Source: a virus
Lineage: Duplodnaviria > Heunggongvirae > Uroviricota > Caudoviricetes
Virus record (IMG/VR): IMGVR_UViG_3300032296_003759
Direction: 5' to 3' (one strand)
Length of the DNA: 64,000 nucleotides
The position numbers and the translations under genes were made by a program. The notes below the pieces were generated by a model. That model was not told the DNA's origin and did no database searches. It was given only the letters and a program-made list of their open reading frames with translations. Shown here one piece after another: positions 1 to 64,000 of this stretch; position 1 is the stretch's first letter; each line of letters begins with the position of its first letter.

Positions 1-2249
1 ACTATATTTATAGTTAGAAAGTGCACCAACTTTTAGATCATTAAAGTATATTTCAATTTTTCTTCTTGAATATCTACCATCTCTCCCTGTTACATAATCA
101 AACATTCTTTTCAATAAATTCCAAAGCTTTTCAAATATATTGTTAGGTGTTTCACTTTCCTTTTTAAATAGTTTTTTGAAATTATAATTTTGAGGACTAA
201 GACCATACTTAGCAAACTCATCAGCTAAAAATTCTTCTATTTCTAAATATGTTGCATCTTTTGAGTTTATAGTCTCAACTATTCCGCCAGCTCTTCTAAC
301 TTGTATAGGAGTTCCTGATTTCTTTACAGAGTTATACAATTTCTCTTTCTCTTCCATAGTCAAGAACAATTGAGAAAAGACGTGCCACCCTTCATGATAC
401 CCAGTACCTATAGATGCATTTTTCCAAAGTTTTACAATATTTAAAGATACTTGTCCGTTTAATTCACTATTTACAGCATCAAATAGTTTAAGAACAATCT
501 TTTCTCCATATGTAGATTTTAACCAATCTATCTCCACTTTAAGTTCTTCTGATGTTGCAGTAAGTTCATCTATTAATTTAATTCTATCAAGACTTCTTCT
601 ACCAGGTCTAAATATTTTAGACGTATCTACAGGTCTTCCTATAGTTTCTATTTCTTTTGAATATCTTTCATCAATTTCTTTTATAGTGTTATCATATTCA
701 TCTGTTATCTCCTGTTTATTTTTTGTTTGTTCAGCAATATTATCTCTATTATTTAAAAACGATTCCCTTAATTTTTTACTTCTAATATTTTCAGCATTGT
801 CTTTTTCAGACTTTTTTCTTTTTTCAATATCTTTTAATACTAATGCTCTTATCGGGTCAATTGAAAATTTTTCTTGATTTGATATATCATTACTAGTATA
901 TGCTACACTTTTGTTAAAAAATATTATACCTGCTGATTTAGAGTATTCATATTTACCTAAAACTCTGTCTATTATTGATCTTTCATAAACATCAACTATT
1001 TTACTTTCAACTGTTGGTTCAGAGATATTATCTTCTACTACTTCTTCTAAAGGGACTTTGTAATTTGAAGCAACCATTGAATCAAACTTTTTCCTTATTT
1101 GATCTAATGACATATTTTCATATTCTTCTCTAACTTTACTAACAGGTAAAGTATCAACATTTACAATTTCGTCTATTATTGAATCATATGCAAGTACTTG
1201 ATTATCATATTGTAAACCGACACCTAATACTGTAAAATTTTTAGTATCAACCTTTCCAGGAAACATTTTATCTAAAAGTAAAGCATACACATACATTTGT
1301 GTACTATAGTTATTTTCTTTAGATAATTTTTTTATTCTTCGTCTACCTTCAAACTTAATACTACTTGATAGTCTTCCATATGTATAGTTTCCTAGTAGTG
1401 TTTTTACGTCTGCTATATACATCTTACCTTCCTTATCTATAAGGATAAGATCTATCTCTCCAGATATTTTTGTTACAGGATCATATACTGTTACACCTGT
1501 TCTAAATGTAAATCCTTTTTGTTGGTAAAAATTCTTTATTCTTAAAAAATGTTCTTTAATTGCATTAAAACTTTTTTCATTTATACGATTTTCTCTTCCA
1601 GTAACTTGATATAATTCATTATCAATACCTGTAAATATTTCTTTTGCAATTAGATCTATTGTATCTCCATGTTTTAAAGCTGGAACAAGTCTTTTATCAA
1701 TTTTTTCATCATATTCATAATATCCAATAACACTTATATCAGTTACTCTTATATCATAAGGTACCCCATTTATACTTCTTCTAGATATAAAATTTCCCTC
1801 ACCATCTCTTTCTTTTTTAAATGTAACCTCTGTATTAGATATGAATTCATCTACTTGAGATAGTACTTCAACTTGCTGCTCAGAGAGAGGTGCTATTTCC
1901 GGAACATTTACAACTTCAGTTTTAATATCTAGAAGATCTAATACAGAATTATAGTCTGTAAGATTATTTTTAGAAAATTCTAAAATACTGTTAATAAGAT
2001 CCTTATATTTTTTGTCAATAGGATCTCCAATTTCTGATCTACGATCTCTCCAGTTTGCAATATTTTGAGGAATAAAAGTAACTAGTGTTGCAGCTTTCTC
2101 AGGAGTTGCATTTTTACTTACCATTATTTGGTATGCAGTCTTTGAAAGATTTTTAAAGTCAGATAGACTATCAATATTTCTATTTAAAATATGATTAGTA
2201 ATCTTTGCTACGTTTAACTTATCAGTATCTGTTATTGCACAAAAAGCCA
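1..2249 (-). CDS. 3'-truncated long ORF (>740 aa, runs off window start); cargo-block protein with RecB-like PD-(D/E)XK nuclease motifs
   Basis: ATG at 2247-2249 on the minus strand, 18 nt past the stop of the 2518-aa gene. My manual minus-strand translation stays open to position 1 (MAFCAITDTDKLNVAKITNHILN...). It contains GEIDLILID ... IADVKT, resembling RecB/Cas4 motifs II/III. It is absent from the ORF track because no stop lies in the window. Confidence 0.5.
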
Positions 2250-2266
2250 TTTCTTATTATTTTTTA

Positions 2267-5200
2267 TTATGTACCACAATTTTCACCAAAGTCAATAGAT
2301 TCAATATTATCATCATTAGTTAATGGAGATGTATCTTTACCTTCAGATGTAGATTTTATTGTTTCTTCTGTTTGAGGATCTCCTTCCTCAGGTACAGTAT
2401 TATCTTTTGATATATTATTCTGAAGTTTTGCTTGAATCTCAGGGTATGAGTTTTCTAGTGTAAAGATAACTCTTCTATTTAATTTTACAAAATTAACTTG
2501 TGTTCCTACATTTGCAGGAAGTGAGTTTGTTACAAAATTTTCATTTACAAATGAAGAATATGGATATGAAAAAATTTCCTTGCTGCCGGGCCTATTAAAT
2601 CTTTCATCTGCAAACACAAAAGATTGTAATTTTTTCTCAAACTCAACTTTATTCATGTTTATTCTATATTCAGAAAAATCTGTCCTTACAGCTCTTTTAT
2701 CTGTAATTACCATTGCAATAGGTACATCTTCTTGATTTGTTTCCATTACAAATTCTATATCTTCTGAGTAAAATAGTTCTCTAATATAATCAAACATTTG
2801 AGAAAATGTTTCAGTACTTATTTCTCCCCTTTTTTGTCTAAAGTCTTCAATTTCAATTCTATATTTAGTAAAAGGTGATGGACCTAATGGATCTGTAAAA
2901 ATAAATTTTTTCTGTTGTATATAATCTATTATTGCACCAAAAGCATATTTTTGTTTGCCATCTTCTGACTGATAGATTCTCTCACCATTAATAGTTAAGT
3001 CTTTTATTCTTTTTCCAAAAAGTGGAATTGTAAGCTTAGAATTTGGGACAGGAAAATATGGAGCTCCATTTTTTATAGTTTGTCCATTAGCATCTTCATA
3101 ATATAATATTCCTGTTCTAATAATAGGATTGCTTTCTTCATCTAAGAATCCTAGTTCTATTAACTCTTGTACTGTTTTTGCTGTATTTTCAAATCCTGAG
3201 TCAGCTTGTATAGAATAGTTATTATTAATTCTAGAGGATGAAAGTTTTGAGTTTAAGGTAAGATTAAAATCAGCATATATCTGTACCCCTCTTGCTATTA
3301 ATTTTACTATATCTCCAGTAGGATCAAAATCTATTTCTGTATTATTTCTTATTGCTTCCTCTTTTTTCTTTTCCCACATTTCATCAAATACAGGTCTTCC
3401 TCCTTTTGTATTCGTTGGAATTTTATTTTGGGATTGTCCCAACATAATAGATTCTCTAGTTAATAGTATATTTGGAATTTCAGATCTATCTGTTCTAGAT
3501 GAGTATTCTGCAGTTGAAAATTCAAATGCTACAGGCATTCCTCCACTTTTTACAATATTTCCATTCTCATCAAAGTTTAATATTTTACCATCTTGATTAA
3601 CAATAACTGCAATTAAAGGTGAGCCTTTTTTGGAAGTTTGAATAAACCAATCTGCATTATTTTTATTACCAATCATTATCTGCAACCTAAACTGTCTCTT
3701 ACCATCTATCTCAGAAGTAAAGTTTAATGGTTCTAATTCATCTGAATATTTGTCTATAACATTTCTATGCCTTCTATGTTTTATTGCTTCTTTATCTATT
3801 CCAGCTGCTTTAGTTTGAATTACATCATTTTCAATAACAGGTTTATCATTTTTATCCATTAATACTTCTTGTGCACCAAGAGTTACAAATGTAAATATAC
3901 CATCTGATTTTGCCTGGTCAGAAAATTTACTAACATCATTTTCTTGTGATTGATAATCTGCATTAGTATTATCTACGGGTATAATTCCTGATTCTTTATT
4001 TTCATTTATAAGACTTTTTATAATTGATTCTATCTCGTTCTTTTTTGCATTAAATATAGTTCCTTCTCTTTTCGATAAGCTATTTGGATCTTCTCTATAC
4101 TTCTTTGCAATATTTGTTAGTGTATCTATACTTGGAGAAGAGCCATTTCTAAACTGTATCCATTCTTCATCTGATACAGGGTCTTTTTTAGACTCATCAA
4201 TTATAGATTGCATATAGTCCTCTGCAATCTTTTTATATTGTGGAAATTTTTTATTTGCAAGATCAATAATATTTGGATGAAATAAACTTCTTGTTAAATC
4301 AAGTTTATTAGGATCAAATTGTAATTTTCCATCTACATATACTATTTGATTTGCATCTTTTGCTATAGTATCTAATAAAGCATTTCTTTGTTCTTCTGTT
4401 AAACTTTTTAACTGTTTAATATTTATATCAAGAAGTGGATCAATAGTAGTTTCTTCTCTTCTTTTTTCTTCCTCAGATTTAGCAATTTCAGCAATTGCTT
4501 CATCTTTAGTTCCATAATTTAAACCTAAGCTTTCTCCTTTTAGATTAAATATTCCCCATGTACCATCTTCTTTTTGTCTTATTAGAAAATCTCCAAATCT
4601 TTCACCTGGTACTGTTTGTTCTTCTATAGGGCCTACTTCATCTTCATACTCCTCCTTAGTTATTGTAGTAAGATCTCCCGTATATTGATTCCTTGCTTCA
4701 ATACTTATAGGCTCTCCTGTTTTTTGATCTCTATTAACTGCTTCAACTTGATGTTCATCTAACTGGAATATAAAATAATCACCTCTCTTAAGATCCTCAA
4801 ATTTTTTCTCAGAGGAAACAGTAGGTGTAGCTCCTTCTAAATCAGATAGTTCTTGATTATATTTATCATTAATTTCTTTTTCAATAGTTTTTAATTTATC
4901 ATAGTTACTTAAGTAATAAGTAGCTATTGCTTTATTATTAATTTTATCAAGTGTACCTCTTTGTTGAAATGTAAATGATCCCAAAAATTGTTCTAATTCT
5001 TTAGGTCCTAACTTATTAAACAGATAATCTAATTTTTTAATAATATCAGAATTTAATATATCTAATTGTTTTACAATAGATTCTCTTTGTTTATTAACGT
5101 CTGATAATTCCTCTTCTGTAGAAGGTCTTCTTTCTTGATCTATGATAGTATTTCCAGAACTATCGGTACTTACGTAACCTATAAAATTACCACTGGAATC

Positions 5201-8200
5201 TAATTTAATTACAGTACTACTATTAGTAACTGTAAACTCTCCATTTTGTAATCTATTATTTAAAGTATTAATAAGTTCTTGAACAGAGGAACTTCTACTT
5301 TCTATATTAGCTTTCTCATCAGAAACAGGAGCTGTAGCAGGTTTAGCTCCTTCTAAAGCAGCTAGTTCTGCATTATATTTATCATCAATTTTAATCCTTT
5401 CATTAATAGGTGCAGTAGTTATAATATTTCCTTTTGATATAATTAATCTACCATCATCCTGCCTTGCTTCTAATATTTTACCGTTTTCATTAACTTTAGT
5501 AACTGTAGCAGGTAAAGCCCTCATTCCATCATCTACTTGTATTTTATCTCCAACTTCAAATTTTTCAGATTTATTGTGTATTGAAAATACATTTATAGGA
5601 ACAATAGTTCTTGTACCAAATCCTTCTTCTCTATAATCTTGATTATCAAAAAATTTTATTTTTCCATCTGTAACTCTCCAAGAAATACCTCTTGGAAGTT
5701 TATCAGATAATTCATCAGCTTTTTTATCCCATTCTTCTTCTCTTTCTTTACTATTTAAAAACTCAGGATTTTCTAACTCAGTAATTAAATCTTTATTTTT
5801 TTCTTTTGCTTCCTCTATTCTTTTAGTTATTTCTTCTTTACTAATTTTTTCTACAGGAGTATTTAATTTTTTATCTACAGAAGTTTGAGTTTTTTCAAAT
5901 AATTTGTCAATATCTTCCTGTCTTCTTCTTTCTATATCAGCTTCAATAAGTTGTCTGGAAGTTTTATTTTCTGGATTATCAAGTTTTTTACCTTGATAAT
6001 AAACACCATTTGCTTTTACTTCATATTCTGTATTACCTACTTTACCTAATGGTATATCAGCTTTCTCATCAGAAACAGGAGTTGTAGGAGCTTTAGTATT
6101 TTGTTTTTCTAGTTCATCAAGTTCTTTAACTAATTCTTCGTCAGTTATTATTTCAGGTTCTTGTTGTTTTTCTTCTTCTTCTTCTTCAGGCTTAGCTTTT
6201 TCCAAAGCATCTAATTCCCTTTTAAGTTTTTCTAAGGCATCTTTATCTTTTTGTGGGAACTCTTCATATGCAAGTCTACTAGCCTCTTCTGGAGTAGCTC
6301 CTTTATTTATAAAGTCTTGTGTTCTCTCTTTTAAATTTTCTTCTAACTGAGCAATAGAATATCGCAACTCTTGTTTTCTTATCTCTATATCAGAAAGAGT
6401 CTCATCTTTAGTTGTATCTTTTTTATCTATGATATCTGTTACATAAATAAATAAATCATCTAATTCTTCTACATCATCAAATATAGGATTGCTTATAGCA
6501 AAGCGTATATATTCAGAAACTTTTATCTTTAAATCTCCTTCAAGAGTTTCTATAAAATTTATTATTTTATTTTTTGCTAATTCAAAATCTGTAACTAATT
6601 TAAGTTGATTTGTTATAAATATATCAGTATCCTCATTTAACTCTTGTTTTTCATTTTCTAAATCAATAGTTTTTAATTTATTTATAATATTATCTACAAG
6701 TTGATTTTGCTTCTCTTCTTTTTCTTTAGCTTCTTTTTCTTTAGCTTCTTTTTCTTGTTCTGTTTGAGCAGGTTTTTCTGGTTTAGCTGATTCTTTTTCT
6801 TTAGCTTCTTCTTGTTTTGAAGTTTTTTCTTCTTCCTTATTTTTTCTTTTTTCTACTTGTTCTTGATAAAGCTTTTCTAATTCTAGAAGCATTTTTTTAT
6901 GATCTTCTAGTTGTTTCTTTTCTTCATCAGTTAAAGTATCTTTAGACTCTAATTCACTAATAATTTCTTTTGTTTGAGCAATACGATCCTCTGTCATTGT
7001 TAGTTGAATCAGTTCTCCCTCTTCTTCCATGTATTTCTTAAATGTTCTATAATTTTCAAGATTTTCATCATTTGAAGAGTCTATAAGTGAGTTATGAAAG
7101 TTTTCAAAAGATATAGAATTTTCTATTTCTGAAATCTTTTTCATACCTTTTATATAGAAACTTCTTAACATGCTATTCAATAAAGGATCGGGAGAAGATT
7201 CTGCAGTATATAGAATTTTTAATTCTTTTCCATCTTTATATCTAACAAATTCATTTTCTGATTTTAATAATCTTAAATCAATTAGTTTTCCATCCTTTAT
7301 ATCCTGTTCATATAAACTATAAATTTTATCTATCCTTTCTTTTATTTTTTGTTTTTCTTTTGCTACATTTTCTGAAAATGTTTTGGCATAATCTGACTTT
7401 AAAAATTTTAATTTACTTTCTTCTAGTTCTTCTAAAGAAAGTAATCTAAGTCTTAAAGAGTTTAATTCTCTTAGATCAGATCTAGATCTTCCAGGATCAT
7501 CAAAACTTAAATTTCTAAGTACTTCCTCATTTTCTTCAGCAGTAAACTGATCTAAAGTTCTTTGAAGTGAGTCTAAATTAGATCTTCTTGTAAAGTTCCA
7601 GTATTTTCTATTTTCTTCATCAACTCTGTCTTTAAGATCAGTATATGTTTTATTTCTTGGATCATTAAAAACTTCATCATATACTTTTCCTACTTTATTT
7701 AAGTTATCAATTACTTGAGTGTGATCTAACATTGAGTCTGGATCAAATCCAAGCTCTAGAGCTTCCTCAGGTGTATAATCTTTTATTCTATTTATAGAGT
7801 CAATTGCTCTTTCAAAAATTCCTGCTTTTTTTGCAGCCCAGACATACTGTTGCATCATTTGATCCATCATGTGTTGTCTAACTGCAGGATTTTGAATTTC
7901 GTCTATTTGATACTGTAAATCTAAATTACTATATAAGCTTGTAAGTACAGCCTCTGCTGCAACTTCGTCTAAAACAAGTTTTCCATTTTCCTTAATATAT
8001 TTTCCATCTTTATCCTTTTTCCACATATCTAAGAAGCTAAACATTCTAGTTCTATAAAACTCATACTTCTTAATTGCTTCCTCGGTATCCATTTTTATTT
8101 GTTTTCTCTCACCTCTAAAAAACTTTTCTCCACCAAAAGCTTTTGTAACAAGTCCTCCTCCACCTATTCCTATTATTGCACCTAGCCCAATAGCAGTTTG

Positions 8201-9823
8201 TGCTTGTAAATCCTTTCCAGTAAATGCATCAAACATTTGTTGTACACTTTTTGAAAGGATTCCTCCAAACTGTGAAGGAAATCCCATTTGAGTAAAGTAC
8301 TTATGAGAAGAAAGTCTTTCTACAGCAAGTTGTGCATTTTCTTCCCATAATCCTTCTACAGCAAGGGATCTACCTAGCATCTTTCCATAAAATTGTGCCC
8401 TTCCTAAACTATTTTTCCAGTCAAAGTACTTACCAAGTTTTGTAGAATATTTAGACTGTTTTAAAGAAGCTTGTGCAACACCCCCTATTTTTGTAGCTTT
8501 TGCAGCTCCTTTTTCTGCACCTTCTATTGCAATTGCACCTGCTCTAGATGCACCAAATTGAGACATGCCAATATCATCAGGTCTTTTACTTTTAAATATT
8601 GACATTTTACCAAATATAAACCTATTCTCTATAGCATTACTTGCTGCAAGAATTGCCATATTTCCTCTAAAAACTGTAGCTGCAGTAGTGCCTGCATCTG
8701 TTTCAATTTCAAAATCTGTTTTATTTACATATTTAGGATCTCCTGCTTCTCTCCTTCTATACATCTCTTCTTTCTCTGTTCTATACTTTTGTGAAGATTC
8801 TACAGCAGATTCACTTGTTGTTAAAAATGCCCATCTACCTATTCCAGCAATATCATCTGCACCTGTACCAATTTTTAATGTCCAATCAATTGCCTTACCT
8901 ACACCACCTGCAAACTTGCTTACTTTACTTCCAGCTGCCCCTATTCTAGAAAGTTTAGATGCAGTATTTATTCCTGTTGCCCCAAATTTTGAAAGTCCTG
9001 CAAGTTTACCTACACCACCTGTTAGATAAGTAGAGAGAATCATTTCTCCCATAAAAGCTGCACCATCTGCAATTTCATCGGTCCAGAAAGCAGCATTACC
9101 TAACTTTGACCAGAAACCTCTTTCTTCCCAATCACTTGGTTTAAAAACTGAAAGTGCTGCTGAGTTTTTCCAATTTTCCTCCCAGTTAACCTCTGCCCAT
9201 CTAGACAGTGAGTTATTTGCAATATCTGCCATTGCATTATTTCCAGTAGGATCAATCATTTCATCTATTCCATTTTTTATCATTGATCCCATATATCCAA
9301 ATGTAGCAACAGTTTTAGCTGCTATTCCAGTACTTAATCTTCCTAAAAATACACCAGTATTAGTTAGAGTTTTTTCAAAGATATTTTGAGATAGGTAGTC
9401 TCTATAATATCTTTCTTCATTTCCCTCTATACCTAAACTTGGAGCATACCCAAACTTACCATTTATATATTTATCCATTACTGGATCATATTGGATTATT
9501 CTTGGAACTCCTATACCATAAGTTGCAGGATTATCTGTAGTTTTATACCTAAATAAATCTGCAGCTTTATTTCTTACTCTTATATCAGGAGAGTTTAATG
9601 CATTATTAAGACTTCCCTTTGAATAAGAATTATTTAATAATTGACTTTGACTTGAATAAGATGAAGAACCACTACTTACACTAGGCATGGGATAAGGCAT
9701 AGGTTCTGATCCTACAGAATTATGCACTAAATTAAATCTATTAGCAGTGTCTACTTGGAGAGCAAGTATTGAATCATTAGAAAGAAAAGGACTATTTAAT
9801 AAAGGAATATTATTATCTGGCAT
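2267..9823 (-). CDS. giant virion/tail-associated protein (2518 aa) with central K/E-rich coiled-coil low-complexity region; probable ejected cargo or tape-measure-like protein
   Basis: Uninterrupted 7.5 kb ORF. It has EKEAKEKEAKEKEEKQ and E-rich runs and no recognisable catalytic motif. It sits in the block of giant co-oriented genes. Confidence 0.75.
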   Translation of the reverse strand: MPDNNIPLLNSPFLSNDSILALQVDTANRFNLVHNSVGSEPMPYPMPSVSSGSSSYSSQSQLLNNSYSKGSLNNALNSPDIRVRNKAADLFRYKTTDNPATYGIGVPRIIQYDPVMDKYINGKFGYAPSLGIEGNEERYYRDYLSQNIFEKTLTNTGVFLGRLSTGIAAKTVATFGYMGSMIKNGIDEMIDPTGNNAMADIANNSLSRWAEVNWEENWKNSAALSVFKPSDWEERGFWSKLGNAAFWTDEIADGAAFMGEMILSTYLTGGVGKLAGLSKFGATGINTASKLSRIGAAGSKVSKFAGGVGKAIDWTLKIGTGADDIAGIGRWAFLTTSESAVESSQKYRTEKEEMYRRREAGDPKYVNKTDFEIETDAGTTAATVFRGNMAILAASNAIENRFIFGKMSIFKSKRPDDIGMSQFGASRAGAIAIEGAEKGAAKATKIGGVAQASLKQSKYSTKLGKYFDWKNSLGRAQFYGKMLGRSLAVEGLWEENAQLAVERLSSHKYFTQMGFPSQFGGILSKSVQQMFDAFTGKDLQAQTAIGLGAIIGIGGGGLVTKAFGGEKFFRGERKQIKMDTEEAIKKYEFYRTRMFSFLDMWKKDKDGKYIKENGKLVLDEVAAEAVLTSLYSNLDLQYQIDEIQNPAVRQHMMDQMMQQYVWAAKKAGIFERAIDSINRIKDYTPEEALELGFDPDSMLDHTQVIDNLNKVGKVYDEVFNDPRNKTYTDLKDRVDEENRKYWNFTRRSNLDSLQRTLDQFTAEENEEVLRNLSFDDPGRSRSDLRELNSLRLRLLSLEELEESKLKFLKSDYAKTFSENVAKEKQKIKERIDKIYSLYEQDIKDGKLIDLRLLKSENEFVRYKDGKELKILYTAESSPDPLLNSMLRSFYIKGMKKISEIENSISFENFHNSLIDSSNDENLENYRTFKKYMEEEGELIQLTMTEDRIAQTKEIISELESKDTLTDEEKKQLEDHKKMLLELEKLYQEQVEKRKNKEEEKTSKQEEAKEKESAKPEKPAQTEQEKEAKEKEAKEKEEKQNQLVDNIINKLKTIDLENEKQELNEDTDIFITNQLKLVTDFELAKNKIINFIETLEGDLKIKVSEYIRFAISNPIFDDVEELDDLFIYVTDIIDKKDTTKDETLSDIEIRKQELRYSIAQLEENLKERTQDFINKGATPEEASRLAYEEFPQKDKDALEKLKRELDALEKAKPEEEEEEKQQEPEIITDEELVKELDELEKQNTKAPTTPVSDEKADIPLGKVGNTEYEVKANGVYYQGKKLDNPENKTSRQLIEADIERRRQEDIDKLFEKTQTSVDKKLNTPVEKISKEEITKRIEEAKEKNKDLITELENPEFLNSKEREEEWDKKADELSDKLPRGISWRVTDGKIKFFDNQDYREEGFGTRTIVPINVFSIHNKSEKFEVGDKIQVDDGMRALPATVTKVNENGKILEARQDDGRLIISKGNIITTAPINERIKIDDKYNAELAALEGAKPATAPVSDEKANIESRSSSVQELINTLNNRLQNGEFTVTNSSTVIKLDSSGNFIGYVSTDSSGNTIIDQERRPSTEEELSDVNKQRESIVKQLDILNSDIIKKLDYLFNKLGPKELEQFLGSFTFQQRGTLDKINNKAIATYYLSNYDKLKTIEKEINDKYNQELSDLEGATPTVSSEKKFEDLKRGDYFIFQLDEHQVEAVNRDQKTGEPISIEARNQYTGDLTTITKEEYEDEVGPIEEQTVPGERFGDFLIRQKEDGTWGIFNLKGESLGLNYGTKDEAIAEIAKSEEEKRREETTIDPLLDINIKQLKSLTEEQRNALLDTIAKDANQIVYVDGKLQFDPNKLDLTRSLFHPNIIDLANKKFPQYKKIAEDYMQSIIDESKKDPVSDEEWIQFRNGSSPSIDTLTNIAKKYREDPNSLSKREGTIFNAKKNEIESIIKSLINENKESGIIPVDNTNADYQSQENDVSKFSDQAKSDGIFTFVTLGAQEVLMDKNDKPVIENDVIQTKAAGIDKEAIKHRRHRNVIDKYSDELEPLNFTSEIDGKRQFRLQIMIGNKNNADWFIQTSKKGSPLIAVIVNQDGKILNFDENGNIVKSGGMPVAFEFSTAEYSSRTDRSEIPNILLTRESIMLGQSQNKIPTNTKGGRPVFDEMWEKKKEEAIRNNTEIDFDPTGDIVKLIARGVQIYADFNLTLNSKLSSSRINNNYSIQADSGFENTAKTVQELIELGFLDEESNPIIRTGILYYEDANGQTIKNGAPYFPVPNSKLTIPLFGKRIKDLTINGERIYQSEDGKQKYAFGAIIDYIQQKKFIFTDPLGPSPFTKYRIEIEDFRQKRGEISTETFSQMFDYIRELFYSEDIEFVMETNQEDVPIAMVITDKRAVRTDFSEYRINMNKVEFEKKLQSFVFADERFNRPGSKEIFSYPYSSFVNENFVTNSLPANVGTQVNFVKLNRRVIFTLENSYPEIQAKLQNNISKDNTVPEEGDPQTEETIKSTSEGKDTSPLTNDDNIESIDFGENCGT

Positions 9824-9842
9824 CTAATTTTTTTTGTAAATA

Positions 9843-12509
9843 TTAGTAAACATTTTCTACGTACTGCATGTATGAATTCATAAATGATAGAGCATTAGGT
9901 GCACTAATTAGAGGTCTATCAATAGGTTTATTTACATCTGTTTTATAAAGATCATATCTCGCATCATTTTCTCCTAGTTTTACTACAGATAAAGTTGCAT
10001 TAATCATTTCACCGTTTGACCAAATAGGTAGATAGTGTCTATCTACAATATTTCCTATTTCTGTATCTCTAAATTTTTTAGTTCCTTGAATACTCATAAT
10101 AGCTCCTGCAGCAGATCTAGCATAGGGACTATTAATTGCTTGAGGTATTACTCCATATCCTGTATTTTGTATACTATAATAACCATTATCTAATTCTGTA
10201 ACTGCCCCTATTCCCATAGCACTTAAAGTACTTTGGTTACCTGCTCCTACTCCACTTATTATTACTTCTCCATCTCCTGTAATTGCAGATACAGATATAG
10301 ATTTATTTCTTTGACCTTCATCACCAAATTTGTATTGGATAGCTTCAATAAATGGACTTTCATTATCATATACACTTATATATTTTTTATTATTCCAGTT
10401 ACTATTTTTATAAACTCTATCACGAGCTGAATTTATTTGTTCACTAGGAGTTTCCATTGCATCTATTATATCTGTAGTATTTTGAATAAAGTTTTTTGTA
10501 TTATCACTCCACTTAACTGGTTTTCCATTCATATTTATTGAATATGAAGTTGCTGTTAAAGGCTCTATAAAAGGAGTAATCATAAATTCAGGTGATACTT
10601 CTTCTAGTCCTTTAGAAATACTAAATTTATTTCCTTTTTTTACAACTTCTTGTCCTTGAGACAATCTATACATTTCTGATGGAGTAAACTCAAAGTCTCC
10701 TAATTTTGTATTTTTTGTAAATCCTTTATCACTTAGGTTTTTATTAATAAAGTCATCAATATTACTGTAACCTAAATTTTCAGCTACTTCTTGTTCCTTT
10801 AACTGTAAAGTATTTTCTGTTTCTTTAAGTTTAGAGGTTGCTTGTGCATATGTTTTTTTATAGTTTTGAACTTCTTCTAAATTTCCAAAATTTGCAAGGT
10901 AACCTTGAACAAATGTTGTATTTTGAAATTGTTTGTCACCAATCATTAAATTATTATCTCTAACTTGTTTTGCAAACTTATTCAATGAAGCCTCAGAGAA
11001 ATCAGTATAGCCATAAGCAGTCAAAAGATTTTTTCTAAAGTCAGCCTCATTTGTTGCTTTTGTTATCATTGAATTAAATAAACCTTTATTCAGATTAATT
11101 AGATCACTATTTGCTTGATCTATATCAGTTTTAAGTTTATTAAAAACTTCTGATCCAGGAGTTTCAGGGGGTTTACTAAACAAACTCGGATCTAAAAATT
11201 GTTGATTTGGATTTAGTGAAATTGAACCATCTTCATTAAGTTTATATAAAGAATTATTCAATGGAGTTTTAAAAAACTGTCTAATTGATTCAAGTTTAAG
11301 TTGAAATCTTTGAGCGTTATCTTGCATTTGCTCAGCATGCTGAAATCTAGCACTTTGCATTGCACTCTCAAATTTTTGTCTAAGGGATTGAAGTTGTACC
11401 GGATCACCTGAGAAATCTCTTGTATATTCCCTAAATGCAAGACTTACAGCTTCTTTCCATAGTTTTTTATGTACATACATATTACCTGCATGACTATCAA
11501 AGTTTTCATATACATCAGTAAAATCTCCTGCTATTAACTTATCTCTTTTAGCTGTAATCTCAGTAACATTTTTTGTTATTTCACTTAAATCTTTTGCATA
11601 TTGTGTTGCTGCTTGTTTTCTTTCTTCCAAAGTCATTTTATTATTCTTTGAATTGAGAGATTGCATAGAAGTAGCAATTTCCTGTGTTTTTTTATTATAA
11701 AGATTTATTTGATCATTATATGAAGCAACTATTTCCTCACCAAAATCTTTTATTGGAACAGATCTATATGTTACAGATCCTTCTATTTGAAGTTGTCTTA
11801 TTGCAGGTCCAGAAAGATTAGATAATAAACAATTATATGCTTTTGATGCAGTTCTTTCTTTAATTTCAGTGTTAACAAAGTATCCAGTTATATCTTTACC
11901 ACTTGATCCATAGAATGGTAAATTGCTACTATTTTTATCTGCAGGACAGAGCTTTGATACTTTTTCATATTCAGAGGTATAGTCATAAAATGCCTCATAG
12001 TTTCTTGCTTGTTTTAGATATGCTTCTCCAGCGTTTCTATCTCCAGAATCCATAAATTCTTTTGCACCTTGTAAAGCATACTGATGATTATATTGACTAT
12101 AATACTTTCCGTGATCTTGTGTTCTTGCTCTCTCTGCATCAGCATTAATTTTCTTAATATGCTCTGTTGCTGCATGATCACTTATAATACCTTTATCTTG
12201 AAGTAAAGGTTTATAAATATCAATTCCCATTCTTTGTACAGATGCATTAGCAAGATTCATTGTTGATAATTTTGCTAACTGCTCTTCTGAATCTTTTAAA
12301 AATTTATCTCTTATTTGTTTGTTAGGTTCTTTACTAAGACTCAGATTTAAAGCATTTTCATAAACACTTTTAACCCTATAGGCACCTTCATCCCAATACT
12401 GATTTTGTGCAACGAGACCTTTAAAGATATCATTTATAGGTAATTCATATGGTCGAAAAGCACTTAACTGTTGATAATCAACCTGCTCATATGGTGTAAC
12501 AGCTGCCAT
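9843..12509 (-). CDS. large hypothetical virion/tail-associated protein (888 aa)
   Basis: Long ORF with ATG start, tightly packed in the operon. Confidence 0.7.
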   Translation of the reverse strand: MAAVTPYEQVDYQQLSAFRPYELPINDIFKGLVAQNQYWDEGAYRVKSVYENALNLSLSKEPNKQIRDKFLKDSEEQLAKLSTMNLANASVQRMGIDIYKPLLQDKGIISDHAATEHIKKINADAERARTQDHGKYYSQYNHQYALQGAKEFMDSGDRNAGEAYLKQARNYEAFYDYTSEYEKVSKLCPADKNSSNLPFYGSSGKDITGYFVNTEIKERTASKAYNCLLSNLSGPAIRQLQIEGSVTYRSVPIKDFGEEIVASYNDQINLYNKKTQEIATSMQSLNSKNNKMTLEERKQAATQYAKDLSEITKNVTEITAKRDKLIAGDFTDVYENFDSHAGNMYVHKKLWKEAVSLAFREYTRDFSGDPVQLQSLRQKFESAMQSARFQHAEQMQDNAQRFQLKLESIRQFFKTPLNNSLYKLNEDGSISLNPNQQFLDPSLFSKPPETPGSEVFNKLKTDIDQANSDLINLNKGLFNSMITKATNEADFRKNLLTAYGYTDFSEASLNKFAKQVRDNNLMIGDKQFQNTTFVQGYLANFGNLEEVQNYKKTYAQATSKLKETENTLQLKEQEVAENLGYSNIDDFINKNLSDKGFTKNTKLGDFEFTPSEMYRLSQGQEVVKKGNKFSISKGLEEVSPEFMITPFIEPLTATSYSINMNGKPVKWSDNTKNFIQNTTDIIDAMETPSEQINSARDRVYKNSNWNNKKYISVYDNESPFIEAIQYKFGDEGQRNKSISVSAITGDGEVIISGVGAGNQSTLSAMGIGAVTELDNGYYSIQNTGYGVIPQAINSPYARSAAGAIMSIQGTKKFRDTEIGNIVDRHYLPIWSNGEMINATLSVVKLGENDARYDLYKTDVNKPIDRPLISAPNALSFMNSYMQYVENVY

Positions 12510-12561
12510 TTTTACAAATTTATATTATATTTTTTTATATATCTATTAATATTATAGATTA

Positions 12562-14460
12562 TTATCTATAAGGATTTTTCTTAATAACTCCTCCTTTTCT
12601 TGATACTTGTGGTTGAAATTGTTTTAATGCTAACACTTTCAAAAAGTTGATTTTCTCACCTGGAGAAAGGGCATTGAAATCTATTTGTTGTATATATTTG
12701 TCAAGATATGCTCCTTTTGTATTAGCTGTCATTGCATCAAGAATATTCTTTGGCAATCTTTTGTAATCTCCTGTTTTAAAATCATAAGTCCAAGCAGGAT
12801 CTCTTAGTGTTGCCATCATATATGCAAGAGATTCATTTGTAGCTACATCTTTAAATAATCCTGACCAATATTGATCTTGTGCAAATTGTTTTGCTTTATC
12901 AAAATTTGCAGAAGCAATAACTGATTTTTGGTAATAATCTTGATCAAAATTAATGTTTGCCATAAGAGATTGATTTCTAAGTTGTGTATTAGTCATCTCT
13001 TCATTAGTCTTTTGACCAACATTCATATTATCATACTGTGCCCTTATTTCATTTATCTTATTAAGATTCTTACCTATAGCATCTGATGCCATAGCATTTG
13101 CTAATATAGGATTTTGACTCCTAAATGAATTCAATGCCATAAAAGTAGCAGCCTGAGCATCTTGAATTGCTGGTTCAGGATTATATAAAGGAAGACTTAC
13201 ATACTTTGGTTCAAATTGGCTCCTCATTGGACCATACTTTTTGATACCAATTGCTCTACCTGCATTTACAGCTTGAGATACTTTCTGCCAAGGAGTAAAC
13301 TGCCATCTAATTGGCATATAATCTTGTGGCGTAACTTCTATATTTTTTACTTCAGGAGGTGTAATATATGAAGGTGCTAAAGTTGTTGTGGTATTAACAC
13401 TAGTTATTGTAGTATTAGGAATTATTGATCTTTCTTTAACTTGATCCCATCTAACACCTAACATTTCATCAGCTGGATCCTCTGCTTTATTTGTACCAAA
13501 TCTTTGAAATACAGTTCTACCATCTGGACCAACAAACCATTCACCTTGTTTAGTAGTACTTCCTTCATGAACTTGTTTAACTATTGGTCCATAAGTTGGG
13601 TGATTAAGCATCCATTGTTGAAATGTTTTATTTGTTATTGGTATATTTTTTTCTTTAGCTTCTTTATAAAATCCAACATCTGCAGCAAATTGATTCCATT
13701 CTTTTTCAGTATACTTACTTGCATTCCAGTCATCTCCTTTGTCACCTGTATAAGGAACTAATCCTGCAGTTTGCATCATTGTTAAACCAGTTTGTCCTAT
13801 TTCTCTATATGGATTTTTAATATGACCTCCATATTTAGCATATTGTTTTTGTTCCATAATCTTATCTTTTACTTCATCATTATATACAGGTGCACTATCT
13901 TTTGCAAATTCAGGAATACCATCTTCAAAACCTTTTTTGCTTTCTTGTGCAAATGCAATTTTTCCTACAATTTCTCTATATTTATTTAACATTAGTTCTG
14001 AAGAACTTTTTGCAAGCAGGTTCTTTTTTGGGTCCTCAATATTATTTACTAATCTATTATAATGTTCTAAATCTATATTTCTTTTTAAAACTTGTGCAGG
14101 TGTATTATCTTTTTTCTTTGAGCTAGATCCTTGTTTTAGTTCAAGTACTTCTTGTTCTTGTTTAGAAAGAGCCATAGGACTGTGATCAGAGAATACAAAT
14201 GATCCAGGTTTAAGTTGTACTGGCATACCACCTTTATGATGTCTTTTACCTTTAGCATCAAATATTCCATCTAGTTCTGGATTTAATACAACTTCTCTAC
14301 CCTCAATTTCTACATTGGCCCTATAGGGATTACTTTTAATAGTATAATTAATATTATCCTCTACATCCAGAGATGGATTTTCTCCAAAAGTAGAATCATA
14401 CTGATCTCCTGTTTTGAAGAAGTATTGGTCTTTATAAGTTGCATTGTCTGCTATTGCCAT
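12562..14460 (-). CDS. hypothetical virion protein (~632 aa); start trimmed to the ATG at 14460 (MAIADNATYK...)
   Basis: The track ORF extends to 14526 and overlaps the upstream gene by 60 nt. The internal Met removes the overlap. Confidence 0.65.
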   Translation of the reverse strand: MAIADNATYKDQYFFKTGDQYDSTFGENPSLDVEDNINYTIKSNPYRANVEIEGREVVLNPELDGIFDAKGKRHHKGGMPVQLKPGSFVFSDHSPMALSKQEQEVLELKQGSSSKKKDNTPAQVLKRNIDLEHYNRLVNNIEDPKKNLLAKSSSELMLNKYREIVGKIAFAQESKKGFEDGIPEFAKDSAPVYNDEVKDKIMEQKQYAKYGGHIKNPYREIGQTGLTMMQTAGLVPYTGDKGDDWNASKYTEKEWNQFAADVGFYKEAKEKNIPITNKTFQQWMLNHPTYGPIVKQVHEGSTTKQGEWFVGPDGRTVFQRFGTNKAEDPADEMLGVRWDQVKERSIIPNTTITSVNTTTTLAPSYITPPEVKNIEVTPQDYMPIRWQFTPWQKVSQAVNAGRAIGIKKYGPMRSQFEPKYVSLPLYNPEPAIQDAQAATFMALNSFRSQNPILANAMASDAIGKNLNKINEIRAQYDNMNVGQKTNEEMTNTQLRNQSLMANINFDQDYYQKSVIASANFDKAKQFAQDQYWSGLFKDVATNESLAYMMATLRDPAWTYDFKTGDYKRLPKNILDAMTANTKGAYLDKYIQQIDFNALSPGEKINFLKVLALKQFQPQVSRKGGVIKKNPYR

Positions 14461-14464
14461 TTTC

Positions 14465-17400
14465 TTATTTTTTACTTGATTTATATTGAGGAACATGATC
14501 TGCCATATTCCAAGCCCCGTGTCCAAAATACTTAACTGGATCTACTTTCTTTCCATTTGCATCAGTTACTGTAAAATGTAAATGTGGTCCAGTTCCACCT
14601 GTACCACTCATACCTACAAATTGACGTTTACTAATTTGATCTCCTATTTTTAAATCTGTTTTATTTAAATGTGCAAATCCAAATCTTTCTCCAGTTGCTG
14701 CTCTAATACTAAGTTGGAGTCCTCCTTTACCTGTTGTCCAAACATTACTGACTACTCCATCTACAGGAGAGTATATTTCAGTATTCATTGGTACACCTAT
14801 GTCAACTCCATAATGAAATTTCTTATCCATTTCTCTAAATTTAAATCCGCTAGTTATTCTTACCCCAACATTTGGATTGAATAAAACTCCAAGATCTTCC
14901 TTATAATTACCAATGGGCGCTTGTCTCCAAGATAAGCCGCTATTTTGATTTCCTGATTTATTATTTTGATTTAGTGGTCCACTACCTGTATTATCCCAAT
15001 CCCATGCACTTGGATCATCATCTATTATAGAATAATCATAATCTTTGTTATCGTCCTGGTTATAAACAAATGGTCTATTTACTTCATCCATTGCTGCATT
15101 ATATGAATTAGACATTCTTAATTTCCTATTAAGACGTTCATTTATTTCATTTTGTTGTTCTAATGATTCTGCAAGTTTTTTATTTTCATCTTTTAATGTA
15201 TTTACCTCACTCATATCAGGTGCAGAATTGCCAGTATACTCATCTTCTTCTCCAAATAAGAAGTCATAGGCTTGTAAAGGAGTTAGACCTCCTGTGGCAA
15301 AGATACTACTTTTTCTTGGTCTAAACAACTTTTGACCCATAAATATTCCTCCAATCTCTTTACTTTCTCTTCTTATCTTTCTTTCCTGTTCTAACATTTC
15401 TGGAGTAGGCTTCTTTCCTGATCCACTATTTGCTCTTATGTTATCCCATAGACCTCTTCTGGAGTATGATCCATCTGCACGTTTAATCATTTGACCACCT
15501 TTCTTCATAAGATTTGCCATAGAAAGAAACTTATTTAGATCATATTTTACATTCTCACGTTTAAAATCACCTATCATATTTTGAGCTATTTGATTTCTGT
15601 TTTCACGATTTTTAACTTGGGATAATATATCCGCAATACCTTCTACCATTTCCTTATCTTCTTCTATTTCTCCTCCTTTTCTACTAAACTGTGGACCAAT
15701 TGGTAAAGATACTCCCTCATTTTTTACAACTATATTATTTAAATCACTTACACCTTTAGATCCACCAGTTGTTCTAAATAACTCTAACATAAAGTCAATT
15801 CTTTGTCTTTCTTTTTCATCTAAAGATTTATCAAAGAATTTTTCGTATAGTTTATTTTTTATTGATTCCATTTCTTCTGGTGTACTATCTTTACTGGGAT
15901 CTATTCCATATGTAGTTCTTAAATCATCTAATGCACGTTTCATTTCATAGTTGAACATATTCTTATAGTTCTTTCCAAATTGACCTTGTACAAATGATGT
16001 ACCGGTAAAATAATTAAATGAGGAAGGAATTTCCATAGGTGATTCTGGATTAAAATCCTTTTTATATTGTTCAGCATACTTCTTTTTATCATAAAGATTA
16101 AAGATATCTTTATTATGTCTTCCTATAACATTCTGTGCAGGTTTATCTAAATAATGTTGAATTTCATGACCAACTACTTGTGGAGTATTTGCTTCTTGAT
16201 GTCCTTTTATAAAAGCTGCATATCTTTCAGGATCTTTTTTAATTCTCCTTATTTCAGATCTTTGCCATGAATCAGGACGATCTGGAAATAACTTATTAGG
16301 ATCAGTTAGTAGAATTTTATTATCTCTACTATCAAATCTGCCACTAACACCTCTTAAGTTTAAATTAAAGTATGGAAGAAATTCAATATTATTAATTTTT
16401 TCAGGATAAGATTGTAATTGAGATAAAACTTCACTTGCCTCTTGTTGTAAAACTTTATTTGGATGATTTTTTCTTCCCTCTAACCAACTTATTTTTTTTG
16501 CACGTTCTTCATCATAAATTTTTTGATAGTTTATAGGAGTTACATTAAGCAATCCTTCCTGGGCTTTTATTAGACCACCTGTATTTTTCTGATCTGATTG
16601 ATTTAATAAACCTCCTTTTCTATATACTAAACCTTTACTTTTTAAATATTGCTGTAAAGCAGGATCTTTTTTTAATAGATCATAATCTAGATTATACATA
16701 CCTTCGTATCTTTCATCACCAGGATTATAATTTGCAACTCCATCTCTTCTCATTTTCATTAAACCTAAATCTATAGCTGTTAAGTTTCCTAATTGTTTTG
16801 TTTTATCAATTATCTTCTTATATCTATTTAATAAGTTTGGATGAGAGTTAACATATTCAATCATTGCTTTCTGTCCTCCTGTTTTATCATCATATTTATA
16901 AAACCATCCATAATCATTTTTTATAGTCTTTATTCCAGGTACCTGTCTGTCAGCTAGAAATCTCATTAGTTCATAAGGATGATAATTTAAATCTTTTGCA
17001 GGATTCCATGAAGAAGCAAGTCCTTGTAAATTACCTGCTCTCCATTGATTTGCTTTAGGTCCAACACCAAATCCAGACTCTCTTCCAATTAATGCTAAAG
17101 CTTTTCCTATAGGTATTCCTTGTCTTTGTGCAGAAGCTATTGTTGCATCTATTGTATATGATGGAACTTTTCCAGTATTAAATCTTCCAGCTGTAAGATT
17201 TATATATGTAGGATTTTGTGTAATATAACTTGTGTTATTTTTTTTGAATTGGTTTGCAAAATCTAAGTATTTTTCATTATACAAATTTAACATTTGATCA
17301 TAAATACTTAATTGAGGATTAGATTCTACTGAAGGTTTATCTTCTTCCCCAGAAAAATAATTTACTAGATTGTTTAATCCAGTATTTATTGTGCTTATAA

Positions 17401-17470
17401 CACGAGGCATCATAATTGGTCCGGTTTTAAATAAACCAAGTTGAGCCTTTGGTAAACTTCTAAAATTCAT
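14465..17470 (-). CDS. cell-wall-degrading virion protein: lytic transglycosylase (SLT-like) domain plus C-terminal M23 (LytM) peptidase domain
   Basis: N-terminal region has ...QGIPIGKALALIGRESGFG..., an ES catalytic pair typical of SLT. The C-terminus has HYGVDIGVP...GTGPHLHFTV, the HxxxD and HxH signatures of M23 peptidases. Confidence 0.75.
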   Translation of the reverse strand: MNFRSLPKAQLGLFKTGPIMMPRVISTINTGLNNLVNYFSGEEDKPSVESNPQLSIYDQMLNLYNEKYLDFANQFKKNNTSYITQNPTYINLTAGRFNTGKVPSYTIDATIASAQRQGIPIGKALALIGRESGFGVGPKANQWRAGNLQGLASSWNPAKDLNYHPYELMRFLADRQVPGIKTIKNDYGWFYKYDDKTGGQKAMIEYVNSHPNLLNRYKKIIDKTKQLGNLTAIDLGLMKMRRDGVANYNPGDERYEGMYNLDYDLLKKDPALQQYLKSKGLVYRKGGLLNQSDQKNTGGLIKAQEGLLNVTPINYQKIYDEERAKKISWLEGRKNHPNKVLQQEASEVLSQLQSYPEKINNIEFLPYFNLNLRGVSGRFDSRDNKILLTDPNKLFPDRPDSWQRSEIRRIKKDPERYAAFIKGHQEANTPQVVGHEIQHYLDKPAQNVIGRHNKDIFNLYDKKKYAEQYKKDFNPESPMEIPSSFNYFTGTSFVQGQFGKNYKNMFNYEMKRALDDLRTTYGIDPSKDSTPEEMESIKNKLYEKFFDKSLDEKERQRIDFMLELFRTTGGSKGVSDLNNIVVKNEGVSLPIGPQFSRKGGEIEEDKEMVEGIADILSQVKNRENRNQIAQNMIGDFKRENVKYDLNKFLSMANLMKKGGQMIKRADGSYSRRGLWDNIRANSGSGKKPTPEMLEQERKIRRESKEIGGIFMGQKLFRPRKSSIFATGGLTPLQAYDFLFGEEDEYTGNSAPDMSEVNTLKDENKKLAESLEQQNEINERLNRKLRMSNSYNAAMDEVNRPFVYNQDDNKDYDYSIIDDDPSAWDWDNTGSGPLNQNNKSGNQNSGLSWRQAPIGNYKEDLGVLFNPNVGVRITSGFKFREMDKKFHYGVDIGVPMNTEIYSPVDGVVSNVWTTGKGGLQLSIRAATGERFGFAHLNKTDLKIGDQISKRQFVGMSGTGGTGPHLHFTVTDANGKKVDPVKYFGHGAWNMADHVPQYKSSKK

Positions 17471-17474
17471 TTTA

Positions 17475-20405
17475 TTATTTTTTATACCCTCTTAAATAAT
17501 TTATTAAACCACCTCTTAAGAATTCTGAACTTTTATTGTTTGATTTATTTAAAATAAAATTTAATCCTAGTCCAGAAGCTCCTGTTGCACCAATTGTTGA
17601 TAATGGCGCCCTATTCATTAAATCTGAAAGACCTTGATATAAACTAGGAGGAGTAAATTTTATAATTCTATTTCCTCTTAGAAAATTACTTCCAGCATTA
17701 GGTAAATTATTTAAATCAATAGAAGCAACATATCCAGCTGCCTCGTTTAATTTACTAGGATTTATTGGTTGATAACGAGAATTTATTAATCCATGATCTA
17801 ACATACTTTGTCTAAATTCTGCAATAAAAGGTAAATTTTCATTTTTATAGGTTCTTCCATTAGCATCCATAAAGTATTTAAAATCTCTAGCTACCTGTTC
17901 ATCACCTAGTGATTTTATATAATCATCAACCAATCCTCTATTTTGCTGATAAAATTCTCTAACTTGTTGATCTATTGGCATTTCTCCTGTTGCTTGTAAA
18001 GAGTGAGCTACCTCATGTGCGGCACTAGATCTACTTCCTTGTGTAAAGTCACTAAGTGCTATTGTTCCAGGATCATAGTTTGGATTAGCAAAAAGTTGAT
18101 TTCCACTAGGTTTAGATAAATTAAGAGTATTTGGTATATTTCCTACAGTATTCTGAGGAAAAAGTTCAGTAGGAGCATTAAATGAATTTATATTTTTAAA
18201 AGGAGTCTGAGAAATAAATTGTGCATTTCCTGCAGGAAATAATCTTGATACAAAAGGTGCACTTTCAGATCCCATCATACCTCTTCCTTTATCTAAAAAG
18301 AATCTTGAAGTATTATTTTGAATAGCAGTTTGTGCTTCATTTATTCTATTTGCAACAAGATAATCTAATTGTTCATCAGTTAAATTTGAATTAGCTTCTT
18401 TAAATTGATTTCTAAGTCTTCTAATGCCTTCTGGTGAACCTAAATCATCAAGAATTTTATTACCTACACTTGTTATTGTATTATCAGCATTTTGGGCAAC
18501 TCCAGTAAAATATTGAGATACATCTTCACCTAATGCTAAATAATTACCTGACTCTCCCCAACCACCTTGTATAGGCAACTTAAAACGTGGAATCTGACTT
18601 TGGATTCTTTCTTCAAGAGATTTATTAAGTCCAAAACGATAATTAGCTAAATCACCTGTTACAATACGGTTTCCTGGTTTACCAATATATGTTAAATCAA
18701 CTAAACCTAATTTATCTCCTACTGATCCGATATTTCCCGAACCTTGATAATCTATTCCTACACCTAGTTGGTCTAGTTCATCAATTGTTTTTCCAATCTG
18801 ATTATAATTTTTAAGACCAAATGTACTTGGTGAAAATTTTAATCTAGGTAAAAATTGAGCCATTGGAACACTTTCATTTGACCAAGTTTTATTTCCAAAT
18901 TTTACATATCCTGTAGGAAATGCAATTTCTGCACCTTGAGGTTTATATGTTTTTCCAATATTAATTAAATTTTGAATAGATCGTTCATCTCCGAGATAAT
19001 TACCTATTTTTACTAACTGATTATCATCTAAAGCATTAAGAAAGACTCTACCTTCTCCTCCTCCTAAACCAATATCTTTAATTGGTAAGCCTGAATAATT
19101 AAATATCCTCCAGTCGTCTAAATCTTTATATTTTTTTAATATTTGATTACTAATTTCTTGTTTTTGATTAAAAACATCTTTTGCTAATTCACTATTACCT
19201 TGTCCAGACTTATTTAAATCAAATAGCTGATTATTTAGTTTATCATATTTTTTACCTAACTGTTTAACTTGATAGTTATTTAATTTTTGAGCAATGGTTC
19301 CTCTAAAACCACTTTCTAATCCTGTTGCAAGCCTATATGAAATTGGATTATTAAGTCTTTGTTGTGGTGATTGAAATAAGACTTTTGAGGAAGGCATATT
19401 TGCAACATAATTAACACCTCTTGCAAAATCATCTCCTAAAGATAATAAACCTGATCTAACTGGTAAACCATAAAATCCTAAAGCTGTCAATCCTGTATTT
19501 CCTATAGCACCTGCTACATTATCAAAAGTAGGGTTTTCAATAGCTTTGTTAATTGAAGTTCTTGTAGCTGAGTTAGGATCAATTAATTGATCCCCACTTA
19601 AGTAAGCACCTGTTCCCCATAATAAATTACTACCTGTAAGCCAAGGAATAGTTCTAGATCCTATAACAGCAGGTGCACTTAAATATGGAGCTACTCCGCG
19701 TAATCCTGCAAGTACAGCTGTAGCTTGAATTGCTCTATCAAAAGGATTTACATCTCCTTTTTCAAAATAATCTGGCATCTGATCCCATTGTCCTCTAACA
19801 CTATATCCAAAAGCAGTAAGTGGGTGAGTGGCAATTGCAAGTGCTTTTTCCCATGTAGGACGTTTTGGTCCAGCTTGAGATATTGTAGGTGCATTTTGTA
19901 TTATTTCTTCACGTCTCTGTTCTTGCTGGCCTTCATTTTCTCTTTTCATTCTTCTTGCTGCAGCTCGTTCAAATTCAGCCCATGTTGCATAAGGAGATTT
20001 TTGAGCTCTTCCATAATTTCTCCATTCAACATTATCATTATCAATATCACCTGTAAGATAATTATAAGTAATATTTGGGTAAAGTCCACTTTCATACTGA
20101 TCACGCATTGAATTTATAAATTCAGCATATTTTCTTTCTGTTGGATCAGCATATACAGTAACCTCATTTAAAGTAGTAAATTCTTGATTTGTTTTAGGAT
20201 CAATTAGTGTCCATTGACCTTTTTTATCTTGTCTACCTTTTTTATATGGTTTACCACTATAGTAAATCATACCATCCTTTGTTTCAGTAAAATCAGGTAC
20301 TATTGGTACACATTGACCTTCTGAATTTTTAAAAAATCCTTCTTCGCAGTCATTTTTTTTACCGCCAGGTTTGAATCTTTGTATTATATTTTTTCTATTA
20401 CGCAT
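17475..20405 (-). CDS. large virion protein (976 aa) with a possible zincin HExxH motif
   Basis: SAAHEVAHSLQ motif. The third zinc ligand is unclear. Long ORF. Confidence 0.4.
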   Translation of the reverse strand: MRNRKNIIQRFKPGGKKNDCEEGFFKNSEGQCVPIVPDFTETKDGMIYYSGKPYKKGRQDKKGQWTLIDPKTNQEFTTLNEVTVYADPTERKYAEFINSMRDQYESGLYPNITYNYLTGDIDNDNVEWRNYGRAQKSPYATWAEFERAAARRMKRENEGQQEQRREEIIQNAPTISQAGPKRPTWEKALAIATHPLTAFGYSVRGQWDQMPDYFEKGDVNPFDRAIQATAVLAGLRGVAPYLSAPAVIGSRTIPWLTGSNLLWGTGAYLSGDQLIDPNSATRTSINKAIENPTFDNVAGAIGNTGLTALGFYGLPVRSGLLSLGDDFARGVNYVANMPSSKVLFQSPQQRLNNPISYRLATGLESGFRGTIAQKLNNYQVKQLGKKYDKLNNQLFDLNKSGQGNSELAKDVFNQKQEISNQILKKYKDLDDWRIFNYSGLPIKDIGLGGGEGRVFLNALDDNQLVKIGNYLGDERSIQNLINIGKTYKPQGAEIAFPTGYVKFGNKTWSNESVPMAQFLPRLKFSPSTFGLKNYNQIGKTIDELDQLGVGIDYQGSGNIGSVGDKLGLVDLTYIGKPGNRIVTGDLANYRFGLNKSLEERIQSQIPRFKLPIQGGWGESGNYLALGEDVSQYFTGVAQNADNTITSVGNKILDDLGSPEGIRRLRNQFKEANSNLTDEQLDYLVANRINEAQTAIQNNTSRFFLDKGRGMMGSESAPFVSRLFPAGNAQFISQTPFKNINSFNAPTELFPQNTVGNIPNTLNLSKPSGNQLFANPNYDPGTIALSDFTQGSRSSAAHEVAHSLQATGEMPIDQQVREFYQQNRGLVDDYIKSLGDEQVARDFKYFMDANGRTYKNENLPFIAEFRQSMLDHGLINSRYQPINPSKLNEAAGYVASIDLNNLPNAGSNFLRGNRIIKFTPPSLYQGLSDLMNRAPLSTIGATGASGLGLNFILNKSNNKSSEFLRGGLINYLRGYKK

Positions 20406-22021
20406 TAGTAACTTCTAAATTTTTTTCTTTTATTAGGAGTTCTTATTCCACCATATCTAGCAAGATTTCCTTGAAAAGAACTAAAGTTACCTTGCATATC
20501 AAATGATCCAGCACCTCTTGCTTCAGGACTTTGAACTATTGCATCCTCATAGACAGTACTTGTTTTTTGTGGAATAAATATGTCTTGATTATTATCTGTA
20601 GGTACAGTGATGTTTTGGTATGGATTATTTGGTATATTATTATTTGGTGTATTATAATAATTAGTAATTGAAATTCTAGGAAAAGGAGATGTCTCACATG
20701 GTACAAGTACTCCATTTTCATCATACCAGAAAGGTAAAGGATTTCCGAAATCATCATAGCATGCACGATGTCCAGCTACTGGATATTTTTCAGGATCATT
20801 GAAAGGTACTACTCTTTCCCACTCAGGAACACTTCTATCAATACCTGTACTACCTGATGATTTGGGTTCTTTGACAATGTTTGATGATGTAGTTTCTTTA
20901 ACAGGAGTTGGTGACGTAGAGTTTTCATTAGCTTTAAATAAATTTGATATAGACTCTCTAAATTTACTTCTTCCAGTTTTTTCAAATCTTATTTTTCCAG
21001 GACTACATACATCTCCAGGACAAGCAAAACTTCCTCTGCCTCCTTTTCCACTAAATATACCTTTAAAGAAATCTCCAACACCTTCAAATAGATTTCTAAA
21101 AAACCCACCTTTTTGGTAATAGACTGCTTGTCTATCTCCAATAGTTGGAGTTGTAAATTTTGGAAGGCTAGTACTAGACGAGTAGTCATATCCCTCTCTT
21201 AAAGATCCTTGTATATAAGGATTATGAAATTTTTGATATGCAGTTCTCAATTTATTATATTGTTTATTTGAATTAATAATTTTTTCTTCTTCCTTAAAAA
21301 GTTCATTTCTTTTTCTAAGATGTGCATTTACTTCTTCTCGTGTTTTGCCTTCAGGTTTAAAATTTTCAAACTCTTCAAATATTTTTTTATTTTTTTCTCT
21401 AAAATCATTACGTATTTTAGAACGTAGATCAGTCATTGATTCAAAAATTTCCTCTATATTAATTTCAGGACTACCAGAAGTAGTACTAAACATAGCTCCT
21501 AATATACCTTCATCAGAATTTTTACCTTTAGGTGCATTAGGATTTACACCTAACCATGCATTTGTTGGCCTGTAATAAAAATTTCCAACTTTATCAAACA
21601 CAGGAGGTTCACCATACTTCTCATTTCTTTTTCGATTTTCTGGATTTAAAAATAAGTCTTCTGAAAAACAACTACCTAAATAACAATTAAAAGGTCCAGC
21701 TCTTTTTTGTGCAAGTTCAAGTAGTTCTCCCCATCTGTTATTTGGAGTACCAGCATACATAGATCCATGATGTCCAAATAGAAAAAATCTATCATTGCTA
21801 TCAATTTGATTTTTTAAGATAGGTGTAACCTGTTTATTAAAAAAATCTTTACCATATCCACCTACTACTTGTACTTGCTCTTCTGGATAGTATTTTGCTA
21901 AAAATGTTTTCAGATCATTAGCCTCATCAAGAAAAGGTCCATCGCTGTGTTCAGTAAAGATATAATTTACTTTAGGATTTTTAGTAGTAATGTTTGTTAA
22001 TGATGTATTTCTATATACCAT
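20405..22021 (-). CDS. putative caspase-like (C11/C25-type) cysteine peptidase, 538 aa
   Basis: FLFGHHGSMYAG followed about 30 aa later by NCYLGSCFSE. This is the spacing of a His-Gly ... Cys catalytic dyad. Inferred from motif only. Confidence 0.35.
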   Translation of the reverse strand: MVYRNTSLTNITTKNPKVNYIFTEHSDGPFLDEANDLKTFLAKYYPEEQVQVVGGYGKDFFNKQVTPILKNQIDSNDRFFLFGHHGSMYAGTPNNRWGELLELAQKRAGPFNCYLGSCFSEDLFLNPENRKRNEKYGEPPVFDKVGNFYYRPTNAWLGVNPNAPKGKNSDEGILGAMFSTTSGSPEINIEEIFESMTDLRSKIRNDFREKNKKIFEEFENFKPEGKTREEVNAHLRKRNELFKEEEKIINSNKQYNKLRTAYQKFHNPYIQGSLREGYDYSSSTSLPKFTTPTIGDRQAVYYQKGGFFRNLFEGVGDFFKGIFSGKGGRGSFACPGDVCSPGKIRFEKTGRSKFRESISNLFKANENSTSPTPVKETTSSNIVKEPKSSGSTGIDRSVPEWERVVPFNDPEKYPVAGHRACYDDFGNPLPFWYDENGVLVPCETSPFPRISITNYYNTPNNNIPNNPYQNITVPTDNNQDIFIPQKTSTVYEDAIVQSPEARGAGSFDMQGNFSSFQGNLARYGGIRTPNKRKKFRSY

Positions 22022-22032
22022 AAATATATAAT

Positions 22033-23190
22033 TTAATACCCTCCAAATTTAAATTCTTTTCTATCGTCTTGATTTAGAATTCCTCTATTTGAAATACTAG
22101 TACCAAATGACTTTTTTTCGTCTGTTAAATATTGCATAAAATAATCTGCCTCTGCCATATTTGGAAATAATCTTCTATGAGGAAGCTTATCTTCTCCTAT
22201 CCATTCTACCATTCTATTTGCTCCAGATAATATTTTTTGATTAGTTCTTGGTTTTGCAAATATTGTAGGATTTTGAAAAATAGGTGAGTTATAAAAAGCT
22301 TCCTCTGAACTTATATCATATGAAAGACCTGTTTTTGGACTACCTACTTTACTATTTACTTGATCTTTTGTTTCATTCTCCCATTTTTTCCATAGTTTTT
22401 TTGACTCTCTATTTGACATATTTCTATAATTTTTCAAATAGTCCATTGTTATACCTTTAAGCTTTTCAAGATTCCACATATCTGGATTATAACCAGGTCT
22501 ATACAATTTCATTCCTTCAGATTCTTTGAAAGCTTTATTATATGACTCTAAAACTTTTATAGGATTTTGATCAGCAAATGTATTTACAGGATCCATTAGA
22601 CCAAAGTTTGGTGTATTATCAGCATTTATAAACTCATTCAAAAATGGACCACTTAATATTGGGTTAATATTTCCACGTAAAAATCTTTTTGCTTGTCTAA
22701 ATGATTTATTTCTATTTCCCTGATTTTGTAGAAGATAATATTCGTACATATCAGATAGAACATTTGCTTTAAGTTGCTCAGGTGTAGAACCTTGTACATT
22801 TAAGTCTCCCATTTCTGTACTTAAATGAGGCTGTATAGCAAATCTTTTTATATTCCAGTGTTTATCACCTTCTATTGGTACAAATGTTGGACTATAATCA
22901 TCTGGTACATTTTTAAATGCCTTTTTAAATTCAGCATAATTATTTAAAAAGTCTATGTCTTTAAATGAAGTAGGGATTGGAGTATTTTCTTTTATAGATC
23001 TATTACTTATATCTCCTGTTAGATTTGTTCTTCTGGCTAAGTAATTTAAACCACCTGTACCTGGAGTATGCCAAATTATATTTTGTTGTAAAGGAACTAT
23101 TGTTGTTGTTGTAGTCAATGAAGAACCACCTCCACCCCCTTGAAGTTTTATATTTCTAAAAAGTTTATATAAATTACTATTATAATTCAT
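22033..23190 (-). CDS. hypothetical virion protein (385 aa)
   Basis: Long ORF in the operon. Confidence 0.65.
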   Translation of the reverse strand: MNYNSNLYKLFRNIKLQGGGGGSSLTTTTTIVPLQQNIIWHTPGTGGLNYLARRTNLTGDISNRSIKENTPIPTSFKDIDFLNNYAEFKKAFKNVPDDYSPTFVPIEGDKHWNIKRFAIQPHLSTEMGDLNVQGSTPEQLKANVLSDMYEYYLLQNQGNRNKSFRQAKRFLRGNINPILSGPFLNEFINADNTPNFGLMDPVNTFADQNPIKVLESYNKAFKESEGMKLYRPGYNPDMWNLEKLKGITMDYLKNYRNMSNRESKKLWKKWENETKDQVNSKVGSPKTGLSYDISSEEAFYNSPIFQNPTIFAKPRTNQKILSGANRMVEWIGEDKLPHRRLFPNMAEADYFMQYLTDEKKSFGTSISNRGILNQDDRKEFKFGGY

Positions 23191-24938
23191 TAATCTCTCT
23201 TTAGTTTATTTCCTAAAAGTAAACCACTTCCAACTGTTCCTGTACCAAGACCTACTTCAAATGCAGTTTTTCCAACTTTATCCCAATCAATAACTCTAGC
23301 CGGTGTTTCACCAAAAGTAAAAAATCTTCCTGTTTCACCAAAAGGATCTATTTCACCTCTATTCATTCTAGAAATTTCATCAAAGTTTACTTCAAATTTT
23401 TGAGGTCCTCCAGGTTTAGTAAAATATTGTTTTGGGTTACGAATCATTTGTCCAAGATCTTTTGTATTAAATATTCCAGATTGTAATGTTTTTCCTTGAT
23501 TTTCTATTGTACTATTAAATATAAGTTTTCCTGTTGGCATTGTTTGAACTGGACTTTGACTTATTACTTTACCAAAACTTCTAGCATATTGAGTAGCATT
23601 TGGTCCAATAAGTGATAATGGATCAGGTGTATTTCCATATTCTCTATTTAACCAATATCTTGTATTTGAATCCCATATTCTTCCTTCTGGACTTATTATT
23701 AAACCTTTATCTCTTTCTAAAGAAATAGGTCTTGCTCCAAACCATTTTTTAAGATAGTGTTCAGGGAGACTAATATTTAAATCTTTTCTAAGATTTTTCA
23801 TTTTATGTACAATATCTCCATATGATCTTCCTGGTATAATCTGTTCTGGTACATCAACAAGTCTAGTTTCATACATATTAGTATTTCTATTAAATACTTG
23901 TATTGTAGCTTGTCTTGTTGATGTAGCAGTTGGTGCTACAAGTCTACTAGCAGTTGTACCTGCCATTGGTATTGCTCTTGCTCCTAAAGAAAGTGCACCT
24001 TCTAATAATGGTGCTGCTGTCAAACCAACATTTAATATTCTACCTAATCTTTCTTTATACTTATTTGCTTCATCTAAATCTCTTTGTGTAGTTCCTTCAG
24101 GAATACCTAGTACTTCTGTTCTGTATCTATTAACATTATCTACTTTTTCCTGAGCTACTTTTTTTTCATAATCTGTTCTATTATCTTGACTAACTGTTAC
24201 ATTTGATTTTCTCTGTGTTTGTTGTTGACGTATTTGTTGAGCAACAGGTCTACTTGCTCCTGTTTTTTGCATTGTTTCTTTAACAGCTTGTTCCTCTTTA
24301 ATTTGAGGTTGAAGAGCAGCTTTTGTTCCAGCTGACATTCCTCTTCCTGCAATATCACTTGTAACAGGATATTTGTTTTGTAGATACGGTGGTAAAGTTG
24401 TAGTAGGTGTTATAGATCCACCAGGTTGAAAATATTTTCCACCATCTCTAAATGTATGCGTAAATCTAAACCCGCCAGAAAATTGTGGCTTGCCAAATAA
24501 TTGCACACCACCAGGATAACCAACAGAAGTTGTTTCAATATTTCCTGTTAGTCCTAATTTATTTTTTTTATCATTAAGAATATTTAAATAAGTTTCTGCT
24601 CCAAGTCCATGAATATTTATACCAGGTTGAGGATTAAACCCAGACATGTATGGTTTAACACTTACAATTTTACTTTCTTTATTTTTAAATTTAGGAAGAT
24701 TTAAATTAATACTATTTTGAGTAAGTGGAATTTCTCTTATAGTTTCATCTCCAGGAAAAGAATGGATGCCTGATCTAGGTTCCAAGAGTTTTATCTTTTT
24801 AGTATTTAGTCCTATTCCAAGTAAGGGTACATCAGTATTATTCATATCAATAAGTCCATTAGGAGATTTAATATCTAAAAATGGACTATTTCGATATGGT
24901 GAAAATCTAGAGTACCCTAATTTTGAAATTAAACTCAT
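23190..24938 (-). CDS. hypothetical virion protein (582 aa)
   Basis: Long ORF with an ATGA overlap to the downstream gene. Confidence 0.65.
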   Translation of the reverse strand: MSLISKLGYSRFSPYRNSPFLDIKSPNGLIDMNNTDVPLLGIGLNTKKIKLLEPRSGIHSFPGDETIREIPLTQNSINLNLPKFKNKESKIVSVKPYMSGFNPQPGINIHGLGAETYLNILNDKKNKLGLTGNIETTSVGYPGGVQLFGKPQFSGGFRFTHTFRDGGKYFQPGGSITPTTTLPPYLQNKYPVTSDIAGRGMSAGTKAALQPQIKEEQAVKETMQKTGASRPVAQQIRQQQTQRKSNVTVSQDNRTDYEKKVAQEKVDNVNRYRTEVLGIPEGTTQRDLDEANKYKERLGRILNVGLTAAPLLEGALSLGARAIPMAGTTASRLVAPTATSTRQATIQVFNRNTNMYETRLVDVPEQIIPGRSYGDIVHKMKNLRKDLNISLPEHYLKKWFGARPISLERDKGLIISPEGRIWDSNTRYWLNREYGNTPDPLSLIGPNATQYARSFGKVISQSPVQTMPTGKLIFNSTIENQGKTLQSGIFNTKDLGQMIRNPKQYFTKPGGPQKFEVNFDEISRMNRGEIDPFGETGRFFTFGETPARVIDWDKVGKTAFEVGLGTGTVGSGLLLGNKLKRD

Positions 24939-27082
24939 TATCTATAGTAGTTTTTCATTCCTCCTATTCTCATCATTCCTTGTTCTTGTTGCATTTGTCC
25001 TGCTTCTGCACCTTTTTGTCCTTGTTTGATTTCCATTTGCATACTCTGCATAATACTTTGAAGTGCCTGATCTTGCTGTTGAGGACTTACTGATTGCAAC
25101 TGTTGCTGTATCATTTGCATAACTTCCTCTGGAGAAATTCTTTTCATCTGAGCATAAGCTTTAATAGTCATGTTCATTTCATCTTTCATTTGTCCACCTC
25201 CTTGAGCATATCCATAATCATCAAGTTTATCAAGATTTCCAGCTGCTGAAAATCTAGCACGTGCAATTCCAATTGGCATTTTTTGTCCACCATATGCCAT
25301 CATAGGAGCTGCTTGTTGTCCCATTCCTTCATTTTCATCATCATCTTCTTCATATTCTCCTTCTTGTTCCATTTCTTGACCTTGCATTTGTCCTTGTCCT
25401 CCTCCACCTTGTAGTTTTTCAATTACAGCTTGAAGTAGTTGAGCAGCTTGCTCTTCAGGTATTCCCATTTTTACAAGAGCTGCGAGGATGTCTTCTGGAG
25501 ACATTCCTTCTTTAAGTGCTTCAACTATCATCATAATAATTTGCTGAAGTTGATCCTGACCACCTTGACCTTCACCTCCCATCATAGGTTGTTCACCACC
25601 TTGCATTGGCATTGGTCCACCATCTTGATAATTATCATCTGCATAGAAACTATAATATGGATTGTTTTGTGTCATACCACCAAATTCTTTTTTCCAACCT
25701 GCAGAATTTTTTGCAAAGTTAGCTCTTTTAACTGTAGATGCAGTAAATCTATCTGGATTACCTAGCACATAATCTGCAAATTCCTGAACTCCCATTCCTG
25801 CTCTTCGTGCTTGAGCAGTGAATTTTCCTTTGTTCTCTTTTTTAATCTTTATCATGTTATTTGTTTTATTATTAGTTAATCCACCTACCTTTTTAATATA
25901 TGGCATTTGTCCATCTTGAGTTTGTATCATATATCCACTTGGTATATTTGGATTTTGTAGATCACGAAGTCTTTCCTTTAAAAAGGACTGTCTTTGCATT
26001 TCTTCTATATCAGGTCTTGACAGAAAAGGACTAAACCGAGATGGTGGCCTACTTGCTTCTTTGTAGATCCTATTTGGATCATAGAAAGGTATTGCAGAAC
26101 TTTGTCTTATAAGATTTCCTGTTTTTTCATCATACATCCAATGTGGATTTTGTATTTCATGAAGTCTTTCCTTTAAAAAGGATTCCATTAACCTTCCCTG
26201 CATATTTTGTCTAAGTGATTGAAGTTGTACTGAATCACCTATATATGGTGGTTTTGTTGTCTGATTTGTAATTGACTGTTTCATATTTGTTCCCCCTTCT
26301 TTAAAATTTATAATTCCTCCTTTTTTTACATATGGGTTATAAGGAGGTACTTGTTTTTGTTCATTAGTTGCCCAATCAGGAATTGGTTGTCTAAGATTCA
26401 TTCTATCTATCTGCTGATTGTAATAATTATTAAAATCTCTATGACTAGCCCATAATTTTGATACATTGTTAATAAGACTATTCCATTTTTCTAATACTAC
26501 ATTTCCAGGAATCTTTTTGTCTTTTATACATTTACGTTGTTTTGCATCATATATATATCCTGCTTCACATACTGGATTTTTAGGTTTTTCTATAGGTTCA
26601 CATTTTCCTGTAAGTAGATTTTTTTGTTGACCATCTGGACAACCTCCTATTGATTGCTTAAACGCAGAGCCTGGTTTAGGAATTGTAAAGGTTCCATTAT
26701 TTACCAAATTACCATTTTCAATCTTAGTATTTTGGAGAGTCATTGTTTTATCTGGATCTGGAACACATTTACCTAATGTAAAGTCATATTTATATGTAGG
26801 ATCATCACATTTTGTTTGAGCAAAAAATCCATCTTTATTTATACCAAATGGGTTTTTGTTTTCTCCAGTTACTGTAAATGGATCTTTTTTATTATATAAC
26901 GAATAGTCATTCTCTGGTATTGTTATTTTTGCAGGAATACATTTATCTCCTACTGGAATATATCCAGATTCACAATTAGGAGGTACACCCCCTGCTGTTT
27001 GCATTATGGGTAATTTTCCACCTTTTCCATATTTGACTTTTCCACCACACTTCATGCATGGTTTTCCATTTCTCATTTTCAT
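24938..27082 (-). CDS. hypothetical virion protein (714 aa) with Cys-rich N-terminus, an internal duplicated SFLKERLxxLQNP module and an extreme Q/G/M/E-rich low-complexity C-terminal half
   Basis: N-terminus is MKMRNGKPCMKCGG...C...C. It has two copies of FLKERLHEIQNP / FLKERLRDLQNP and a GGGQGQMQGQEMEQEGEYEEDDDENEG stretch. Confidence 0.65.
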   Translation of the reverse strand: MKMRNGKPCMKCGGKVKYGKGGKLPIMQTAGGVPPNCESGYIPVGDKCIPAKITIPENDYSLYNKKDPFTVTGENKNPFGINKDGFFAQTKCDDPTYKYDFTLGKCVPDPDKTMTLQNTKIENGNLVNNGTFTIPKPGSAFKQSIGGCPDGQQKNLLTGKCEPIEKPKNPVCEAGYIYDAKQRKCIKDKKIPGNVVLEKWNSLINNVSKLWASHRDFNNYYNQQIDRMNLRQPIPDWATNEQKQVPPYNPYVKKGGIINFKEGGTNMKQSITNQTTKPPYIGDSVQLQSLRQNMQGRLMESFLKERLHEIQNPHWMYDEKTGNLIRQSSAIPFYDPNRIYKEASRPPSRFSPFLSRPDIEEMQRQSFLKERLRDLQNPNIPSGYMIQTQDGQMPYIKKVGGLTNNKTNNMIKIKKENKGKFTAQARRAGMGVQEFADYVLGNPDRFTASTVKRANFAKNSAGWKKEFGGMTQNNPYYSFYADDNYQDGGPMPMQGGEQPMMGGEGQGGQDQLQQIIMMIVEALKEGMSPEDILAALVKMGIPEEQAAQLLQAVIEKLQGGGGQGQMQGQEMEQEGEYEEDDDENEGMGQQAAPMMAYGGQKMPIGIARARFSAAGNLDKLDDYGYAQGGGQMKDEMNMTIKAYAQMKRISPEEVMQMIQQQLQSVSPQQQDQALQSIMQSMQMEIKQGQKGAEAGQMQQEQGMMRIGGMKNYYR

Positions 27083-30000
27083 CGTAATGATACTTGTTTT
27101 TTAATGTTAGCAAGTTTTACTAAAAACTTATTTGGACCAGATGCAGTTTTTATAAAACGGAATTTATTATAATAGTGTCTAAATTTCTTTCTTTCTTCTT
27201 CAGGTTTATCTATATCTATAGCTAAAGGATTAATTACATTTTTATATCCACTCTCATCTGTAGGATATAAATGGAACTCAGAATTATTAAATTCACCTCT
27301 ATCTTTTACTGTATCCCAAAAATGATTTATCCTGTATTTATTTTCCTCTTTGAATGACAATATATCATAAGATACGGAATTTTTACTACTTTTCCTAGGA
27401 AATTCTAGATTATCTTCAGGGTTTTGTGAGGATTTATTAATATTTAATAGAGGTGATATTTGTTCAGTATTATGTACAATTAATCTATCAAAGTTTTCTC
27501 CAAATACATGAAACCTATCTCTTCCAAAATTTTTATATTTATATACCTCTAAAAGATATTCTATACTTCTAATTGTCTCAACTTGTTGTCCAGAAGATGA
27601 AACAAATTCTATTTCAAATGGATAATCTTTTCCATAAAAATTACAATAACTATCGTAGCTATGATTATGTTTCCAAACACTTTTTCCTTTTACTGTAAGA
27701 AAATTATTATCTCTTTGTATAACCCAATTTGGATGCCAGTCATGCCAGCCCACAAATGATTTATCCATTAAAGAATAAGAGATAGTCCAAGAAACATCAT
27801 TAAAGTAATTTTTATCTGAAAGTTCTATTTTTAATGATTTATAAGTAAAACTATTCAATTTGTCACTCCATACAATATCTTTTGCAAACTCTTTTACCGG
27901 TGAAAAGTCTCTTTTACAAATATATAATGTTTCAGCTTTACTATCAATAACCATTTGATAACCCACTCCAGATATTGGATTTTCAATCCTGGGATAACTT
28001 GGAAAATACTTATATAAAAATATAGGCATGTAATTTTGACACCAGAAAGCTATTCCAGACATTGATATGTCATTTAATGCTTGGTCAAATGACATAATTC
28101 TACCCGGATTCTCAGAGACATAAAATCTTCCCATGTGGGTATTTGAGAATGCAAATCTAGAAGTAGATAATCCAAAGTTATCATCAGTTGGCATTATTTC
28201 TCTTGGATCTTGGGCAAATAGACCCCCATCACCAATTGTAATCTTTCTTCCTGTATTATCTAATTGTAAGAAATCTCTTCCCATAGAAATATATGGAGAA
28301 GATTTGGAAAATAAGAAAAGTAATCTATCTTGATCAATTTTATTAATTGAAGTAAGTTTTCCAAAATCACTTGTATTAAATGAAAAGAAATTTAATGGTA
28401 AAAAATATTGCCAGTTATCAACTTCTTGAAGATTAAATGAAGGAAGTGAATAAATTACAGAGTTTGGTTGTTTTGATGGAACTCTATTTTCTGGATCAAA
28501 ATCAGGTCTTTGTTGCAAAGATCCAACCTCTGTAGGATATATATCAAAATAAGCATTACTTATTTTAAATTCTTCGTCTACTTTTAATCTATCAGATCTA
28601 AAAATATTAGATAGATTTTTATTATCTTTTGAGTAAAATGGTTCTTTTGTTTTAATATCTCTAAAATTTATATTATAGTCACACTCTACAATAAGTTCAA
28701 CTGCACAATTGTTTGATAAATACATGTAAGAGTTACTAACTCTTCCAATAGTTGACCAATCATCAGATCTTCTACAATCTAAATTATATTTTGTATCAGT
28801 AGATCCTAGAAATCTTTGTTCAGTTATTACATTCTGTGGTACAACAAATCCTGCTATTTCAAATCTATTTGAATCAAGCCAATATCTAGGAAATCCAATA
28901 TTTCTGTACATTTGATAATTATATTCTACTCCATCTGGAAAATTTGCATTTGAAAGATTTTGAGTAAAGAACTGCATTTTTTTCATGAAATAAAATCTTG
29001 TAATAATACAATCTCCACCATATAAAATTGGCGAGTTAGTTAAGTCTTCTTCTTCATCAAACTTTAATACACAAGAGTGTATAGATACTGTTTTACTACT
29101 ACCAAGTGACCCATACTGATTTGGATTTTTTGCTTTAGATGTAACATAAAAAGCAGATCCAACCGAACTAACAGCAGATCCAACATTATTGCATAATCCA
29201 AATCCTGATATTGTATTTCTTGTATTATCTACAGTAGTTGCTGGAGGTATTTCTTTATTTAGTTGAATATATACACTCTTCTCTCTTAGAAAATTATTAA
29301 ATATATCATTTCCTATACCAATAGTATCAGATGGCAAATAAACAAATGGTCTAAGTAATCTTCTTCTTCTATTTCCTTTTCTAACTCTTTTAGTTTTATT
29401 AAATACAGCTTTTGCATTATATTGATATACATAATCTGTAAACGTACAAAAATTATATATTGTATCTATCACTTTATTTGCTTCAGCAACACCTCTCACA
29501 AATGCAAATCCTGTTTTTACAGTTGCTGCAGCTATTACAACAAGTATTGTTTTGATTTTCTTTATTACTCTTGATAATCTAGATGCACCATTAGCTGCAC
29601 CAGAAATACTAGCAGTAGAAGCTGCTTGTGCTTGAATATATCCTGCAATATCAAATCCTATAAGATCTTCAATCCCAGTAAGACTAAATTCACTTTCTAC
29701 TCTTGAATTACCTGTTCTTCCACTATTTGTACCACCTGTAATTTCTCCTGAATCTGCTGCTACTTTTTCCTTATTTTTTCCAAACAAAACAAGAGTCATT
29801 TCAATAATTCCTACTACAGCAGCTATCCAGTATGCTATTTGATTTAATAATTTTAATCTAGGATGATTATGTACTTTTTCAAAGTTCCCTGTTACATCTG
29901 CTATTTCTTCACATTCTATTTTTATTTCTTGACCAAGACTATATTTAGGATCAAATGATGTATGAGGTGAATAAAAGTTAAATCTATCTAAATGAAATGT

Positions 30001-37377: not shown

Positions 37378-38475
37378 TTAAATATCTAAGTGATATGTAG
37401 CAGAATCAAAATCTATTAAATATATAATAGGTGTTGTACCAACAGTTCCGGTATAAGTAAATTTTATTCCTAACTTACCAGAGGAAACATAAATATTATA
37501 TCCAGTAAATGCACTACCAGAATAGTTATAAATAGATTTTAAAACAGATTGTCTAGATACTTCTGCAGGAGATATTGGATCTGAACTACCTACAGGAAAA
37601 GTAAATAGAGATGATGCATCAACAGATGATGTATTAGCAGGAAAAACAATACTTGCTGAAGCCCTACCTTTAAATTCTATTGTTCCATCAAATCTAAATC
37701 TATAAAAAGCATTTGAACTAGGAATTGTAACAGAACCAGAACCAATTATTGGTAAAGGTTTCCAAACTCCATCAAAAGATTTTCTTATAGGAAATACAGA
37801 AGGATTTGTAAAAATAACATATGGATCTGAATTTGTACCACTTCCAGTTACTTGCACTACTCCATTAGGAGCTTGTTGAATTTTTGTTTCTGACCCATTA
37901 GGTGCAACATAAGTAGTTTTAAGTTTACCATCTGGACCAAGGGTAAGTGCATTTCCAGGATCAGAAGATATATAATTTATTAGAGGTGCAGTTTCTATTC
38001 TAAGTCTTTGATTACCTATTCCTCCAACAACTGACTTAGATAAAAGTGGTCCAACTTCTACTTTATTATTTAAGAAACTAGATGTAGTATCATTAGGACT
38101 TACTTTTACATTTACATCTACTCCAGCTGGTCCGATACCTGTGCCTGCAGTAATTAAAAGTTTTTTATCACATCCATCACCAACTTGTGTAATAGCAACA
38201 TTCTGTCCAGGTTGAATTTTATTTATAAGATTGCCAGGACAAAAATCTTCATGATCTATTCCAACTTTACCTAATAGATCTGTTAATTCTGCAATTTTAT
38301 TATTTATTGCAGAAATAACTTGTTTACCATTCATGTCATTACTAACCTTAATATCATGGTGATTTCCAGGTTTTGTAACACACTCAAATGTTGTAGGATT
38401 TAGACATCCACAATTATCATAGCAAGGATCTGAGTTACAAGGATCTTTACATTCATCATTATGATTACAAGACAT
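37378..38475 (-). CDS. tail fibre/receptor-binding-like protein (365 aa) with Cys-rich N-terminus
   Basis: N-terminus is MSCNHNDECKDPCNSDPCYDNCGC. Gly/Ser/Thr-rich beta-type composition. It is the last gene of the structural block. Confidence 0.4.
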   Translation of the reverse strand: MSCNHNDECKDPCNSDPCYDNCGCLNPTTFECVTKPGNHHDIKVSNDMNGKQVISAINNKIAELTDLLGKVGIDHEDFCPGNLINKIQPGQNVAITQVGDGCDKKLLITAGTGIGPAGVDVNVKVSPNDTTSSFLNNKVEVGPLLSKSVVGGIGNQRLRIETAPLINYISSDPGNALTLGPDGKLKTTYVAPNGSETKIQQAPNGVVQVTGSGTNSDPYVIFTNPSVFPIRKSFDGVWKPLPIIGSGSVTIPSSNAFYRFRFDGTIEFKGRASASIVFPANTSSVDASSLFTFPVGSSDPISPAEVSRQSVLKSIYNYSGSAFTGYNIYVSSGKLGIKFTYTGTVGTTPIIYLIDFDSATYHLDI

Positions 38476-38497
38476 ATATTTTTGTTTTATTTAGTTA

Positions 38498-39334
38498 TTA
38501 GATCTCGGTTGTAGTTGTTGTAGTTGTTTCTTCTACAATTTCTTCAGTAGTGGTAGTAGTTGTACTTTCTATAATCTCCTCAGTTGTAGTAGTAGTTGTA
38601 CTATCTTCTATTGTTGTAGTAGTTGTAGTAGTTTCTATAATTTCCTCTGTAGTAGTACTAGTTGTACTAGGTTCTAAAGTAGTTGTAGATGTTGTACTTG
38701 TAGAAGTACTTGTTGTAGTAGTTGTATAGATAATTATATTTTCAAGGTATTGAATATAGTTAGAACATACAGTATACTTATCTGGAACAGGATCTAATGT
38801 ATCAAATCCTTTTATAAATAAGTATGTTACTAATCCTTGAGCAACTGTATTTTTTGCCCTTAAAAATATATCTTTTGGTCCATCTACTTTAAGAATAAAC
38901 CTATTAATATAAGTACTTTTCTTTGTTTTAAAAATATACCAAGAAGTAGGAACAATAGAAACTCCTAAATCTAATGCTTCTACTGCATCACAAAGATCAT
39001 GAGGATTTTTTGTATTAAAAGATACAGGAGTTACAAAACTATACTCAGTATCTCCAACTATAAGTTTATCTATAAATAAATTACTAAGATGACTAGTTTC
39101 CCAAGAAAATACATAGTAACCAGTATGCAAAGGTTCTAAATCAATACAATTTGATTCTGCAGATGCATCCGTAGTTAAATGATTTAAGTTAGTATAAGTA
39201 ACATCTGTAGCATCACTATTTATATATAGTGTTTGTCCAGCTGCTCCAGTCATTGAGTTACTTAGTCCGTCCAGTTTATAATTGATTGTAACTGAACCAA
39301 TTGTCCCAGTAATATTAATTGCACAAGATGACAT
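38498..39334 (-). CDS. tail fibre-like protein (278 aa) with C-terminal Thr-rich tandem repeats (TTTTTTEEIIE)n
   Basis: The C-terminal 75 aa are almost pure Thr with periodic EEI(I/V)E. Confidence 0.45.
   Translation of the reverse strand: MSSCAINITGTIGSVTINYKLDGLSNSMTGAAGQTLYINSDATDVTYTNLNHLTTDASAESNCIDLEPLHTGYYVFSWETSHLSNLFIDKLIVGDTEYSFVTPVSFNTKNPHDLCDAVEALDLGVSIVPTSWYIFKTKKSTYINRFILKVDGPKDIFLRAKNTVAQGLVTYLFIKGFDTLDPVPDKYTVCSNYIQYLENIIIYTTTTTSTSTSTTSTTTLEPSTTSTTTEEIIETTTTTTTIEDSTTTTTTEEIIESTTTTTTEEIVEETTTTTTTEI
38520..38700 (-). repeat. coding tandem repeat with a unit of about 36 bp (tttctataat(c/t)tcctc(a/t)gt(t/a)gtagtag(t/a)agttgtac)
   Basis: Four or more imperfect units visible on the plus strand. 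Confidence 0.6.
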
Positions 39335-39364
39335 AATTTTTTATTTTTATTATTAATTATTTAA

Positions 39365-39943
39365 TTAGTAAGAACCTCCTTCAACTCTAAATTCAAGTTG
39401 AATTCCTCCATCAGAACCATCAGCTTGACTTTCTCCCCAGCATACAAATGTAAAATCATTTAGAATTGATGGAACTGTAGTAATATTAATTTTAGTTTGG
39501 TAACCTCTTTCTTTACCACCTACTCTGAAAACATTTGTTATTAAAATTAGTCCTCTTAAAGGTGTAGCATCTATTGCTGCTTGTAAACCTGCCTTACTTA
39601 AAGAGAAGAAGTCTATATCATCAATATCATAATACTTACCGTTTACTCTAAATCCAAGTAATGTGACAGTATCATAGTTTACTGTTGGAGATTTATTTCC
39701 TGAATCAATAATATTAATTAGATCTCTTGCAGGATCTATCTTACTTGCTTCCTGTATTTTAACTCTAGCTGCAAGTGGTTTTTCAAACTTTTTTTCAATT
39801 TCATCTGCAAGTTGAGGACAGTCTGCACTATCAACTGCAGGATCTATACCTAATGTATATGCGGAAACTATTACTGCATTTGAAGGCAGTATTACACACT
39901 CTCCATTTTTTACCACAATTGTTGTCGCTTTTGGTGTAGACAT
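39365..39943 (-). CDS. hypothetical structural protein (192 aa)
   Basis: ORF. Confidence 0.55.
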   Translation of the reverse strand: MSTPKATTIVVKNGECVILPSNAVIVSAYTLGIDPAVDSADCPQLADEIEKKFEKPLAARVKIQEASKIDPARDLINIIDSGNKSPTVNYDTVTLLGFRVNGKYYDIDDIDFFSLSKAGLQAAIDATPLRGLILITNVFRVGGKERGYQTKINITTVPSILNDFTFVCWGESQADGSDGGIQLEFRVEGGSY

Positions 39944-39960
39944 AACTTAATTTTTTTGTT

Positions 39961-41079
39961 TTAACATTTTGGTGGTTGACTTTTTATTTCTAGTGGAGGA
40001 AGTTCATCAGGGCAACATTTTTCTTTTCTTATTTCTTTAAGTTTAGCTGTATATGGATTATCTTTTCCTGTTATATCATATTCTCTTGAAACTATCCTTC
40101 CTGCACAATCACATGGTGGTTCTTCAGGTGGTAGAGGACAAAGACAACCACAATATCCTCCTAAGATTTTTTTTATTTTATTTGTTGGACTGAGTGTGGT
40201 ATTTGTATTCCAAACACCTGCCTCTATAGGAAAATTTGGGCTTAAAGGACTATTATTATATCCATAAAAATTTCCGCCTGGTACTCTTGTATTTCCTTGT
40301 TTATTAAAACTTTCCCAGTATTCCCATCTATTCTGATGCCACATTATATATCCAATATTCTTATAATTATTATCAACATCAAATATTCCGTAGAATGTTT
40401 TATCATTGAATCTACCTTTTGGAACAGCTGATACACTTCTTGTTTCAGTTTTTCTAGGTGGTCCAATTCTTGTTATAAATTCCATTTGAATACAAAGAGG
40501 AAATATATAAAGATCTGGAACAGGTAGACTGGCAGAAAAACATCCATTATATAAAATATCACCATCAATATTTGTTAGTCTAAACCAAGCTGCTTCTGAA
40601 TGTGGACCAGTTCTACCACATAAAGTTTGACCACTTTTTATTGCAGTTTCAAATGTAACTCTAAGAAAGCAATTGTTAGGAGCTTTTGCTACTATTTTCT
40701 GAGCATCTATTTTTGATAATACTTTTTTATTATATCTAGAAAACGTACTAGAACTCCAGCCAGGGTATATATTTTTAAAATCCTCACAAGTTGGAATTCC
40801 ATAATATAAAGGTCCTCCTGAACCATCCCTATTATTCAATTTACCATGATCAAGAAATTCACCATTTCCAAATATCCCAAATAATGCACCATTGCACCCA
40901 TTATGTTGCCCAAGTCCACCATTTACAAAACATTGTGGCATTTCATATCCTGTCCCTAAAAAAGTAGCATCTTTTGAATCACCGATATAAATAGTCTCTA
41001 GTATTAATCCAACTAAAATATCACCACATGATACTGGTTTAGTAGTAGTGCTGGTTGTACTAGTAGTGGTAGTTGTCAT
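39961..41079 (-). CDS. tail fibre-like protein (372 aa) with Thr-rich N-terminus and Cys/Pro-rich C-terminus
   Basis: Starts MTTTTTSTTSTTTKPVSCGD and ends with a CGCLCPLPPEEPPCDC...CCPDELPP motif. Confidence 0.45.
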   Translation of the reverse strand: MTTTTTSTTSTTTKPVSCGDILVGLILETIYIGDSKDATFLGTGYEMPQCFVNGGLGQHNGCNGALFGIFGNGEFLDHGKLNNRDGSGGPLYYGIPTCEDFKNIYPGWSSSTFSRYNKKVLSKIDAQKIVAKAPNNCFLRVTFETAIKSGQTLCGRTGPHSEAAWFRLTNIDGDILYNGCFSASLPVPDLYIFPLCIQMEFITRIGPPRKTETRSVSAVPKGRFNDKTFYGIFDVDNNYKNIGYIMWHQNRWEYWESFNKQGNTRVPGGNFYGYNNSPLSPNFPIEAGVWNTNTTLSPTNKIKKILGGYCGCLCPLPPEEPPCDCAGRIVSREYDITGKDNPYTAKLKEIRKEKCCPDELPPLEIKSQPPKC

Positions 41080-41082
41080 AAA

Positions 41083-42363
41083 TTATAATGAAGTATAAGT
41101 TATGATTAATTCTGAATTCGGAGTAGTTGAAGTAAAGCAAACTTTACAACAATCAGCAGGACAAGCTGCACCTTGAACAGATACACACTTAATACATAAC
41201 TGTCCAGTTTTTTCATTATAAAGAGCTACATCTGCACTCATTACAAATCCACTTTGAGTATTTATAGGAGTTGTAGATAGATCTAATTCATAACCATCTA
41301 CAAGTATATCAGGTTGACTGAATACTTCTTGATATAATTTAATATACTTAACTGCTTTATTTCCAAGACCATCAATAATTTCCCATTTTGTACCAATAGG
41401 TTTATAGTCTTTAAATCCATCTGGTAAGAAACTTTTTGATCCAAAGAATAAAAGTACAGTTTGACAATCAAGATATTTAATATCAAAGTCAATAGTAATA
41501 TCTTCACAACTACTTCTACAGCATGTAGTTTCAATATATTTTATTCTTGTCAAAAGATTTGCAATTAATAATAGCGAGTTATTATAACTAGTTGCAAGAC
41601 ATGCTGGATTATTTTCCCATTGATTATCAAATTTAGTATTAATACTATTTATAAGATCTCCATCTAATAATAACCATTGATCATCTTCATTTAGACCAAA
41701 TACCCCTATTGCTCCATTTATATCACCTGGTTTACATAGTGCAGCTTCATACTGACATAATACAGTAGCTATATCAGTAATATTATCCTGAGCAGTTTTT
41801 TCTTTATCGTTTAAGCATATTTTGAAAGGAACAGACTGAGTATTTAATCTATCATTTATTATATTTATTTGAGACTGTAAATCTATTATCTTTCCTTCAA
41901 TAAATTCTATTTTAAGTTTATATGCACAAAGATTATCAATTATAAGTTGATCTAATTGCTGTCTTGTTATAGATAGACTATTACCTAAATTATCAAATTC
42001 AGCGTAACATTTTAAGTTTACTACAACACCTCTCTCTATTAGTAATTCACTAAGTTTTTCATTTAGTACATCTATAAAATCTTTTAAACATACTTGATTT
42101 ATTTTTACAAGATTAAGAATAGATATAAGAGTTATCTCTGCAGGTCTTTTCTGATTACATATATTAAGTAACTCATCTATATCAAAACCAGATATATCTT
42201 CACCTGCAAGTTCTTTTAATTTACTGATTATCTCAATAATTATATTATTAAGTGAATCACCATTACATATACCTAAAAAAGGTAAATCTCCACCATTCCA
42301 TTCAACACAGGAAGATGAAGTAGGTATACAGTTATCAACTACACAGTTGTTTAGTTTCTTCAT
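41083..42363 (-). CDS. hypothetical tail protein (426 aa), Cys-rich
   Basis: ORF. Confidence 0.55.
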   Translation of the reverse strand: MKKLNNCVVDNCIPTSSSCVEWNGGDLPFLGICNGDSLNNIIIEIISKLKELAGEDISGFDIDELLNICNQKRPAEITLISILNLVKINQVCLKDFIDVLNEKLSELLIERGVVVNLKCYAEFDNLGNSLSITRQQLDQLIIDNLCAYKLKIEFIEGKIIDLQSQINIINDRLNTQSVPFKICLNDKEKTAQDNITDIATVLCQYEAALCKPGDINGAIGVFGLNEDDQWLLLDGDLINSINTKFDNQWENNPACLATSYNNSLLLIANLLTRIKYIETTCCRSSCEDITIDFDIKYLDCQTVLLFFGSKSFLPDGFKDYKPIGTKWEIIDGLGNKAVKYIKLYQEVFSQPDILVDGYELDLSTTPINTQSGFVMSADVALYNEKTGQLCIKCVSVQGAACPADCCKVCFTSTTPNSELIITYTSL

Positions 42364-42506
42364 TGCATTTAATTTTTAATGCTAGGTCTTTTAATTTATT
42401 CTTTGAAGAATATGAACTGTCTTTTCTAGAAAAACATGTTTCAATAAAATATTTTTCTGAAAGTAATTTTTCATACTTTAGATTAGCAAATGCACATTTC
42501 ATATCA

Positions 42507-43055
42507 TTAACAGCAACACTCACCTTTATAATCTTCTAATAATTTTTTAGCATACTCGTATATTTCTTTTCCCTTTGCTTTATCTGAACACTCTTCTACC
42601 ATCCATTTAGCAGCAAGTATATACTCTTCAATTTCTCTAAGTTTTTCTCTATTTTTAATAAAGTCTTCTTTTGATAAATCACATTTATTTGAGATTAAAT
42701 CACACATTTGAGACTTTAAATCATTTAATAATAATGTAACTCTTAAATGTAAGAAATGTGATACAGTATGTATATTTGGTTTATATGATTGTTTTATTTC
42801 ATATATACCATCTTGAAGATCAATAAGTTCTTGTTTATAAGAAGCTTTCTTATATTGTAAATTTGAAGAGTTAAGTACAAGTGAAAAATTCTTTTCTACA
42901 TGAAAAGTAATCCACTTTAAACTATTTACAGGAAGAACTTCTATTATATAGTTCTCTAATTTATCATCAGTGAAATAATGAGAAGTATCAACAAGTCTCA
43001 TTACTTTTGCTTCATTACTGGAAGATACTTCTAATAATAGATCGGTGCTATTCAC
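42507..43055 (-). CDS. hypothetical protein (182 aa)
   Basis: ORF. Confidence 0.5.
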   Translation of the reverse strand: MNSTDLLLEVSSSNEAKVMRLVDTSHYFTDDKLENYIIEVLPVNSLKWITFHVEKNFSLVLNSSNLQYKKASYKQELIDLQDGIYEIKQSYKPNIHTVSHFLHLRVTLLLNDLKSQMCDLISNKCDLSKEDFIKNREKLREIEEYILAAKWMVEECSDKAKGKEIYEYAKKLLEDYKGECCC

Positions 43056-43104
43056 AATATAAGATAATTAAAAAATGTGATAAATTAAAATAATTCTTTA
43101 AATT

Positions 43105-43142
43105 AAAAAGGGTAGCAGAGTCACTGCCCTACCACCCTTTTT
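43105..43142 (-). terminator. rho-independent terminator directly after the 642-aa abundant structural gene (bulged 8-bp GC hairpin flanked by A5/T5)
   Basis: aaaaaGGGTAGCAGagtcaCTGCCCTACCACCCttttt, read directly. Confidence 0.55.
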
Positions 43143-43160
43143 AGGTTTATTTTCAGAGGA

Positions 43161-45089
43161 TTAAGCGTTTACCTCAAGTGATACACCAGACTTAGCAGTC
43201 AGAACATCTACAATTGATGTTTTGAATGTTTGTTGTGCAGCGTCACCATTTTTGAAAGCAAATACTGTAGTAAACTTCTCTTGCTCGTTCTTTCTATAGC
43301 TCTTACCATAAGAAGCTTTATAAGTAACATAGTAAAGAGTGTACATAGCATTTCTATCAACCATACTCAACAAATTCTGATCAAAAGCTTCTCTCATTCT
43401 AGGCTTCATTGAGAACTGATCAATATGTTTAACATAAGCATCAGTTTTCATAATCACCTCTCTTACAACATATTCACCAGATTGTCTACCAATTTGACCA
43501 ACTCTAGTTTGGAGAACTGTAGGCCAGTAAGCTACATCACATCTGTCTTCATCTTCATTCAGAAGAGAAAGTTCAAGCTTAATTGGCTCAGTTTCGTAGT
43601 AATCCAAAGGATCAAAAGAGCAATCTCCAAATTTAGGATCAATATAACCAGCAGTTACTCTAATACCACACTTTCTATTCTCGTTCTCTTGGCTAGGAGT
43701 ATGAACTACTTCCCAAGCTCTGTTTTCAAAAGCAGGAACCAAAGTATAGTTAAAAGTAACTACATTGCTAGCACAATCTTCTTCACTGAAACAATCATTA
43801 GACCACTGCTGTACAGTATAGTCATCAGCACAACTTGTACCTGCAATCAGAGTAAGTGTTTGAAGATCAATGCCATCAACACCAGCAATTGCAGTTTGAA
43901 TATCAGCCAGTCTATCGCCTTCTGCATCACAATCAGGTCTGTTAATTGATTTCAGTTTCAAAGTTCTTTTACCTCTTACACCTGTACCAGATTCAACCCA
44001 AGAAATAGGATCAGCATCTTCAAAAGTACAAACTGCAGGCTCACTATGAGAGAACTCAACAATATCAGCAACCAGAGCAGTTACAGCAGTTCCTGCAGCA
44101 ACTTTGATTTTGATAATTGCCATTCCGCCATCTTGACCAAGAGCAACCGCACTGTCAGCAGTATAAGCAGTATCTACAGCTGTTGTTACAGCAGCAAGAG
44201 TATCTGCACCAGAAAGATTTCTCTTAACAATATATACATCAGAAGCAGCAGTTAAAGTAGATCCATCAGGACAATCTCCACAAATAGCAGCAAGTACACT
44301 ACCTTTTTGTTCAAAGTCAGCAGGTTGAGAACCTTCACCACTTTGAACACAGATTTCATAAGTAGAGATAGAACCTTCTCTTTTTACTCTAGTAACTACA
44401 TGACCAGGAACTGTAGCTTGAACAGCTTGCAGAGATACTGAATCTCCATTATCACAAACTTTCAACTGATACTTAGTCATATTAGTTGGAGTTGCAGAGA
44501 AAGGATCAACTACCAGTTGAGCTTTTACTCCAAATTTTTGAAGTTCAACATGCTCATTGATTTTGTTAATCAATGCTTTTGTATGATCAAGACAGTCAGT
44601 AATTGCTTCAGGACAGTCAGAACCTTCACAAGGAGAAACACAATCTTCTTTCGGAGTATAAGAAACTACATACTCTTTAGGACCATTGAAGAATCTATAA
44701 ATGGGCTGACCATGGAAGTAGAACTTAATTCTAATAGACTTTCCTTTTTCATAAGAGAGACCTACAGAAGAAGCAGAGCCATTATAACCAATAACCCACT
44801 CCTCATTCTTTACTTCTTTAGGATGAGATACGTAGATATTCTCTACATCTTTTCCATAGAAGAAAGGAGATTTGTGACTTTCAGTTACAGGACGACCATA
44901 CCAGTCTTTTCCTCCAATTGAACCTTGAGCAAAGAAGAACTCTTTACCATTACCGCTTCCAGTTGCAACACTGAAAGTTTGTCTGTCAAACAGACCTACT
45001 TGACCAGCAGTTAATTCAGACGAATGACCAGCTGTGTCAATTCCACCAGTTACCACATAAAATGGCACGTGATAGCTAAAATTTTCCAT
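43161..45089 (-). CDS. abundant virion structural protein (642 aa); possibly major tail/sheath-like or an alternative MCP candidate
   Basis: Visibly less AT-rich codon usage than its neighbours, which suggests a highly expressed gene. A terminator follows it. No motif recognised. Confidence 0.4.
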   Translation of the reverse strand: MENFSYHVPFYVVTGGIDTAGHSSELTAGQVGLFDRQTFSVATGSGNGKEFFFAQGSIGGKDWYGRPVTESHKSPFFYGKDVENIYVSHPKEVKNEEWVIGYNGSASSVGLSYEKGKSIRIKFYFHGQPIYRFFNGPKEYVVSYTPKEDCVSPCEGSDCPEAITDCLDHTKALINKINEHVELQKFGVKAQLVVDPFSATPTNMTKYQLKVCDNGDSVSLQAVQATVPGHVVTRVKREGSISTYEICVQSGEGSQPADFEQKGSVLAAICGDCPDGSTLTAASDVYIVKRNLSGADTLAAVTTAVDTAYTADSAVALGQDGGMAIIKIKVAAGTAVTALVADIVEFSHSEPAVCTFEDADPISWVESGTGVRGKRTLKLKSINRPDCDAEGDRLADIQTAIAGVDGIDLQTLTLIAGTSCADDYTVQQWSNDCFSEEDCASNVVTFNYTLVPAFENRAWEVVHTPSQENENRKCGIRVTAGYIDPKFGDCSFDPLDYYETEPIKLELSLLNEDEDRCDVAYWPTVLQTRVGQIGRQSGEYVVREVIMKTDAYVKHIDQFSMKPRMREAFDQNLLSMVDRNAMYTLYYVTYKASYGKSYRKNEQEKFTTVFAFKNGDAAQQTFKTSIVDVLTAKSGVSLEVNA

Positions 45090-45113
45090 AATCGTTTTTT
45101 TGTTTTATGTTAT

Positions 45114-45767
45114 TTAATTATTGAACTCTGCTCTCTCTTGAGCCAGTATTTTTTGATTTACAGATTCTATATCTGATGCTATGATTTTACAAGCTTCATC
45201 AACTATAAGTTCACAGACATCATCTTTAAATTCTATAACTTGATCTAATTTTCTAAAGTCATACTTTTTAGGCAATCTATAATATATAAGATCTACCTTT
45301 TTTATATCAAATTGTTTAAAATGATATGCTTTTATCTTATTTGTAGATATAGTATGAAAAGTTTCTTCAAATTTAAAAGAAGGTATATGTCTAAGCATAT
45401 TTACATTTGCCTCCTCTCTTAAATAAGACGTTAGTGGTAATTGACAGTTATCTTTTTCTGCAGTTACATCTAATCTTTTGTAGAATAAATAGTCTTCAGG
45501 AATTCTTTCTGTTTCTACAAAATTATCCTTTTGTCTTATTATTAACCTTTCCTTTTTTAAAAGAACTTGTAGATCATCAACTCTTGTATCAGTTTCTTCA
45601 TCACCTTCTTGAGTTGCATTTTTTCCTCTTTTTTGTCTTCTTACCCACTCAAGAACTGCTTTATTGAAAGCTTCTTTCTTTTGGTAATCCCAGAGATTAT
45701 CATAATCTCCACTGGCACCTTTATTAAGTCTTATATCAATTTTAGCTGATGCTTCTCTAATTGTCAT
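45114..45767 (-). CDS. hypothetical head/tail-joining region protein (217 aa)
   Basis: ORF with an ATGA overlap to its neighbour. Confidence 0.5.
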   Translation of the reverse strand: MTIREASAKIDIRLNKGASGDYDNLWDYQKKEAFNKAVLEWVRRQKRGKNATQEGDEETDTRVDDLQVLLKKERLIIRQKDNFVETERIPEDYLFYKRLDVTAEKDNCQLPLTSYLREEANVNMLRHIPSFKFEETFHTISTNKIKAYHFKQFDIKKVDLIYYRLPKKYDFRKLDQVIEFKDDVCELIVDEACKIIASDIESVNQKILAQERAEFNN

Positions 45768-46759
45768 TACTCATTCCATTTTTTCTCAACTTGATCTCTA
45801 AGTTTCTCAAAATCACTACGGAACTTAGGTTTATTGAGTGTTTCTATTGCTTCTAATATTGTATTTCCAAGAACTGTGCCATCTTCTGTTACATACTTCT
45901 TTTCTTTCATATTTATCAGACCATAATATTCTCCTGATTTAATATAAGCTTCAGTATATAATTGGGCTTTAGTTTGAGAACTTTTCCATTTTTCAAAGTA
46001 ATCTAAGAATACTTTTGGACAGTTTTTCTTTTTCTTTGTAACTATCTTACCATCAATATATTTTATATGATAGTTTAATAAGTCTTTGAAAGGTGTTGCT
46101 TTTGTATAAGCACCAAATGCATTTGTATCATATTGAATACACCAAGCAAGTATGAAAAGAGCTTCTGGATTTTCTTCTTTTCTTAACTCAGAAAGTGCTG
46201 AGTGAGCATCACTTCTTGTGATGTTATCTTCATCATCAAATGTTTCATCTGTTTCTAGAGCAAGATAATGTGGAATTTGAAATCTTTCAGCCCACTCTCT
46301 TGTTGGTGCAACTAGATCAATAAATGCTCCAGATCCAATACTCAGATATAATAGAGCATGTACTGGTGATTTTGTTACATCATAGAAAACATCAATTTCT
46401 TCATTTGAAAGTGATAATCTAGAAACATCTCTATTCTCTTTCCAGAAAAATGTATTAGTTTCACTAACAACATCGTCACCTCCATAGAAATCTATAATAA
46501 GAGGTTTAAGATTGTTTATTGTTTTTTCAAAGATCTCTTTTTCTTGATCATTAAACCATTTAAAGAACTTTACTTTCTTGTCATCTAGTCCTGTATTGAA
46601 TACTAATCTAGCATCACCTTTTGCATCTAGACCTACTTTCTTACATTCTCTATCAGAGACTCTTTTAAATGGTTCGGAGACTCCAGTATATCTAACTATT
46701 ACATCTCCTTCTTTTTCTGCTTTACCAGCAGTGTTCTTAATTGCAAATTTAATATTCAT
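45767..46759 (-). CDS. hypothetical structural protein (~330 aa); start moved from the track's GTG (46816) to the ATG at 46759 (MNIKFAIKN...)
   Basis: The GTG start lies inside a GC-rich hairpin region. The ATG has an A-rich leader. Confidence 0.5.
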   Translation of the reverse strand: MNIKFAIKNTAGKAEKEGDVIVRYTGVSEPFKRVSDRECKKVGLDAKGDARLVFNTGLDDKKVKFFKWFNDQEKEIFEKTINNLKPLIIDFYGGDDVVSETNTFFWKENRDVSRLSLSNEEIDVFYDVTKSPVHALLYLSIGSGAFIDLVAPTREWAERFQIPHYLALETDETFDDEDNITRSDAHSALSELRKEENPEALFILAWCIQYDTNAFGAYTKATPFKDLLNYHIKYIDGKIVTKKKKNCPKVFLDYFEKWKSSQTKAQLYTEAYIKSGEYYGLINMKEKKYVTEDGTVLGNTILEAIETLNKPKFRSDFEKLRDQVEKKWNE

Positions 46760-46829
46760 ATGTTGGTTTTTAGTTGTAAGTTTAGTTGAGTATCCAGAAC
46801 CGCCACGTGGAGGCACTTACTGGTTCCAA

Positions 46830-46876
46830 GGAGGCTTCTTACGGGAAACCTCCCACTTTGACGGTAGATAACTACC
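46830..46876 (-). terminator. two GC-rich hairpins just downstream of the capsid-candidate gene (GGTAG-ttat-CTACC and GGAGG-n14-CCTCC); attenuator/terminator or processing structure
   Basis: Read directly. No clear T-run follows. Confidence 0.4.
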
Positions 46877-46884
46877 TTGATTTC

Positions 46885-48576
46885 TTAGAGAGCTGCAATA
46901 CCAGTTCTAGGGTTCTTAGGAACAAGTTTTAACAGTTTAGTAGGATCTTTTACTACAGCAGTATCTGCTCTTCCTACAAACTTAACTTGATATCCAGAAA
47001 GTTCATCACTTGAATTGGTAACTTGGATATTCTGACCATTGATTGAAGTACTTGTTCTCAACAGAGGATGGGTATCTTCACCAGCTTCAACCATCATTCT
47101 CAGTTTATTACCTTGTTTTCTGATAATTGCAATATTGTCTCTAGATGTATTATAATCTTCAATCAACATTGTATAAGAAGAAAGTCTATAACCAGAAGCA
47201 AGTACAGGGTTTACAAACTCATCAGCTTTTACAGGATCAAATCCAGGTTCCCATTGTACTTCTAAGTAACCAATGTTAGGAATTTGATATCTAGTAAATC
47301 TTGGAGCATTGTAAGTAAGGTTACTAGCCTGACCTGTAATAAATCCATGATCCATGTTATGAACCTGTGCAGGAATTTGGAATCCTTTTTTCATGAATGC
47401 TTGATAGAACAATTCAGATCCACCTCTACCAGTTTTAATAACATAAGTATTATCAGAGATAGATTCACGGAGAGGAACTTTACCAAATTCAAAATCTTTA
47501 ATTGCATCTGTGATTGTATCCAGAGTAAAGCTTTCGATAGAGTAAGTATGCTTGTAACCAGCAAGATCAAGTTGGAACCAAACACCAGGTACCAGACGAG
47601 TTGTATCATAACCATCTCTCAAGAGATTAACTTGGTCAGACCAAATCATCAAGTCATTGTTTTGTTTCAACAACATGTTGATAGCAATACTATCCAGTAA
47701 GTTTACAAAAGCAGCTTCACCATTACCTTTAGCTTTTTCCTCTTGAAGTCTATCCCAGTAAGCTTTATAGTTTTCAGGGTTAGTCATGTTGATAACTTTG
47801 TTATCAGCAATACCTCTTACTTGATAGAACTGAAGAGTCATTTGCTCCATCAGAGAAACTTGCTTTTGATCAAATCTTGTATTAGTATTCAAATACTCAA
47901 CAGCACCAGAAGAAACTCTGTAAGACTGTTGTAAAAGAGCATTTGATAAATAGTTCTTGTATTTAGCAAGAGAAGGAACACCACTTACACTCCAAGTAGA
48001 TTTATAAGAAGAGAAGTCCAGACCTCTAATATCAGCTAATTTGATAATTTGTCTTTGAGGTTGGAACTCAGCCTTAGTTACATATTTAACTTGAGCGTTA
48101 GTATTCAATACTGCCCACAATTTGTAATGTTCACCAAGTTGCTCGATAGGTCTATCAACAACTGTAAAAGATACTCTTGAAGTCAGATCAAATTTAAAAA
48201 TTGAACCAGGAGCAAGATCTCTTCTTGTAACAACAAAAGGAATCTCTTCTCCATCAAGACCAATTTTATCTTTGTCTAATCCACCACTAACAAGACGAGT
48301 TGTAGCATCTGCAGCAGAAGGAAGTTCAAAAGTATAGTGATCAGCACCAGTATATACAACCTGAGCATTATCAATAGCTAATGTCAACAATGGAGAATCA
48401 GTTCTTTGTTTTAGAGCCCAAAGATCTAATACGCCAAAGTCCAATGGCTTTTCAGGTGCAATAGCTGTTACATAGGGAATGTCTACATGGTTTTTAATAC
48501 CAAGTGACCTTGTTTGTCCAATAAAGATACCAGGATGTCCCAAAGTACCTAGTCCTTGTAGTGAAGTTTGTATCAT
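46885..48576 (-). CDS. putative major capsid protein (563 aa)
   Basis: Canonical TerL-portal-scaffold-capsid position. Less AT-rich codon usage. Structured region downstream. Confidence 0.45.
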   Translation of the reverse strand: MIQTSLQGLGTLGHPGIFIGQTRSLGIKNHVDIPYVTAIAPEKPLDFGVLDLWALKQRTDSPLLTLAIDNAQVVYTGADHYTFELPSAADATTRLVSGGLDKDKIGLDGEEIPFVVTRRDLAPGSIFKFDLTSRVSFTVVDRPIEQLGEHYKLWAVLNTNAQVKYVTKAEFQPQRQIIKLADIRGLDFSSYKSTWSVSGVPSLAKYKNYLSNALLQQSYRVSSGAVEYLNTNTRFDQKQVSLMEQMTLQFYQVRGIADNKVINMTNPENYKAYWDRLQEEKAKGNGEAAFVNLLDSIAINMLLKQNNDLMIWSDQVNLLRDGYDTTRLVPGVWFQLDLAGYKHTYSIESFTLDTITDAIKDFEFGKVPLRESISDNTYVIKTGRGGSELFYQAFMKKGFQIPAQVHNMDHGFITGQASNLTYNAPRFTRYQIPNIGYLEVQWEPGFDPVKADEFVNPVLASGYRLSSYTMLIEDYNTSRDNIAIIRKQGNKLRMMVEAGEDTHPLLRTSTSINGQNIQVTNSSDELSGYQVKFVGRADTAVVKDPTKLLKLVPKNPRTGIAAL

Positions 48577-48595
48577 AGTTTATTTTTGTTTTATT

Positions 48596-49825
48596 TTAAT
48601 TTGATCTTCCGAATTTAGGTTTTCCATTAAATTGATTTCTGGAAATTGCAACTCTTTGTTCTTCTACAGAATTATCTCTAGGATTATTTCTTTCTGTAGC
48701 AACTCTTAATTTAGACTGTAAAGATGCTGCAGTTTTTCTTGCAGCTCCATCACTTACGTAATTTAAGAATGAATCTTTTTTGGATACTAAAAGAGCTATT
48801 TGCTTAAGTGTTTCAAAATCTCCTGATTCAAAGAGATGATCTATTGCATTGTAGATTTGATAACCTCCTGTTTGTGGAGAAGGTTCTGCAATTAGATCAT
48901 ATATTACTGCTTTTTCTTCGTTTCTAAGTTTCTTTCCAAACAATGGAGTTTCAATTGATTGAATTGCAGTATTTCTAATTTGATGAACCATTTGTTGATA
49001 GTACTCAACTTCTTGTTGTTTCTGTTGTTGCATTTGAGATAAGTATTGCTCTTGTTCTTGAACCAACATTGGCTTATACTTCTCTGCAGTACTAACTAAC
49101 TTATCATTTGTTTTAAGAGCTTCTATTTGATCATTAATCAAATCTTCTGTTTCACCTCTACTTTGTAATCTATATCTAACAATTGCTTCTGCACCTTCCA
49201 AGGTTTTTTCATCAATTGTACCTATACTCTGCATATTTTGAACACCTTGAATAAATGGTATTAGTTCTTCAGGGGTATCTACCATTTCTGCATACTGTGC
49301 TACTACTTGCCAAGCCGGAGATTTTGTTTGATACCATCCTTGTTCAATTTGATTTTGGATCTGTTGAACTTTCCAATCTACCTGTAGATCAATTACTTGA
49401 TCAAAGTCTTCAGGAGTTTGTGGAACAAAGTATGTCTTTTCTCCATTCTCAGATTCTTGTTCAATTGGAACAAACTTACCGGATTTTAATCTATCCTCAA
49501 AGTAACCTGATATATCACTAAAATCATATTTAGGTTTTCTACCAGGTGTAGCTTTTTGACTTTGATTGTCATCTGATCCTAAAAGATCTACATCTTTTAT
49601 TTCATCACCTTCTTTTGGTAAATTTGGATCAACTGTAGTTTGTTCTGTAGAACTTGTAGCTAAAGCAACCTTATCATTTAAAGAACTATCATCTTTTTTT
49701 TGTCCTCCTCCTAGGAGATCTACATCAACAATTTCAGAACCAAAATTTGCTTGGGGTTGTTTTTGTACATCGTCACCACCGAAAAGGTCCACATATTGCT
49801 GTGGATTAAGATCTTGAATATTCAT
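48596..49825 (-). CDS. scaffold-like protein (409 aa), acidic with a Q-rich coiled coil
   Basis: Contains QEQEQYLSQMQQQKQQEVEYYQQ. Lies between the portal and capsid candidates. Confidence 0.4.
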   Translation of the reverse strand: MNIQDLNPQQYVDLFGGDDVQKQPQANFGSEIVDVDLLGGGQKKDDSSLNDKVALATSSTEQTTVDPNLPKEGDEIKDVDLLGSDDNQSQKATPGRKPKYDFSDISGYFEDRLKSGKFVPIEQESENGEKTYFVPQTPEDFDQVIDLQVDWKVQQIQNQIEQGWYQTKSPAWQVVAQYAEMVDTPEELIPFIQGVQNMQSIGTIDEKTLEGAEAIVRYRLQSRGETEDLINDQIEALKTNDKLVSTAEKYKPMLVQEQEQYLSQMQQQKQQEVEYYQQMVHQIRNTAIQSIETPLFGKKLRNEEKAVIYDLIAEPSPQTGGYQIYNAIDHLFESGDFETLKQIALLVSKKDSFLNYVSDGAARKTAASLQSKLRVATERNNPRDNSVEEQRVAISRNQFNGKPKFGRSN

Positions 49826-49865
49826 ATGTTGGTTTTTTATACAATTTTATAATAAACATTTTAAG

Positions 49866-49882
49866 TTAATTTTCCAAATATA
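49866..49882 (-). promoter_or_regulatory. promoter-like motif TATATTTGGAAAATTAA (minus sense), 41 nt upstream of the scaffold-like gene
   Basis: Contains the TAnnTTTG -7 box. The 14-mer TTAATTTTCCAAAT (plus) recurs identically at 57652-57665. Confidence 0.5.
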
Positions 49883-49926
49883 TTGTTATTTAAAATATGT
49901 CTATTTTACAATATATACTAAATTAT

Positions 49927-52701
49927 TTATTTTTTCTTTCCTATCTCAGCATTAGTCTTATTTTCTTTTGCAACTTTAAGTGCATACTCACCTTTTATCT
50001 TTTCTTTTTGAATTTGAGAATTTGCTTTCTCTTTCTCTATAATCATTTTATTAGCCTCACTTTGTCTCTTAAGATTACTTTGCTCTGCAATTCCTGCTGT
50101 TTTTGCTTCAAATTCTTTTTGTTTATAGTAAGCATTAAGATTCTCACTTGCATCAACAACATCATTTTGATTATTATCAGATTGTAATCCACCCAATGCT
50201 CTAATTGTAGCAACTTCAAGATCTTTTTGTCTATCAAGTTCAGCTTGTTCAGCTTCATAAGCAAGTTTCTCTTGTTGCATTTTCTCATTACTTTGAGCTT
50301 GTTTATCTGCCATTTCTTGTTCGTGAGCTCTTTGTCTTTCTTCTCTTTCAACTTGTTCAAGTTCACCTTTCTTAACAAGATCAATAATAGATGGTATAGA
50401 GCTTTGTACTATAGCCTCTATTTTTGCAGAAGGTTGTATTGGAAGTGTATTTTCACCTAATAAGAACTGACTTATCATTTGTAATGCACCTCTTACATTT
50501 GCTCTTGTTTGTAAGAATATATTATAATGTGGCAATAAATTATCCATACCTTCTATCTCTAGAAATACGTTCTGTTCTTTATCATTCATGTATATATCTC
50601 TAGATTTCTCTACAAATGTACTATAATATTGTGCAGCATCCAACATTCTTTGTCTAACTCTTTGCATTAAATTTCCATGTTGCTCAAAATACTTCTCAGT
50701 TTGAGTTTCTGAGAGCTGTATACCTTGTTGTATTCCATATGCTGTTTCAGTAGGTTTAATTTGACCCATTCTCTCTCTTGTGATACCTATAACCTCACCT
50801 GCTTCCATTTTAAGCATTTGTGCAAGCTGCATATAGAATTGTGCTTCTTGTACTGTTGTTAAACTAAGTATTTGTGGAAGAGCTGGTTGACCTACACCAT
50901 CTAGTGCTTCTCTAGATAATGTATAATCAAATATATCAGACTCTCTAAGTTTTTCATCGTATGCCTCCATTGGATCTACTGTATTTGTAGAATTAGATAG
51001 ATTGTTTGTTGACATAATCCTTCTATCAATAGCTATTTTTGTTCCATAGTCTTTTAAAATCTTTTTAGGAACTCTATTCATTGCAATATTATAGAGAATC
51101 TGGAATGGTTTTAATCTATCTACTAGAGAATGTGTAGATGTATTTATGTGACTAAATATACATCCTTCTACAGGTGGTAAAGAATCAAATGGGTTATTTC
51201 TTCCTTTAAATTGGAACTGCACTGGATCTCCATCAACATATATTGAATGAAGAGTATTCTGGGAATTCATCCAGAATGTATGTTTCTGGTTTGGAGATAT
51301 TTTAATTACATGTCTCCACTCAGGTACCCAAGTCCAGTCAACATGTTCTCCGTATATAAGATTATCTTTTGTATTTTCCTTTGTAATTGAGTTATCATAT
51401 TTTGGCTCAATAGTAACTTTAAAATTTTCATCTATCCATTGTGACTCCTCATAGCTTCCATCTCTGTTTATTTTTGTTAACCAACCAATTCTTTTCATAG
51501 CCCTCCAGTATAATCTCATTACTCTAAACATTTGAGGTTGTCCGGTAACTCTTCTTCCCCAAACAGGATTAAGTAAATCTACTTCTTGATTATGATCAAA
51601 GTTAGGTGATCTCATAAAGTTATATGCAAGTTCTTTTCCAAGTAGTGCATCATTCATTACAGGATCCATATTAGTTGCAGTTGCCCAGTCTTTAGATAAA
51701 TCATAGTGTGCACCCTGGTGACTCTTTAAATAATCTGGTACAATTATATTTGCAGTTTTTACATATATTTCTTTTAGTTTTACTAAATCTTCTTCCTTCA
51801 TCCTTCTTCCATATCTATTTACAATATCTCCAGAAGACATAAACTCAAACCATAAAAAATAATCTCCATCACTTACATACTTAACATTAGGACCTTTATG
51901 ATAATCACAGAACTTAGGATTTAATAATTCTAATTTAAAGTCATCATCAAGTAAATCAATATGCCAAAACTCACTATCAGATATAAGCATTGACTCAAAT
52001 GCATCTGGTTCAAGTTCATATAGATTATATCTTTTCTCTTGTATCCTTACTACCTTCTCTGCCCATTTTGTTCCAGTAGTTCTATAATTTCTAGCTTTTA
52101 TTTCAAGTTCATTAAACTTAGCCATTGCCTTTTCATACTCTTGCTGGTATTCTTCAGGATTTTCTTCTTCAGAGAATCCCATCATAGCTAATGATTTCTT
52201 TTTCTCAACTTCTGCAAACTGTGTAATTATATTTCTAAACTCATCTTGTTTAAACTTAAAAGCCTCATCTACAGAATATTGATCAATTGCTTGTACAGTC
52301 CACTGATTATCTCTTTTAATAAATTCACCTCTCAAAACATCTATGAAGTTTGGAACAAGCGGATAAAACTGCTCAAGTGGAGATTGTGATTCTTGAGGAA
52401 CAATCATTCCTATAGCTTGAGAGTATTCATTTATATCAGGATTGATTATATAATCTGACTGATTAAGTTTTCCATATCTCATCCAATAGTTCTTTTGGAT
52501 TCTACCTGCTCTTCTCTCTACATTTAACCACCCTGCCATTTCATAGTAATCTGCTACAGCTCTTACCCAATCATTAGTCTTTTCTTCCATTGTAAGCATC
52601 TGAAATGGAAGTAAGTCATCAATATTTCCTCCAAGTAATGTATTACTATCTAATTTGAAACCTTTATATAGATCTTGTCCCCAAATTAATTTTTTTGCCA
52701 T
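49927..52701 (-). CDS. putative portal protein (924 aa)
   Basis: Immediately downstream of TerL. Portal-sized. C-terminal K/E-rich tail. Confidence 0.5.
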   Translation of the reverse strand: MAKKLIWGQDLYKGFKLDSNTLLGGNIDDLLPFQMLTMEEKTNDWVRAVADYYEMAGWLNVERRAGRIQKNYWMRYGKLNQSDYIINPDINEYSQAIGMIVPQESQSPLEQFYPLVPNFIDVLRGEFIKRDNQWTVQAIDQYSVDEAFKFKQDEFRNIITQFAEVEKKKSLAMMGFSEEENPEEYQQEYEKAMAKFNELEIKARNYRTTGTKWAEKVVRIQEKRYNLYELEPDAFESMLISDSEFWHIDLLDDDFKLELLNPKFCDYHKGPNVKYVSDGDYFLWFEFMSSGDIVNRYGRRMKEEDLVKLKEIYVKTANIIVPDYLKSHQGAHYDLSKDWATATNMDPVMNDALLGKELAYNFMRSPNFDHNQEVDLLNPVWGRRVTGQPQMFRVMRLYWRAMKRIGWLTKINRDGSYEESQWIDENFKVTIEPKYDNSITKENTKDNLIYGEHVDWTWVPEWRHVIKISPNQKHTFWMNSQNTLHSIYVDGDPVQFQFKGRNNPFDSLPPVEGCIFSHINTSTHSLVDRLKPFQILYNIAMNRVPKKILKDYGTKIAIDRRIMSTNNLSNSTNTVDPMEAYDEKLRESDIFDYTLSREALDGVGQPALPQILSLTTVQEAQFYMQLAQMLKMEAGEVIGITRERMGQIKPTETAYGIQQGIQLSETQTEKYFEQHGNLMQRVRQRMLDAAQYYSTFVEKSRDIYMNDKEQNVFLEIEGMDNLLPHYNIFLQTRANVRGALQMISQFLLGENTLPIQPSAKIEAIVQSSIPSIIDLVKKGELEQVEREERQRAHEQEMADKQAQSNEKMQQEKLAYEAEQAELDRQKDLEVATIRALGGLQSDNNQNDVVDASENLNAYYKQKEFEAKTAGIAEQSNLKRQSEANKMIIEKEKANSQIQKEKIKGEYALKVAKENKTNAEIGKKK

Positions 52702-52703
52702 AG

Positions 52704-54935
52704 TTATAGTATTGAATGAGATTTTTTAAATCTTCTGTTTGTGTTTAAATTTTTATATGACCCTCCTCCTAGCATTGAAATCTTTTTTGGAGGAATGTAA
52801 ATTTGTTCTTTTGGTTCCTCTTTTACCTCATTTATAGTAGGTATTCCAAACTCACTTTCATAGACTTTACCTATTGTTACTGCAGCAGTATGTGATACAA
52901 TTCTATCAAAGTTATCTTTCTCATTATATCTGATATACTCCTCTATCAACCAATAATCATCAGTTCTGTCTATTCCATTATATATTTTAAGAACTTCTCC
53001 ATCTGCTTTTTCTCTCCTATCAAACTCTGTCTGGAAATATTCTTTTATGTTACTCTTAAGTATCTTCCACATGTTATTCTGTGGTGATATAATAAATCCA
53101 TAGTTTGATACAGATAATCCAGCGTTAACATTAAGATCTTTAAATACTGGTACATCAGACTCTTTTGCTAGATATCTTTCAGCTCTACCATTTCTCTTCA
53201 TATAGTTTATGAAGTTTGGTTTAGATCTTTCTACATAACTGAACGCATTGTACATTTTTATAAGTAACCATGCTTGTTCATTTGATTTTTCTACTGGATT
53301 ATATCTTCCTCTATATGTAGCTACAATCTTCCCTCCCTCAACTCTTGTCTTTATTTTTCCGTCTGTATCCTTATACTTAACTCTTACCATTCTCCTATAG
53401 ATATCTACAGACATAACTGAATGTGATGTTGTTGTAACATCTACCTCAACTGTATCTACTCCTGCAAAGTTAGTTAACCATTTTGGATTTTCCTCGGGCA
53501 TTTCATAAATTGTAACAACACCTCTTTTATCTTCCCAATCTGGTACAATTGGATATCTATGTTCTTCAGGAAGGTTGTTGGTTTTTAATTTAACCTTACC
53601 TGATTCATCTTCCTCAAGAACACACTTTATCGGTTTAAATTTCCATTTATTCTCTTTATCCTTTATTTTTATTCTTTCTTGTTGTGCAAGAAGTTCATCA
53701 ATTGGGAACTCAGAACTTTTTCTTTGTGCAAATGCTTCTTTTGGACTAAGTGGTTTTTGAGATATATCAAGTTGAGCAAGATCTTTTCTTTTCTTAGATC
53801 TTATAGCTTCATTATTTTTAGATACAAATTCTGTTGCTTTCTCAACATCAGAATTTCCCTCTTCATCTATAAAACCTTCAAGATTATATGCTTCTGAAAC
53901 AAAAAGTCCACATGGTTTACCTCTCATTTCATTATCATCCCATATATTTTCTATTCCTAAGAAATTATGAGATTCAGGATCATAAAATACTTCTTTAATA
54001 TCTTCTGCATCATCTAAGTCACCAACTGATCCAGAACATATAATTAATCCTGTAGTTTTATTACCTTTTTCAAGTGCAGGTCTAATGTAACCAACTGTTT
54101 GTAATAATGTAGGTGCAACACCTGCCTCTTCATAAAAGAATATTGTTTGAGATCCACCTACACCATTTTCAGGTGAAACTTTAAATGTAGTTGCAGATAA
54201 CTTACTATCAAGTCCTACATATCCACCATCTACAAGAGGAGTTCTTTCATACCACTCTAAAGATTTTGGTACAATTGGACCTCTCTTCCATGCAGTTGCT
54301 CCTGAGTTTAAATGTTTTCTATAGAACTCTAAGAATCTCCAGGACTTTACGGTATATTCTTCTTTATATGCACCAATTGTATTTACAGAACTTTCAAACC
54401 AAGAATAACTCCAGTATAAAAGAGCCATTATTTTAAAAGAGTAACCTCTTTGTCTAGTTTTTACTATACATGCATGTTTTCCAGTTACCATGCATAATGT
54501 TATATAATGAAAGAACCAAAGATCACTATCCCATACATTTCCAAACATTTTTTTACCTACAACATCATTGTATATAGGACAGAAGTTTAGGTACCAATAA
54601 TAAAATGGAGGTATATAGATATTGTCTATAATAACTCCATTCTTTACTTTTTCTTTCTCGTTTGCCCAAAACTGTTTATATTTATGAGTACCCTTGATTG
54701 CTCTTGTATATTGGCCCCCTTCAAAATTTGGCTTATTTACACTATTTGCATATTGCATTCCTGCATCTTGCCATCTTCTTGTATTTTTTAAATTATATTT
54801 TCCAGGAAGTTTAAATTGTGATCTTATATATTTTTCAAAATCCTCTTCCTTTTCAAATACTTGATAGTCAATACCTTCTTTTGAAGTATCTATCTTTTGT
54901 ATCTTTAAAGGAAATTCCCAGATTTTATTTAACAT
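52704..54935 (-). CDS. terL: terminase large subunit
   Basis: Deviant Walker A VKTRQRGYS (K.RQ.G.S). Walker B-like TIFFYEEAG. Asp-rich nuclease region LIICSGSVGDLDDAED. 743 aa. Confidence 0.7.
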   Translation of the reverse strand: MLNKIWEFPLKIQKIDTSKEGIDYQVFEKEEDFEKYIRSQFKLPGKYNLKNTRRWQDAGMQYANSVNKPNFEGGQYTRAIKGTHKYKQFWANEKEKVKNGVIIDNIYIPPFYYWYLNFCPIYNDVVGKKMFGNVWDSDLWFFHYITLCMVTGKHACIVKTRQRGYSFKIMALLYWSYSWFESSVNTIGAYKEEYTVKSWRFLEFYRKHLNSGATAWKRGPIVPKSLEWYERTPLVDGGYVGLDSKLSATTFKVSPENGVGGSQTIFFYEEAGVAPTLLQTVGYIRPALEKGNKTTGLIICSGSVGDLDDAEDIKEVFYDPESHNFLGIENIWDDNEMRGKPCGLFVSEAYNLEGFIDEEGNSDVEKATEFVSKNNEAIRSKKRKDLAQLDISQKPLSPKEAFAQRKSSEFPIDELLAQQERIKIKDKENKWKFKPIKCVLEEDESGKVKLKTNNLPEEHRYPIVPDWEDKRGVVTIYEMPEENPKWLTNFAGVDTVEVDVTTTSHSVMSVDIYRRMVRVKYKDTDGKIKTRVEGGKIVATYRGRYNPVEKSNEQAWLLIKMYNAFSYVERSKPNFINYMKRNGRAERYLAKESDVPVFKDLNVNAGLSVSNYGFIISPQNNMWKILKSNIKEYFQTEFDRREKADGEVLKIYNGIDRTDDYWLIEEYIRYNEKDNFDRIVSHTAAVTIGKVYESEFGIPTINEVKEEPKEQIYIPPKKISMLGGGSYKNLNTNRRFKKSHSIL

Positions 54936-54937
54936 AA

Positions 54938-55450
54938 TTAATACTCTCCTATTTCATGATCACCCTTAGTGGCAACTTTTAGTTCTTCATCTGCCTGCTT
55001 TCTTACTTTTTGATAAGAATTTGCTATCTTATCAATCTTTTCCATAAGAGACATTCTTTCTCTAAAATTACCTTCTGACCCACCAACTACTGGTGTATCT
55101 CTTAAGTACTTTCTAAGTCTATGCAACTCTTGTTCTAGTTCATTTGCTAAAAGTACTATAGGTGATGAGTATAAAGATTTTAATCTCTCTATTGCAGTAT
55201 ATAGAATTTCATCTTCATAATCAATCTCTCCCATTGTAGAGTTAATATCATAGACTATAGTCTCAATCTTCTCCTCTTCTGGAATATTTATGTAAGGAGA
55301 ATCTACAGCAGACATTGCATGTACAAATAAAAGGTATCTATCAGAAATGTCTTTATACTTGTCAATTATATCTTTTATCTCAGGTATGCCATATGACTGA
55401 GCTGTAATACTTACTCTATCATCTTCATATTCAAGTATCTTTGGAATCAT
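54938..55450 (-). CDS. hypothetical protein (170 aa); positional candidate for the small terminase subunit
   Basis: Directly upstream of TerL. Called by position only. Confidence 0.25.
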   Translation of the reverse strand: MIPKILEYEDDRVSITAQSYGIPEIKDIIDKYKDISDRYLLFVHAMSAVDSPYINIPEEEKIETIVYDINSTMGEIDYEDEILYTAIERLKSLYSSPIVLLANELEQELHRLRKYLRDTPVVGGSEGNFRERMSLMEKIDKIANSYQKVRKQADEELKVATKGDHEIGEY

Positions 55451-56249
55451 TACTTAGTAATTTTAACATTTCAACTACTTCTTTTCTTCTGTAAGGAAGT
55501 GTTATAGTTTCAATTTTTTCAACAATTGGTTTATCATCTACAAGAACTGGTATATTATCGTTATCAGGATCTCTTTTGAGATGAATGTGTTCTATTATAA
55601 TATCTCCAGGTCTAAGTTTACCCTTATTAGCTTTCCACAAAAGATACATGTATATTGACATCTTTATAGAATATACATTTCCATTACAATCATCTAGATG
55701 AGAAAGTGGCCCAAGTAACTTTTTAGGTTTTACCCACTTTGATGAGAAAGAACTAAATTTTATGTCTGCATCAGTTTTATAGTCCCAAATATGTATTTTA
55801 TTATCAACTATAATAACTTTATCAGATTGTCCACATATCATATTCTCAAAGTCATATATCATTAATTCTGGGTATACTTTATTATTCTCTAAAAGTGATA
55901 TATCTAAAGAATATTTATAGTTGCCATCAGATTGATGGTTTATTACATCACACTTCTGATTATAGAAAACAGGACACTCCTTCAAATCTAGGAGCTCCTG
56001 TTCTCTAATGTTATGATATATTGTACCTACTTTTGCTGATATATCTCTCTTGATCTCCCACTTTTTCAATATATCATCTGTAGTTGTTGGATTTCCATTA
56101 CCTGTCTCTTTTGCTGCAATTTTTTTTGCAACTTTTTTCCAGTCAGTCTTTTCTTTAAACTTTTCTGTAAATTTAGATACAGATATTAATTCTAACTCTT
56201 CATCTGAAATATATCTATGTGAATCTTGAATGAATTTTACCTTACTCAT
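55431..56249 (-). CDS. PD-(D/E)XK nuclease (RecB/Cas4-like), 272 aa
   Basis: GQSDKVIIVD ... IWDYKTD matches motifs II/III (DYKT signature). Confidence 0.5.
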   Translation of the reverse strand: MSKVKFIQDSHRYISDEELELISVSKFTEKFKEKTDWKKVAKKIAAKETGNGNPTTTDDILKKWEIKRDISAKVGTIYHNIREQELLDLKECPVFYNQKCDVINHQSDGNYKYSLDISLLENNKVYPELMIYDFENMICGQSDKVIIVDNKIHIWDYKTDADIKFSSFSSKWVKPKKLLGPLSHLDDCNGNVYSIKMSIYMYLLWKANKGKLRPGDIIIEHIHLKRDPDNDNIPVLVDDKPIVEKIETITLPYRRKEVVEMLKLLSNDSKDT

Positions 56250-56544
56250 TTACAGTTGCGGTGAATTTCAACATAACAGATTCAGTATCATTATACTGAA
56301 TTGTGACAGCTTTTTGCTGCAAACCTGTTGAACCTGGGGTAAAAATTACATCTAAGTCAGCCTCCTCACCTGGAGAGATTAATGACTTTTGTAAACTTGC
56401 ATTTGTACATGATCCACAACCTACCATTACTCTGTTGATAGTTATTGGATTATCAGATGTATTCTTTATAGAATACTTAAAACTGTATGGTTGTCCATAC
56501 TTAAGATCTCCTAATGAGATCACATGTTGGTTTGGTTCTAGCAT
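56242..56544 (-). CDS. DUF1573-like small protein (100 aa)
   Basis: YSFKYSIKNTSDNPITINRVMVGCGSCT...PGEEADLDVIF matches the F(K)NTG..PL.I...SCGCT...PGE pattern of the Bacteroidota DUF1573 domain. Confidence 0.45.
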   Translation of the reverse strand: MLEPNQHVISLGDLKYGQPYSFKYSIKNTSDNPITINRVMVGCGSCTNASLQKSLISPGEEADLDVIFTPGSTGLQQKAVTIQYNDTESVMLKFTATVNE

Positions 56545-56900
56545 TACTCGAAAATTTTAATGTTATTAGATAATTTGAATTGCTTCCATTCTTCTTTGTT
56601 CATCATATCAGGATAGCATCTAGGTTCATTTTCACAACCTCTATCTTCAATTGTTTTACCTAGCATTTCACATCCACAGTGGATACAATGACCTTCTTCC
56701 CAGCATTGGGGAGATTTTTTAATAACCTCTGTTCTTCTCCATATAGCTTGTTCATATATATGTTGCTGAACAGAAAATCCTTGAATACTTCTCCTAAACA
56801 TTGATTGTATTACAGCATAAATGTTTCTTGGAGTTAATTTTGCAGGGTTTAGAGCTTTAGTCTTCCCCGTCAGTAGGTTCCAATAATACTTGAGTTTCAT
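56544..56900 (-). CDS. Cys-rich putative zinc-binding protein (118 aa)
   Basis: Contains CWEEGHCIHCGCE...C...C. Confidence 0.4.
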   Translation of the reverse strand: MKLKYYWNLLTGKTKALNPAKLTPRNIYAVIQSMFRRSIQGFSVQQHIYEQAIWRRTEVIKKSPQCWEEGHCIHCGCEMLGKTIEDRGCENEPRCYPDMMNKEEWKQFKLSNNIKIFE

Positions 56901-57258
56901 ATCTTTTTTTTCTTATTTGGTTTCTTTCTTCTAAATATTCCTCATAATCCTTCAATCTCTCTGTAAACAATTCATATATCTCTCTTTTATTCTCATACTT
57001 GAGAAACTGTCTTTCTGATGTAAAATCCTCTTTTGTTCTTGAAAAACCCTCTGGATAATAGTTTAGTATTTCTTTAACTCTTTTTCTTCTTAAAAAGAAA
57101 GAACCTATTCCTTTAATCTTTATAATTAATTTTGAGGGTCTTTTTTGTTCTTTATATAACTCTGAGAAAATAAAGTTACCAATATCCTTGTAAGTCTGTT
57201 CAGATTTACCTGTTCTTTGAGAAGTAAGTTTATATAGTTCATTTGGGTTACTCTGCAT
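56857..57258 (-). CDS. hypothetical protein (133 aa)
   Basis: ORF. Confidence 0.45.
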   Translation of the reverse strand: MQSNPNELYKLTSQRTGKSEQTYKDIGNFIFSELYKEQKRPSKLIIKIKGIGSFFLRRKRVKEILNYYPEGFSRTKEDFTSERQFLKYENKREIYELFTERLKDYEEYLEERNQIRKKRYETQVLLEPTDGED

Positions 57259-57616
57259 GACTAACTACATGATTTATAATTAGTTTATCAAAGTCTGTAG
57301 ATGGTATAAACACATCACTTACTTTTAGAATTGTATTCTTTGGTTTCTCAAAGATTCCGATATTTGTATACTTTGATAAGGCATTTCTTACACTCTGATC
57401 AGTTTTTTTATAGTTTTTATCAATACAAAGCTTTATAAACCTTGACTGTTCTTCACTATTGTTATATCCACCAAATAAGAAAAGTTCTATAATAATATCT
57501 ATATCATTCTCAGATGATTTGATATTATTCTGTAAAAACTTCAAATACAGGTGATATTTTAAAACGTCCCTTTTCTTCGTTAAAAGAACCTTATCTGAAA
57601 AAGACTTTATTTTCAT
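57248..57616 (-). CDS. hypothetical protein (122 aa)
   Basis: ORF. Confidence 0.45.
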   Translation of the reverse strand: MKIKSFSDKVLLTKKRDVLKYHLYLKFLQNNIKSSENDIDIIIELFLFGGYNNSEEQSRFIKLCIDKNYKKTDQSVRNALSKYTNIGIFEKPKNTILKVSDVFIPSTDFDKLIINHVVSHAE

Positions 57617-57651
57617 GTTGGTTTTCTTTACTATAATATACTGAAAATAAA

Positions 57652-57668
57652 TTAATTTTCCAAATTTA
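57652..57668 (-). promoter_or_regulatory. promoter-like motif TAAATTTGGAAAATTAA (minus sense), 36 nt upstream of gene 57248..57616
   Basis: Same 14-mer as at 49866-49879. Contains a TAnnTTTG box. Confidence 0.5.
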
Positions 57669-57709
57669 TTTTGAATAATTAATATATACAGTTATTATAA
57701 CATAATAAG

Positions 57710-64000: not shown

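Follow-up and report, generated by a model that had tools for sequence, protein, structure and literature searches.

The closest described counterparts of the sites considered here are the middle and late promoters of the crAss-like Cellulophaga phage phi14:2, which were mapped by primer extension and carry an extended tripartite motif that includes -35-like and -10-like blocks (10.1101/2020.03.07.982082). They proved active in vitro with the E. coli holoenzyme (Drobysheva et al., 10.1101/2020.03.07.982082; Nature 2021); the virion RNA polymerase of phi14:2 transcribes the early genes, the middle and late genes are rifampicin-sensitive, and in other crAss-like phages similar motifs stand ahead of tRNA genes, of the portal gene and of gp092, which separates portal from capsid (10.1101/2020.03.07.982082). 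Our own reading of the phi14:2 genome gives the layout as an A-tract, (C/T)TTG, 19-21 nt, TAnnTTTG and 4-6 nt to the ATG, and five of the seven sense-strand matches to it are intergenic. The same layout recurs in crAss001, where CTTGAC-N-TACTTTTG lies between the terminase and portal genes. A second point of reference is Flavobacterium, in which the -7 element TAHHTTTG occupies -12 to -5, transcription starts 4-5 nt later, AT-rich motifs lie at -18 and -28, and TTTG forms a -33 element (PMC6847099).

The window, by which we mean the whole stretch of 64,000 nucleotides that was analysed (30% GC), is dominated by an almost gap-free block of minus-strand genes that runs from 2267 to about 60900 and contains the following landmarks.

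52704-54935, minus strand: large terminase gene
49927-52701, minus strand: portal gene
46885-48576, minus strand: gene for a capsid-like protein similar to the major head protein of phi14:2 (alignment E = 1e-5)

Gene order in this block is crAss-like. A search with the portal protein returned distant relatives only, at 22-27% identity, nearly all of them crAss-like phages with Bacteroides, Flavobacterium and Cellulophaga as hosts. At the DNA level, a 6-kb megablast query matched nothing among GenBank phages, and Rfam recognised a tRNA-Cys only. The same phage is present on at least 22 metagenome contigs, and independent gene calls leave identical intergenic gaps. Precomputed Pfam assignments on identical contigs also give a 100-aa product with a DUF1573 / Ig-like domain at 56242-56544 (minus strand). 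Within the block, the first-pass annotation had picked out a recurrent late-module promoter motif, which it took to embed the Bacteroidota sigma-A -7 box TAnnTTTG. We propose that the motif is probably the upstream half of bipartite promoters, which the host polymerase would read with its primary sigma factor and from which a divergent crAss-like phage would express its middle and late genes. The original promoter call is upheld by the sense-strand orientation of the motif, its almost exclusively intergenic position and its fixed downstream partner; the assignment of its -7 box is not.

On the coding (minus) strand the repeated 14-mer reads ATTTGGAAAATTAA, and a window-wide search recovered its plus-strand form TTAATTTTCCAAAT as exact copies at 49866-49879 and 57652-57665, as had been reported. 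These end 40 nt upstream of ATG 49825 and 35 nt upstream of ATG 57616, in keeping with the distance of 36-41 nt given earlier, and the letters of the variants quoted at 59719-59735, 60884-60903 and 37011-37038 are likewise correct. Two nearer variants, at 37284-37297 and 36028-36041 with one mismatch each, were absent from that list. The exact copies had also been placed in the only sizable intergenic gaps of the module, which is mistaken, as there are others at 34331-34440, 35725-36046, 36473-36640, 36887-37377, 43056-43160 and 46759-46884.

Repetition of a 14-mer is not significant by itself, since the window holds 222 same-strand repeated pairs of that length (65-87 in Markov simulations, about 75), an abundance that favours reading the motif as a functionless chance recurrence of AT-rich sequence. 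Generic sigma-70 scans point the same way: they list the same hexamer pairs, and their totals are not usable as evidence because in DNA this rich in AT they are no better than those of shuffles (99 vs 93.6 and 60 vs 85.7). Only two 14-mer families in the window have both copies fully intergenic, and ATTTGGAAAATTAA is one of them; the other, AATAAAACAAAAATA (minus strand, 38477-38491 and 48581-48595), is an A-rich leader before gene 37378-38475 and before the capsid gene. With up to two mismatches the 14-mer has 12 matches against 5.4 expected, a number reached in none of 100 shuffles, and ATTTGGNAAATTA with up to one mismatch has 10 against 2.07 (again 0/100). Sense-strand noncoding DNA makes up 2.2% of the module and holds five of these ten ATTTGGNAAATTA matches, or between 5/10 and 5/12 of motif matches overall, while matches within genes are about as numerous as chance predicts. 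The motif family has close variants in five sense-strand intergenic gaps, and what is non-random about it is placement, orientation and a fixed downstream partner.

That partner is a TATATT, TATTAT or TATCTT box, which follows TTGGnA by exactly 17 bp in every intergenic copy of the motif and is replaced by TATAAT in some relatives. Seven promoter-like sites in the window can be described in these terms, along with five hairpins resembling intrinsic terminators.

49842..49886, minus strand: promoter A, in the gap that separates the portal gene from the 409-aa gene preceding the major capsid gene; by pattern match, the originally annotated motif at 49882-49866, -33 hexamer TTGGAA 49877-49872 and -10/-7 box TATTAT 49854-49849; start predicted near 49842, with a leader of ~17 nt ending AAAACCAACAT before ATG 49825
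57628..57672, minus strand: promoter B, upstream of the 122-aa gene 57248-57616; by pattern match, TTGGAA 57663-57658 and TATATT 57640-57635; start predicted near 57628
59695..59739, minus strand: promoter C, upstream of the 154-aa gene 59231-59695; TTGGAA 59730-59725 and full -7 box TATATTTG 59707-59700, 4 nt before the ATG
37260..37304, minus strand: promoter D, directly after the hairpin 37333-37314 and upstream of tRNA-Cys; TTGGTA 37295-37290 and TATATT 37272-37267; predicted start 37260, predicted to drive a 27-aa Cys-rich ORF 37174-37257
36998..37042, minus strand: promoter F, directly after tRNA-Cys (37042-37113); TTTGAA 37033-37028 and box TATATTTA 37010-37003, then a 30-aa ORF 36890-36982 and gene 36641-36886; predicted start 36998
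36004..36048, minus strand: promoter E, predicted to drive a 59-aa HTH-like ORF 35793-35972 that ends at the terminator 35772-35748; TTGGAG 36039-36034 and box TATCTT 36016-36011; predicted start 36004
60885..60930, minus strand: promoter G, heading the minus-strand module, gene ATG 60876; A-tract, degenerate -33 TTTTCA 60920-60915 and full -7 box TATATTTG 60897-60890; predicted start 60885
37314..37333, minus strand: intrinsic-terminator-like hairpin, which would end the preceding transcription unit immediately ahead of promoter D
37146-37122, minus strand: terminator-like hairpin
35772-35748, minus strand: terminator-like hairpin
34430-34413, minus strand: terminator-like hairpin
43128-43114, minus strand: terminator-like hairpin

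The spacing of the two blocks was examined on sites chosen by the upstream block alone, namely the 228 sense-strand occurrences of [AT]TTTGG that the window and eight relatives contain. Of these, 27 have a TAT[ACT][AT]T box at spacer 17, compared with 0-6 at each other spacer from 8 to 30, and the antisense strand gave three cases; a hexamer spacer of 17 bp corresponds to 20 nt from TTTG to TA. The strict pattern TTGG.A-N17-TA.WWT matches the window five times against 2.16 expected, with four of the five matches in sense-strand intergenic DNA, and TATATT is the top enriched non-homopolymer hexamer of sense noncoding DNA (9.8-fold, p = 4e-8). A logo was also built from 31 sites; the pattern by which these were picked fixes its core columns, so that only the non-core columns and the spacing test count as independent evidence. 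Among the unselected columns, the A-tract and an AAATTAA block are conserved, a G directly precedes the downstream box in 18/31 sites, and T at position 35 is followed by a purine at position 36 in 28/31, at the predicted -1/+1. The last T and the closing G of the downstream box occur in 13/31 sites each, and AT-rich blocks occupy logo positions 6-12 and 16-21, that is, near -28 and -18 when compared with the Flavobacterium promoters (PMC6847099).

If the downstream box is set at -12 to -5, the G of the TTTG in the originally annotated motif falls at -33 and AAATTAA at -30 to -24. Read along the coding strand, each promoter would then open with an A-rich tract at about -45 to -38, followed by TTTG(G), the AAATTAA block and a -10/-7 box TATAtT 17 bp past TTGGnA (TATATTTG in the best sites), with transcription predicted to start 4-5 nt beyond it. 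On this alignment the motif is the upstream (-33/-28) half of each predicted promoter and the first-pass annotation was one element out of register: the TTTG that it placed in a -7 box behaves as a -33 element, and the -7/-10 box lies 17 bp past TTGGnA. At 60884-60903 the quoted variant is itself a -7 box, with a degenerate -33 element 17 bp upstream, so the earlier list of variants mixed the two kinds of element.

The original register, in which the motif itself holds a -7 box TAnnTTTG, transcription starts inside GAAAATTAA and leaders measure 30-36 nt, has several observations in its favour. TAnnTTTG is matched literally at sites A, B and C; counted from the hexamer, 22/31 logo sites have T at -5 and 25/31 have A at -4; the A-rich tract sits where a -18 AT-rich motif would; and TAHHTTTG is enriched in sense noncoding DNA, which has seven of its 46 occurrences in 2.2% of the sequence. 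We nevertheless judge it decidedly unlikely. Sites D and E and three orthologues of A (in relatives L004-L006) have no such 'TA', yet all of them keep TTTGG and the downstream box, and no enrichment of TTG was found 19-21 nt upstream of the motif's TA when the spacing test was applied to the window and eight relatives. It would also leave unexplained both the sharp 17-bp coupling to TATATT and the fixed 4-nt distance from box to ATG at sites of the C type, and in phi14:2, where starts are mapped, the upstream block is CTTGAC or TTTGCA, which does not resemble a -7 box. In a weaker form the two registers could coexist as tandem starts, a second start at the upstream block being possible because TAnnTTTG fits there in about 22/31 sites. 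Two further candidates were set aside. An alternative -7 box for promoter A, TAAAATTG, stands 25 nt past TTTG and resembles phi14:2 P092; it was rejected because TATwAT at 17 bp is conserved and the TTG of TAAAATTG is not, in L002, L003, L005 or L006. The AT-only palindrome AATTT-N3-AAATT was dropped as a dimer-binding site: its arms are short, and the fixed downstream coupling explains the data better.

Comparison with related phages bears on the preferred bipartite reading directly. Six IMG/VR relatives (L001-L006) have portal identities of 55-89% with the window, three of them coming from contigs of 155-165 kb, and a second query added four more loci. In all six, the orthologue of promoter A keeps TTTGGnAAATTAAyTTAAAAnGTnTATwAT between diverged flanks, and in L002, L004 and L006 the region upstream of the site is unrelated. 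Promoter B has orthologues with both blocks and their spacing in L001, L002, L004, L005 and L006, promoter C has orthologues in L001, L002 and L005, and the site 2 kb upstream of that of the 122-aa gene shows the same pattern of conservation as A and B. Relatives whose portal is only 55-66% identical still keep both blocks and the spacing. Promoters D, F and E have orthologues in L126 (L126:7187, L126:7451 and L126:8481, respectively), and the distant relatives L127 and L128 each carry four to six aaaATAAATTTGG-N17-TATATTTG sites in a tRNA-rich accessory region, many of them 4 nt before an ATG. A scan of IMG/VR for TTTGGNAAATTAA-N11-TATNNT is uninformative on the spread of the motif, because its matches (at least 118) are mostly single and on unrelated contigs. 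Architecture, placement, spacing and conservation are in this sense observed properties of the sites, and chance recurrence is refuted by the conservation of orthologous positions down to 55% portal identity together with the spacing test; it also fails to account for the restriction of the sites to intergenic DNA on the sense strand. For an uncultured group of large crAss-like phages, the comparison yields a promoter model, aaaaTAAATTTGGaAAATTAA-N10-G-TATATT(tg).

What these sites would do can be projected from their positions, with the polymerase, the start sites and the timing taken by analogy from phi14:2 and the Bacteroidota promoter rules. Promoters A and B would give short leaders of 12-17 nt ending AAAACCAAC. 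At promoter C the gap from box to ATG is 4 nt, so that the start is predicted at the A of ATG 59695, a leaderless geometry, and the mRNA would begin at AUG. No terminator stands in front of A, B or C; these promoters would therefore add to read-through transcription, and most likely boost expression of the capsid operon and the small-gene units. Promoters D, E and F, in contrast, would combine with terminators to form separate small units around tRNA-Cys: D follows the strong hairpin 37333-37314, and together with E, F and three further hairpins it would make up these units. Promoter G heads the whole module, and independent gene calls give the gene after it a 253-aa product. The suggestion that the apparently monolithic operon contains at least five transcription units holds to the extent that several units are indicated by the seven promoter-like sites and five terminator-like hairpins, counts that come from sequence. 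An apparent single operon is thereby split into predicted transcription units, and the predictions include a single leaderless gene and a strong boost for a few others, the capsid operon among them.

Several features around these sites deserve mention in their own right. The leader motif AAAACCAAC, followed by 0-4 nt and ATG, occurs at 49840-49826, 57630-57617 and 46772-46759 (minus strand), that is, before the genes downstream of A and B and before the one that follows the capsid gene. All of the relatives L001-L006 retain it, and it may signal the start of translation in place of a Shine-Dalgarno sequence. The gene that follows the capsid gene has its start at ATG 46758 and not at GTG 46816. 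The gap that precedes it, 46759-46884 (minus strand, with orthologues in L002-L006), is GC-richer and has a conserved RNA-like structure, consisting of a hairpin followed by a stem, GGAACC...GGTTCT, whose loop contains CCUCCACGUGG; across six phages, compensatory changes affect 5/9 predicted pairs. The 59-aa ORF 35793-35972 (minus strand) forms a unit of its own between promoter E and the terminator 35772-35748, is conserved in L126, has weak sub-threshold matches to HTH_11, HTH_36 and GntR, and could encode a small DNA-binding regulator. Very short Cys-rich ORFs, MKKNDALFGCGCGKPRP... and MVMNQNKYEPCCTQCPIEGGCIICIKK, follow promoters F (36890-36982) and D (37174-37257) on the minus strand, and L126, L127 and L128 have ORFs that open with similar GCGCG-type peptides after promoters of the same kind. 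Between the minus-strand module and the divergent genes lie about 200 nt of noncoding DNA (60930-61140) whose GC content is unusually high by the standard of this genome and which have no Rfam match. Two places on the minus strand are possible promoters without a full upstream block. At 12515-12522, TAAATTTG stands 5 nt before the ATG of gene 9843-12509. The other, 34345-34373, follows the terminator 34430-34413 and would have to be active for transcription to resume in the 32-kb block downstream; it has TTGGTA (34373-34345), but we did not accept it as an eighth site, its downstream box being ambiguous in both the window and L126.

In assigning the sites to the host polymerase we need to account for how much of promoter A is conserved. 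T4 middle promoters combine a MotA box at -30 with a host -10 element, and activator-dependent promoters, such as those of T4 and the late promoters of lambda, typically have a weak core element. The GGnAAATTAA block, with the conserved spacer at A, might in the same way bind a phage factor in addition to core recognition by the host enzyme; an activator or a sigma-remodelling protein that switches these promoters on at middle or late times would be of this kind. In length and in conservation the block exceeds a usual -33 element; the promoter A spacer, AATTAAyTTAAAAnGT, survives in full even between the unrelated flanks of L006; and none of the orthologues of A has the TTTG with which a -7 box ends. 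We consider such a MotA-like site rather unlikely, however, as an AT-rich motif centred at -28 is normal in Flavobacterium promoters (PMC6847099), the block is far less conserved in L127 and L128, phi14:2 promoters of similar type are transcribed in vitro by E. coli sigma-70 holoenzyme alone, and no candidate factor was identified. The stronger proposal, a separate class of late promoter in this phage lineage that needs a phage-encoded factor and has the 14-mer as its recognition site, is suggested by the retention of TATAAT/TATTAT at A in all seven genomes, the near-invariant spacer and the lineage-specific block TTTGGnAAATTAA, and we regard it as unlikely. The extended block, the promoter A spacer and the atypical box do exceed the needs of a plain host promoter; a phage factor is a possible, unsupported and on balance doubtful reason for this, and were it the true one, the 14-mer would be more than a strong -33/-28 element.

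Promoters for a phage-encoded RNA polymerase would be another reading, and crAss-like phages do carry such an enzyme in the virion. The phi14:2 enzyme, though, transcribes early genes, whose transcripts have no common upstream motif, and it is the middle and late genes that are rifampicin-sensitive; the present sites have the -35/-10 layout of the sigma-70 family with a 17-bp spacer and lie inside the structural module. The DFDxD polymerase motif was not found in the large proteins of the window, and we consider promoters of this kind very improbable. Recognition by host polymerase and primary sigma factor is retained as the probable reading.

This raises the question of which host is involved. 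A Bacteroidota-type promoter architecture and host are plausible, though not on the grounds originally advanced, since the -7 argument is not supported. The fit rests instead on the bipartite geometry, on the rarity of Shine-Dalgarno-like sequences (before only 3/44 genes), on TAHHTTTG boxes 4-5 nt before ATGs and on the crAss-like gene order. Against it stand the TATAAT/TATTAT box of promoter A and the fact that the cultured relative with the most similar portal carries an annotation as a phage of the cyanobacterium Leptolyngbya. A scan of bacterial genomes with the portal alignment for a host found no relative. The Leptolyngbya phage Lbo-JY46 (L131, PP438436.1) has Bacteroidota-style TAHHTTTG boxes of its own, TAATTTTG and TAACTTTG, at 2145-2220 and 4885-4965, in the gaps before the portal gene and the next gene. 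Taken together, the sites in the window add sequence-level support for a host that does without Shine-Dalgarno sequences and has Bacteroidota-like promoters.

Set beside known systems, the sites reveal nothing new in mechanism. Compared with the E. coli sigma-70 consensus (TTGACA-17-TATAAT) they have the same 17-bp spacer, and TTGGAA agrees at 4/6 and TATAAT/TATATT at 5-6/6 positions; the context differs, being that of a host not using Shine-Dalgarno sequences, and related sites end in TTTG. The resemblance to T4 middle promoters is one of function only, in that a phage-specific extended element takes the place of the -35 region, or enlarges it, at a fixed distance from a host-type -10, but no factor like MotA or AsiA was found here and the window element retains a normal TTG. 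Comparison with Bacteroidota sigma-A promoters had been proposed in the earlier work. The G of TTTG at -33, the 20 nt from TTTG to TA, the AT-rich blocks near -28 and -18, the purine at the predicted +1 and the absence of Shine-Dalgarno sequences before genes all conform, whereas the full -7 element TAHHTTTG is present at C and G only. Site F has 7/8 of its positions, B, D and E keep TAnnTT, and promoter A with its six orthologues keeps TAnnnT alone, in the form TATTAT or TATAAT, a poor match to the Bacteroidota -7 consensus. The -33 element also differs in strength, as it is weak in Flavobacterium chromosomal promoters while the -33/-28 region is far better conserved in the window (PMC6847099).

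The nearest analogues are the promoters of phi14:2, and because layout and positions are shared we class the present sites with middle and late promoters of that type. In both phages the sites are intergenic and on the sense strand of the structural and expression module, with the same two-block layout, and those of the window precede the gene between portal and capsid, head the module and adjoin tRNA genes: A sits between the portal gene and the 409-aa gene, and D and F flank tRNA-Cys. The 409-aa gene is equated with gp092 by gene order only, since BLASTP detected no similarity between its product and phi14:2 gp092. The geometry of promoter C is that of P110, TATCTTTGtagtATG. An A-tract (-45 to -38) and an AAATTAA block (-30 to -24) are conserved beside the two main blocks here, and one or the other may correspond to the third block of the phi14:2 motif. 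The differences are that the upstream block in the window is ATTTGGnAAATTAA rather than CTTGAC or TTTGCA, that the capsid-operon promoter has TATTAT/TATAAT and not TATATTTG, and that the predicted promoters of the window belong to a very distant phage. The promoter layout mapped in phi14:2 thus extends to relatives whose portal proteins are only ~22% identical.
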